DNA from: Candidatus Jacksonbacteria bacterium RIFOXYB2_FULL_44_15
GTDB lineage: Bacteria > Patescibacteriota > Patescibacteriia > UBA9629
DNA: 47,931 bases
Direction: 5' to 3'
NCBI GenBank assembly: GCA_001818235.1
Contig: MHJY01000025.1
Coordinates: 1-47,931 of the forward strand
Below, piece after piece: positions 1-47,931 of the stretch (its first letter is position 1; each line of letters begins with the position of its first letter). The notes below the pieces were generated by a model. That model had not been told where the DNA came from. It did not search any database and saw only the letters and a list, made by a program, of their open reading frames with translations. A program made the translations under genes and the position numbers.

Positions 1-87
1 GTTTTTGAGTGTGCATATGAGCATAACTTAAACTTTATGCCCATATTATACCCCAAAACTAAAGTTTTGTAACCATCTCGTACCATC

Positions 88-858
88 ATGGTACGCAGAA
101 GTTTTCTGATCGCGTGTGTTCTAGTTGTGTGTTGTTTCTTGTTTATTAATAATGTTGCCGCACAAGTTGTGGTAAAAGATGCAAAAGTTACCACTGATAT
201 TACGTGGCGTGCTTGTAAAAATCTGATTTACGTTTACGTTGGTAATATTATTATAATTGACAAAACTGGTGATTTTCAGTGGCAAACAGAAGACTGCACT
301 GCTAGCGCTGACGGTTTTGTTTTTGTGGGCGGACGCCGTCTCCCGGATGATCCGTATGAATTTCGTGCCGAGATCCCTGATGGTCAACCGGTAAAAAACA
401 TAAAAATAAAGCTAGTTTTTAAAATACCGGTTAAAACCTTTGTTGAAAAATTCATCGAAGTAGAGCTTATTCAGCTCCACACAATCTTGGAGCTGGATAA
501 AAAAACGCTCGGGAAATTATCGGGCGATAATTCAGTGTTTGATATACGTATCTTCTTAGAATATGCATGTGCAATCAGTGAAGATCAAAAATACCCTTTT
601 CAAGACAGAAATGACATTTGGAGCTATGTCTCGACAGAGACAGTCTCTGCGTTTCCTGTGTGGAAAGTAACTGTAAAACTTCCCACGATAAAGGAAATAA
701 TTGTCACAGATGGGCTTCAAGTACCGCCAGTTCAAAACGGAGTTATCACCCTTAAAATCTGGCCTGACGGAACTGCTTCCTTCGAACCGGCAGACTTGAG
801 CGCCGTCTCTCCTCGGGAAAAATTGCCTATAACGTGGGGGTCGTTAAAGGTAAGATAA
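88..858 (+). CDS. secreted hypothetical protein
   Basis: 256-aa ORF. The N-terminus MVRRSFLIACVLVVCCFLFINNVAAQ looks like a cleavable signal peptide. No catalytic motif recognised. Confidence 0.55.
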   Translation: MVRRSFLIACVLVVCCFLFINNVAAQVVVKDAKVTTDITWRACKNLIYVYVGNIIIIDKTGDFQWQTEDCTASADGFVFVGGRRLPDDPYEFRAEIPDGQPVKNIKIKLVFKIPVKTFVEKFIEVELIQLHTILELDKKTLGKLSGDNSVFDIRIFLEYACAISEDQKYPFQDRNDIWSYVSTETVSAFPVWKVTVKLPTIKEIIVTDGLQVPPVQNGVITLKIWPDGTASFEPADLSAVSPREKLPITWGSLKVR

Positions 859-1068
859 ATTCACTTTCATGTCCGAGGAGAAAAAAATGTCTACTGTAGC
901 CAGTTCTCGCTCCAACAAGTCAATAATATATTATCTGACTTGTCTGGAGCTTTTTTGTTTACCCCGTTAGAAACTACCCGAGATCAATTTCACGCTTGTT
1001 TCTAACTGGGTTTAATTGACACTCCAATCCTGCCATAGTACCATTAAAATTGATTTAATTTGATCCTA

Positions 1069-2679
1069 ATGACCTCGAATCTTGCCATCATCAAAAAACT
1101 GCTTGCCAAAAAGCTGTATAACGAAAAAGACCTTTCCCGCGTAAAAAGACAACTGGCGCGGGATTTTAATGTCGGGATGATGACCAATAATCTGCTGTTG
1201 AAACTTTATCGCGAAGCGTTAGCGCAAGGCGAAATCAAACCAGCACCTTGGCTCGAAGATGTTTTGATTAAACGCCGGGTGCGGACTTTATCCGGCGTCG
1301 CCCCTTTGGCAGTCGCCACCAAACCATTCCCCTGCCCTGGCCGGTGCATTTATTGTCCCACTGACGCCCGGATGCCCAAAAGCTACTTGCCCAACCAGCC
1401 AGCCGCGGCGCGCGCCCTCAATTTTAAATATCAGCCCTATGCCCAAGTCCAAGGCCGATTGCGCGCTTTTTATGATAACGGCCACAAACCGGAAAAAGTT
1501 GAACTGCGCGTTTTGGGCGGGACGTGGTCGTATTACCCCAAGAGTTATCAAACCTGGTTTATTAAGGAATTGTATCGCGGGCTGAACGAGTTTGGCGCAA
1601 TTGCAAAGGTCAAAAAATCCGACTTGGCGACACTCCAAAAAACCAACGAACAAGTTCAACATCGCGCGGTTGGCTTATCAATCGAAACCAGGCCAGATTA
1701 TATTGATTTGGCTGAGATTAAACGCCTGCGTTGGTTTGGGGTGACGAAAGTTGAACTCGGCGTCCAGCATTTGGATCAAAAAATTATTGATTTGATCAAA
1801 CGCGATCAAACAAAAGATGATGTTATTCGCGCGACCAAACTTTTGAAAGACGCAGGCTTTAAAATCTGCTATCATATCATGCCTAACTTGCCTGGTTCGA
1901 CGCCGGAAGCAGACCTCGCCATGGTTAAAGAGCTATTTGCTAATCCCGGGCTTAAACCAGATCAACTCAAAATTTATCCCTGCGTGGTTTTAAAAGAAGC
2001 GCCGCTTTATCGCTTGTGGCAAAAAAAGCAATTCCAAACTTATGATGACGAAACACTGGTTGAACTGCTCGCGGAAATAAAAAAGCTCGTCCCGCCTTAT
2101 GTGCGAATCGAGCGCATTTACCGCGACGTGCCGACCGCTGATATCGCCAGCGGCAGTACGCATATTAATATTCGGGAAATGGTGCAGGCGCGCCTGCGCG
2201 AGCAAGGTCTCAAGTGTGGTTGCATTAGATGCCGGGAAGTGGGAAATCAAATAAAAATTAATAATGAAAAAATCACGCTAAAAAATTTAAAACTATTTAT
2301 TGATAAATATGAGGCCTCTGATGGCGTTGAGCATTTTATTTCTGCTGAAAGCCCGGACAGAAAAATTTTATACGCCTTTGCTCGCCTTCGCTTTCCGTCC
2401 GCTGACGTTCGAGATCAACTGCCCCCACTTCGGCAAACTGCAATAATTCGCGAGCTCCACACTTATGGCCAATTGGTGCCGCTTAATACTGTTGATGCCC
2501 GCGCCAGCCAGCATCAGGGTTTAGGGAAAAAATTACTGCTGGCCGCCGAGCAAATTGCGCAATCCGCGGGCTATGCTAAAATAGCAGTAATCTCCGGTGT
2601 CGGCGTGCGCGGCTATTATCAAAAATTAGGGTATAGACTGGAAGACAAGTTTGGGTATATGATTAAAAAATTATACTAA
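1069..2679 (+). CDS. elp3: Elp3-like radical-SAM / GNAT acetyltransferase (tRNA U34 carboxymethylation family)
   Basis: Radical-SAM cysteine motif PCPGRCIYCP, the central Elp3-type region (LSIETRPDYI, VELGVQH) and a C-terminal GNAT motif QHQGLGKKLL. First ATG is at 1069; the ORF track starts at a TTG at 1060. Confidence 0.85.
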   Translation: MTSNLAIIKKLLAKKLYNEKDLSRVKRQLARDFNVGMMTNNLLLKLYREALAQGEIKPAPWLEDVLIKRRVRTLSGVAPLAVATKPFPCPGRCIYCPTDARMPKSYLPNQPAAARALNFKYQPYAQVQGRLRAFYDNGHKPEKVELRVLGGTWSYYPKSYQTWFIKELYRGLNEFGAIAKVKKSDLATLQKTNEQVQHRAVGLSIETRPDYIDLAEIKRLRWFGVTKVELGVQHLDQKIIDLIKRDQTKDDVIRATKLLKDAGFKICYHIMPNLPGSTPEADLAMVKELFANPGLKPDQLKIYPCVVLKEAPLYRLWQKKQFQTYDDETLVELLAEIKKLVPPYVRIERIYRDVPTADIASGSTHINIREMVQARLREQGLKCGCIRCREVGNQIKINNEKITLKNLKLFIDKYEASDGVEHFISAESPDRKILYAFARLRFPSADVRDQLPPLRQTAIIRELHTYGQLVPLNTVDARASQHQGLGKKLLLAAEQIAQSAGYAKIAVISGVGVRGYYQKLGYRLEDKFGYMIKKLY

Positions 2680-2788
2680 TTATTCTAATTAACCTAATTA
2701 TTCTAAATAAATTCCACTGCTCCATGTTTAAATTTATGAATTGGATTTTGGCGCTTGTTTAGAATAATTAGAACAATTAGAATAATTT
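2677..2788. repeat. AT-rich long inverted repeat (31-nt arms, ~50-nt spacer) in the elp3/HD spacer
   Basis: Left arm taattattctaattaacctaattattctaaa (2677-2707). Right arm tttagaataattagaacaattagaataatt (2758-2788). They are reverse complements except for 3 central bases. Confidence 0.8.
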
Positions 2789-2811
2789 ACAATGTTTTTT
2801 GTAATTTAAAT

Positions 2812-3417
2812 ATGGAATACAACTATACAAACCTCACCAACTTTCTCTTCGAACTCGCCATGCTCAAACGCCAAAAACACACTGGCTACGCTGTGGCTGG
2901 CGTAAAAGAGCTTGATTCGCTGGCCGACCACACCGCCCGCGCCGCGTTAATCGGCTATATTCTGGCGGACTTGGAGAAAGCTGACGCCGACAAAGTGGCA
3001 ATAATGCTTTTGATTCATGATTTGCCGGAATGCCGCTTAGGCGACCACCATAAAGTCTCGGCCCGTTATTTGGATACTGAAACCGCGGAACGCACGGCCT
3101 TTGTGGAGCAGATTTTCAGCCTGCCCGACTCTATTCAGCAAAAATGGCTTAAACTTTACGATGAAAAAGCTCAGCGTTCGACCAGAGAAGGCATCATCGC
3201 CCAGGACGCAGACTGGCTGGAAGCGGCCATTTCGGCGCGGGAATTTTTAGCGCTTGGCTACCCCACCCAAAATTGGATTGATAATGCCCGCGTTGCTCTG
3301 GAAACTCCTTCAGCAAAAAAAATGTTGGCGGAAATTGAACGCCAAAAACCAGAAGACTGGTGGCAGGGGCTAAAAAAAATGACGTACACAAAAATCAAAT
3401 CAAGCCTACAGGACTAG
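2812..3417 (+). CDS. HD-domain phosphohydrolase (YfbR-like 5'-nucleotidase family)
   Basis: Motifs DHTARAALIGY and LLIHDLPECRLGDHH. Start taken at ATG 2812 (MEYNYTNL), because the upstream part of the ORF reads through the AT-rich repeat. Confidence 0.75.
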   Translation: MEYNYTNLTNFLFELAMLKRQKHTGYAVAGVKELDSLADHTARAALIGYILADLEKADADKVAIMLLIHDLPECRLGDHHKVSARYLDTETAERTAFVEQIFSLPDSIQQKWLKLYDEKAQRSTREGIIAQDADWLEAAISAREFLALGYPTQNWIDNARVALETPSAKKMLAEIERQKPEDWWQGLKKMTYTKIKSSLQD

Positions 3418-3737
3418 TAAGACTCCTGCATGATAAACGTACAAAATTTAGGCATTTCTGTCCCTGGCTGATCCAAAACGGTAGTTACTCCGTCCGGTAA
3501 AATAGCGCTAACGATTAAATTTTCTTTCCCTTTTCCTAAAGATGCAACTACAATTCCATGAGGGAAAATACTAACATCACGCACTATATAGCCAAGATCA
3601 ACCAAAGATTGCTTGATAAAACCGCGCAAAACTTTTTCTGTTCCATCCCAGCCTTCTAAATTAATGCTAACTTCAATATTTGTTTCCTGTTCTTTGCCCA
3701 TTTCTGGATTAAGTCCCTCAAATGATGATGTTTCCAT
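3414..3737 (-). CDS. hypothetical protein
   Basis: 107-aa ORF with a 4-nt convergent overlap with the HD gene. No motif recognised. Confidence 0.45.
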   Translation of the reverse strand: METSSFEGLNPEMGKEQETNIEVSINLEGWDGTEKVLRGFIKQSLVDLGYIVRDVSIFPHGIVVASLGKGKENLIVSAILPDGVTTVLDQPGTEMPKFCTFIMQESY

Positions 3738-3971
3738 AATATATTTTTGATAAATTACAATTTTTTTTATAGTCGACCTAGCTATAAAATTTTAAAAACT
3801 CAAACAGCTATTAATATACTGCATTAAATCAATATTAGCAAATTATTATTAAATATGAAACTTTTTCACAACGCTTACAACTCGATCTCCTTGCCAGAAT
3901 AGCCGATCAATTTTTTGTTTTGCTTAGTAACTTTTTCCTCAGACTGACCGAGAATTAGCAAAAACGCCAAT

Positions 3972-4093
3972 TTGTCATCCCGAGCTTGCCCCGTCACTCG
4001 CGAGCGACGGGGCTTGTCGAGGGATTCCTGCCTGCCGGCAGATGGGCATTATCCAAACCGAAAGAGATTCCTCGACTCCGCTCGGAATGACAA
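3972..4093. repeat. GC-rich nested-palindrome element (TGTCATCCCGAG ... CTCGGAATGACA type)
   Basis: Outer arms ttgtcatcccgag (3972-3984) and ctcggaatgacaa (4081-4093) have 1 mismatch. Inner 8-bp stem gccccgtc/gacggggc (3988-3995/4006-4013). Palindrome ctgccggcag (4032-4041). Stem tcgagggatt/gattcctcga. Confidence 0.7.
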
Positions 4094-4128
4094 TTCTTGG
4101 ACAGTCTAAACATTTAAAAATTATCTTT

Positions 4129-5508
4129 ATGCCTTACAACAATCTCAAAAAAAACGATCCCCTCATCTACCAAGCAATGCGCGGCGAACTAAAGCGCCAG
4201 CAATCGGTCTTAGAAATGATCGCCTCAGAAAATATCGTCTCCCCGGCCGTTATCGAAGCCATGGGCACGGTAATGACCAATAAATATTCTGAAGGCTATC
4301 CAGACCACCGCTATTACGGCGGCAACCAATTTATTGACATCTCGGAAAAATTAGCGATTGAACGGGCAAAGAAACTTTTCAACGCCGAGCACGTTAATGT
4401 CCAGCCGCACGCTGGCTCCCAAGCTAATATGGAAGCGTATTTCGCGGTTTTAGAGCTGGGCGATAAAATTCTGGCGATGAATTTGGCGCATGGCGGGCAT
4501 TTAACCCACGGCCATCCGGTAAACTTTTCCGGCAAATTTTATAAAGTAACCCATTACGGCGTTGATAAAAAAACTGAGCAGATTGATATGGATGAAGTTC
4601 GCCGGCTCGCCAAACGCGACAAGCCAAAATTGATTTTAGCCGGCGCCAGCGCCTATCCGCGGAAAATTGATTTTAAAGCCTTCCGCCAAATCGCCGATGA
4701 AGTTGGCGCCTATTTTATGGCTGACATCGCCCATATCGCCGGCCTCGTCGCCGCCCGTCTGCATCCGGATCCGATTCCTTACTGCGACATCGTCACCACC
4801 ACCACCCACAAAACCCTTCGCGGCCCGCGCGGGGCGATGATCATGTGCAAAACGCGCGACCGGTTGCGGCCTCAGGACAAAAAAAATCTGGCGCAAAAAA
4901 TCGACAGCGCTGTTTTCCCGGGCATGCAAGGCGGCCCGCTCGACCACATCATCGCCGCCAAAGCCGTGGCATTCGGCGAAGCTTTAAAACCGGCGTTTAA
5001 AAAATATCAAGCCCAAATAATCAGCAACGCCGCGACCCTGGCCGAAACACTGACTGCCGAAGGTTTGCGCTTAATCTCCGGCGGCACTGATAATCATTTG
5101 ATGCTGGTTGATGTTACGCCGCTTGGCGTTAACGGCAAACAAGCAGAGATGGCTCTAGACGAAGTTGGCATCTGTTGCAACAAAAATATGATTCCTTATG
5201 ATACCCGCTCGCCGTTTGACCCTTCCGGCATCCGCTTAGGCACGCCGGCCTTGACCACTCGCGGGATGAAAACCCGGGAAATGAAAATTATCGGCGGCTT
5301 GATCGGGAAACTCTTAAAAAATATTTCCAGCCAAAAAATCAAACGAGAAATCAAGGCAGCTGTCAAAATGTTAACTGACCAATTTCCGATTTATGCAGGG
5401 TTAGAGCAAGCGGTTCCTTATCGAGTATTTAAGCAAAATGAACTCAAACAATTCTTAAAAGACGATCAAATCTCGCCTGTCTTAAAAAAACAAATCAAAA
5501 CAAAATAA
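4129..5508 (+). CDS. glyA: serine hydroxymethyltransferase
   Basis: Near full-length SHMT similarity ([37 protein letters not shown] with the PLP lysine). Start at ATG 4129 (MPYNNLKK); the upstream 29 codons of the ORF read through the repeat element. Confidence 0.95.
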
Positions 5509-5548
5509 AAAAGGTGCTTCTTTATTTCAGTCCAATTAATTAATAAAA

Positions 5549-5875
5549 ATGTCATTTTATAATCTGTCTCACCTCCCCCAAAAAGAAATCATCCCCGGTT
5601 ACCGCGTCCGGTTTGTTCATACAAATAATTTGACGCTCGCCTACTGGGAAATCGACGCTGGTGCGGCATTACCAGAACATAAACATCCGCACGAACAAAT
5701 CGCCAACGTCACCAGTGGTGAATTTGAATTGACAGTCAGCGATAAAATAAGACGACTAACTCCAGGACAAATCGCAATTATTCCGCCCAATACGCCTCAT
5801 TCCGGCAAAGCGCTTACCAATTGCCAAATTATTGATGTCTTCTATCCAGTTAGAGAAGACTATCTTGATAAATGA
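5549..5875 (+). CDS. cupin-domain protein
   Basis: 108 aa with cupin motifs (PEHKHPHEQ ... IPPNTPHSG). Confidence 0.75.
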   Translation: MSFYNLSHLPQKEIIPGYRVRFVHTNNLTLAYWEIDAGAALPEHKHPHEQIANVTSGEFELTVSDKIRRLTPGQIAIIPPNTPHSGKALTNCQIIDVFYPVREDYLDK

Positions 5876-6741
5876 AACAACAAATATACTGGGATAAAAA
5901 ACAAATTGCCCAAAACTACGATTTTGGCAGACCGCTATCTAACCGATCGATTTTAGAATTATTTGCTACCATTTCGGCTAAACTCAGCATTTCTCTTAAT
6001 AACAAAAAAATGCTTGACGCTGGTTGCGGCACCGGACGAGTCACCATTTCACTAGCTCAATCTTGTCCTAGTCTATCAATCATCGGCATTGATATCTCAC
6101 CAGAGATGCTCGCTTTTGCCCAGCAAAAGATCAAACAATCGCATCTAAAAAACTATCAATTAATTAAAGCTGATCTCCAACATATCCCTTTAGATGATAA
6201 CACGGTCGATTTCTCTTTGATCAGCTCTGTTTTGCATGTTATTCCTGGCTGGACACAAATCATCGATGAACTGATTCGGGTAACTTCCACAAGCGGATAT
6301 CTTCTGCTGATCAGCGAACAGGCTGATATTTACGAAATCGAACAAGACCGAACCAAATCTCAAGATCGTAATCTTTTAGAAAAATTTTGGGGGCAATTCC
6401 AAAAACTTAAACTTGAATATGGATTAAGTATCCCGCAAAAAATCCAAGTTGGCATTCGTTGGCAATTGGGCTGTCCGGAAATTATTGATTATCTACAAAA
6501 GACAGGCTATCAAAATATCAATACGATTACTATTCCCTGGCAACATAAGTACACTGTCGCTGATTTTATGAATATCCTTTACAAAAAATGCTGGTCCGCT
6601 TTATTCACCTCTGATCCGATTAAATATGACCAAGTGCTTAAAAAAATGGAACAGTGGTTGAAACAAGAAAAAATATCGCGAGATGAAGAATATATCTCGG
6701 ATAATAAAATTTGCTGTGAAATCGTAAAACTTAGTCCTTAG
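5872..6741 (+). CDS. class I SAM-dependent methyltransferase
   Basis: Motif I LDAGCGTGR. 4-nt start/stop overlap with the cupin gene. Confidence 0.8.
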   Translation: MKQQIYWDKKQIAQNYDFGRPLSNRSILELFATISAKLSISLNNKKMLDAGCGTGRVTISLAQSCPSLSIIGIDISPEMLAFAQQKIKQSHLKNYQLIKADLQHIPLDDNTVDFSLISSVLHVIPGWTQIIDELIRVTSTSGYLLLISEQADIYEIEQDRTKSQDRNLLEKFWGQFQKLKLEYGLSIPQKIQVGIRWQLGCPEIIDYLQKTGYQNINTITIPWQHKYTVADFMNILYKKCWSALFTSDPIKYDQVLKKMEQWLKQEKISRDEEYISDNKICCEIVKLSP

Positions 6742-6782
6742 AAATACACTGCGTTTTTTTCTGCTACAACATTTTAAAAAAA

Positions 6783-7508
6783 TTACTTCATTTGACTCCG
6801 CCGCCATTCCTCGATTTTTTTATGGTCACCAGATAAAAGCACCTCTGGCACCTGCCAGCTAATTCCGGGCGCCGCCTCGAACTTTTCCGGCCGGGTATAT
6901 TGCGGGTATTCGATGATTTGTCGGCTGGAAGCGTCAGTTTGTCCCTCACCCGGATTAAATGATTCTTCATGAAGTGATTCCGGACTGCCTAACACTCCGG
7001 GCAAAAGCCGCGCGATGGCTTCCACTACCACCATTGCCGGCAATTCGCCGCCGGATAAAACATACGGGCCGATTGAAATCTGCTCATCAACTAAATTTTC
7101 AACCCGGGCATCAATCCCTTCGTACCGGCCGGCAATCAAAATTAATTGATCCATCGACGCCAACTGCTCCGCCTTGGCCTGATCGAATTGACTCCCGCGC
7201 GGGGACAACATAATTACTTTTGTATTTTTAGAAATTTTAGATTGACGCTGACCCTGCGCCTTACTTTCCACAACTTTTTTACCTAAAACATCGATCAGGC
7301 ATTTATAAATCGGCTCAATTTTAAAAATCATTCCCGGACCGCCGCCATAAGGAGTATCATCAACCGAACGATGTTTATCTGTGGTGTAATCACGCAAATC
7401 CCAAAATTTGACCTCGATCTGGCCGCTGGAACTGGCCCGAAATAAAATTGATTCCTGCAAGTAAGAACCTAAAATATTCGGAAAAATTGTTAAAACATCA
7501 AAACGCAT
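6783..7508 (-). CDS. trmD: tRNA (guanine37-N1)-methyltransferase
   Basis: MRFDVLTIFPNI N-terminus, YGGGPGM, GRYEGIDARV and SIGPYVLSGGELPA motifs. Confidence 0.93.
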   Translation of the reverse strand: MRFDVLTIFPNILGSYLQESILFRASSSGQIEVKFWDLRDYTTDKHRSVDDTPYGGGPGMIFKIEPIYKCLIDVLGKKVVESKAQGQRQSKISKNTKVIMLSPRGSQFDQAKAEQLASMDQLILIAGRYEGIDARVENLVDEQISIGPYVLSGGELPAMVVVEAIARLLPGVLGSPESLHEESFNPGEGQTDASSRQIIEYPQYTRPEKFEAAPGISWQVPEVLLSGDHKKIEEWRRSQMK

Positions 7509-7616
7509 AATTTTATTTTAATATACAATAATTTAGAACCAAAAGCAACCGCGCGATAAAAAAATCTCCCCCGATTACTCGAGAGAGATTTTAAAAACAA
7601 AAGGGAAATTACAAGA

Positions 7617-7997
7617 TTAGAGTTTTAAGTCCTCCACGCCTGCATCATCATCCGCATCATGACGGGTTCCACCCATCGGGCGGCGTCCTTCTGGACGAGC
7701 GCCTTCTGGTTCGTACGGGCGACGACCTTCTGGACGAGCACCTTCTGGTTCGTAGATCTTTAAATTAACGCGAGCGTTATGTTTGGCACCGACTATGCGC
7801 AATAAAGTGCGTAATGCCCGAGCAGTGCGGCCACTGCGGCCAATCACTTGCCCCATATCAGCGGGGTTGATGTGCAATGTTAATAACACGCCCATCTCGT
7901 CCACGCTACGCTCAGCTTTAACTTCGTCCGGATGCTCGACTAAAGCTTTAACTACATTTTCGACAAACGCTTGATCAGCGTAACCTTTTTCGGCCAT
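7617..7997 (-). CDS. KH-domain RNA-binding protein (YlqC/UPF0109-like) with a repetitive C-terminal tail
   Basis: KH core VIGRSGRTARALRTLL. Start taken at ATG 7997 (MAEKGY). The tail carries YEPEGARPEGRRP twice. Confidence 0.8.
   Translation of the reverse strand: MAEKGYADQAFVENVVKALVEHPDEVKAERSVDEMGVLLTLHINPADMGQVIGRSGRTARALRTLLRIVGAKHNARVNLKIYEPEGARPEGRRPYEPEGARPEGRRPMGGTRHDADDDAGVEDLKL
7678..7755 (-). repeat. tandem 39-nt direct repeat (2 copies) inside the KH-protein gene
   Basis: 7678-7716 and 7717-7755 differ at only a few bases and encode YEPEGARPEGRRP twice. Confidence 0.9.
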
Positions 7998-8178
7998 TGA
8001 TCTAAAGATCTGTGTTAAAACTGCAATTGCTACCTTAACACCGATCTTTGTTAACATCTGACGTCAGCCAATGGCTGACGCCTGTTCCTCTAAGTTGGCG
8101 ACCTTTCCCTGGTTGAACCACAACTTCTTAAAAGTATATTAACAAAACCTGTCTAGGCTGTCAATTCTGGAATGTGCC

Positions 8179-8442
8179 CTAACTGCCTAAAGTATTAAAC
8201 CGCGTTAGCGGCGAAAAAACCCACTTAAAGAAAGCTACATGCAGGCCGGTAATCACCATCAGCCCAATGATAATACCCAAAACGGAAATCAGCTTGAGCA
8301 TCAATCTTGTTCCGCCCTCACTCCCTAGGTATTTTTCCGCCCAAGCGCTCGTCCCCACTTGCCTGATCAGCCACTCATTTTTGAGTAAGAGCACGAAAGC
8401 GATTACCGCAATAACTATTCCAATCAAAATACGGTTAAACAT
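8179..8442 (-). CDS. small membrane protein (2 predicted TM helices)
   Basis: 87 aa and hydrophobic. GGAGG Shine-Dalgarno at 8449-8453, 6 nt upstream of the ATG. Confidence 0.6.
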   Translation of the reverse strand: MFNRILIGIVIAVIAFVLLLKNEWLIRQVGTSAWAEKYLGSEGGTRLMLKLISVLGIIIGLMVITGLHVAFFKWVFSPLTRFNTLGS

Positions 8443-8538
8443 AAATTACCTCCAGAAAAAACATAAAGCAACTTTACGTTTTCTCTTTTAGTTTTAACTG
8501 ATTATATTACCGCAATAATTTTTGAACACACAAATTTA

Positions 8539-10461
8539 TCAAGCTGGTTTTGACTGACTGACAATTTCTTTGACTATTTTAATGATACCATAGCGCGATA
8601 TTTCCTCATAGTCCAAAAGCTCGCTCGGTTGTCCAGCCGGTGGGAGTTTCCGCACCGCTAAACTGTAAATCGGCTTGCCCAAACCGGCCAAAACCGCGGC
8701 CACTGCCTCGCCTAAACCGCCTTCGGCAAAATGATCTTCCACGGTGACGACTGCTCGCGTTTTTAAAGCCGCCAACAATAAACCGTCAGCGTCCAGTGGT
8801 TTGATGCTGTAGGCGTCTATCACGCGAATACAAATCCCGTCGCGCGCCAAAGTGTCAGCGGCCGCCAACGCCTCGTGGACAGTGATGCCGGCGGCGACGA
8901 CTGCGATTTGATCCTGCGGACTTTCTCGTAAAATCTTACTGCCACCGATGCGGAAAGTTTCCTGATTTTGATAAATTATCGGCGTATCAGCGCGGGTAGT
9001 GCGCAAATAGACAATTCCCGCGTGCTGGGTAGCTATCTCCACCAACTTGTCAGCTGATACCGCGTCAGCCGGATAAAGCACTACACTGCCCAAGAGCGCC
9101 CGGAACATCGCCAGATCTTCCAGCCCCATCTGCGAAGGCCCGTCTGGCCCGATGGAAACGCCGGCGTGCGATCCAACGTATTTTACGCCCACGTCCGAAT
9201 ACTGGCTCATCCTAATTTGATCAAAAGCCCGCGTCAAAAAAGCCGCGAAAGTCGAAACAAACGGCATCTTGCCGCGCCGCGCCAAACCCACTGCCATGCC
9301 GACCATGTTTTGTTCGGCGATGTAACATTCGATAAAATTTTCCGGGTATTTATTTTTAAAAATTTCCGCGCCGGTTGAATTGCTGGTCTCGGCGTCTAAA
9401 ACAACTATATTAGAGTGCTGGGGAAAAATTCTAACCAGCGCGTTGCCATATGCCTTGCGCGTCGCGACTAACTGATCTTTAGAATACTCAATTTTTTGGT
9501 CATTTGAATTGGAAATTGAAAATTGCTTGCCCGCCGAAGCTTTCTTTGACCTTCCGTAGCCTTGTGCGAAGGAGGTAGCGTAGGTGGGGAAATTAGAAAT
9601 TTTTATTGCCTCTGGCTTTGCAATAACCCCTCGCAAATTTTTATCCACCTCCCCCAACTCGACCAGTGCCGCCTTAAGTTGATCCGCGTCCAGCGCCTTG
9701 CCATGCCAGCCAGGAGCACCCTCCATTAATTTAACGCCCTTGCCTTTGATGGTGCCAGCAATAATCATCACTGGTTTATTTTTGACTAATTTAGCTTCTG
9801 CGTAAGCAGAAATGACTTCCGGGAAAGAATGCCCATCAACAACAATCGTTTCCCAGCCAAACGCCGCCACCCTTCGTTGAAACTCCTCTGGATGCTGTCC
9901 ATACAAAGTCTCTCCGCGCTGACCCAAACCGTTTACATCAATAATGCCAATCAAATTATTAAGTTGATAATGCTCGGCTATTTCGATCGCTTCCCAGACC
10001 GAACCTTCGGCCATCTCGCTGTCGCCCATTAAAACGTATGTACAATACGATTTTTGATCCAATCTGGCGGCCATCGCCATCCCGACCCCGATCGAAAGCC
10101 CCTGGCCAAGCGAGCCGGTTGCGGCCTCGGTAAACGGAAACGCCGGCATCGGATGCCCGGCCAACCTGCTCCCCTTTTGGCGCAACGTTAAAATTTCCTT
10201 AGCCGTTACTTTGCCGGCCGCCGCGAATAGCGCGTATAAAAGTGGAGCGGCATGGCCTTTAGAAAAAATCAGCCGATCATTGTCCGAATTCTCGGGATTA
10301 TCAAGATCAAAATTAAAAAAGCCGCCAAACATTAAAGCAGTCATCAGTTCCACCGCGGATAATGATGAACTCGGGTGTCCGGAACCGGCGGCAGTCGTTC
10401 CGGTTAAAATGTAATAGCGAACGAGTCGCGAAATCGCGGCTAGTTTATTTTCGTCTAGCAT
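8539..10461 (-). CDS. tkt: transketolase (N- and C-terminal halves fused)
   Basis: GHPSSSLS, GHAAPLLYA, GSLGQGLS and GDSEMAEGSVWEA in the N half. The C half is pyrimidine-binding/C-terminal-domain-like. The two halves are joined by a ~45-aa low-complexity linker. Confidence 0.92.
   Translation of the reverse strand: MLDENKLAAISRLVRYYILTGTTAAGSGHPSSSLSAVELMTALMFGGFFNFDLDNPENSDNDRLIFSKGHAAPLLYALFAAAGKVTAKEILTLRQKGSRLAGHPMPAFPFTEAATGSLGQGLSIGVGMAMAARLDQKSYCTYVLMGDSEMAEGSVWEAIEIAEHYQLNNLIGIIDVNGLGQRGETLYGQHPEEFQRRVAAFGWETIVVDGHSFPEVISAYAEAKLVKNKPVMIIAGTIKGKGVKLMEGAPGWHGKALDADQLKAALVELGEVDKNLRGVIAKPEAIKISNFPTYATSFAQGYGRSKKASAGKQFSISNSNDQKIEYSKDQLVATRKAYGNALVRIFPQHSNIVVLDAETSNSTGAEIFKNKYPENFIECYIAEQNMVGMAVGLARRGKMPFVSTFAAFLTRAFDQIRMSQYSDVGVKYVGSHAGVSIGPDGPSQMGLEDLAMFRALLGSVVLYPADAVSADKLVEIATQHAGIVYLRTTRADTPIIYQNQETFRIGGSKILRESPQDQIAVVAAGITVHEALAAADTLARDGICIRVIDAYSIKPLDADGLLLAALKTRAVVTVEDHFAEGGLGEAVAAVLAGLGKPIYSLAVRKLPPAGQPSELLDYEEISRYGIIKIVKEIVSQSKPA
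9527..9590. repeat. GC-rich repeat-like stretch lying in frame in the transketolase linker
   Basis: On the coding strand: ccccacctacgctacctccttcgcacaaggctacggaaggtcaaagaaagcttcggcgggcaagc. It shares the words cctacgcta and gctacgg with the intergenic element at 15135-15160, and encodes PTYATSFAQGYGRSKKASAGK. Confidence 0.4.
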
Positions 10462-10476
10462 AAAAAAATTGAAGGC

Positions 10477-10553
10477 TGGTGGGTGCTCGAGGGCTCGAAC
10501 CCCGGACCTTCTCGGTGTAAACGAGACGCTCTAACCAGCTGAGCTAAGCACCC
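10477..10553 (-). tRNA. tRNA-Val (anticodon TAC), CCA encoded
   Basis: Hand-folded cloverleaf: acceptor GGGTGCT/AGCACCC, anticodon stem TCTCG/CGAGA, loop TTTACAC, T-arm CGGGG-TTCGAGC-CCTCG. Confidence 0.9.
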
Positions 10554-10597
10554 AAAGCAACAAAAGCATTGTAGCAAACTCACCCTGTTTAATCAAA

Positions 10598-10627
10598 TTG
10601 ACCAGCCAGTCCAAATCGCGGTATAAT
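10598..10627 (+). promoter_or_regulatory. candidate sigma-70-type promoter
   Basis: TTGACC (10598-10603), 18-nt spacer, TATAAT (10622-10627), ~40 nt upstream of the 10667 start. Confidence 0.4.
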
Positions 10628-10666
10628 CAATTTGGCTGATGACTTGATCAGCTTAATTAATATTAT

Positions 10667-11002
10667 ATGCAAACTATCCTTCGCATTCTCCTAAGTGCCG
10701 TCGCCGTGTTTGTTACGGCCTATATTCTCCCGGGCGTCAAAATCGCCAATTTTTTGACTGCCATCGTGGCCGCGATATTTTTCGCCGTGGTCAACGCTTT
10801 TATTAAGCCAGTGCTCGTAATTTTGACTTTGCCGATCAATATTCTGACTCTCGGTTTTTTTACTTTGGTGATCAACGCGCTTTTAGTAATGCTGGTCGCG
10901 GCCATTGTACCGGGATTTGAAATCAGATCGTTTTGGTGGGCAATGCTCTATAGCGTGATTCTATCGATCGTCAGTTACGTTTTGAATACGACGTTTAAAT
11001 AA
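10667..11002 (+). CDS. phage-holin-family-IV / DUF360-type membrane protein
   Basis: 111 aa with 4 TM segments. The N-terminus MQTILRILLSAVAVFVTAYILPGV is typical of this family. Confidence 0.7.
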   Translation: MQTILRILLSAVAVFVTAYILPGVKIANFLTAIVAAIFFAVVNAFIKPVLVILTLPINILTLGFFTLVINALLVMLVAAIVPGFEIRSFWWAMLYSVILSIVSYVLNTTFK

Positions 11003-11091
11003 AAGAGCGTTTGATAACTTCTTGAGAAGCCAGAGCAAACGCACGAATAAGCCGGAAGGCATTTTTTTAAAAACAAAATTTAAAATTTGAT

Positions 11092-11463
11092 TTAGTCTGA
11101 TGCCATGACTATCATCAGGACTACTAATATCACAGCTCCATAGGAACTGCAAGGGATCGTCAGCAAGCCAGCGCCCCATGATTTGCGTAGGCGGCCAACT
11201 ATCGGCGCACCAATCACACCAACCACAGCACCAGCCGCTGCAATTCCCTTAATTGAGCCAATGGGTATGCCTTTCATCATAAAAATAATGATAGGCAAAC
11301 CGCCGAGTACCAAAAGCAAAACGCAACCGATGCCGATGGCTTCCCATGGCGCTTTACGAAGTTGCCGGAAAAAGGCAGAGAAAAAAGCAACTGCAACACA
11401 AAAAAAGGCCCGATCGGGCCTTTTAAAATTGATTGTTTTGACGCTATATTGTCCACGTCGCAC
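11092..11463 (-). CDS. small glycine-zipper membrane protein (N-terminus probably over-called)
   Basis: Membrane-like sequence GIAAAGAVVGVIGAPIVG. A strong terminator hairpin at 11407-11420 lies inside the first 20 codons, so the real start is probably later (for example ATG 11280, MMKGIPIG). Confidence 0.3.
   Translation of the reverse strand: MRRGQYSVKTINFKRPDRAFFCVAVAFFSAFFRQLRKAPWEAIGIGCVLLLVLGGLPIIIFMMKGIPIGSIKGIAAAGAVVGVIGAPIVGRLRKSWGAGLLTIPCSSYGAVILVVLMIVMASD
11400..11424 (-). terminator. intrinsic terminator (bidirectional shape)
   Basis: Perfect palindrome ggcccgatcgggcc (11407-11420), preceded by A7 (T7 on the minus strand) and followed by TTTT. It lies downstream of the minus-strand island genes. 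Confidence 0.6.
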
Positions 11464-11543
11464 ATAAGCGAAGTAGGGCAGTAATTATACACTTCGCGCC
11501 AACCTACTTCGTACGGTAACTACTAGCGATTTTCTCGGCGGAC

Positions 11544-11822
11544 TTACAAATTTTCTTTCATCCAGCCAGTAACTTCTTTTGAAACATTAAATGTTGCCCA
11601 ACCTGTTTTTGTAACATCAACAACTAAAATCTTGTCATTGGAATCGATTTTTGCTTTTATCTCATCTCGCACTTGCGCTGATGTTTTGGTTGTTTTAATA
11701 AGCCAAACTGACTGTAGCGGTTTCGCCCAGCTTGAATATGATTTTATATACTGTATCAATAATTTGTAGTCTTCGTATGTTTCAGGTAAACCTAAATCAT
11801 ACGAAATAAGTAAAGTACTCAT
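11544..11822 (-). CDS. hypothetical small protein, Cas2/VapD-like ferredoxin-fold pattern (inference)
   Basis: 92 aa. The pattern LISYDL ... LQSVWLI ... ILVVDV resembles the beta-strand spacing of Cas2-like proteins. 2-nt gap to the upstream gene. Confidence 0.5.
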   Translation of the reverse strand: MSTLLISYDLGLPETYEDYKLLIQYIKSYSSWAKPLQSVWLIKTTKTSAQVRDEIKAKIDSNDKILVVDVTKTGWATFNVSKEVTGWMKENL

Positions 11823-11824
11823 AT

Positions 11825-12121
11825 TTATTCCCTGTTTGCTTTAAAATAATAACCAATGATGAAACCAAGAGGCCCCGAAAGAATACCGGAAATTGCAAGT
11901 AACATATCTCTGTGATCATCAACCGTAAAATGTTTCCATGTGCCAAGAAGTATGGCCCCAGCAATGATTGCAACATAAGCGACAACATAAATCAACGCGA
12001 TATGACTTCTCGTTTCTTCACGTTTTGAGTCCATTTGTTCACTATGTCCAAAAAATTGCCCTGACTGCCCAGAACCTGCCGGAGTCAGTTCATCAATTTC
12101 TTGTTTCTTTTTCCCTGCCAT
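11825..12121 (-). CDS. small 2-TM membrane protein
   Basis: 98 aa. A polar N-terminus is followed by two hydrophobic helices (IALIYVVAYVAIIAGAILLG and LLAISGILSGPLGFIIGYYF). Confidence 0.55.
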   Translation of the reverse strand: MAGKKKQEIDELTPAGSGQSGQFFGHSEQMDSKREETRSHIALIYVVAYVAIIAGAILLGTWKHFTVDDHRDMLLAISGILSGPLGFIIGYYFKANRE

Positions 12122-12125
12122 ATTT

Positions 12126-12386
12126 TTATAAATCGCGAATATTTATTGTTTCTCTTTTGCCGTCTTTAGTTTCTATAATAATTTTATCCTCACCAGCGTC
12201 TTTAACGGCATCAATTATTTTCATACCTTTAACTAAAATGTCGCCAAGTCTATCCTCAGATATAGATAAATAATTAGCAAGCTCTTTTAATTTTTTAAGA
12301 GCACCGTTGCCAAAACTTATGTCAAATCTTTCTTTTTCCACTGCAGATGTCTCGGAGGAGTTGTTTTCGGTTTGTTCTTCTGCCAT
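12126..12386 (-). CDS. hypothetical small acidic protein
   Basis: 86 aa. 4-nt gap to the downstream gene. No motif recognised. Confidence 0.5.
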   Translation of the reverse strand: MAEEQTENNSSETSAVEKERFDISFGNGALKKLKELANYLSISEDRLGDILVKGMKIIDAVKDAGEDKIIIETKDGKRETINIRDL

Positions 12387-12426
12387 AAATTAAAATTTAT
12401 ATTCTAAAAACATAACTAACACAAAA

Positions 12427-12954
12427 TTATTGTTCATTAACAAACTTACCCAAACCATTTTCTGATATTACAAACATTTGAGCGTTACGTAAATGCACTA
12501 AAGCAAAAAGCGGGCTTAATGATTTATCTCCGAGTAATTTTTGCACCAGTTTCCATAAAAATGATGGCTGTTCTTCTGGCCGAAGTCCATCAAATATCTG
12601 AATTAGTTCTTTTTGTCTATCTTCGTTAATTGACCAGATTGTTTTAAAACCATACTGAACTTTTGCATCGTTTAAAAGATAATGTCCTGCTAAACGATCC
12701 ATTGACCAAAAAAACCAAAAAACCAGCATTTGGTCAATTGAATCCAAAGTTTGTTCATCTATTTGCGCAAAGGCATTTAAAATTACACTGGTATTGGAAT
12801 CTGTTGATATTCCCTGATAAAATTGTCCAAGGTAAATTGGAATAATAGAAAAGAATGGATGCACCTTATCCAACTTTTGCATTAAAATTTTGTTTCTTGG
12901 TTTTGCAACATTTATTAATTTTAGATTCAATTTTGTTTTATCAAAAAATTTCAT
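12427..12954 (-). CDS. hypothetical protein
   Basis: 175-aa ORF in the AT-rich island. No motif recognised. Confidence 0.5.
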   Translation of the reverse strand: MKFFDKTKLNLKLINVAKPRNKILMQKLDKVHPFFSIIPIYLGQFYQGISTDSNTSVILNAFAQIDEQTLDSIDQMLVFWFFWSMDRLAGHYLLNDAKVQYGFKTIWSINEDRQKELIQIFDGLRPEEQPSFLWKLVQKLLGDKSLSPLFALVHLRNAQMFVISENGLGKFVNEQ

Positions 12955-13415
12955 AATTTTGTGGTTTATTTAAACAATTCATCAATGTTAACCTATACTA
13001 TGTAGGCGACTTTTTTAAAAGTTGCAAGCGTTTGGTTCTGATTTTTTGCCTGCTCCAATTTTAATAGTTGTATTAGTAGCTTTTCTTCTTTCAAGACGGC
13101 ACGGCTTCGCTTTAGCTCGGTCACGACGGGATTCCCTCCACGCCCTAGCTTCCGACGACGATTTTTTCAGGGACAATTGTCTTTTGTCTGTGGATAGTGT
13201 ATCATAGAAAGTGATATGAATTCTACTCCTCACCAAATTGTTAAAACTCGTAGAACCGAACACAGCAGAAAGGCGCAAGGGCACTCCGGGCGTGTTTTTG
13301 TTAATTTCAAAAAGGAAACAAAGGAAATAGAAATAGTTCAGGAATTGATCAGGCAAGACCAACTCACTAAACCAAACTCTGGCATAACAATTTCTGATAT
13401 AAACTACTATAAAAT

Positions 13416-14411
13416 TTAGAACGCAAATAGAAAATTTTGATTGTCAAAGAATAATTTCGACGCTTGTTGTTGAGGGTTACTATTTACCATAAGAAATAGC
13501 TCGGAGCGCAAATATATTTCCCAAAGAAGGTTCCATGTCGGATCTTCTTTTTGTAATGTTGTGATACCCAGTCCGAGACTTCCAGATTCGTCTGCACCAA
13601 TCATTCTACCGTGCACAAATCTTTTGTCAGCAGACGAGAGATTTTTTGCAATTATGTTGGCTGTTTGTTTGAGTTTTCTTGAATTCCAGCTTGGATTTTT
13701 AACTTTCAACATATACTGAGGTAGCCACTTTTTCACCAAATCGTTGGCAAAATTTATTTCCCTTTTACACTCCTCAATAAACGCTGGTTCAACAGTAGAT
13801 GAGGATAATTGTTGCAAATAGCCGATAAATTCTTTTTTCTCTGCCTTTGCTTTACTTAACTCTTTTAGTAAATTTTCTCTCGCGCTGATAAAAGATTGCG
13901 CAGATAATTGTTGCATAACACCACCGACATTTATAAATTTTTGAGCGTCTATTGGTCCAAGTTCTGAACAATAGCCCATCACGATACTATCTGCACCAAG
14001 CGCGATAATTGTCGCTGCACTTTTGGCCATGTTCGGAACAATCACTCGAAATTCTTTTGTCGTATATTTCCTGCACATCTCAACAATTTTCTCTGCGGTA
14101 ACACCAGAACCGCCGGGGCTATGTATCATGAAATCAAGATTTTCTACGGAACCACAATTCGCTAGCATACTTCCAATAGGAGCAATATCATCTGTGTTGA
14201 TAGCTGATTTTTGATTGCCGATTTTTGCTATGTAAACAATGAGTTTTCTTTTTTCTTTTTCTTCATATTGAGGAATAAGAATTTTGTGCTTCAAGATCAT
14301 TTCGGATTTAACCTTATCCGATTCTTGGCTAGCAATTCCAATCTCCTTCAAAACTTGTTGGAGTAGTGGCTCTTTCTGTATCTTTGCGGCAATGCTGTTT
14401 AGAGTGTCCAT
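13416..14411 (-). CDS. SDH-family (ClpP/S49-fold) serine protease
   Basis: LDFMIHSPGGSGVTAEKIV ... VIVPNMAKSAATIIALGADSIVMG..SELGPIDAQ matches the serine dehydrogenase proteinase (SDH_sah) core with its catalytic Ser. It also has a ~130-aa helical C-terminal extension. Confidence 0.82.
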   Translation of the reverse strand: MDTLNSIAAKIQKEPLLQQVLKEIGIASQESDKVKSEMILKHKILIPQYEEKEKRKLIVYIAKIGNQKSAINTDDIAPIGSMLANCGSVENLDFMIHSPGGSGVTAEKIVEMCRKYTTKEFRVIVPNMAKSAATIIALGADSIVMGYCSELGPIDAQKFINVGGVMQQLSAQSFISARENLLKELSKAKAEKKEFIGYLQQLSSSTVEPAFIEECKREINFANDLVKKWLPQYMLKVKNPSWNSRKLKQTANIIAKNLSSADKRFVHGRMIGADESGSLGLGITTLQKEDPTWNLLWEIYLRSELFLMVNSNPQQQASKLFFDNQNFLFAF

Positions 14412-14800
14412 ATTGTTATTACGCTACCTATTTTGTTTCCTAATCCGAGCGATTGTAAAACAGACCTTAAATCTGTGGCCACGTCTTTTTTGACAATAAT
14501 GTGAAATGGTACAGGTTGTCCTTGCAAAACTCCAGAAGACATTACCCGACTAGAAAAATCAATAAATTGTCCCTTTGATTTCTCACTATAAAAATCATCT
14601 GCCGTTTTGGCTTCCCCAATAATAATTAATCCGTTACTAGTTCTTGCAACTATATCAGGCTCATGCCGCCCAATAGCAGAAGGTCGAGTATATGTGCCAG
14701 AGTCGGCAGTTTCAATACTAAATCCCTCGGCAATAAATGCCTTCACGAGAGCGTCTACTAAATTATGATGCTCTTGGCTCGTCATAGTTTTACTTGACAT
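14399..14800 (-). CDS. PD-(D/E)xK nuclease-fold protein (Hjc/restriction-endonuclease-like)
   Basis: Motif HEPDIVARTSNGLIIIGEAKT (PD...ExK), preceded by an acidic helix. ATG at 14800 with GAGGT 9 nt upstream. The 3' end overlaps the protease start by 13 nt. Confidence 0.62.
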   Translation of the reverse strand: MSSKTMTSQEHHNLVDALVKAFIAEGFSIETADSGTYTRPSAIGRHEPDIVARTSNGLIIIGEAKTADDFYSEKSKGQFIDFSSRVMSSGVLQGQPVPFHIIVKKDVATDLRSVLQSLGLGNKIGSVITIWTL

Positions 14801-14850
14801 TTTTATCAACTACCTCGTAGCAAGCTGACGAGGTATAAAATGAATTACTA

Positions 14851-15132
14851 TCAGAATGATATGGTAACCGCGCAACAAGCTGTCGCGGAATCAGCAAGTT
14901 GAAATTCACTATTAGAAAATAGTTTGGTCGGTTGTTTGTTCAATCGCTTTTCTGCTACCCCAAAATACCTCACATCAATTTCAACGCCAATAAATTTTCT
15001 ATACAAATTACGCACGGAAACGCTGTTGAACCAACAGCCAATCGCGTGGTACAAATTCCTTTTTTCCCAGTCCGCCAAAGCACTATTTAATTCTTTCCGC
15101 CACGTCGCTCGCGAGTGCGAAGTTATTACGTG
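14851..15132 (-). pseudogene. C-terminal remnant of an N6/N4 DNA methyltransferase
   Basis: RKFIGVEIDVRYFGVAEKRLNK matches the conserved end of N6_N4_Mtase proteins (..GRkfiGiEid..Y...A.kRl). The position where DPFxGSGTT should sit reads YHAIGCWFNS (destroyed). No N-terminal catalytic half is present. Confidence 0.45.
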
Positions 15133-15226
15133 CCCGCCTACGCTAAAGCTACGGCGGACTAGCACTTCGCTATTCTGCTCGCTTCCGGACTGGCCGAAGG
15201 CCAGCCGAAGCTCGCAGAGCGAAAGC
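15120..15226. repeat. GC-rich mosaic element abutting the tRNA-Leu 3' end
   Basis: Contains cctacgctaaagctacggcgg and the hairpin ctggccgaaggccag. There is imperfect inverted similarity between cttcgctattctgctcgcttc and gaagctcgcagagcgaaagc. Confidence 0.5.
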
Positions 15227-15311
15227 TGGTGCCCTCGGTGGGACTCGAACCCACACGCCCACTGGGCCTAGGCCCTCAACCTAGTGCGTATACCAATTCC
15301 GCCACGAGGGC
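15227..15311 (-). tRNA. tRNA-Leu (anticodon GAG), CCA encoded
   Basis: Acceptor GCCCTCG/CGAGGGC, anticodon stem CTAGG/CCTAG, loop TTGAGGG, long variable arm, T-arm GTGGG-TTCGAGT-CCCAC. Confidence 0.9.
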
Positions 15312-15328
15312 AAAATGATTTTGTGATT

Positions 15329-15787
15329 TTATTTGATTTCTTTAAGCCGATTCACGCCTTCGCGTAAAAAGTACAACTTACTGCGCCGGGTTTTAAAAGT
15401 CTTGTCGATGACGATCCGCTCAACCAAAGGGCTGTAAAGAGGAAAAATCTTTTCCACGGCAACGCCGTCGCTTTCTTTGCGAACCATAATAGTCGCGCCC
15501 GGAGTGCTGCCGTGTTTGCGCGCCAGAACCATGCCTTTAAAAATTTGAATCCGTTGGCGCTCTTCGCCTTTGGGCGTCCTATCTAAAACCTTTTCATGAA
15601 CTTTAACTACCATGCCGGAGCGCACGCGCTCGCGATCATCAATCAACTGAGGCGCTACTGGCTCGTCAACTTTTTCCGATTCAGCTGATGGAACCGCGTC
15701 TTCGTTCGCGGCCGCGTCAACGCTCGCCTCTTCCGGCAAGTCCTCAGCTATCGATTTAAATTTTTTTTCTGATTTATCTGCGGTCAT
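15329..15787 (-). CDS. rplS: 50S ribosomal protein L19 with an acidic N-terminal extension
   Basis: The C-terminal ~110 aa are L19-like (RIQIFKGMVLARKHG, VEKIFPLYSPLVERI). The first ~45 aa are an Asp/Glu/Ala-rich extension. Confidence 0.9.
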   Translation of the reverse strand: MTADKSEKKFKSIAEDLPEEASVDAAANEDAVPSAESEKVDEPVAPQLIDDRERVRSGMVVKVHEKVLDRTPKGEERQRIQIFKGMVLARKHGSTPGATIMVRKESDGVAVEKIFPLYSPLVERIVIDKTFKTRRSKLYFLREGVNRLKEIK

Positions 15788-15877
15788 AAAAATTGTCCCC
15801 GTAACTTTCCATAAGGACTAACACATCAAAATGACGTTTGGCACCCTTACAAAATACGGGATGAAAATTAGATAAGG

Positions 15878-16456
15878 TTAAAGATTAGTTTCTTTTTTAA
15901 TAATTTCCGCCACCGCGGCAATCGTTTCGTCCAAACGGCCTTCGTAATTAACTACCGTATAATCATAATTTTTGGCTTCGCCTAGTTCCCGTTTAGCGTC
16001 AGCAAGCCGCGCTTTAATCTCTGACGCGCCAAACCCGGCTTCGTGCATTCGCTTCTCTACGTGATCAAAAGAATCAGGTTTAATAAATATTTTTACCAAA
16101 TCATCGCGTAATCGCGATAAGCGCTTGGCGCCTTGCACGTCAATATTCATGATTACGTTTTTATTTCGAGCGCAAATTCGGTCAAATTCTTCGATCGGCG
16201 TGCCGAAATACTTGCCGCCGCGCAAAATAGCCCATTCTAAAAAGTAACCCTCATCAATTTTATTTTTAAATTCCTCGGGGGTTAAAAAATAATAATGCTT
16301 CCCCTCCACTTCGTCGTTGCGCCGCGGGCGCGAAGTCGCCGTTACTACTTTGGCTAAATTCAGACTTCGTTTACGCAAGAGCCCGCTTGTAATTGCGTCC
16401 TTGCCGGCGCGTGAAGGGCCGGAGATTACAAATACTTTTGGCTGTCTTTTGGACAT
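15878..16456 (-). CDS. gmk: guanylate kinase
   Basis: P-loop VISGPSRAGKDA and guanylate-kinase core (TSRPRRNDEVEGKHYYF, GTP). Confidence 0.9.
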   Translation of the reverse strand: MSKRQPKVFVISGPSRAGKDAITSGLLRKRSLNLAKVVTATSRPRRNDEVEGKHYYFLTPEEFKNKIDEGYFLEWAILRGGKYFGTPIEEFDRICARNKNVIMNIDVQGAKRLSRLRDDLVKIFIKPDSFDHVEKRMHEAGFGASEIKARLADAKRELGEAKNYDYTVVNYEGRLDETIAAVAEIIKKETNL

Positions 16457-16488
16457 AATTGATTAACCTCTTGACGCCACTTTAACAA

Positions 16489-17220
16489 CTAACCGGACAA
16501 AGTTTTAAGAAAATCTGTAAGCTCAGCCGGTAAATCAGCTTGATACTGGCGCCACTTTGACGTACAGTCAAAAAAGCCGATAGTGCTGGCGTGTAGGAAC
16601 ACTCTATCAAATTTTATAAATTTAGTAAAGGCTGTCCGATTGATATACCGCGGATGGCAATATTTGCGATCTCCCACTACCGAATGCCCGTAAAAAGATA
16701 AGTGCGCCCTAATCTGATGGGTTCGGCCGGTATTAATCCGGACTTTTAGTAAAGTATAATGCTGAAAAAGCTGAAAAACCTCAAAAAAAGTAACCGCGGT
16801 TTTGATCCTGGTGGCTTCGTTTTCCGAGCCGCGGGGCATTACTTTGGTCTTAACTTTTCCTTTTTGGATGGGCAAGCTTATCTCGCCCTCAGAGCGTTTA
16901 ATTGGATCGTAAACTAAAGCCAGATACTCTTTTAAGACTTTTCGATCGACAAATTGCTGTTTTAGCCAGTTAAACATCTCCCCGGTTCGCGCAATCACCA
17001 TCACTCCGGAAACTGCTCGGTCCAATCGATGGACAATGCCTGGCCGTAATTGCGGCTCATCCCCGACCTTCTTAACTTCCGGATAATGTTCGATTAGCCA
17101 ATCGATAAGCGTGACCTCTCCTCCGGCCTGGGTGGGATGGACAAGTAACCCGGCTGGTTTGTTAATAATCAGATATTCAGGTTCTTCGGCAATTACCGAA
17201 ACTGAATTACTTAACGCCAT
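16489..17220 (-). CDS. RluA-family pseudouridine synthase
   Basis: Catalytic motif HRLDRAVSGVMVIA and RTHQIRAHL. Start taken at ATG 17220. Confidence 0.88.
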   Translation of the reverse strand: MALSNSVSVIAEEPEYLIINKPAGLLVHPTQAGGEVTLIDWLIEHYPEVKKVGDEPQLRPGIVHRLDRAVSGVMVIARTGEMFNWLKQQFVDRKVLKEYLALVYDPIKRSEGEISLPIQKGKVKTKVMPRGSENEATRIKTAVTFFEVFQLFQHYTLLKVRINTGRTHQIRAHLSFYGHSVVGDRKYCHPRYINRTAFTKFIKFDRVFLHASTIGFFDCTSKWRQYQADLPAELTDFLKTLSG

Positions 17221-17241
17221 ATCAATCACTTTCTTAAAATA

Positions 17242-17361
17242 AATAACCAATTACCAAGATACAAGTATCCAAACAAATTACAATAATCAATCACTGAATA
17301 ACCAAATTATTTGATTTTTGATTATTTGAAAAATTGGTTATTGTTTGGACACTTGGTTATT
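17242..17361. repeat. AT-rich word-repeat inverted repeat
   Basis: aataaccaattaccaag...tccaaacaa (17242-17276) versus ttggttattgtttggacacttggttatt (17334-17361). Nested aataaccaaatt / aaattggttatt. Confidence 0.6.
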
Positions 17362-17379
17362 GTTTCTTGATTATTATGT

Positions 17380-18615
17380 CTATATCATCCCCCGCACTTT
17401 CATCGCGCCCACAATTCTTTCCAACGCTAAAACAAACGCGGCGGTGCGAAGGTCTGTTTTTAATTTGACGCTAAGGCGCCAAATCTGTTCCCACGATTCT
17501 ACCATCATCGGCTTGAGTTTGGCCAAAACCGCGGCTTCTGTCCAATAGTCATTGGTTAAATTCTGCACCCATTCAAAATAAGAGACTGTCACCCCGCCGG
17601 AATTGGCCAGCACGTCAGGCACGACCAAAATACCGCGATCATTTAAAATTTTATCGGCCGCGAAAGCTATCGGCCCGTTGGCCAGCTCTAAAATTACCGA
17701 GGCCTTAATTTTTTTGGCATTCTCTGAATCAATCACGTTTTCCATGGCCGCCGGCACCAAGACCGTACATTTTTGTTCCAACAATTCCTGACTGCTTAAA
17801 TGCTTGCCGCCTTGATAAGTGCTTAAAGTGCCAGACTGTTCTTTCCAAACCAACACTTTTTCTGGATTCAAACCGCGCTCATCATAAATCGCGCCCTGCG
17901 AATCAGCTAAACCAACGATTTTGTACCCTGCTTCATGCGCCAGCTTGGCAAAATAATAGCCGACATTGCCAAAGCCCTGAACCGCGATAGTCACTTTAGA
18001 CTTGGGCAGTTTCAATTTTTTGACGACTTGTTCCAAAATATAATAACCGCCTTGGCCAGTCGCCGCCGTGCGCCCTAAACTGCCGCCGTATTCCAAAGGC
18101 TTGCCGGTGATCACTCCCAGGTTATTACCGCCTGTTAACTGGCAATACTCATCAGTCATCCAAGCCATTATCTGGGGCGTGGTATTAACGTCCGGCGCTG
18201 GAATATCCTTGTCCGGCCCGATAAAATCACGCATCGCCCGGACATAGCCGCGCGACAATCGTTCCAACTCCGGAATTGATAATTTTTTAGGATCAACGAC
18301 GATTCCCCCTTTGGCTCCGCCCATCGGAATCCCGATAACCGCAGTTTTTATAGTCATCCAAAAGGCCAGCGCCTTGACTTCGTCTAAATCAACCGCCGGA
18401 TGAAACCGCAAACCGCCCTTAAACGGGCCGCGGGCATCATTATGCTGGACACGATACCCAAAATAATAGCGAATCTGGCCATCATCGCCTAAAAGTGGAA
18501 TCTTAACTTCGATTGTCCGCATCGGACCGCCGACCGCCGTCTCTACCGACGGCGCTAATTTGGCCAATTTGGCAGCCTTAGCTAACTGTGCCAACGCGTT
18601 TTGTAAAGGATTCAT
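17380..18615 (-). CDS. gdh: Glu/Leu/Phe/Val-family dehydrogenase (glutamate dehydrogenase)
   Basis: Catalytic-lysine motif IPMGGAKGGIVVDP and Rossmann motif VQGFGNVG. Confidence 0.92.
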   Translation of the reverse strand: MNPLQNALAQLAKAAKLAKLAPSVETAVGGPMRTIEVKIPLLGDDGQIRYYFGYRVQHNDARGPFKGGLRFHPAVDLDEVKALAFWMTIKTAVIGIPMGGAKGGIVVDPKKLSIPELERLSRGYVRAMRDFIGPDKDIPAPDVNTTPQIMAWMTDEYCQLTGGNNLGVITGKPLEYGGSLGRTAATGQGGYYILEQVVKKLKLPKSKVTIAVQGFGNVGYYFAKLAHEAGYKIVGLADSQGAIYDERGLNPEKVLVWKEQSGTLSTYQGGKHLSSQELLEQKCTVLVPAAMENVIDSENAKKIKASVILELANGPIAFAADKILNDRGILVVPDVLANSGGVTVSYFEWVQNLTNDYWTEAAVLAKLKPMMVESWEQIWRLSVKLKTDLRTAAFVLALERIVGAMKVRGMI

Positions 18616-18623
18616 AAAATCGG

Positions 18624-18953
18624 TTATTTAATATATTTATCTAATTTATCAAGCAAATTATCCTTACTCTGTAAGCCTGATAGGCGCTCCCGCTCTTCTC
18701 CTTTATTAAATAAAATTATGGTCGGGATAGAAACAATGCCGAAATTTTGAGCGACAGAAGCCGCTTCGTCGATATTCAATTTGGCAATTTTAGCTTTATC
18801 GTCTCCCAGCTCGGCGGCCAAAGCTTCTATTATCGGACCCTGCATCCGACAAGGGCCACACCATGTAGCCCAAAAATCAACCAAAACCGGCACCTTTGAT
18901 TGCAGGACTTCTTTATCAAAATCAACCGCCTTTAATTCGATGACTTGCGCCAT
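18624..18953 (-). CDS. trxA: thioredoxin
   Basis: WATWCGPC active site; 109 aa. Confidence 0.93.
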   Translation of the reverse strand: MAQVIELKAVDFDKEVLQSKVPVLVDFWATWCGPCRMQGPIIEALAAELGDDKAKIAKLNIDEAASVAQNFGIVSIPTIILFNKGEERERLSGLQSKDNLLDKLDKYIK

Positions 18954-19048
18954 GGTTTAATAAAATTGTTAAATCATTATCCGTAACAATTTAACAATTA
19001 CTTATTCAATTCCATATCATCATAAAGCAAAAGAAACCGAGCGTCAAT

Positions 19049-19077
19049 TTGACGCTTTATGCCAAATATGCTATGTT
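19049..19077 (+). promoter_or_regulatory. candidate sigma-70-type promoter for secG
   Basis: TTGACG (19049-19054), 17-nt spacer, TATGTT (19072-19077). It overlaps the palindrome agcgtca-att-tgacgct (19040-19056). Confidence 0.35.
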
Positions 19078-19110
19078 GAGCTTTAAGGTATGTTATTAGT
19101 CACTTAATTT

Positions 19111-19326
19111 ATGCTTAATTGGATACAACTTATTTTAACCATTCCGCTGGTGGCCGCAATCTTATTGCAAGCCAAAGGAGCCGGGCTGTCCGAAGTTTTT
19201 GGCGGTGATGGAAATATCTTCCGCACGCGGCGCGGGGCGGAAAAAACATTATTTACTTTTACTATCGTGATCTCAATTATGTTCTTTAGCGTAGCTCTCC
19301 TCAACGTTATTACTGGTGGAAAATAA
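19111..19326 (+). CDS. secG: preprotein translocase subunit SecG
   Basis: 71 aa with 2 TM segments. LLQAKGAGLSEVFGG motif. Confidence 0.85.
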   Translation: MLNWIQLILTIPLVAAILLQAKGAGLSEVFGGDGNIFRTRRGAEKTLFTFTIVISIMFFSVALLNVITGGK

Positions 19327-21289
19327 AGCTCCAGAGAGACGAAGCGCATTGTCTTCGACTCTAAAATTTAATATACCTCGATTTAAACGCCCAGAATCTT
19401 TTTCTGAAGAAAAGAAATTTTTGCATTTGAATTTTTGGCATAGTTTAAAAAAGCTTAAACTTTTGCCGCGCATTTTAACGCCTAAAGAGACCAGCGCGAT
19501 CCGACTGTTGATTTTCGTGATTATGCTTGCCACGGTCGTCTTGGTCGCCCATTGGTATATTGTAAACTCAAAAATCCTGCCAGATGAAGGCGGTGATTAT
19601 ATCGAAGGAGTTGTCGGCGCCCCTAATTTAATCAATCCCATCCTCGCGCAAACCAACGAGGTTGATCAGGATATTGCCCGCTTATTATTTAATGGACTTT
19701 TTAAATTGGAAGACGGCAAACTCTTACCGGACTTGGTTGAATCTTATTCAATCACTCCCAATCAGCTAGAGTACACTTTTAAATTAAAATCCGGGGTCAG
19801 TTGGCACGACGGCGAGCCATTTACCGCGGGTGACGTGGTCTTTACTTTAGAAAGTATTCAAAATCCGGAATTTAAAAGTCCTTTATACACCAGTTTAGCC
19901 GGCGTCAATGTCAAACAAATTGACGATAATAACCTTACGATTACGCTCCCCCAGCCTTTTGCTCCATTTCTTTCGCTCTTAACTTTCGGCATTTTACCCG
20001 AACACATTTGGGCTGATATTCCACCGACCACCGCGCATCTGGCTAATGTTAACCTTAAATCGCCCGTCGGCACCGGACCTTTTAAAATAAAAAGCTTAAA
20101 AAAAGACAGCCGCGGAGTTATAAAAAGTTACACCTTAACGCGAAACGACAAATTTTACAGCCATACCCCTTACTTAAACAGCGTCACCTTTAAATTCTAC
20201 ACCGATGCCGGCAGTCTGGTGAGCGCTTTAAACAATAAAAATATCGACGGCATCCACTATTTGCCGCAAAAATACCAAGCCGAAATCACCAATAAAAATG
20301 TCACCATTAAATCTTTGTCCTTACCTCAATATTCGGCAATTTTTTTTAACCCCACCAAAAATTCTAACCTTAATGTTTTGGAAATTCGCCAAGCCTTAGC
20401 GATGGCCGTAAATCGGACAGAATTGGTACAGCAAGCTCTGCACGATCAAGGTTCAGTAATCTATGGGCCGATTCTGCCCGGGTTTATCGGTTACTCGCCG
20501 GATATAAAAAAATACGACTATCAACCGCAAGAAACGCAAGCGATTCTAATAAAAGCCGGCTGGAAAAAAATCAGCGCCGATGATTATCAAAATCTCCTCG
20601 CCACCGCCCCCACCAACACGCCCGCTGGCATAACAACCGCGACCGGGACCGCAATAACAACGGTAACGCCAACTGCGTCCCCGCCGCCACAACCAGCACC
20701 ATCTGTCGGGACACAGGAATACTTCTGGCAAAAAGATCAGAATATTTTATCAATCACGCTGACCACCGTCGACAATCCCGAAACCGCCGCCGCCGCTACT
20801 TTGATCAAAAAACAATGGGAAAATATCGGCGTAAAAGTAAATCTTAATATTGTCGATAAAGACCGACTGATACCGGATATCATCAAACCGCGGCAATACG
20901 AGGCTTTGCTTTTTGGCCAAATTGTCGGCTACGATCCGGATCCGTACGCTTTTTGGCATTCCTCGCAAATTAATTATCCCGGAGTTAACCTGGCCATGTA
21001 TAGTAATAAAAAAATCGACGGCTTACTGGAAGAAGCCAGGAAAATTTCCGACGTTGCCGTCCGCACCCAAAAATACCGTGAATTTCAGCAAACCATTAAT
21101 AATGAGTTGCCGGCAATTTTTCTCTATAATCCAACCTATCCATACGTTCTCAGCAAGCAAATCAAAGGCTTTACCGTCGAACGCATCGCCGCGCCAGCCG
21201 ATCGCTTTAATACCATCGCCGACTGGTACATTAAAACCAAACGGCAACTGAATTTTGCGACAACTAATTCGACAAAAACTCCTCTCTGA
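19316..21289 (+). CDS. ABC-transporter family-5 (peptide/nickel, OppA/DppA-like) substrate-binding protein, membrane-anchored
   Basis: N-terminal TM anchor followed by SBP_bac_5-like sequence. GTG start overlaps the secG stop. Thr/Pro/Ala-rich insertion at aa ~425-465. Confidence 0.8.
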   Translation: MENKAPERRSALSSTLKFNIPRFKRPESFSEEKKFLHLNFWHSLKKLKLLPRILTPKETSAIRLLIFVIMLATVVLVAHWYIVNSKILPDEGGDYIEGVVGAPNLINPILAQTNEVDQDIARLLFNGLFKLEDGKLLPDLVESYSITPNQLEYTFKLKSGVSWHDGEPFTAGDVVFTLESIQNPEFKSPLYTSLAGVNVKQIDDNNLTITLPQPFAPFLSLLTFGILPEHIWADIPPTTAHLANVNLKSPVGTGPFKIKSLKKDSRGVIKSYTLTRNDKFYSHTPYLNSVTFKFYTDAGSLVSALNNKNIDGIHYLPQKYQAEITNKNVTIKSLSLPQYSAIFFNPTKNSNLNVLEIRQALAMAVNRTELVQQALHDQGSVIYGPILPGFIGYSPDIKKYDYQPQETQAILIKAGWKKISADDYQNLLATAPTNTPAGITTATGTAITTVTPTASPPPQPAPSVGTQEYFWQKDQNILSITLTTVDNPETAAAATLIKKQWENIGVKVNLNIVDKDRLIPDIIKPRQYEALLFGQIVGYDPDPYAFWHSSQINYPGVNLAMYSNKKIDGLLEEARKISDVAVRTQKYREFQQTINNELPAIFLYNPTYPYVLSKQIKGFTVERIAAPADRFNTIADWYIKTKRQLNFATTNSTKTPL

Positions 21290-21348
21290 CAATCTGATTC
21301 TCTAACGATCATTCTGACGACAAAATAGTTCGTCAATTTGATTAATTT

Positions 21349-21435
21349 GCCGCGGTGGCGGAACTGGCAGACGCGCATGGTTCAGGGCCATGTAGGGTCA
21401 CCCCTGTGAGAGTTCAAATCTCTCCCGCGGCACCA
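21349..21435 (+). tRNA. tRNA-Leu (anticodon CAG), CCA encoded
   Basis: Acceptor GCCGCGG/CCGCGGC, anticodon stem CATGG/CCATG, loop TTCAGGG, long variable arm, T-arm GAGAG-TTCAAAT-CTCTC. Confidence 0.9.
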
Positions 21436-21465
21436 TAATTAACTTTGAACTTTTAACTTATCTCT

Positions 21466-23229
21466 ATGTCCTCCCCAACACAACTAAATAAAATAATCGC
21501 CCCCAGAGAAATCAAAAAACTTAAAATCATCCCCTTGTCCGGCATGGAAGAAGTGGGAAAAAACTGCGTGGCCATCGAATACGGCAATGACATCGTGGTT
21601 ATCGACATGGGACTGATGTTTCCCAACGAAGAAATGCCCGGCGTTGATTACGTTGTTCCGGATATCGCTTATCTGGAAAAAAACAAGAAGAAAATCCGCG
21701 GTATTGTTATCACCCACGGCCATTTGGACCACACCGGCGCGATCCCCTATCTGATTAAAAATTTGGCCAACCCCACCATCTATACCCTGCCGCTGACCGC
21801 CGAAATGATTAAGGACCGGCTGGCTGAATTTAAAATGGAGAAAAAAGTTTTTATCAAAGTGGTCGGCCCGGATAATCAAATTAATTTGGGCGCTTTTGAT
21901 ATTTCCTTTTTCCGCGTCAATCACAATATCCCGGACTCTGTCGGCGTGGGAATCAGAACACCGCTTGGAATTATTGTCCATACCGGCGATTTTAAATTTG
22001 ATCATACGCCAGTCGACCAAGAACCGACCGAGTTTCATAAAATTGCCAAGCTGGGCGGCGAAGGCGTGCTGGCGCTCTTATCCGATTCCACCAATTCCGA
22101 ATATCCTGGCTTCGCCATTTCGGAAAAAAAGATCGGTGAAAACCTCGACGAACTGTTCGCTCAGGCCAAGGGGCGCATTATTATCAGCACTTTTGCCTCG
22201 CTAATATCACGGCTCCAGCAAATTATCAACGCTTCTATGGCCCATGGCCGAAAAGTCGCCATTTCCGGTTACTCCCTGGAAAAAAATCTGGAGATTGCCA
22301 TTCGGATGGGCTATATGCGCTTTCCCCGGGAAGCTTTCGTCGCCGCTAAACGCCTGAGCGATTACCCGGACAACAAGCTGACGGTCGTCTGTACCGGCGC
22401 GCAAGGCCAAGAAACCTCGGCCTTAGGCCGAATTTCCAAAGGCGAACATCGCGATGTCCAGATCAAAAAAGGCGACTTGGTGGTATTGTCGTCGTCCCCG
22501 ATCCCCGGCAACGAGCGCTCAATCCAAAACTTGATGAACTCGCTTTTTCGATTAGGCGCGCGCGTCGTCTACAATAAAATTTTAGGCGTGCACGTTTCCG
22601 GCCATGCTTGCCAAGAAGAACAAAAAATCATGCTGTCCTTAACTAAACCGCGCTACTTTATTCCGGTCCACGGCGAACGCTATATGTTGGAAATGCACGC
22701 TCAAACCGCCCAAACTCTCGGCCTGCCCGAAGAAAATATTCTAGTGATGGGCAACGGCCAAATCGCCGAGTTTGTTAAAGATCCAACTGCTCCGGTTGCC
22801 AATCTCGCCCGCTTTACTAATCATAAAATTCCCATCCGCGGCCGAGTCAGCACGCAAAAAATTACCACCAATTATGTAATGGTCGACGGACTGGGCATCG
22901 GCGATGTCGGCAATATCGTCCTGCGCGACCGACAATTAATGAGCCAGGACGGCATGTTTGTGATAATCGTCACCGTGGATAACGAAACGCTGGAATTAGT
23001 CGGCTCGCCAGACATAATCTCGCGTGGATTTGTTTATTTGCGCGAAGCCAAGGGGCTCTTGCAGGAAACCAGGCTGAAAGTCAAAGATATCGTGAAAGCC
23101 CATACCTCGGTCGGGCATATCGAAAATTGGTCATCACTTAAGGATACTCTGCGCGACGAAATTGGCGCCTACCTGTTCAAAAAAACCGAACGCCGGCCAA
23201 TGGTTTTGCCGGTGGTGATAGAAGTATAG
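21466..23229 (+). CDS. rnj: ribonuclease J
   Basis: Metallo-beta-lactamase motif ITHGHLDHTG, beta-CASP region and RNase J C-terminal domain. Confidence 0.92.
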   Translation: MSSPTQLNKIIAPREIKKLKIIPLSGMEEVGKNCVAIEYGNDIVVIDMGLMFPNEEMPGVDYVVPDIAYLEKNKKKIRGIVITHGHLDHTGAIPYLIKNLANPTIYTLPLTAEMIKDRLAEFKMEKKVFIKVVGPDNQINLGAFDISFFRVNHNIPDSVGVGIRTPLGIIVHTGDFKFDHTPVDQEPTEFHKIAKLGGEGVLALLSDSTNSEYPGFAISEKKIGENLDELFAQAKGRIIISTFASLISRLQQIINASMAHGRKVAISGYSLEKNLEIAIRMGYMRFPREAFVAAKRLSDYPDNKLTVVCTGAQGQETSALGRISKGEHRDVQIKKGDLVVLSSSPIPGNERSIQNLMNSLFRLGARVVYNKILGVHVSGHACQEEQKIMLSLTKPRYFIPVHGERYMLEMHAQTAQTLGLPEENILVMGNGQIAEFVKDPTAPVANLARFTNHKIPIRGRVSTQKITTNYVMVDGLGIGDVGNIVLRDRQLMSQDGMFVIIVTVDNETLELVGSPDIISRGFVYLREAKGLLQETRLKVKDIVKAHTSVGHIENWSSLKDTLRDEIGAYLFKKTERRPMVLPVVIEV

Positions 23230-23232
23230 CCG

Positions 23233-23350
23233 CAATTTCAAAATTCAAATGACAAATGTCAAATCAATGTCAAATGTTAAAATTTATTTTTAATTGATAA
23301 TTTGAAATTTGGATTTGGTTTGAAATTTGGACTTTGACATTTAGATTTTA
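23233..23350. repeat. AT-rich word-repeat inverted repeat
   Basis: The left half is rich in tcaaatg/caaatgtcaaat words and the right half in their complements (tttgacattt, atttgaaattt). The arms are ~50 nt and imperfect. Confidence 0.6.
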
Positions 23351-23362
23351 AAACTAAACTCT

Positions 23363-24346
23363 ATGATTCATACTATTCTTTCCGGCATGCGCCCGAGCGG
23401 CGATCTGCATATCGGCAATTATCTGGGCGCTTTAAAAAATTGGGTCGCCCTGCAAAATTCCGGGCAATACCGCTCGTACTTTATGATCGCCGACTTGCAC
23501 GCCATGAGCGAAAAATTTGATCCGCGCAAACTTCCTGAGCGCGTCAAAAGCCTGGCCATTGATTATCTGGCCTGCGGTTTGGACCCGGACAAATCAACAA
23601 TTTTTATCCAATCACACATCTGGGAACAACCTTACCTCAACTGGATTTTTGCGACATTGATCCCGATTGCCGAACTTGAGCGGATGCATCAATTTAAAGA
23701 AAAGGCCTCCGAATACCAACACATCAACGCCGGGCTTTTTACTTATCCAATCTTGCAAGCGGCTGATATTTTAATCTACAAAGCTGATACCGTACCGGTC
23801 GGCGAAGACCAGGTCCAGCACGTGGAGCTGACCCGGGTAATCGCGAAAAAATTTAACAATGCTTTTGGAATGACTTTTCCTGAACCCCAAGCTCTGCTCA
23901 CACCCACGCCGCGAGTAATGAGCCTAACCGAACCGGCATCAAAAATGAGCAAAAGTAAAGGCGAAAAAAACTACATCGCTTTATCCGACGAACCGGAAAC
24001 AATCAGAAAAAAAATCCGGTCAGCGGTAACCGATACCCAAATTAAAGGTGAAATGAGCCCAGGAGTAAAAAATCTCTTTACGCTTTTGGAGGCCTTTACG
24101 AGCAACCGGAAAATTTATACTGATTTACTTACCAGTTGCACCGCCGGAACGCTCAAATATCAGGATCTAAAAGAAACGCTCGCCGAGGAAATAATTAAAA
24201 CTCTCGCGCCGATTCAAGAAAAACGGGCTAACTTAGAAGCGCACCCGGAACAATTAGCCGAAATTTTAGCCGCCGGCACAGAAGCGGCCCGAAAAGTAGC
24301 CTCTGCCACATTCCAGGAAGTCCGGGCCAAAACCGGGCTCCAATAA
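23363..24346 (+). CDS. trpS: tryptophan--tRNA ligase
   Basis: HIGNYLG (HIGH) and KMSKS motifs; 327 aa. Confidence 0.95.
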   Translation: MIHTILSGMRPSGDLHIGNYLGALKNWVALQNSGQYRSYFMIADLHAMSEKFDPRKLPERVKSLAIDYLACGLDPDKSTIFIQSHIWEQPYLNWIFATLIPIAELERMHQFKEKASEYQHINAGLFTYPILQAADILIYKADTVPVGEDQVQHVELTRVIAKKFNNAFGMTFPEPQALLTPTPRVMSLTEPASKMSKSKGEKNYIALSDEPETIRKKIRSAVTDTQIKGEMSPGVKNLFTLLEAFTSNRKIYTDLLTSCTAGTLKYQDLKETLAEEIIKTLAPIQEKRANLEAHPEQLAEILAAGTEAARKVASATFQEVRAKTGLQ

Positions 24347-24359
24347 TAATACATGCGCC

Positions 24360-25004
24360 ATGCTCAAAATCGCCCACCGCGGAGCCAATCGCTTGGCCCC
24401 GGAAAATACGCTGGAAGCGTTTCAACTGGCAATTGAATTAGGCGCTGACATGATAGAATTGGACGTCCGGCTATCCCATGACCAGCAAATCATGGTTATC
24501 CATGATGATAAAATATCGGATTTATCCCGCTCCCAAATCAACCAAACCAGCTGGGGTCACGCTATTCCGACCCTCGAACAGACGCTAACTTTAATCAAAA
24601 ACCAAGCTAAAATTGACATCGAACTTAAAGAGTCCCATACGCTGGAACCAACAGTGGCTCTGGTTAAAGGACTTAAAATGATTTCGCAGGTTATCCTAAC
24701 ATCGTTTGATCGGCCAACAGTTATCCGTCTTAAACAAAAATACCCTGCTTTCAAAGCCGGATTGATCATCGCCAAACTGCAAAATGATGAACTCCCCAAC
24801 CTCCTCGCGCAGGCGCTGGAATATGATATTGATGCCTTGGTATTGCATCACCGCTTAATTACCGCTGATTTAGTCCTGCAGGTAAAATCGGCCAATTGCC
24901 AAATTTACGCCTGGACGGTTAACGACAAAAAAGAATTGGCACGCTTGGCTACTCTGGGCATCAATGGCTTGGCAACTGATGATTTAACGATATTTAATCA
25001 ATAA
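24360..25004 (+). CDS. glycerophosphodiester phosphodiesterase
   Basis: AHRGA..APENTLEAF...GADMIELDV motif. Confidence 0.88.
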   Translation: MLKIAHRGANRLAPENTLEAFQLAIELGADMIELDVRLSHDQQIMVIHDDKISDLSRSQINQTSWGHAIPTLEQTLTLIKNQAKIDIELKESHTLEPTVALVKGLKMISQVILTSFDRPTVIRLKQKYPAFKAGLIIAKLQNDELPNLLAQALEYDIDALVLHHRLITADLVLQVKSANCQIYAWTVNDKKELARLATLGINGLATDDLTIFNQ

Positions 25005-25027
25005 CAATAATTATTGAAAATAATTCT

Positions 25028-25438
25028 ATGGCTTCCGAACTAAAACTCCAAGATATTAAAAAATTAATTTACACTGAGTTGCGCGAATGTCACCGCTACG
25101 TTGATGAGCCGGCGGCCGAGCAAATCGCCCGGCACATCGAAAAAGAAATAACGGCCTACATCGCGGAAACCGTAAAAAATTTGTGGGACAAACTGCAAGA
25201 ATGGAACCGCCATATCGAAGAACAGCAAATTAAACCAGTGCGCGAGGACATGATATACCTCAAAGAACACTGCGTCGACAAAGAATATTTTACCAAAACA
25301 ATCACCGAACTCCAGTTGAACCTGACGCAAATGGTAAACGAAATGCGCGGCATGGTATTAAAAGACACAAACGAAAAAACCGGTTTGGACAAACCGATTT
25401 CCGGAATGCAAGGGCCGACTGCCCCGACGGTTTTTTAA
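25028..25438 (+). CDS. hypothetical protein (helical / coiled-coil-like)
   Basis: 136-aa ORF followed by a clean terminator. No motif recognised. Confidence 0.5.
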   Translation: MASELKLQDIKKLIYTELRECHRYVDEPAAEQIARHIEKEITAYIAETVKNLWDKLQEWNRHIEEQQIKPVREDMIYLKEHCVDKEYFTKTITELQLNLTQMVNEMRGMVLKDTNEKTGLDKPISGMQGPTAPTVF

Positions 25439-25465
25439 AATCAACCGCTAAATTGACCAACATAA

Positions 25466-25490
25466 AACGGCTAAACCAGCCGTTTTTTTT
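25466..25490 (+). terminator. intrinsic terminator
   Basis: Stem aacggct/agccgtt with loop aaacc, followed by a T8 run. Confidence 0.75.
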
Positions 25491-25507
25491 AAATTTAATT
25501 GATGATT

Positions 25508-26038
25508 TTAACCCCGCGAATAATTGCCGGTTAAAGTCGCTTGCTCCACAATATGCCCGACCATCGCCGCTTCCAGACCGGCTTGCTTAGTTCGCGCGGG
25601 TAAATCAAGCTCTGCGTCAAGCGCGTACAATTTAAATTGATACCGATGAGTACCGCTTGGCGGGCACGGGCCGCCCCAATCTGCTCGGCCAAAATCAGTC
25701 GTACCTTGAACCGCGCCAGTTGGCACACTCCCCTCTGCTATTTTTGTCGTCTCTGGCGAAATATTCCAGACTAACCAGTGCGTCCACAAGCCGCCTGGGG
25801 CATCAGGATCATCAACTATCAAAACTAGACTTTTGACAGCTGTCGGCACATTGCTGATTGCCAGCGGCGGATTGATGTCTGCGCCATCACAAGTATACAG
25901 CTTTGGGATCAGTTCTTGGTCTTTGAAAACACTGCTGGTTAAAGTAAATTTTGACATAGAATTAATTACCGGCGCCGGCTGACAGCCCGATAATATTAAA
26001 ATTGTTGCCAATAAAACTATAAAATGGGCACGAGACAT
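25508..26038 (-). CDS. YbhB/YbcL-family PEBP (Raf-kinase-inhibitor-like) lipoprotein
   Basis: DDPDAPGG..W.HW and GPCPP.G.HRY motifs. Start taken at ATG 26038, which gives a signal peptide with an LSGC lipobox. Confidence 0.88.
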   Translation of the reverse strand: MSRAHFIVLLATILILSGCQPAPVINSMSKFTLTSSVFKDQELIPKLYTCDGADINPPLAISNVPTAVKSLVLIVDDPDAPGGLWTHWLVWNISPETTKIAEGSVPTGAVQGTTDFGRADWGGPCPPSGTHRYQFKLYALDAELDLPARTKQAGLEAAMVGHIVEQATLTGNYSRG

Positions 26039-26059
26039 AGAACGATAATTAACAATTCT

Positions 26060-26180
26060 CAATTTTCAATTTACAAATCAATTTTCAATGAGTCAATTTC
26101 TTAATTTTCAAACCGTTTGAAAATTTGTTCATTGAGCATTTAACATTCATTGAAAATTGAAAATTCGTAAATTGAAAATT
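26060..26180. repeat. AT-rich long inverted repeat (33-nt arms, ~53-nt spacer with a central palindrome)
   Basis: caattttcaatttacaaatcaattttcaatgag (26060-26092) versus ttcattgaaaattgaaaattcgtaaattgaaaatt (26146-26180). Central attttcaaaccgtttgaaaat. Confidence 0.8.
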
Positions 26181-26187
26181 ATAGCTC

Positions 26188-27591
26188 TTACCCACTCTTC
26201 CACTTCTTCCCGATTTCCGGATACTTGAGCAATTTCTTTTTAAAAATCGCGGTAATCTCGGCCATTTGTTTTTTGGTTTTCGCCTCAAAACCCAAAACTA
26301 AAACCGGCAAATTAGACGACGCTCGCACAATGCCCCAGCCGTTGGGAAATTTTACCCGGGCGCCATTGATATCAATCACCTGCTTCGCGCCGTAATCACG
26401 CTTAAATTCTTTCGTGAGTTTTTCCACCACGCCATATTTAACCTCGTCAGCGCAATCAACTTGCCAAGTGGGCGAAGACACATATTGCGGCAAAGTCTTT
26501 AAAATTTCTGATAGCGTTTGCTTTTCTCTGGATAAATATTCCAACAGCTTTAGACTGGCGAAAATCGCGTCATCATAGCTGTAATAATCGCGCCGGAAAA
26601 AAATATGGCCGCTTCGCTCACCACCCAACGCGGCATCCACTTCGTTGCTTTTTTGTTTGATGTAAGAATGCCCGGTCTTCCACATAACCGGCACCCCGCC
26701 GTGAGCCAAAACATCCTCTGGTAGAGCGTCCGAGCATTTAACGTCAAAAACAATTTTTGAGCCGGGATATTTTTTTAAAATCGAACGCGCAAGCAAAATA
26801 ATAACTTTATCAGCCCACACCGAACCGCCAAGATTATCGACTGTCCCCAGCCGATCGCCGTCGCCGTCATAACCCACGCCCAAATCAGCGTGGTTTTTGA
26901 CCACTGCCTGCCCCAAACCTTCCAGCACTTCGACCAAGGTCGGATTCGGCTCGTGATTCGGGAAAGAATAATCCAAATCGCAAAAGCGTTCAATCACTTG
27001 GCAACCGGCGGCTCTCAAAATTGGCGGCGCAATCGGACCGGCTGTCCCGTTGCCGGCGTCAACCACAACCTTCATCGGCCGCGCCAGTTTAATTCGCGAC
27101 AAAACCTGTTTGGTGTAAGCATCAATTATCCCGGTACGCTTGCGAATTTGCCCCCGGCCTTTAGGAAATTTGCCGCTGGCGATAATTTGATACATTTCCG
27201 CGATATCATCCGGCAAAAGCGTCGTCGCTAAATCATACCCCAGTTTAAAACCGCTCCAACCGTTAGGATTGTGCGAGGCGGTAATCATCGCTCCGCCTTT
27301 AAATTTGTAATGATACTGCGCGAAATATAAAATCGGCGACAACACCATGCCCACATCCACCACATCCACGCCGGTTGAGGCGAGCGCCCGGGCAAACGTG
27401 TTCTTAATCCGCTCCGAGTACTCGCGGGCGTCATAGCCGACGACAACTTTTTTGACCCCGCGCTTGGCCAAAAACGCGCCGTAGCCCCGGCCAATCAAAT
27501 CAATCGCCTCCGGCGTTAAATCTTGCTCCACTTGTCCGCGGATGTCGTATTCGCGAAACATTGATTTATTTATTTTAAACATATTTATCAA
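26188..27591 (-). CDS. phosphomannomutase/phosphoglucomutase
   Basis: TASHNP phosphoserine loop, GYDGDGDR metal loop and GGERSGH sugar loop. Confidence 0.9.
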   Translation of the reverse strand: MINMFKINKSMFREYDIRGQVEQDLTPEAIDLIGRGYGAFLAKRGVKKVVVGYDAREYSERIKNTFARALASTGVDVVDVGMVLSPILYFAQYHYKFKGGAMITASHNPNGWSGFKLGYDLATTLLPDDIAEMYQIIASGKFPKGRGQIRKRTGIIDAYTKQVLSRIKLARPMKVVVDAGNGTAGPIAPPILRAAGCQVIERFCDLDYSFPNHEPNPTLVEVLEGLGQAVVKNHADLGVGYDGDGDRLGTVDNLGGSVWADKVIILLARSILKKYPGSKIVFDVKCSDALPEDVLAHGGVPVMWKTGHSYIKQKSNEVDAALGGERSGHIFFRRDYYSYDDAIFASLKLLEYLSREKQTLSEILKTLPQYVSSPTWQVDCADEVKYGVVEKLTKEFKRDYGAKQVIDINGARVKFPNGWGIVRASSNLPVLVLGFEAKTKKQMAEITAIFKKKLLKYPEIGKKWKSG

Positions 27592-28694
27592 GACGTAACA
27601 TTGGAAATCGGTTGCAGTTTCAACCTAAAGTATTGAACCAGCCCGCCCAATCCCCAGAGTATTGTTATAAATTCAATTAGGCCACCAAGCCATGGAACGA
27701 GAAAAATAATTTTTAAAATAACTAAACCTATCACCAAAAACCAGATCGCTGATATATTTTTGACGCTCTCGCGATTCTTTAAAAACGTATAAAGAAAAAT
27801 TTTGCCATAAATGATGGCTACTAATAGCGGCGCGACGTACATTAACAAAAGCCACGCTGAAAGCGTAATCAACCCCAAGGGAATTCCGATGAAAGTGAGC
27901 ATCAAGAGCACCCCGATAATTGGCAAAAAAATGATAGCCGCCAGCCCCAGAAAAACAATCTTCACCGGTTTTTGCACCATCAGGATGTTGATTTCGCGGA
28001 TCGGACGGGCAAAAAAATTAATCATGATCAAACCAAAAGCGATTGCCGCGAAAAACCAAACCAGCTCCCAAAACCAGCTGATGGCGCCGGGAAGTAGTGC
28101 CGAGCTGGTAGCCGGCTCATAAATAATATTACCGGCGACTAAATCAACCGGCAGATTGAGCGGGCGCGTGGCCTGATATTTTAAATCCCCCAAAATCCGC
28201 GCTCCAGGCTGCCAGTGAATCTCTTTAATTTCGCCGGTCTCTACATCACCGTTAACCCGGCCGCCTAAAGTTAAACTACTGCCGCGAAACGACACGTTGC
28301 CTGCCACGTCCCCTTGAATGTCGAGAGTCGCAGACCAAACTGTGAGATTGCCGACGATTGACCCGAGTTTGCCTACCGCTACCGACCCGGCCATAATCGT
28401 GGCATTGCCGCCAATTCGCCCATTTAACATTATATCTCCAGCCAAAGCGCGCACGTCTCCTAAAACCGGCGAGGCGACGGTTACCCCCTGCCCCATAATT
28501 AAAAGATCTTGCGCTACTTCCGCATCAACCGTAACTTCTGATCCGGCTAAAAGCGCGTCGCCTAAAACCGGTTGCTCGATTTTAACCGAGTCTTGCAGTA
28601 AAAATAAATCAGGCGGAACCTCTGCTTGTACCGCAACCGGCGCGAAAAAACACGCCAGCGCAAAAAATAAATAGAATAAGTATTTTTTAACCAT
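27588..28694 (-). CDS. membrane protein: exported bactofilin-like repeat domain plus a multi-TM C-terminus
   Basis: Signal peptide, repeated G(D/N)(V/L)-type beta-helix-like segments, then ~5 TM helices. 4-nt overlap with the PMM start. Confidence 0.6.
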   Translation of the reverse strand: MVKKYLFYLFFALACFFAPVAVQAEVPPDLFLLQDSVKIEQPVLGDALLAGSEVTVDAEVAQDLLIMGQGVTVASPVLGDVRALAGDIMLNGRIGGNATIMAGSVAVGKLGSIVGNLTVWSATLDIQGDVAGNVSFRGSSLTLGGRVNGDVETGEIKEIHWQPGARILGDLKYQATRPLNLPVDLVAGNIIYEPATSSALLPGAISWFWELVWFFAAIAFGLIMINFFARPIREINILMVQKPVKIVFLGLAAIIFLPIIGVLLMLTFIGIPLGLITLSAWLLLMYVAPLLVAIIYGKIFLYTFLKNRESVKNISAIWFLVIGLVILKIIFLVPWLGGLIEFITILWGLGGLVQYFRLKLQPISNVTS

Positions 28695-28709
28695 ATAAGT
28701 GCTATCGTA

Positions 28710-29903
28710 TCATTTTTTAAGAATTGCGACAAGATTATTTGCCCGCCACCACGGCTGTTTTTGGCCGGCTTTCATCCACCGCATTTGGCAAATTTGGAAT
28801 CCAGCGGCCTTCGCCAAAGCCTGTAAACTCCGGCCGGTAAAAGCGTAATAATAGAGCGGATGTCCCTGCCAAAAGGTCCAAACTTCGCTCCCCCGCCAAA
28901 ATGATTTTGATTGGGGCAAGCGGCTTTGCGCGACACCGCGCCTACGCGCCAACAAATAACGCCAAACCGTTTTATCGCGCAAGGACAATTTCCACAAGTT
29001 AAAATTTGCCAGATACGCGCGACCGCCGGGTTTAAGCACGCGCCAGACTTCTTGCATAGCCAGTTTTTGATAACTTGGCGGCAAATGATGCAAGCTGGCG
29101 ATCAAAAAAACTTTATCAAAACTTTCCGGAGCCAGTGGAAGCTGATACATCTGTGCTTTTACGAATTGAATCTGGGGTAAAAAATTTGAGATTGTTGATC
29201 TTTGACTCTCAACATAATTTTCCGCTGTTTTTAACAAGGCGCCGCAATTATCAACGCCAACATAATCAATTTTTTGATTTATGAGCAACCGTAAAAACCG
29301 GCCACTGCCACAGCCTAAATCCAAAATTTTATTCCCGGGCTTAAGTTCCGACTGCCACCCTGCCACCTCCTCCCACAGCGGTTTCTGGCGCGTTCTGGCA
29401 AAAGCCGGGGCCACCGTTTCGTATGTTTGGTGATTAACCGCCATTATTTTTTGATCGGACAGCGAGTTCTCCTTGCTTCCCTTCGCTCCGGTTACTAACG
29501 TGATCATCCCGATCACCACCAACACGTCAGCGAGATTAAAACTCAAGCCATAAATTGGCCAACTGATTACCCAATAATCGATCACATAACCTAGCGTCAA
29601 CCGATCAATTAAATTGCTCAATCCACCAGCAATAATCAAGGATAAGCAAAAAACAGCCAACCACCGGCGTTTTGCCGCTAAACGATAGCCAATAACTACC
29701 AGCAATATCAGCACGCCGACGACTAAAATCAAAATCACTCCCCCCGGCAAACTGATGCCGAGCGCGATGCCGCGGTTAGCGCTCCAGGCAAATTTCCAAA
29801 CAGAATCCAAAATAAAATAACCGCCTTTATTGACGGCTAAATATTTAAACAAGCGATCGCAACTAAATAAAATTACGCTTGGAATAAGCGCGAGCAGTAA
29901 CAT
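28710..29903 (-). CDS. lspA: lipoprotein signal peptidase (LspA) fused to a Trm9-like class I SAM methyltransferase
   Basis: aa 1-150 carry NRGIALGI, NLIDRL..GYVIDY and FNLADV (signal peptidase II). aa ~165-397 carry YETVAPAFARTRQKPLWEEV, LDLGCGSGRFL, FLIASLHHL and LKPGGRAYL (Trm9/ALKBH8-type methyltransferase pattern). Confidence 0.8.
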   Translation of the reverse strand: MLLLALIPSVILFSCDRLFKYLAVNKGGYFILDSVWKFAWSANRGIALGISLPGGVILILVVGVLILLVVIGYRLAAKRRWLAVFCLSLIIAGGLSNLIDRLTLGYVIDYWVISWPIYGLSFNLADVLVVIGMITLVTGAKGSKENSLSDQKIMAVNHQTYETVAPAFARTRQKPLWEEVAGWQSELKPGNKILDLGCGSGRFLRLLINQKIDYVGVDNCGALLKTAENYVESQRSTISNFLPQIQFVKAQMYQLPLAPESFDKVFLIASLHHLPPSYQKLAMQEVWRVLKPGGRAYLANFNLWKLSLRDKTVWRYLLARRRGVAQSRLPQSKSFWRGSEVWTFWQGHPLYYYAFTGRSLQALAKAAGFQICQMRWMKAGQKQPWWRANNLVAILKK

Positions 29904-29912
29904 GGCTAAATG

Positions 29913-30200
29913 TTAAACCGCATATGTGCCTGCCTCAATCTTTTTGAGATCCGCATCAATCTGCTGTAGTCTTTTTTCCAAAATATGTTCCACCGCCAAA
30001 TTAACCTCGTATTCCTCCTCCTCAAACACCTGGCCATCGACTTCTCCCAGCTCATCATCTAAATCAGGATAATCAGTAACGTAATTGCTCTTAAACTTAG
30101 GATCCTTATGCGCCCGTTTCCGGAAAATTTTTAAAATCCTGAGGCGTTCTTTTTCGAGCTCAGCTTTCACTAATTGTATATTGAGAGTATCACCTGGCAT
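29913..30200 (-). CDS. DksA/TraR-family-like protein lacking the C4 zinc finger
   Basis: Coiled-coil region ending ...LKKIEAGTYAV-stop, exactly where family members continue GTYG.C..CG. Confidence 0.5.
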   Translation of the reverse strand: MPGDTLNIQLVKAELEKERLRILKIFRKRAHKDPKFKSNYVTDYPDLDDELGEVDGQVFEEEEYEVNLAVEHILEKRLQQIDADLKKIEAGTYAV

Positions 30201-30240
30201 AGATAATAATTTGAGTGGGAATAATTTCCTACGCGTTTAC

Positions 30241-30573
30241 CTAGGCGGCTGGCGCGGTTTCTATGGCTTTCGCAGCAGAGGCAGATTTTTCTGTTTCTAC
30301 CCGATGAACCTTGGTTGCCTTTTGTTTAGGACCGGTAACCAGTTTTCTGGACACCAGCATATTATGGACGGTGGCAGACGCTTCTGCCCCTTCTTTAAGC
30401 CAATATTTAATCCGCTCTTCGCGAAGAGTAAGACTCTTGTCTTTATCACGGGGATTAAAATGGCCCAGTTCTTCCACAAACTTACCGTCGCGACTGCGCG
30501 CCGCTTCGATTAAGAGAAGGCGATAAAAAGGCAGATTTTTTCTGCCCATACGTTTTAAACGAATTTTTAGCAT
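30241..30573 (-). CDS. rpsP: 30S ribosomal protein S16
   Basis: MLKIRLKRMGRKNLPFYRLLLIEAARSRDGKFVEELGHFNP. Confidence 0.93.
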   Translation of the reverse strand: MLKIRLKRMGRKNLPFYRLLLIEAARSRDGKFVEELGHFNPRDKDKSLTLREERIKYWLKEGAEASATVHNMLVSRKLVTGPKQKATKVHRVETEKSASAAKAIETAPAA

Positions 30574-30618
30574 AAAAGCAGGTTACTACAAAATTTCCAT
30601 CAAGTCAAGCAACACCCC

Positions 30619-31161
30619 CTACTGCGGTTCCTCGTACTCCGCTCGCAAGTCCTTAAGTTCTTTCTGCAAATTCATTAAATAAAAACGCTTATTTTTGTCG
30701 ATTAACATTTGCACCCTGCTATCAGCGGCGCTCGTTTGCGCGCGCCCGGCGACAGATTCACCTGAGGACGGCGTATTTAAAACTTCAAGCATTTGTCCAA
30801 CCGGGTCATCGCTAGGCGCGTTCGCCTCGACGCTATTTTGAATCGGCTCGGCAACAGCCACCGGCGTCTCGCTGATTTCTGCCTCCGTGGTTGTGACGGC
30901 GCTTAAACCGGCCCCAGCGGTATCAGTGGCTGATAAAGCCTCAGGCTCAAGCGTCGCCCCTAAAACAACCGGCTCTAAATAATAAGAAGCCGGGTAATTT
31001 TGACTGCCGATATCTTCCAAAACTACATTGGTGGAATCACCCAAAATCTGCCCCTGCCTTGCCGAGCCTCCGAGCGGCATAAAATCGAATTCCGAAAGTA
31101 CCAGCGCCTCGCCAATCAATGCCAAAAGCGAAAACCAAATAATTGCTTGATAAACTTTCAT
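30619..31161 (-). CDS. membrane-anchored hypothetical protein
   Basis: Start taken at ATG 31161 (MKVYQAIIWFSLLALIGEALV, signal/anchor). The rest is Ala/Ser/Thr/Glu-rich. Confidence 0.5.
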   Translation of the reverse strand: MKVYQAIIWFSLLALIGEALVLSEFDFMPLGGSARQGQILGDSTNVVLEDIGSQNYPASYYLEPVVLGATLEPEALSATDTAGAGLSAVTTTEAEISETPVAVAEPIQNSVEANAPSDDPVGQMLEVLNTPSSGESVAGRAQTSAADSRVQMLIDKNKRFYLMNLQKELKDLRAEYEEPQ

Positions 31162-31277
31162 AAGAAATGTGGACAGACCTATAAATGGTCTTGCCACGTC
31201 ACTCACGAATGACGTGGCTTGCTAATTTTAAAAAGTTATCTTACACTAAGACCTATTATAACATACTTTTAAAAATC

Positions 31278-32363
31278 ATGAAAATAGGTATCGTTGGTCT
31301 GCCAAATGTAGGTAAATCTACGCTGTTTACGGCGCTGACTAAAAAAGAAGTCCCGCGCGAAAATTACCCGTTCTGCACAATCGAGCCGAATGTTGGTTTG
31401 GTTGGCGTGCCGGATCATCGGCTCGGCCTGCTCGCCCAAATGTCGAAATCAGCCCAGATTTTGCCGACGACCGTTGAATTTGTTGATATCGCCGGTCTGG
31501 TTAAAGGCGCGAGTACCGGCGAAGGCTTGGGCAATAAGTTTCTGTCTCACATCAAAGAAGTCGACGCCATCTGCCACGTGGTACGCGCTTTTGTCGACTC
31601 CAACATTCACCATGTGAGCGGTAAAATTGATCCTTCTGATGATATCGAAACCATCAACATAGAATTGATTATGAGCGACTTGCAGTTGCTCGAAAAAAGG
31701 ATTAGTGATTTATCCGGTCACGCGCGCACCGGCGACAAAGAGTCGCAAAAAAAACTGGGCGTCTGCGAAAAAATCAAGGCCGTTTTAGATCAAGGCCGTT
31801 TGAGCAGTAGTGCCAACCTCGAACGCGGGGAAAATGATTTAATCAAAGATTTGAATCTGCTGACGCAAAAACCGATGCTCTTTGTCTTTAACACCAAAGA
31901 AACCGTCACTCCGGAGCGCGCCGCGGAAATTCTGTCGCCGTTTGAAAAATTGATTCAGCCGGCGATCGGACTGGCGCTTAACGTCCAACAAGAAGCAGAA
32001 CTCGCCTCGCTTGGAGAAGCGGAACAGAAAGAATTTATCGCTGAACTCAAATTGCCGGATAGCGGCCTAAACCAGTTTATCGGCATTGCCTATAAACTTT
32101 TAGACCTAGTCACTTTCTTAACCACCGGCGAAAAAGAAACTCGCGCCTGGACCGTTAAAAATGGTTCCACCGCCCCGACGGCCGCCGGTAAAATCCACTC
32201 TGATATCGAACGCGGCTTTATCCGCGCGGAAATTGTTAATTGGCAGGAATTGCTGGAGACCGGCAGTTGGAACGCCGCCAAAGAAAAAGGGCTGATCCGA
32301 GTAGAGGGCAAAGACTATATTATGCGAGAAGGCGATGTTTGTTATTTTCGATTCTCGGTTTAA
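31278..32363 (+). CDS. ychF: ribosome-binding ATPase YchF
   Basis: MKIGIVGLPNVGKSTLF P-loop, and a TGS/YchF C-terminal domain ending DGDV..FRF. Confidence 0.93.
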   Translation: MKIGIVGLPNVGKSTLFTALTKKEVPRENYPFCTIEPNVGLVGVPDHRLGLLAQMSKSAQILPTTVEFVDIAGLVKGASTGEGLGNKFLSHIKEVDAICHVVRAFVDSNIHHVSGKIDPSDDIETINIELIMSDLQLLEKRISDLSGHARTGDKESQKKLGVCEKIKAVLDQGRLSSSANLERGENDLIKDLNLLTQKPMLFVFNTKETVTPERAAEILSPFEKLIQPAIGLALNVQQEAELASLGEAEQKEFIAELKLPDSGLNQFIGIAYKLLDLVTFLTTGEKETRAWTVKNGSTAPTAAGKIHSDIERGFIRAEIVNWQELLETGSWNAAKEKGLIRVEGKDYIMREGDVCYFRFSV

Positions 32364-32391
32364 TGAAATGCTTTTGATTTTGACCAGTTAC

Positions 32392-34296
32392 TTACTTGTA
32401 AGACCACTTGTTATTAGTATCAAAAACATAAGTCTCGCTCATCCGCTTCAGGTCAATTTTCCACTCTCCGTTTTCCAAAGTTAAAAGATACGGCGGCGAG
32501 TAATCATTTTGCGGGCTAAAATTTATCTCAGCCCAGCCTTCATCCCCCATCACCGCATAATTAGTCGTGTACATCAAATCTTTTATTGACTGATATTCAT
32601 TACTGAATTGAGCGGCAGAAATCGTCCCGCCGGCAAGCGTTGTCTTGGAATCCGCAGTTATTTGCATCAAATAAAATTCTTGATTTTGATCTTTTGCCGC
32701 GGCCTTGAAAAGTTCGAACACGCGCACGATGGCTGATTCTGGATCTTCGCTCGCTCCCAAACGGCCAGGACCACGAGGGTTATACCCATTTTTCACTTCA
32801 TCTCCGTCCGAGTAACCATCAACGTCAGTATCCGGATTCTCCGGAGCCGTGCCATAACGCAACTCGTCTTGATCAGTTAAACCGTCGCCATCGCTGTCTT
32901 TCGTAAGATCAATTGGGGTTTCCACTGGCGTGAGATCTAAATTGAAGGTGCCGGTAGCTTCCGGAAGGTTTTGGGTCGGCGTCGCCCCTGGGGAAATCGG
33001 CGTGATTCCCGGCTCTGGCAAGGGCACACCGGCATCAGCCCCTTGCTCCAAAAGCGGCATCTGCTGTAGCCAACCGCCAAACAACTCTTTAATCACCTCG
33101 GCAAACGACTCAGCAGACTCTGGCTTAACAATTTTAACCGGCTGATTGATTTTATTAATCGCAAAAACCAAGGTAAAAATCGGTTCACGCCCTTCTACCG
33201 GCGGCGTAGCTTGGGCGGACTCGACAGCAAATAATTGATGTGGGAAAGTTGATTTGGTTTGAGCGCCACTGGTCTTAGCCGAAGCATCAATAAGATAAGC
33301 GTAAACCTGAACCCGCCGCAAATAGTATGACTCTTGTTCGATCCATAAATCGCCGAAGACATCAACTTTGGATAAAATTTCGGCCAAACGCTGTTCATAC
33401 TCTTTGGGATAAGTAAATGGCACCCCTTGACTTTGATACTTTTCCTCGGCTATTGCTTGAATCTTTTGAACTATCGTGAGCAAATTTTTCTTATCCAGTT
33501 TAAGCCGATAATGATACGCTTTAATTCCATCCAGATCGTCCAGCGGCAAAGCTTGGTCAAACTGATATAACGAATATTGCTCAAACAAATTTTCGACTTC
33601 CTGAACGTCTGCAGTCGAAGGCGCGTTGGCTGTGTTTGCTCCTCCTGAAAACTGCTTCAAATCCTGGGCGCTGGCCATGTCGATGAAAAACCATTTATCG
33701 AGAAAAGGGCTAAAATCCAACATCGGATTTTTCGGCAGTTCGTTTAATTTAAAATATAAAGTTTGCTCCGCGTATCTAAAATTACCGCCGACCAAATTAA
33801 CGTCCTCTTTGCCTTCGGTTTTTTGATAAACATTAAGGTTATAATCAAACTTTTGGCTGGCCGTCGCCGCCACATCAAAGGCACCATCAAAAGTAACGGT
33901 AATGTTATAGTCACGGCCATCCAGCTTGGCCAGATAGACGTTGCCGCGCAGCTCGCCGGTTTTGATTTCCGGCCAAGTCGCGGCCATTTTTTGCATCACC
34001 TCTGTCGGCGTTTCGCGTTGCCATATTTTATCCCATAAAGCTGATAGCTCTTTACTGCCCGGAAATTTTACGTCAAACTGCGTCGCCGCTAAAACCACAC
34101 CAGCGCCAATACCGAGTAAGGCCAATAATAGACCAATGATTAAACCGGCGTGATGCCGAGAAGCGCGCACCGGCATCACTGGCGCCGTTGCCACGTCTTT
34201 AACCGGCAGATTATTTGGGACCGCAGTTTGTAAAGCATTGAGATTTTCGAGCGGATCAAAATCCGTCTCAGAAGCTAATTGGGCAGTTTGGTTCAT
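32392..34296 (-). CDS. large membrane-anchored extracytoplasmic protein with thrombospondin-type-3-like Ca-binding repeats
   Basis: One N-terminal TM segment. DSDGDGLTDQDE and DTDVDGYSDGDE repeats near the C-terminus. Confidence 0.65.
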   Translation of the reverse strand: MNQTAQLASETDFDPLENLNALQTAVPNNLPVKDVATAPVMPVRASRHHAGLIIGLLLALLGIGAGVVLAATQFDVKFPGSKELSALWDKIWQRETPTEVMQKMAATWPEIKTGELRGNVYLAKLDGRDYNITVTFDGAFDVAATASQKFDYNLNVYQKTEGKEDVNLVGGNFRYAEQTLYFKLNELPKNPMLDFSPFLDKWFFIDMASAQDLKQFSGGANTANAPSTADVQEVENLFEQYSLYQFDQALPLDDLDGIKAYHYRLKLDKKNLLTIVQKIQAIAEEKYQSQGVPFTYPKEYEQRLAEILSKVDVFGDLWIEQESYYLRRVQVYAYLIDASAKTSGAQTKSTFPHQLFAVESAQATPPVEGREPIFTLVFAINKINQPVKIVKPESAESFAEVIKELFGGWLQQMPLLEQGADAGVPLPEPGITPISPGATPTQNLPEATGTFNLDLTPVETPIDLTKDSDGDGLTDQDELRYGTAPENPDTDVDGYSDGDEVKNGYNPRGPGRLGASEDPESAIVRVFELFKAAAKDQNQEFYLMQITADSKTTLAGGTISAAQFSNEYQSIKDLMYTTNYAVMGDEGWAEINFSPQNDYSPPYLLTLENGEWKIDLKRMSETYVFDTNNKWSYK

Positions 34297-34344
34297 ATTA
34301 ATTTTCTTATTAAGATCTTATTGCAATAATTATACCACCACTTT

Positions 34345-34412
34345 AAAAATAAACAAAAAATCCCCCGCCCGCTTCGCCAAAGATACAGCGAGGCAAGCAA
34401 AAGAGGGATTTT
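34345..34412 (-). terminator. candidate structured terminator downstream of rpsD
   Basis: On the minus strand, aaaatccc ... gggatttt (34412-34405 / 34364-34357) encloses an inner gcttgcc/ggcgaagc stem and is followed by ttgtttattttt. Confidence 0.4.
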
Positions 34413-34450
34413 TAATTTTGAGCTTCAGGACGTTCGCGTAAAGTCCTAGT

Positions 34451-35071
34451 TTATTTTGAATATAACTCGACAATCATCTTAGGCGCTAAAGATTCGATTA
34501 AGTCGCGGATATCCGGTTCGGAAACCACCTTAGCGACTTTTTTAGTATCATCCCAAGCCAACCAGGCCGGTCGGTCTTTCTTGCCGACAACTGCCAAACG
34601 TTCATCAAAATATTTAGTCTTGACCGCGCGCGGGGCAACGGTGATTAAATCCTCAGCTTTAATGATATATGAAGGCACATTGATTTTTTTGCCGTTTATC
34701 ATAATGTGCGCGTGCGTCACCAGCTGGCGCGCCTGGCGGCGAGTATCAGCCAACCCGACGCGATAAACCGCGTTATCCAAGCGGCTCTCCAAAAGCTTTA
34801 ACAAATTCTCTCCAGTATTACCTTTCAGCTGTTTGGCCATTTCAAAAAACCGGCGGAACTGATTTTCCAGCATGCCGTAAAGCCGTTTAACCCGCTGTTT
34901 AGCGCGCAGTTGCTTGCTGTAAATAGATTGCCCGCGCGGATAGCCTTTAGTGGGTCCGTGCTGGCCGGGCGGGTATTTGCGTTTTCCGCGGGCCGGGCAT
35001 TTGGGCGAATCACACAAAGGGATGCCTTCGCGCCGGCATAATTTATGCATTGGTCCAGTATATCTAGCCAT
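34451..35071 (-). CDS. rpsD: 30S ribosomal protein S4
   Basis: MARYTGPMHKLCRREG N-terminus with S4 domain. Start at ATG 35071. Confidence 0.93.
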   Translation of the reverse strand: MARYTGPMHKLCRREGIPLCDSPKCPARGKRKYPPGQHGPTKGYPRGQSIYSKQLRAKQRVKRLYGMLENQFRRFFEMAKQLKGNTGENLLKLLESRLDNAVYRVGLADTRRQARQLVTHAHIMINGKKINVPSYIIKAEDLITVAPRAVKTKYFDERLAVVGKKDRPAWLAWDDTKKVAKVVSEPDIRDLIESLAPKMIVELYSK

Positions 35072-35182
35072 AATAAAATTAAGTAAGGCCACGGCATATT
35101 GCCATGGCATGCTAAACGTTAAGTAAATTGAAAATTAAAGTCGAAAAATTATATTACCACAAAACAAAAAAAATGCAAATTT

Positions 35183-35776
35183 TTAACTCTCTTTGTGCCA
35201 CCCTGAGGTTTGCTGTGAAGCAGTTTGGCGTGATGTTGTTGGACGCGACCAGAGGTGCGGTTTAGCGCGGCCAGCCAGCTTTTTCATCAAAAATTTTCTG
35301 GTATTGCCGGAAAGGTCGATAAAATCATCAACTTCTTCGAGTAATTTTGAGGAAGTGGTTTTCTTAAAAGCGATCAATTCCACGAGTAATCCATGGTAGC
35401 GCAAAAATTGCACCAGTGGCAAAAAATCACCGTCACCGGTTACCAAAACAATCACGTCCATATGCTGAGACATTTTAATGGCGTCCACGGCGATGCCTAC
35501 GTCCCAATCGCCTTTTTTAACCCCGCCCGGAAAAATTTGCAGATCCTTGGATCTAAGTTCAAATCCTTGCTGGCGCAACGCTTCAAAAAAAGCTTTCTCC
35601 TCCTGACTTTCGGAAACGATGGTATAAGCGGTCGCCCGCACCAATTTACGTCCGGCGACAGCCTCTTCTAAAATATTGGCAAAGTTGACGTGCCGATCGT
35701 ATAAATTTTTAGCTGAGTAGTACATGTTTTGCACGTCCACAAACACCCCTACCCTTTGTTCTACATGTTTAATCAC
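35183..35776 (-). CDS. NYN-domain (LabA-like, PIN-fold) protein
   Basis: VGVFVDVQNMYYS and LVTGDGDFLPLV motifs. Confidence 0.85.
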   Translation of the reverse strand: MIKHVEQRVGVFVDVQNMYYSAKNLYDRHVNFANILEEAVAGRKLVRATAYTIVSESQEEKAFFEALRQQGFELRSKDLQIFPGGVKKGDWDVGIAVDAIKMSQHMDVIVLVTGDGDFLPLVQFLRYHGLLVELIAFKKTTSSKLLEEVDDFIDLSGNTRKFLMKKLAGRAKPHLWSRPTTSRQTASQQTSGWHKES

Positions 35777-35836
35777 AAATAATTTCCGACAAATTGATTG
35801 CCACCCGCATAAAACGGCAGCAAAAAAAATGTAAGT

Positions 35837-36199
35837 TTAATAAGTTATTGTGGCTGGCGGATAACGGCGAAAACACTCGTCTTTCCAGCCAACCAAGCGA
35901 GCATCCATGATAGCGGCGGTATCCGTCAAAAGCGTACAATTTTTGCCTTCGTCTATCCGTTGGCAGGCGTTATCCCACTGTTGTTGATAAGATTCTTGCG
36001 CTTCACCCAAGCAGGCAATTACCGCGCGTTCGCGGCCGCGGGCTGTTTCCCACCATTTATGTTCGCGGCCAGTGAGAAAAAATAGCAAATAATAACAAAG
36101 CGAAAACGCTATCAAAAGCAAGCTGAAAACGGCCACGATTTTGAATAATAGCTCAAAATCAGCCAGCAAGTGTTTATTGTTTACCCTCCGTATAGGCAT
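35837..36199 (-). CDS. membrane-anchored hypothetical protein
   Basis: 120 aa with one TM segment and four Cys in the soluble part. Confidence 0.5.
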   Translation of the reverse strand: MPIRRVNNKHLLADFELLFKIVAVFSLLLIAFSLCYYLLFFLTGREHKWWETARGRERAVIACLGEAQESYQQQWDNACQRIDEGKNCTLLTDTAAIMDARLVGWKDECFRRYPPATITY

Positions 36200-36270
36200 A
36201 ATGATTCCATTGTATCAGAATTATTTTGTACTGGCAACTTAAACCGCGCCAAAATTATTTTGAACCCTTT

Positions 36271-36306
36271 AAAAAAAGGGCCACGATAGCGCGATTGCTA
36301 CCGTGG
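36271..36306 (-). terminator. intrinsic terminator after the pgk-like pair
   Basis: Minus strand: ccacggtagc-aatcgc-gctatcgtgg (10-bp stem, 1 G-U), followed by ccc ttttttt. Confidence 0.65.
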
Positions 36307-36325
36307 TTAAAATAGATACATAGAT

Positions 36326-37651
36326 CTAATTCAGAAATGCCTGAATCGCCGACCATGATTGTGGATTAACAAGATAAGCTAAACCAGATCCGCCAGCTGT
36401 AAAAAAAATTACATTCTCTTTTCCTTCCAAACTCGAGAGGCTACGAACTAACCCTACTGTGTCACCCCCAAAAATATTTACCTGAGCTTTGGTTCCTGCC
36501 AGTGCTTCACAAATCCTGAGTGCACCAAACATATAACGACCATTTGAAATTATTAAACCAGGCGCACCATCCCAAATGATCTTTGCACCAGCCGGTGCTT
36601 CTTTTATTATCTTGCCAACAGCTGCTCTTGCCTCATGCCCAATATCATAAGCCACATGCCCATAAGGAATAACCTTAGGTTCGTTTGGTGTTGTGAGATC
36701 ATCAGACATCAAACGGAGCAAGTCTCCTTTGCTTACGATTACGTAATCACTAGGCAATACCAATGTTGCCCCTGCGTTGTGCGCTAAGGTTAAGATATCC
36801 TCAGCTTCCTGCAACATAGTCTGGTCCACCAAATCTACCGGGATATCGTTCCCATTTGCCGCCGAAAAGGTAAACGACATTTTGCCGAAAAAAATTAGTA
36901 TCAATTGCCGGCCAGGTTTGATAAAATGCCTGATTAACGGAAGCTTGTCTAATTTATCGCCGCCGACCATTAAAATAAGTGGCCCGGTAAAGGCACGCAA
37001 CTGCTCCAACAACTCCAGTTCATGCAGGCAACAAGAACCAATAGCGCGCCGGTCTGACGGGAACATAGGAGCGAGATTCACAGAGCTGTTAGTAGGACGC
37101 CATGCCGCGGGAGCGTCATCAAAAATGAAATATTTGCCCAAACCGCAAAGGGAATTGGCAAACGCCTCTCGTTCTTGCCGCTTTTTTGTCTGTAACTTTA
37201 TCACTTCCTCGATTGACATTGTTGCAGTGATAACAATTTCATCTTGCTCAGACGGATTAAACCGCGCATTTGGGCACATCATTAGCCCTCCTGGCGGCAG
37301 TTGCTTTAACATGTCGGCAATCGTTTTAAAATCCCAGTCCGGTAAATAGGCAACTTGCTTCCCCAATAATTGCGCCAACCTGATAGCTGCTGGCTCTGTA
37401 GTCTTCTCAGGATCATATTTTCCATGGATTGGTCTGCCAACATGCCCAATTATAACGGTTCGTGCTCCTTTGCTAATTAATTCTTCCAATGTCGGAACCA
37501 TTTTTCTTAATCGGCTATCATCGGTAACAAGCATTCGTTCCCCGTCTCTAAGCATCGGTACATCTAGCGTCATACGCGCCAAAACAGTATCACCTGGTAC
37601 AATTTTTAAACTGTCAACTCTTGGTAATGCCTGTATATTCATTCTCAACAA
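36326..37651 (-). CDS. divergent phosphoglycerate-kinase paralogue
   Basis: PGK N-domain motifs are retained (ARMTLDVP, DDSRLRKMVPTL, IIGHVGRP). C-domain motifs are degenerate (VGGDKLDKL, GKMSFTF, FGGDTVGLV, TAGGSGLAYL). Confidence 0.7.
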   Translation of the reverse strand: MLRMNIQALPRVDSLKIVPGDTVLARMTLDVPMLRDGERMLVTDDSRLRKMVPTLEELISKGARTVIIGHVGRPIHGKYDPEKTTEPAAIRLAQLLGKQVAYLPDWDFKTIADMLKQLPPGGLMMCPNARFNPSEQDEIVITATMSIEEVIKLQTKKRQEREAFANSLCGLGKYFIFDDAPAAWRPTNSSVNLAPMFPSDRRAIGSCCLHELELLEQLRAFTGPLILMVGGDKLDKLPLIRHFIKPGRQLILIFFGKMSFTFSAANGNDIPVDLVDQTMLQEAEDILTLAHNAGATLVLPSDYVIVSKGDLLRLMSDDLTTPNEPKVIPYGHVAYDIGHEARAAVGKIIKEAPAGAKIIWDGAPGLIISNGRYMFGALRICEALAGTKAQVNIFGGDTVGLVRSLSSLEGKENVIFFTAGGSGLAYLVNPQSWSAIQAFLN

Positions 37652-37667
37652 CCTCCTTAAAGGTTAA

Positions 37668-38879
37668 CTATAGCTTCCACAAAGTTGCATTTTTTGCATT
37701 TTCCTTCAACGCCGCAATCGCGGGAAGATCTGTTTTGGTAACAACGCTTTCGATATACTGTAAACTGGCAGCACCGCCCGTAGAAGCATGCCCACCAGTA
37801 TCCTTGAGCTTCCGAATCAAATCACTGTCTAAACTAATAGCGGCTACTAAATCTCCGCCGCCAATAATTTTTTTCACTCCGTAGGTTGATACAAATGATG
37901 CCACGCCCACAGTTCCGTTTCTAAAGCGGCTGTCTTCATATATCCCGAAAGGGCCATTCCAAAAAACAGTTCCCGAATTTGCCACTTCACTAATAAACAG
38001 GCTAACTGTTCTAGCTCCGATGTCGCAACCTGCGCCCATAGACGGTAAACCCTCATCAAATAAATGAGTTCTACCCGTATTATCAACGGTATCCACTGGA
38101 AGAACGATTTTTTGGGGATAATCCGCCAACAATCTTGCTGCCTCATCAACAAAATTAAGTTCTACTAAAGAAGCACCGACGTTAATCCCTTTGGCTTTCG
38201 CAAAAGTAAAAGCCATGGCACCGCCAATAACAAGCCGATCAACAAATGATAATAAATGTTTTATCAACGTTAATTTGGTGCTCAATTTAGCTCCGCCCAT
38301 CATCGCCAGCAACGGTCTTTTAGGACTAACCATCATCCAATTTAAATTCATGACTTCGTCCAGCATTAGCTTGCCAACCACAGCTTGCCGATCTTTCATT
38401 ATTCTGGTCGTCGAAGAATGTGCGCGATGAGCGACGCCAAAAGCGTCATAAACAATCACGTCATACGGCTCGATTAATTGGCGCGCAAAAGTGGCATCAT
38501 TAGCGGTTTCGCCCTCTTCAAACCGCAAATTTTCCAATACAACTAGCTGTTTTGCTGGTGGCGAACCAATACAATAATCTACCTTTTCAACTTCAACTCC
38601 GGGTAACATAGTTTGCACAACATCAGCAATTTGATTCATGCGTAGACGCGGGTCCTTAGTCAAGGGCTTTACATCACTCAGAGGGTCCCAGTGGCTTGCC
38701 AAAGTAATAGTTCGCGCACCTCCCTCTAAAAGGGCTATTATTGTTGGCTTTGTCTGCGTGATTCTATTAATGCCAGCTATCTGAGCATTCAGCCCTAAAG
38801 GGACATTGAAATCTACCCGCACAAATACTTTTTTTCCCTTAAAATTAACGTCATCCATCGTTTTTAGTCCGAATTCCAT
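37668..38879 (-). CDS. pgk: phosphoglycerate kinase
   Basis: KKVFVRVDFNVPL, GGAKLSTKL, IGGAMAFTF, WNGPFGIYE, GGGDLVAAI and STGGAASLQYIE. It reads ASHWDP where SHLGRP is expected. Confidence 0.85.
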   Translation of the reverse strand: MEFGLKTMDDVNFKGKKVFVRVDFNVPLGLNAQIAGINRITQTKPTIIALLEGGARTITLASHWDPLSDVKPLTKDPRLRMNQIADVVQTMLPGVEVEKVDYCIGSPPAKQLVVLENLRFEEGETANDATFARQLIEPYDVIVYDAFGVAHRAHSSTTRIMKDRQAVVGKLMLDEVMNLNWMMVSPKRPLLAMMGGAKLSTKLTLIKHLLSFVDRLVIGGAMAFTFAKAKGINVGASLVELNFVDEAARLLADYPQKIVLPVDTVDNTGRTHLFDEGLPSMGAGCDIGARTVSLFISEVANSGTVFWNGPFGIYEDSRFRNGTVGVASFVSTYGVKKIIGGGDLVAAISLDSDLIRKLKDTGGHASTGGAASLQYIESVVTKTDLPAIAALKENAKNATLWKL

Positions 38880-39083
38880 TTTATCTACTCCTATCTATTC
38901 TTTAGAATAATATTTGATTGACAACCCCTAAAAAATATATATTTCTAGGCACATAAAATTGGCTAAATACTACCCCAAAACCCACAAAAAGTCAATGGTG
39001 GGCAAAAAAATTTGACAAACTCCACCCTTTAGGTATTATAGTTATATCTAAGCGGAGGAAATTTTTTAATTTTTGATTCATTT

Positions 39084-39461
39084 ATGACCACTATGTCCAC
39101 CAAAATAACTATTGCTTTAGGAGTTGTCATCATTATTATCGCGGCAGTAACCTGGAGCCTGACGCAAAAAAATCAAGATGGGCTGATTCTCTATTACGGC
39201 GATGGCTGTTCGCATTGCGCCAACGTCGAAAAGTTCCTGGCCGATAACGCCATCGAACAAAAAGTTCAGGTGCAAAAAAAAGAAGTCTATCAGAATCAAA
39301 AAAACGCCCAGGAACTGGGGCAACGCGCCGCCAAATGCGGCTTGCCAAGCGATAATGTCGGAATCCCGGTCTTGTGGGACGGTACCAACTGCCTGGTCGG
39401 CGACCAAGATATAATCAACTTTTTCCAAAAAAACTATGTTGATGTTGAACAAAAAATATAA
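39084..39461 (+). CDS. membrane-anchored thioredoxin/glutaredoxin-fold protein
   Basis: N-terminal TM segment, CSHC redox motif in YYGDGCSHCANVEKFL, and a cis-Pro-like GIPVL. Confidence 0.7.
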   Translation: MTTMSTKITIALGVVIIIIAAVTWSLTQKNQDGLILYYGDGCSHCANVEKFLADNAIEQKVQVQKKEVYQNQKNAQELGQRAAKCGLPSDNVGIPVLWDGTNCLVGDQDIINFFQKNYVDVEQKI

Positions 39462-39960
39462 ACTGGTGTTGATCAGCCTAATTACCGCCGCTGGCCTGCT
39501 CAAAACCGGCGTTGTTCAAGCAGTTTGCCCGGTCTGCACCATAGCCGTGGGCGCAGGCGTCGGACTGGCGCAATGGCTGGGAATCGATGATACCGTCACC
39601 GGCGTCTGGGTCGGCGGACTTACGGTCTCGATGATTTTTTGGACGATAAATTTTCTGGCCGGCAAAAAAATAAACTGGTGGCGCCGCGACTTTATTATTG
39701 CTTTAGTCTACTATTTAATGATTGTGATTCCGCTTTCTTATTCCGGATTGATCGGACACCCGCAAAATACGCTGGTCGGAGTCGATAAACTGCTTTTGGG
39801 GGCAATTTTTGGTAGCCTGGGATTTTTCTTGGGCGTCCGCGCCTACGAAGTGGTTAAACGAAAAAACCATGACCGCGCCTACTTCCCCTTCCAAAAAGTC
39901 GCTATGCCGGTGGCGCCGTTGATTATTTTGAGTTTCATTTTTTATTTGATTACTAAATAA
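39436..39960 (+). CDS. polytopic membrane protein with a CPVC motif
   Basis: 174 aa, ~5 TM segments, with VCPVCTIAVGAG in the first helix. Overlaps the upstream gene by 26 nt. Confidence 0.6.
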   Translation: MLMLNKKYKLVLISLITAAGLLKTGVVQAVCPVCTIAVGAGVGLAQWLGIDDTVTGVWVGGLTVSMIFWTINFLAGKKINWWRRDFIIALVYYLMIVIPLSYSGLIGHPQNTLVGVDKLLLGAIFGSLGFFLGVRAYEVVKRKNHDRAYFPFQKVAMPVAPLIILSFIFYLITK

Positions 39961-39969
39961 TTTTTGTTT

Positions 39970-40506
39970 ATGACTAATGAACTACCGATCAAAAATTTGG
40001 ATGAATTCGTCAAAAAATACGACGATTTAAAAAAACAAAATCCACTGGATTTATCTTCGGATCAGGATTTATCGATCGCCATCATGAATCTGGTGAGCAT
40101 TGAGGAGCATTTTTTCTTTACCGGCGCCAAAACCGGTAAAAACGAATATTACGATTTGATCGACAACGTCCGCGAGATGCGCAAAACATTGTTGAAAAAA
40201 ATCATCAAAGAATACGAAGGCGAAATTTGGTGCATTTCCAAACATTTGCTGGCCGCCAGTTACCGGCTGATGGAAGTCGGCACCAAACAGCTTGGCCAAG
40301 GGAAAAAAGAAGAGGCTTATGATTTCTTCGGCAAGGCTTTTGATTTGTACTCGCTTTTTTGGGGCGTGAATATGAAGCTGGTTAGCACTTCTGATATAAA
40401 AAAAATTGACAACGAGGCTTTAAACAAACACGACACCGAAAAAAAGGGACTCTTCGGCAAGTTGGGGGCTTTAGTAAAAAAAGCGATTGATTGTTGCATT
40501 GAATAA
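39970..40506 (+). CDS. hypothetical protein
   Basis: ATG at 39970 (MTNELPIK). Helical and Lys/Glu-rich, with a C-terminal CC. Confidence 0.55.
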   Translation: MTNELPIKNLDEFVKKYDDLKKQNPLDLSSDQDLSIAIMNLVSIEEHFFFTGAKTGKNEYYDLIDNVREMRKTLLKKIIKEYEGEIWCISKHLLAASYRLMEVGTKQLGQGKKEEAYDFFGKAFDLYSLFWGVNMKLVSTSDIKKIDNEALNKHDTEKKGLFGKLGALVKKAIDCCIE

Positions 40507-40519
40507 AACTGGCATGGCC

Positions 40520-40622
40520 GCGCAATAAATTTTTTTGCTTGCCTCAAACTCCCTTCGGTCGGGGTCCCCGAGTACTCGGGGTGCCTCACCCTAAGCTCGG
40601 CTGCGCAAAAAAATTATTGCGC
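40520..40622. repeat. 103-nt structured palindromic element
   Basis: Outer arms gcgcaataaatttttttgc (40520-40538) and gcaaaaaaattattgcgc (40605-40622). Central perfect 16-bp palindrome ccccgagtactcgggg (40566-40581). Confidence 0.75.
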
Positions 40623-40636
40623 TACATGCATAAAAC

Positions 40637-41602
40637 ATGTCCCCTTTTTACCCAATAAAATTACTTGCCGACTGGCTGACCATCAAAATTTTACAACTAT
40701 CACTCGACACACACTTGGGCGAAGCCGTCCATTTTTTTATTTACGACTCGATCAAAATTTTTATCCTGCTCTTGGTGATTATCTTTGCGGTTTCTTTGAT
40801 GCGCACTTACTTTCCGCCGAACAAAATCAGGCAACTGCTCGCCCACAAAAATCAATTCACCGGACATTTGGCCGCGGCCGGAGTCGGCATCATCACCCCT
40901 TTTTGCACCTGCAGTGCTATCCCCTTGTTCCTAGGACTGCTCGAAGCCGGAGTGCCGCTCGGCGTAACGATGTCTTTTTTAATCGCCTCGCCGCTCATTA
41001 ACGAAGTTGCGCTGGTTCTGCTCGCCGGCATGTTCGGCTGGCAAATCGCGCTAATCTATATTTTTAGCGGCTACTTGATCGCCGTCCTAAGCGGATTCAT
41101 TATCGGCCGGTTAAAATTAGAAGCCCTGCTAACAAATTTACCCGAAGTCGACGCCGGCAAAATAGCGAACCGCATCTTTAAACCCAGCTGGCGCGAACGG
41201 CTTAAGTATTCCAAAAATTATACTTTCCAGATTATCAGGCAAGTCTGGCCATATGTCTTGATTGGTTTAAGTTTAGGCGCCTTGATTCACGGTTATGTAC
41301 CAACCGACTTTTTGGCTCGCTATGCCGGTGCTGATAAATGGTATGCTGTGCCGCTGGCAACTTTGATCGGTATTCCGCTGTATGGCAACCCTGCCGGCGT
41401 AATCCCGCTGGTTAACGCCTTAACCGAAAAAGGCGTGGCCATGGGCACGGTGCTGGCGTTTATGATGGCAGTAACAGCTTTGTCCTTGCCGGAATTTATG
41501 ATTTTAAAAAAAGTGATGCGTTTAAAATTGATTATTATCTTCGCCGGCATCGTCGGCGTTGGAATTATGTTGACTGGCTATTTGTTTAATTGGATTCTGT
41601 AA
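40637..41602 (+). CDS. ArsP/YraQ-type permease (DUF318 family)
   Basis: ~8 TM segments. Signature ITPFCTCSAIPLF. Confidence 0.82.
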   Translation: MSPFYPIKLLADWLTIKILQLSLDTHLGEAVHFFIYDSIKIFILLLVIIFAVSLMRTYFPPNKIRQLLAHKNQFTGHLAAAGVGIITPFCTCSAIPLFLGLLEAGVPLGVTMSFLIASPLINEVALVLLAGMFGWQIALIYIFSGYLIAVLSGFIIGRLKLEALLTNLPEVDAGKIANRIFKPSWRERLKYSKNYTFQIIRQVWPYVLIGLSLGALIHGYVPTDFLARYAGADKWYAVPLATLIGIPLYGNPAGVIPLVNALTEKGVAMGTVLAFMMAVTALSLPEFMILKKVMRLKLIIIFAGIVGVGIMLTGYLFNWIL

Positions 41603-41623
41603 AAGTGACCTTGCCCTGCTAAT

Positions 41624-41645
41624 ACAAAAACCCGCCTGATTGGCG
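41624..41645. repeat. 22-bp direct repeat, left copy
   Basis: acaaaaacccgcctgattggcg, identical to 44638-44659. Confidence 0.95.
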
Positions 41646-41651
41646 GGGTTT
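41626..41651. terminator. bidirectional-type terminator hairpin
   Basis: cccgcc-tgatt-ggcggg flanked by an A5 run (a T-run on the minus strand) and gttt. Confidence 0.55.
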
Positions 41652-41703
41652 AAGAGATAATCGTTCTTTGATTACGTTTATAATTATTGGGATAACTAGC
41701 TAC

Positions 41704-41732
41704 TTGTATACTTTCTAATTATCTTCTATAAT
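41704..41732 (+). promoter_or_regulatory. near-consensus promoter placed for a leaderless transcript
   Basis: TTGTAT (41704-41709), 17-nt spacer, TATAAT (41727-41732). The ATG lies only 6 nt downstream and there is no Shine-Dalgarno sequence. Confidence 0.5.
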
Positions 41733-41738
41733 AGTATC

Positions 41739-43604
41739 ATGATAACAAAAAAGCAAAAACAAGTCCTTGATTTTATAAAGAGCTACAAAACCGCCAAAGG
41801 TTATGCCCCGTCTCTTGAGGAGATCAGCAGAAAATTCAAGCTCGCCTCTGTTTCCACTGCCCACTATTACATAAAAAAACTACAAGAAGCCGGGCAACTT
41901 AATAAAACAATAAATCAGCCCCGCGGTGTTTCGGCTATTGAGCAAAAACAAACGATAGAGATACCAATTCTCGGCGCGATTGCCGCCGGACAGCCCATTG
42001 AGGCAATTGAGGTACCAAACGAAATGATTACTATAACAAAAGACGAGATTGGCAAACAGGGCAAGCATTATGCTCTGCGCGTGCAAGGCAACAGCATGAT
42101 CGACGAAGGAATTTTTGACGGTGATATCGTGGTTATTCGCAAGCAAGAAGTGGCGGATAACGGACAAACAGTGGTCGCGATTATTGACGACAACGAAGCA
42201 ACGCTTAAAAAGCTATATCGAGAAAAAGGCAGATTTCGGCTTCAACCGGCAAATCCGACACTTTTTCCTATTTATAGAAAAGAAGTTGAAATTAGAGGAG
42301 TCGTTGTAAAAATCATCAGGGATTTAGAAACACAAATCGAAAAAGAAAAAGTTAAAGACGAAAAATTCATCAGAAGAATCGATTACTCATGGGATTATAA
42401 AGGCGAAAAAACAAAAACATATACGCACGGCATACATACTTATCCGGCAATGTTTATTCCACAAGTTGCGCGCAGATTGTTAGAAACTTACAGCAAAGAG
42501 GGCGACACAATTTGCGATATTTTTTGCGGATCAGGAACCGCTTTAGTCGAAAGCAAACTTTTAGGACGGAACGCTTACGGCATTGATCTAAACCCACTGG
42601 CAATATTTCTCGCCAGGGTGAAAACGACGCCAATCAATGCGCAACAACTTACAAAAGAATATATCGCGTTACTAAACAGATTGGGAGGAATTAAGGATAG
42701 CGAGATTAAGAAACCTGATTTTAAAAACATTGATTTTTGGTTTAAAGAGAAAGCAATCGTTAAACTGGCAAAACTCAAAAAAGCAATCCAAGGAATTGAC
42801 GATAAAGCAACGCGCAATTTCTTGATGGTTGCTTTCAGCGAAACTGTTCGCTATGCCTCAAACACCAAAACAGGCGAATTCAAGCTTGTTAGAATCAAGG
42901 GAGAAAAGTTAGCCAAGCACGACCCTGATATTTTTGGCATTTTCCGGAAAAAAGCGGAAGCAAACATCGCTGGGGTCGGTGAATTTTATAAAGAAGCAAA
43001 AAGAAACGTCTGGACAAAAATCATTTTCGGCGATTCATCGAAAGAAAACGGCATAAAGGAGAATTCTATCGATTGCATTGTTACTTCGCCGCCCTACGGC
43101 GATAGCCGAACAACTGTTGCTTATGGCCAATTCTCTCGCCTCTCCGCACAATGGATAGATATTTTTGAAGACCCAAACAAAGCCTCAGGAGTTGATAATG
43201 AACTGCTGGGCGGAAAAGCGACTAAAACCCTCGCACACGCGTTAGATTCAAAATATTTAAAAGATTCCTTAAATAAAATCGCGAAAATAGACGAAAAGAG
43301 AGCTAAAGATGTTTTGAGTTTTTATATCGGTCTCAATGAGTGCTTAAAGCAGGCGCATAAAATATTAAAGTCTAAAAAATATTTTTGTTTAGTCGTTGGC
43401 AATCGACTCGTAAAACAAGTGCGAATTCCGACCGATTTTATAATCGCGGAATTAGGCGAGAAAATCGGCTTTACTTGCGAAGATATTTTTGTTAGAAATA
43501 TCCCCGGTAAAAGAATGCCTATCAAAAACTCGCCAACAAATATTGTCGGCGCATTGGAGGAAACGATGAACAAAGAGAGTGTCGTAATTCTCCGAAAAAA
43601 TTAA
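41739..43604 (+). CDS. LexA repressor (wHTH + S24 peptidase) fused to an alpha-type N4/N6 DNA methyltransferase
   Basis: aa 1-196 are LexA, with the AIAAGQP cleavage site, Ser in VQGNSM and Lys in ATLKKL. aa ~215-621 carry DIFCGSGTALVESKLLGRNAYGIDLNP (motif I) and then IVTSPPYGD (motif IV). It is a single ORF with no internal Met in the linker. Confidence 0.85.
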   Translation: MITKKQKQVLDFIKSYKTAKGYAPSLEEISRKFKLASVSTAHYYIKKLQEAGQLNKTINQPRGVSAIEQKQTIEIPILGAIAAGQPIEAIEVPNEMITITKDEIGKQGKHYALRVQGNSMIDEGIFDGDIVVIRKQEVADNGQTVVAIIDDNEATLKKLYREKGRFRLQPANPTLFPIYRKEVEIRGVVVKIIRDLETQIEKEKVKDEKFIRRIDYSWDYKGEKTKTYTHGIHTYPAMFIPQVARRLLETYSKEGDTICDIFCGSGTALVESKLLGRNAYGIDLNPLAIFLARVKTTPINAQQLTKEYIALLNRLGGIKDSEIKKPDFKNIDFWFKEKAIVKLAKLKKAIQGIDDKATRNFLMVAFSETVRYASNTKTGEFKLVRIKGEKLAKHDPDIFGIFRKKAEANIAGVGEFYKEAKRNVWTKIIFGDSSKENGIKENSIDCIVTSPPYGDSRTTVAYGQFSRLSAQWIDIFEDPNKASGVDNELLGGKATKTLAHALDSKYLKDSLNKIAKIDEKRAKDVLSFYIGLNECLKQAHKILKSKKYFCLVVGNRLVKQVRIPTDFIIAELGEKIGFTCEDIFVRNIPGKRMPIKNSPTNIVGALEETMNKESVVILRKN

Positions 43605-44302
43605 ATCAGTCGATCTTTATTCCTAAAGCAGTCGTAAAGCTTATTTATTTTGACTCTAAAGCCAGTTCCGTGATTTCTTACGCTTCCGTCGGGACGGTAA
43701 TACATCCGAAAATCAACGACTATTTGATCTTTCTTAACCATCTTTTTGAATAGCTCAAAATCAAAACCGCGCAACAAATATGCTTCGTTGAAATTAAAAT
43801 GTTCCTTGCCTTTAATTTTTTTTGTATCAGCAAGGACATACACCAAAGCAGGTAATTTATCGTCAAACTTCTTTCGCACCGATTTTACGTCCCAGTAGAT
43901 GTTCAAACGTTTACCTTTGCCTTGTACACGAATTTTATCTTCGGCTACGGAAAGTTTAAGCGATTGATTGTTATATCTTTTGCACGATAGCGTTGAATGA
44001 AGTTCTTTCGATCTTCCATTGGCTCGTTTTGAATAGCCGAAATTATCAAGCAACATTCGGTCCCTGTCGCCGCCTTTAGGAAGCGGCTCAAGCGTAAAGA
44101 GAGTCAACATTGATTTTGCGTTACGACGATATGCTTTTAACTCGGCAACGCCCGCAATGTCGTGGAGCGGTATGTTGTTTTCTTTGATGTGGAGCAAATC
44201 TTCGAGCGTTTTACCTATACCGGTATCGCCAACTCTATGCGTCAGTACAAAACCAAGCTTCTTTACTCGTTGCAATTCTTTTTTGAGGGCATGCAAATCC
44301 AT
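43601..44302 (-). CDS. MvaI/BcnI-family type II restriction endonuclease
   Basis: GDTGIGKTLEDLLHIKENNIPLHDIAGVAELKAYRRNAKSMLTLFTLEP, FNFNEAYLL and RNHGTGFRVKINKL match my recollection of the BcnI/MvaI family pattern. The stop codons of the M and R genes overlap on TTAA. Confidence 0.78.
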   Translation of the reverse strand: MDLHALKKELQRVKKLGFVLTHRVGDTGIGKTLEDLLHIKENNIPLHDIAGVAELKAYRRNAKSMLTLFTLEPLPKGGDRDRMLLDNFGYSKRANGRSKELHSTLSCKRYNNQSLKLSVAEDKIRVQGKGKRLNIYWDVKSVRKKFDDKLPALVYVLADTKKIKGKEHFNFNEAYLLRGFDFELFKKMVKKDQIVVDFRMYYRPDGSVRNHGTGFRVKINKLYDCFRNKDRLI

Positions 44303-44303
44303 A

Positions 44304-44567
44304 TTATTTTAAAAAAAAATCAATCGATTTTTTGTAAATCTTGGCTAATTCTTTAAGCGCAACAACGTCAATCCGCCTCTGTCCGGCTTCAACTTTTGAG
44401 ACATGCGATTGCGTCTTACCGAGCAGTTTTGCTACTTCCACCTGATCTAACCGCGCCTCTTGGCGAGCTTTTTTCAACTGCTCAACGATGTATATATGGT
44501 CTTCGGAGTAAATCGCTTTGGTCATATTGGTATATATATGATAATATTCCATTGTGTTATATTCCAA
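44304..44567 (-). CDS. XRE-family HTH controller (C) protein
   Basis: HTH LDQVEVAKLLGKTQSHVSKVEAGQRR. The stop lies 1 nt before the REase ATG. The start is ambiguous (TTG 44567, ATG 44552 or ATG 44525). Confidence 0.72.
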   Translation of the reverse strand: MEYNTMEYYHIYTNMTKAIYSEDHIYIVEQLKKARQEARLDQVEVAKLLGKTQSHVSKVEAGQRRIDVVALKELAKIYKKSIDFFLK

Positions 44568-44637
44568 ATTGGCATATAATATTTTTGGAAGTTACGCAAA
44601 CTTGCGCGAATGCTTAGAGGACACCCACCTCGCCAAA

Positions 44638-44659
44638 ACAAAAACCCGCCTGATTGGCG
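44638..44659. repeat. 22-bp direct repeat, right copy
   Basis: acaaaaacccgcctgattggcg. Here it is followed by aatttg rather than the gggttt that completes the hairpin at the left copy. Confidence 0.95.
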
Positions 44660-44693
44660 AATTTGATAATATTATACAATTTTTTGACTTTTT

Positions 44694-45182
44694 TTATTTG
44701 TCTTTTGGTTGATCCAATTGTGCCAGTTCAGATTCTGTTATGCCCTTCCATTCTGGTGTATAAGAGACTTTAGGACTAATTTTAGTAGAACTAATTAATT
44801 CCTGCATATCGTATGATGGTACACTTCCATTTAATTTCGCGCTAATAAGTTCAACTACCTCCCTAGGAAATTTATCTCCAATAGCACCCGAATCACCACT
44901 TAATGTTCTTGTTTTAGGATCATACCTTAAAAAATAAGTGTAACCAGATTTTTCTTCCTCCTTGCCTTCTTCGCGAATCACACGAGAAAAACATACTTTG
45001 AAATCTGGAGGGTAATTGTGGGTTTCGTCTTTCCGGCCTTGATAACTGACACCTTTTAGGAAGCCATATTCAGGTGGAAGATCTTTAAGTAAATTAGTAA
45101 GATAGGTCTCTACTTTTTTAGCTTTCTCGGGAGTCCATTCTTCTCCTGCCTCTATATTATTAGGTTGTTCAAAATTTCTCAT
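44694..45182 (-). CDS. hypothetical protein
   Basis: 162-aa AT-rich ORF between the R-M cassette and tRNA-Ala. No motif recognised. Confidence 0.5.
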   Translation of the reverse strand: MRNFEQPNNIEAGEEWTPEKAKKVETYLTNLLKDLPPEYGFLKGVSYQGRKDETHNYPPDFKVCFSRVIREEGKEEEKSGYTYFLRYDPKTRTLSGDSGAIGDKFPREVVELISAKLNGSVPSYDMQELISSTKISPKVSYTPEWKGITESELAQLDQPKDK

Positions 45183-45282
45183 AAAATTTTAATAATTTAC
45201 GCTTAATAGCAAATTTAGTATATTAATGACATTAATCGACCTTTGTAAATGGCAAATTTTGTCTTTATTAATATTCAAGGTC

Positions 45283-45391
45283 ATTCGCAGTTAAGGTGCC
45301 TGCACTGCGTAACCCTGCCTCGTCGGTAGGCAGACTTGGCGAATGGTGCTTGCACTGCGTAGCTCCGAGGTGAAACCGAGGAGCGAAGCAG
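45283..45391. repeat. GC-rich mosaic element abutting the tRNA-Ala 3' end
   Basis: Direct repeats ggtgcctgcactgcgtaac (45295-45313) and ggtgcttgcactgcgtagc (45345-45363). Hairpin ctgcct-cgtcggt-aggcag (45315-45333). It ends gagcgaagca next to the tRNA. Confidence 0.6.
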
Positions 45392-45465
45392 TGGACCTAG
45401 GCGGGCTCGAACCGCCGACCTCATGCATGCCATGCATGCGCTCTAGCCAACTGAGCTATAGGCCC
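45392..45465 (-). tRNA. tRNA-Ala (anticodon GGC), CCA not encoded
   Basis: Acceptor GGGCCTA/TAGGTCC with the G3:U70 Ala identity pair, anticodon stem CATGC/GCATG, loop ATGGCAT, T-arm GGCGG-TTCGAGC-CCGCC. Confidence 0.88.
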
Positions 45466-45660
45466 CTGGTAAATAATGTTATCAATAAAAGCAGAGTTAA
45501 AATAACTAATCGTGACCACCCTAACTGCTCGCCCCGTACCAGGCGATTACTAGCGACTTGGTTCGGGGAGCTATAGGCCCATAATAAATTATTTTATTCC
45601 GACGATTTAATCATTAGAATAACACAAGCACGAATCTTAGGCAAGCTCTTTGACACGTAA

Positions 45661-45825
45661 CTACTCACTGGCCATTGTCATTGCGAGCCGAAGCCTTAAG
45701 GGCTGAGGCGTGGCAATCCCGAATTATGAGACAATTCAAACTTTGAGATTGCCACGTCGTGCGTCTATTAATAATTATGATGCACTCCTCGCAATGACAG
45801 TAGTATGTTATGGTCAGTGAGGAGT
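45661..45825. repeat. 165-nt GC-rich nested-palindrome element (TGTCATTGCGAG ... CTCGCAATGACA type)
   Basis: Perfect 12-bp arms tgtcattgcgag (45676-45687) and ctcgcaatgaca (45788-45799). Inner perfect 10-bp cgtggcaatc/gattgccacg (45709-45718/45747-45756). Outer ctactcactggccat / atggtcagtgaggag. Confidence 0.8.
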
Positions 45826-45866
45826 TACCTTTGACACCGCAAACAACTTATGATAATAATTAATGC

Positions 45867-46544
45867 ATGAAAGTAATTATTTTAGCCGGCGGAAAAGCGA
45901 CTCGCCTGCCCAAACAACATCAAGATAAACCAAAGATACTTTTGGAAATCGGCGGCCAAACAATTTTGGAACATCAAATCAATTTGTTTGAGCGCCATGG
46001 TTTTCCGGACATCCGTTTATCCTTGGGCGACAAAGCCTCAGCTGTGATTGATTTTTTGGATAACGATCTCGGCGGCCGCTATGAATACGTTTTGGAACCA
46101 GAACCTCTGGACACCGGCGGCGCCATCAAATTTGCCAGCCGCGACCTGAAAGAACCGTTTATGGTGGCTAACGGAGATATTATTTCGAATGTTGATTTAA
46201 ACTCCTTTGCCGCCTCACACCAACGCGGCACTGCCTCGCTGGTAATTGCCTACCACGAAAAGAATACTGACTTCGGCCTGCTAGCACTTGACGAGGCAAA
46301 AAAAATCAAGAATTTTTTGGAAAAACCGGACGAACCGACCAATGGCCACGTAAACGTCGGTTTTTATATTTTAGAACCTCATTTTTTTAATGATACGCCG
46401 ATTGGCAAATTTTCCATTGAGTACGAAATATTCCCTCGCCTCGCGCAATCCGATCGGCTTTATGGATTTTTACACGATGGCTATTGGCACGACTTGGGCA
46501 CCGAACGCCGGCTGACTTACGTTCGCTCGCTGTTTGAGGACTAA
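45867..46544 (+). CDS. sugar-1-phosphate nucleotidyltransferase
   Basis: MKVIILAGGKATRL N-terminus and NTP_transferase fold motifs (EPEPLDTGGA, NGD). Confidence 0.88.
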   Translation: MKVIILAGGKATRLPKQHQDKPKILLEIGGQTILEHQINLFERHGFPDIRLSLGDKASAVIDFLDNDLGGRYEYVLEPEPLDTGGAIKFASRDLKEPFMVANGDIISNVDLNSFAASHQRGTASLVIAYHEKNTDFGLLALDEAKKIKNFLEKPDEPTNGHVNVGFYILEPHFFNDTPIGKFSIEYEIFPRLAQSDRLYGFLHDGYWHDLGTERRLTYVRSLFED

Positions 46545-46633
46545 AAAAATGAAAAACTGAAAACGAAAAATGAAAAACCAAAATCTAAAATTAAAAATTC
46601 TTAATTTTTACTTTTTTTTTAGTTTTAAGTTCG

Positions 46634-47836
46634 CTACTCAATCCAACCGAGTTCCTTGATGCGCAAATAAGCACCCTCATACGCAGCTAAGCCACCCATT
46701 AAATTTTGCGGCGGATGGTAAAACCGTTTGTTTGGCGGACGGCGCGTTTCTGGATCAAAAATTTCGTAGGCGCCGCCAGCTTCGTTAAACATTTGCGCCA
46801 TATTGGCCAGATCCGCCACTGCTTCTTCTTTATATTGCCCGCGCACTGCCTCGTCCGGATGCGACGTGGCAATTTTTATTTTTACCTCTATATTCTGGCA
46901 AGTTACCCAGGGCCAAACATATTCATTATGATAGCCCGGTAAATTAATTAACTTGTGCGGCCACATGATCTGTTCTGAGGGATATGGCGGGTCAAAATTT
47001 TTTAAGCCGGAATTAGTCATCAGCCGTTGCTTTAAAGTTTCCTCGACTTTGACCGCTTCCGTTGGCTCCAATAAATACAGCGCCCCAAACACCGAGGCCG
47101 CGGCGTCGATCCGATCCTCCCCAGCTGAGGCGCGAAAATAACCTTCTTCCTGATTATATAATTTTTCGATAATACTTTTTTTTACTGTTTCAAACTGCCC
47201 GCGATATTGCGCCGCATCTTCTTTAAACCCCAGCTCCTGCGCCATAAAACTTAGGAGCCGGAGCGACCGCGCCCACCAAATATTGATCGTACCAATTTTA
47301 CCGCCGCGAATAATACTGTCTGCCCAGTCTGGATTCTTAGCCCTAACCTCAATTAACCCATCTTCTTGATCTGCCCGCTGTCCAAAAAATTCCGCGGCTT
47401 TTTTTATTTTCTCGTAATTTTCCTGCCCAAAATTCTGACCCTCTTGGGACGTTAAAAAAAATTCTCCGGCAGAAATTAATGCCGCCGGAATAGTATCTTC
47501 GGAACTGGAAAAATCCTGGCCTTCGTAGACTGGCCGTTCCTTTCGCCTTCTGATCCATTCTTCAATCACTACAAATGCCGGCCGAGCCAGCGAGCGCAAT
47601 CCGGGAAAAAGTTTAACCAACATATACTCCTGCTCTACCCGAAATGGCAATGCACCATCCGCGCGTTGATGACTAAAAACTGTTTCCAAAGAATCCTTAA
47701 CTGCCTGCGGATTTGCCCGGTCAAAATAACTGCCCGACCCTTGGGACAAATCGCGAGTCCAAACTTGCTTGTAAAAATTATCTTTTGGATTTGCCGAAGG
47801 CATGATGCCCAGGCCAGGCAGATAATTTTGCCGCAA
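46634..47836 (-). CDS. (alpha/alpha)6-barrel glycoside hydrolase (amylo-alpha-1,6-glucosidase / GH100-like)
   Basis: VWTRDLSQG..., HQRADGALP and YVWPWV patterns are typical of six-hairpin glycosidases. The family assignment is tentative. Confidence 0.6.
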   Translation of the reverse strand: MRQNYLPGLGIMPSANPKDNFYKQVWTRDLSQGSGSYFDRANPQAVKDSLETVFSHQRADGALPFRVEQEYMLVKLFPGLRSLARPAFVVIEEWIRRRKERPVYEGQDFSSSEDTIPAALISAGEFFLTSQEGQNFGQENYEKIKKAAEFFGQRADQEDGLIEVRAKNPDWADSIIRGGKIGTINIWWARSLRLLSFMAQELGFKEDAAQYRGQFETVKKSIIEKLYNQEEGYFRASAGEDRIDAAASVFGALYLLEPTEAVKVEETLKQRLMTNSGLKNFDPPYPSEQIMWPHKLINLPGYHNEYVWPWVTCQNIEVKIKIATSHPDEAVRGQYKEEAVADLANMAQMFNEAGGAYEIFDPETRRPPNKRFYHPPQNLMGGLAAYEGAYLRIKELGWIE

Positions 47837-47931
47837 ATTTTTCTCGGCGTCGTTCGCGGCTTGGCTGATTGCAATTTTTTGACCCTCATTAACAGGGACC
47901 TGACCAGGATTGACGTTTTTAGGATAGCGCC

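Follow-up and report, generated by a model that had tools for sequence, protein, structure and literature searches.

The 47,931-nt stretch of DNA analysed here (the window) is the forward strand of contig MHJY01000025.1 of assembly GCA_001818235.1, which belongs to Candidatus Jacksonbacteria bacterium RIFOXYB2_FULL_44_15 (GTDB lineage Bacteria; Patescibacteriota; Patescibacteriia; UBA9629). Two overlapping genes lie on its minus strand. Gene A (14399–14800) is delimited by its open reading frame, motif, structural model and relatives and encodes a small protein with a predicted PD-(D/E)xK fold, while gene B (13416–14411), assigned from its open reading frame, a Pfam match and a structural model, encodes a 331-aa serine protease of the SDH type with a predicted ClpP fold. 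A third gene, C (13216–13419, plus strand), encodes a 67-aa protein, converges on B and is identified by its relatives, the variation at its codon positions and a count in control genes. Upstream of A on the minus strand lie a 94-nt segment specific to the window (14805–14898), the remnant of an N6_N4 DNA methylase gene (14899–15123) and a tRNA-Leu(GAG) gene (15227–15311) that borders what is a decayed restriction-modification (R-M) locus.

Both minus-strand reading frames described in the earlier note were found. That of A runs from an ATG at 14800 to a stop at 14399–14401 (133 aa, with an alternative TTG at 14809) and that of B from an ATG at 14411 to a stop at 13416–13418. They overlap by 13 nt (14399–14411, minus strand, ATGGACACTCTAA), and the junction quoted in the note, ...ATATGGACACTCTAA, is present in the sequence. 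Judged by ORF coordinates, 22 related loci have this 13-nt overlap as well; elsewhere the two genes are separated by gaps of 1–6 nt in other clades and overlap by 16 nt in L171. Such an overlap suggests, at the level of sequence, that A and B are translationally coupled. The upstream start of A did not stand up to comparison, given that all homologues begin at the second ATG, which is at 14785 in the window, and that, after the first ATG, the relatives have TAA in place of the TCA of the window. The conserved start is probably ATG 14785, for a protein of 128 aa.

The three genes and about 80 nt upstream of C form a block (13135–14804) with 82–93% identity to the related loci L088–L095 and L133 in blastn. 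Homology to these relatives ends at 14804 on one side and at approximately 13135–13175 on the other, and the flanks beyond vary by locus. Within the block, A, B and C of the window are intact, being full length and 92–94% identical to their relatives. Judged from these alignments, A, B and C are a unit that was inherited or moved together. No credible repeats were found flanking the cassette, and Rfam searches of the whole window, and permissively of 12800–15350, returned tRNAs only.

Proteins encoded at the locus

The SDH/ClpP-like core proposed for protein B is confirmed by a match to Pfam PF01972 (SDH_protease) of 47.8 bits, against a gathering score of 31.3. A search returned 1161 homologues of B, and PF01972 was present in 120 of 120 among the matches listed. 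Ser131, Asp155 and His267 are invariant in 25 diverse sequences of 42–91% identity; by this alignment, the Ser-Asp-His set is intact and in S-D-H order along the chain. The structural model of B (pLDDT 89) was matched against the PDB by Foldseek, with the best match to 3viv (1510-N, E 1.5e-5) and many ClpP chains at E ~1e-4 and a probability of 1.00. The helical C-terminal region of about 130 aa that had been described as an extension exists, but it is not an add-on: it is kept family-wide and carries the invariant His267, and is therefore integral to the protein. No membrane anchor was seen by eye. The Pfam and NCBIfam models align to residues ~71–179 only, and the score of B against the NCBIfam equivalog NF047768 (‘SDH family Clp fold serine proteinase’) is 54.7 bits, well short of its cut-off of 250. 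B shares the ClpP/crotonase fold with the SDH_protease family (PF01972, formerly DUF114) and with the 1510-N/NfeD stomatin-specific protease, and its Ser, Asp and His follow the order from which the SDH_protease family takes its name. What sets the B subfamily apart are its helices at the N-terminus, its helical C-terminal domain and its partner C. In a plasmid collection only distant matches to B were present, at ≤31% identity. No paper on the SDH_protease (PF01972) family in defence or restriction was found in the literature searched. To our knowledge the family has no established function.

For protein A, the proposed PD-(D/E)xK assignment is borne out by the presence of both the core fold and the D...(D/E)xK motif. 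D49 and E63-A64-K65 are invariant in 20 homologues, and among the family representatives D49 is kept in 126/126, E63 in 106/126 and K65 in 77/126. The AlphaFold2 model has a pLDDT of 93, and its top PDB matches in Foldseek (EndoMS/NucS, BstEII, 3dnx, Cdn1 and MspJI) are all PD-(D/E)xK nucleases, although the matches are weak (E 6e-3 to 3e-2). On its model and invariant residues, A is a protein of the PD-(D/E)xK nuclease fold with a conserved predicted active site. Like Hjc, NucS/EndoMS and the AHJR-like proteins, it is a minimal single-domain PD-(D/E)xK protein of ~130 aa, and its PD...(E)xK motif aligns to that of Hjc. Unlike them, it has invariant motifs of its own (H11, GRHEPD, DFSSR and W131), and its similarity to them stays under every threshold: the score against AHJR-like (PF18743) is 13.6 bits with a gathering score of 26.1, and the A family profile reaches Hjc chains only weakly, at E 0.09–0.5. 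In addition, its genomic context is one of R-M and defence and not of recombination. NCBIfam held no family matching A, the identities YraN and Vsr were rejected, no relative was found among 2.9 million viral contigs and the plasmid collection gave one distant match. Fusions of the A domain to an alpha/beta hydrolase with PKD domains were also seen, and they do not clarify its function.

The earlier note took A and B for a two-gene module, but the pair is not self-contained, because the conserved gene C converges on B from the other side. The stop codon of C (13417–13419) shares 2 nt with that of B. Relatives and other clades have C at the same offset, and public assemblies call it as a gene. 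Its variable sites number 9/9/35 by codon position, a distribution by which C evolves as protein-coding sequence. B has a comparable convergent ORF behind it in 65 of 84 loci, against 56 of 233 control genes (24%), and in low-GC loci the counts are 37/41 and 16/67, respectively. In relaxed blastp, 67 of 88 loci fall into three sequence clusters of C-like ORFs, while jackhmmer started from the C of the window reached 22 loci; the wider relatedness of C is thus defined by relaxed blastp clustering together with position and the control count. C matched no Pfam family. A promoter-like site for C (13177–13205, plus strand; consensus scan only) consists of TTGTCT, 17 nt and TATCAT, lies inside the conserved block and ends 11 nt before the ATG of C. 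No terminator-like site was found between B and C. Taken across the family by sequence comparison, the constant partner of B is C, not A.

Genomic context

Gene neighbourhoods were compared for the loci of A and B homologues in genomes, metagenomes and assemblies. The order A then B occurs in 35 loci (the window, 31 metagenome loci and three genome or assembly loci), with a spacing that ranges from a 16-nt overlap to a 6-nt gap. Linkage of the two families in other genomes, which had been proposed as a test of the pairing, is therefore real when viewed from A: B is directly downstream in 31 of 31 metagenomic or assembly loci whose A groups with that of the window (46–92% identity), and it also follows A directly in L004, L005 (in which A is frameshifted) and L171. 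It largely fails when viewed from B, given that few of the best genome loci of B carry A. Among the best 80 of 564 genome matches to B, A is present in 2 and a further 2 end at a contig edge, and most of these 80 loci lie among ordinary genes. Some B loci have other small upstream ORFs in place of A, and the small basic ORF upstream of other B loci matched no family in Pfam.

A also has other neighbours. In 14 more distant A homologues the next gene encodes a PIN-like protein instead of B, and in 12 of these 14 loci the frame that holds the PIN-like protein opens upstream of the A stop (in L128 it opens just after). The PIN assignment of this partner rests on a conserved acidic quartet and a sub-threshold Pfam match (18.8 bits on the PIN model, threshold 23.6), and a profile of the partner found no match among PDB sequences. 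Other genes take this place too: a type IIG enzyme comes after A in L135, and on a Bradyrhizobium plasmid A precedes a DEAD-box helicase. A also occurs without a coupled partner. Being separable families, A and B may not interact.

Of 26 distinct A contexts, 16 have R-M genes around the cassette or directly upstream of it, and approximately 10 have no recognisable upstream R-M gene. The view of A and B as a pair in a defence island held in so far as most of the contexts that could be resolved have R-M genes immediately upstream in the same orientation, but the genes are an appendage of R-M operons and not a free-standing island pair. By their gene content, R-M operons of at least five kinds are closed by the cassette. 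A-B-C follows a TdeIII restriction enzyme and methylase in L088, L089 and L092, a methylase and HNH nuclease in L090 and L094, a methylase and HincII-like protein in L095, an MjaI restriction enzyme in L099, type IIG proteins (N6_Mtase/Eco57I/Type_ISP_C, 1008–1084 aa) in L004, L084–L087, L105, L107 and L108, an N6_Mtase in L117 and a type III Res in L005 and L171. A with the PIN-like partner stands behind methylase/CfrBI or methylase operons. B-C without A is found inside operons, between Mod and Res of type III systems (L008 and L172/L173) and between HsdS and HsdR of a type I system (L020). In L081–L083 the cassette lies in a serine-recombinase element with no adjacent R-M genes. The surrounding islands contain AbiEii, Abi_C, a MNT-HepT pair, a RHH-PIN pair, GmrSD, DUF3800 and PDDEXK_3. 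Groundwater metatranscriptome contigs span methylase-A-B-C of a ~92%-identical relative at a word depth of 63–70; they are a hint of expression, but may stem from DNA carry-over. The pair had not been recognised as any named defence system, and PADLOC-DB v2.0.0 indeed holds no family for A or B (E up to 1); neither did A, B or C match known toxin or antitoxin families in Pfam, NCBIfam and PADLOC.

In the window the restriction gene is gone and the methylase survives as a remnant, with A, B and C intact. That the methylase beside the pair is dead, as had been claimed, is evident from the intact methylase of L089, a Pfam N6_N4_Mtase protein encoded behind a TdeIII-type restriction enzyme. In blastp, 14899–15042 corresponds to residues 197–244 of that protein (65% identity, E 4e-18) and 15058–15123 to residues 40–61; approximately 135 residues are deleted between the two blocks and the N-terminus is missing. 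At the nucleotide level, the remnant and the 3′ end of the methylase gene of L088/L089 are 80% identical. It is recognised via L089 only, and tblastn of six methylases against the remnant region gave no match. The tRNA to which the locus had been linked, tRNA-Leu(GAG), was found by both ARAGORN and Rfam. An upstream hairpin exists as well (14811–14835, 8 bp), but it is window-specific and its fold is not significant. It lies in the 94-nt segment between the methylase remnant and A. This segment is absent from L088/L089 and from the metatranscriptome contigs, and a search of the window and of 142 loci gave no second copy. Folding of the region gave z = −1.84 against shuffles, with 18 of 200 shuffles folding as well. 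The GAGG of the hairpin lies 12 nt away from ATG 14800, and its distance to the conserved ATG is 27 nt. As a regulatory element the hairpin was rejected, being neither conserved nor more stable than shuffles.

Discussion

Given that, in uncultured bacteria, it closes many different R-M operons, the cassette is probably an accessory of DNA-restriction immunity. The explanation that we favour, and hold tentatively, is that A, B and C are a mobile cassette that travels as the last genes of R-M operons and, as an accessory, backs up restriction immunity, be it as a second line, by abortive infection or in the manner of a toxin-antitoxin system. Judged by gene order and the exchange of partners, B would be the effector and C its dedicated small regulator, acting as an inhibitor or a preferred substrate of B. 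Alternatively, C could act by convergent, antisense transcription, which is conceivable because no terminator separates B and C. A would be a DNA-acting, exchangeable partner. The coupling of the A family to a PIN-like nuclease at the operon position of B suggests that A connects a toxic enzyme, be it a protease or an RNase, with the state of the DNA or of restriction, or else that A is a second effector. If restriction failed, or a phage shut off gene expression, control by C (and possibly A) would lapse; the released B would then cleave host or phage proteins while A cut DNA, and the infection would be stopped with loss of the cell. By this reasoning the cassette would also be addictive, which would explain how it outlives the R-M system.

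A latent toxic enzyme that is silenced by an R-M system and freed when a phage blocks restriction is known from PrrC (PMC1484252, PMC2610378). As with the anticodon nucleases PrrC and RloC, which accompany type I R-M systems (EcoprrI), an accessory effector gene would here be placed in or attached to an R-M operon, and the cassette shows this type of genetic linkage; where B-C lies between hsdS and hsdR (L020) or between mod and res (L008 and L172), it occupies the position of prrC in the EcoprrI locus. There is, however, no relation in sequence or fold. PrrC is an ABC-ATPase fused to a tRNase, domains that are absent from A, B and C, whereas the candidate effectors here are a serine protease, a PD-(D/E)xK protein and a small convergent gene. 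In addition, the A-B-C cassette is found on many R-M types and can stand alone.

The places inside type I and type III operons also invite a different reading, in which the cassette would be a control device of the R-M system itself. B would be a dedicated equivalent of ClpXP in restriction alleviation and degrade the nuclease or the restriction subunit. The R-M operon could thereby gain a foothold in a new host or come through DNA damage, and C together with convergent transcription would tune the expression of the downstream R gene. B-C is directly upstream of hsdR or res in L020, L008 and L172/L173, C is antisense to the operon at that position and B has a ClpP fold. In type IA/IB systems, ClpXP degrades HsdR, which prevents self-restriction and protects unmodified host DNA (PMC12707154), so that in both cases a ClpP-fold protease is tied to restriction enzymes, for B by gene linkage. 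ClpXP, however, is housekeeping, ATP-dependent and encoded elsewhere, whereas the gene for B lies within the R-M operon or behind it, the cassette supplies no ATPase partner, and B is a member of the SDH branch. We consider the reading unlikely. The cassette is attached to unrelated nucleases (TdeIII, MjaI, CfrBI, HNH and type IIG), and hence no common substrate of B is evident; type II operons place it after, not before, the restriction gene; and it is intact in the window, in which the R-M system is dead, and in L081–L083, which have none. Control of restriction would also leave A, and its swap to PIN, unexplained.

The layout of A-B and A-PIN, with adjacent, co-directional and overlapping small genes, is that of type II toxin-antitoxin systems such as VapBC, which likewise have a small upstream gene overlapping a downstream enzyme gene and mixed partners, and the PIN-like protein paired with one branch of A keeps its acidic quartet. 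Unlike in type II systems, A has no known antitoxin fold and keeps a predicted nuclease active site, B is no known toxin and a third gene, C, is convergent. A purely selfish addiction module, which would stabilise the R-M island or mobile element and have no anti-phage role, would be in keeping with this layout, with the exchange of partners, in which A pairs with B or PIN and B pairs with A or another small upstream ORF, with a cassette that outlasts the decay of its R-M system and with its presence in serine-recombinase elements. It is nevertheless improbable in our judgement, given that attachment to the 3′ ends of R-M operons and embedding in type I and type III operons are more specific than a generic addiction module would lead one to expect and that no known antitoxin or toxin family was matched. 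Addiction and defence are not mutually exclusive.

We likewise assign a low probability to A and B-C being independent accessories that happen to land at the same place, the ends of R-M operons, with the A-B coupling as a lineage-specific accident. The best 80 of 564 B genome loci are mostly without A, A is also seen by itself or next to PIN, a type IIG enzyme or a helicase, and B has no A-specific domain or feature, all of which would suit independent genes. Against this, the order and spacing of A and B are kept from 92% down to ~46% A identity and in at least 12 upstream contexts, and A takes the same coupled position before PIN, overlapping ORFs included, which argues that A works with whatever comes next.

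A housekeeping or phage-morphogenesis origin, with an Hjc- or YraN-type protein beside a head-maturation or SppA-type protease, is very improbable: A resembles Hjc weakly (E 0.09) and B scores 36.3 bits on the head-maturation and 22.2 bits on the SppA (S49) model, but the curated cut-offs of these are 120 and 155 bits, neither A nor B exceeds any curated threshold for a resolvase, YraN, head-maturation protease or SppA, no capsid, portal or terminase genes are nearby, viral contigs lack A and hold only 24 matches to B (mostly partial), and the patchy distribution and varying flanks are ill-suited to a housekeeping gene. Prophage head-maturation protease and SppA were accordingly rejected as identities of B, and none of the protein identities that the earlier note had named as counting against its proposal was matched above a curated threshold.

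To return to the preferred explanation, a second-line accessory of restriction immunity, the presence of the cassette on R-M systems of at least five mechanistic kinds and its persistence through their decay would make it a general, uncharacterised accessory layer of restriction immunity. The B family is large, with 1161 proteins in the search and 564 matches in representative genomes, and the convergent partner C offers a concrete handle on the control of such a protease. If a PrrC-like logic holds, a paradigm that is classic but has stood alone would gain a counterpart that works through a protease, and A would be an adaptor with a nuclease fold that fits onto different toxic enzymes. A more far-reaching form of the idea, which we regard as doubtful but worth stating, is that B and C, whether A is present or not, make up a new pair of immune effectors that is built on a protease and guards many types of R-M system, in which C keeps an ATP-independent ClpP-fold protease latent and the exchangeable A couples a toxic enzyme (the protease or a PIN RNase) to DNA damage or to anti-restriction factors of phages. 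CPR bacteria are CRISPR-poor, and CPR/Patescibacteria are generally reported to rely mostly on R-M against phages. If true, the pair would represent a widespread ‘restriction back-up’ principle, which could matter greatly in these bacteria.

Results

Two overlapping minus-strand genes had been proposed in the earlier note as a defence module, and both are present, at 14399–14800 (A, for a small PD-(D/E)xK-fold protein) and 13416–14411 (B, for a 331-aa SDH-type ClpP-fold serine protease). The open reading frame (ORF) of A runs from an ATG at 14800 to a stop codon at 14399–14401, that of B from an ATG at 14411 to a stop codon at 13416–13418, and inspection of the sequence gives an overlap of 13 nt, ATGGACACTCTAA. 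The 133-aa version of A exists as an ORF, with an in-frame TTG upstream (14809) and another ATG further in (14785), but alignment places the start of the nearest relatives at the ATG equivalent to 14785, and the TCA after the first ATG in the window is TAA in them, which makes 128 aa the probable length of the conserved product. All 47 close homologues are 126–135 aa long, mostly 128 aa. A third gene, C (13216–13419, plus strand, 67 aa), lies downstream of B on the opposite strand, and the two stop codons share 2 nt. In the window A, B and C are full-length and 92–94% identical to their relatives.

The fold and predicted active site of A are supported by residue conservation, a confident AlphaFold2 model (pLDDT 93) and a PDB comparison of that model in which the top hits were exclusively PD-(D/E)xK nucleases (EndoMS/NucS, BstEII, 3dnx, Cdn1, MspJI and SfsA), weak as these matches are (E 6e-3 to 7e-2, TM 0.4–0.6). 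Among 20 homologues (46–92% identity), H11, P48-D49, E63-A64-K65, D81-F82-S83, R85, H100 and W131 are invariant. Searching 1.84 billion representatives exhaustively with a profile (E up to 1e-3) gave 432 clusters, nearly all of 120–140 aa; in the 126 clusters aligned to the profile, D49 is kept in all 126, P48 in 124, E63 in 106 and K65 in 77. Assignment to Hjc, AHJR-like or any other named family is unsupported: the best Pfam match, REase_AHJR-like, is below threshold (13.6 versus 26.1 bits), and the family profile reaches archaeal Hjc chains only at E 0.09–0.5, with PD and ExK aligned. An A-type domain also occurs near the C-terminus of three alpha/beta-hydrolase (palmitoyl-thioesterase-like) proteins of 941–1251 aa (P0198, P0280 and P0291), one of which has PKD domains as well.

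B, with 1161 homologues found, belongs to Pfam SDH_protease (PF01972; 47.8 bits, gathering score 31.3) and falls far short of the NCBIfam equivalog (54.7 versus a cut-off of 250); models for head-maturation proteases, SppA and ClpP match more weakly still, and a head-maturation or SppA identity was rejected. Structure comparison of its model (pLDDT 89) returned 1510-N/NfeD protease together with many ClpP structures (E 1.5e-5 to 1e-4). S131 (AKSAAT), D155 (LGPIDAQ) and H267 (HGR) are invariant in 25 homologues (42–91% identity), and the helical C-terminal region likewise has many invariant residues. That region, previously described as an extension, is integral to the subfamily, given this conservation and the presence in it of H267, the putative catalytic histidine.

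C is also present in public gene calls, and the relatives of the window have it in the same arrangement and at an identical offset, as do, among others, Woesebacteria-type loci, a Nitrospirae locus (L003) and type III-embedded loci. Across eight close relatives, variable sites number 9/9/35 at codon positions 1/2/3, the pattern expected when purifying selection acts on a protein. A convergent ORF (45–200 aa, ending ≤40 nt from the stop codon of B) was found at 65 of 84 loci, compared with 56 of 233 other long genes at the same loci (37/41 versus 16/67 at low-GC loci). The sequences from 67 of 88 loci form three clusters. Common to these are an N-terminus that is basic, a helix similar to NPE[VLM]xxVL[ED]IAxRAR and, at the C-terminus, a short tail, which in the clade of the window reads N[YF]YK[IV]; no Pfam family matched C. 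A sequence resembling a promoter (TTGTCT, 17 nt, TATCAT) precedes the ATG, its end lying 11 nt away, and no terminator-like site was found between B and C, so the convergent transcripts should overlap. The regular companion of B across the family is C, not A; the coupling of A and B stands, but the module has more than two genes.

We obtained 55 loci of A from a profile scan of metagenome contigs and 7 through look-ups of two A homologues. B lies directly downstream in 31 of 31 loci of the A clade of the window (46–92% identity), with a 13-nt overlap in 22 and a gap of 1–6 nt in the others (ORF coordinates). Three further pairs occur at L004, L005 (with A frameshifted) and L171 (overlap of 16 nt). 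B is missing from the remaining 31 loci of A (35–51% identity), 14 of which have instead a tightly coupled downstream gene for a protein of 192–214 aa, with a sub-threshold PIN match (18.8 versus 23.6 bits, 116/120 model positions) and a conserved acidic quartet. Among the best 80 of 564 genome loci with B relatives, of which L001 and L002 end at a contig edge, A was found at L004 and L005 only. Co-occurrence in other genomes is thus strict inside one lineage, but the families are modular. At two A–PIN junctions (L121, 700–712; L116, 588–600; ORF coordinates) the overlap is again 13 nt, and in L121 translation of the downstream ORF from the first start codon gives L-D-T, against M-D-T in B, which suggests that the partner was swapped just 3' of the stop codon of A with the coupled start retained. 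Elsewhere, A precedes a type IIG Eco57I/MmeI-like enzyme (L135) or, as a distant homologue (30% identity) on Bradyrhizobium sp. 187 plasmid p187_1 (L167, 5034–6852), a DEAD/DEAH helicase. The latter two genes face genes for ATP-binding, radical SAM and DGQHR-domain proteins, and this gene group may constitute a so far uncharacterised island for defence.

The window and its relatives are homologous at the nucleotide level (82–93%) over 13135–14804, which takes in A, B, C and the region upstream of C, and the flanks differ between loci. Co-directional restriction-modification (R-M) genes of many kinds precede A, most often at a distance of a few bases: GmrSD together with a TdeIII-type restriction enzyme and an N6_N4 methylase (L089), TdeIII and a methylase (L092), a methylase with an HNH nuclease (L090, L094) or a HincII-like protein (L095), MjaI restriction enzyme (L099), 1008–1084 aa proteins with N6_Mtase/Eco57I and Type_ISP_C or MmeI_Mtase domains (L004, L084–87, L105, L107, L108), N6_Mtase (L117) and type III Res (L005, L171). 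The A–PIN pairs lie behind methylase/CfrBI or methylase operons, and B–C without A is flanked by Mod and Res in L008 and L172/173 and by HsdS and HsdR in L020. A recognisable R-M gene adjoins A in 16 of 26 distinct contexts, a lower bound given that type II restriction enzymes often escape profile detection; if R-M genes are a few per cent of genes, this would be far beyond chance. In the other contexts there are ORFs that could not be annotated, or else a trypsin-like peptidase (L096) or an element with a serine recombinase (L081–83). Islands around the cassette also hold AbiEii, Abi_C, an MNT-HepT pair, an RHH-PIN pair, DUF3800, PDDEXK_3 and Peptidase_M78.

In most of the best 80 of 564 genome B loci, largely Acidobacteria and Solirubrobacterales, the immediate large neighbours are ordinary genes. 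In 25 loci of these taxa (L018–L070; for example, L055, 5610–5879) a different small basic ORF (GRKGGxxGGKxR...TPxQRxxIAKKAAxARW), matching no Pfam family, lies upstream of B, and in 18 an IS1-like transposase ORF lies downstream. L082 (118–8562; also L081, 4723–9552) has two tandem large-serine-recombinase elements. Each contains two ORFs of unknown family (172/173 and 179 aa), after which the cargo differs, with A–B–C in one element and a 409-aa ORF in the other; this looks like a cargo-swapping integrative element. Conserved G+C-rich DNA about 200–400 nt 3' of the protease (L081, L097–L104), seen as multi-frame pseudo-protein matches, may be a repeat or structured element.

The dead methylase reported beside A is borne out: 14899–15042 is homologous to residues 197–244 of the L089 methylase (65% identity, E 4e-18) and 15058–15123 to residues 40–61, with about 135 residues lost between the blocks and the N-terminus missing. 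Beyond it lies the expected tRNA, tRNA-Leu(GAG), at 15227–15311. No restriction gene is present at the locus; with A, B and C intact beside the remnant, the cassette has outlived its R-M system. The hairpin noted upstream of A exists (8 bp, 14811–14835), but it sits in a 94-nt segment (14805–14898, between remnant and A) that is missing from relatives and metatranscriptome contigs and has no second copy in the window or collected loci, and the predicted folding of the region is no more stable than that of shuffled sequences (z = −1.84); we therefore give the hairpin no weight. GC at 11–15 kb is 0.32–0.41, compared with about 0.45. At the opposite end of this low-GC stretch, just inside tRNA-Val (10477–10553), lies a 111-aa membrane protein gene (10667–11002, plus strand; PF04020, 'Phage_holin_4_2', E 6.5e-34). 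Four consecutive minus-strand ORFs (11544–12954; 92, 98, 86 and 175 aa) occupy the lowest-GC part (0.316, 12–13 kb); they match no Pfam family, are common to none of the relatives of the cassette and may be further island cargo.

A viral contig collection held no relatives of A and 24 of B, mostly partial or <41% identical. On one P. aeruginosa plasmid a distant B adjoins an integrase and is followed by a convergent small ORF. In two groundwater metatranscriptome assemblies a contig spans methylase–A–B–C of a ~92%-identical relative at a word depth of 63–70, well above other contigs of the region, which suggests expression; DNA carry-over is a possible alternative source.

Discussion

We infer that the cassette works as an accessory linked to R-M, coming into play when restriction falls short or when the element is under threat. 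The effector would be B, regulated by the small protein C, which could inhibit B, be its preferred substrate or act by antisense interference. A, for its part, would be an interchangeable partner that acts on DNA and is always placed ahead of a potentially toxic enzyme (B or the PIN-like protein). The position of B–C between hsdS and hsdR or mod and res mirrors that of prrC in EcoprrI, in which a phage anti-restriction peptide releases a latent tRNase (PMC1484252, PMC2610378).

The main rival is that B would be a dedicated restriction-alleviation protease, by analogy with ClpXP, which acts on HsdR (PMC12707154); the embedding of B–C in type I and III operons fits this, but the diversity of nucleases served, the 3'-terminal place of the cassette in type II operons and its survival without an R-M system do not. 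The cassette may also be a purely selfish addiction module, or A and B–C may be functionally independent.

In line with the earlier note, which did not recognise the A–B pair as any named defence system, PADLOC-DB v2 has no model for either protein, and literature searches turned up nothing that connects SDH-type proteases with defence or restriction. Accessory effectors linked to R-M are already familiar as a concept; we know of no description of a PD-(D/E)xK protein combined with an SDH protease plus a small convergent protein, and with partner exchange to PIN. As an R-M-linked accessory, the cassette might represent a new protease-based back-up principle, a possibility that we put forward tentatively and consider rather unlikely.
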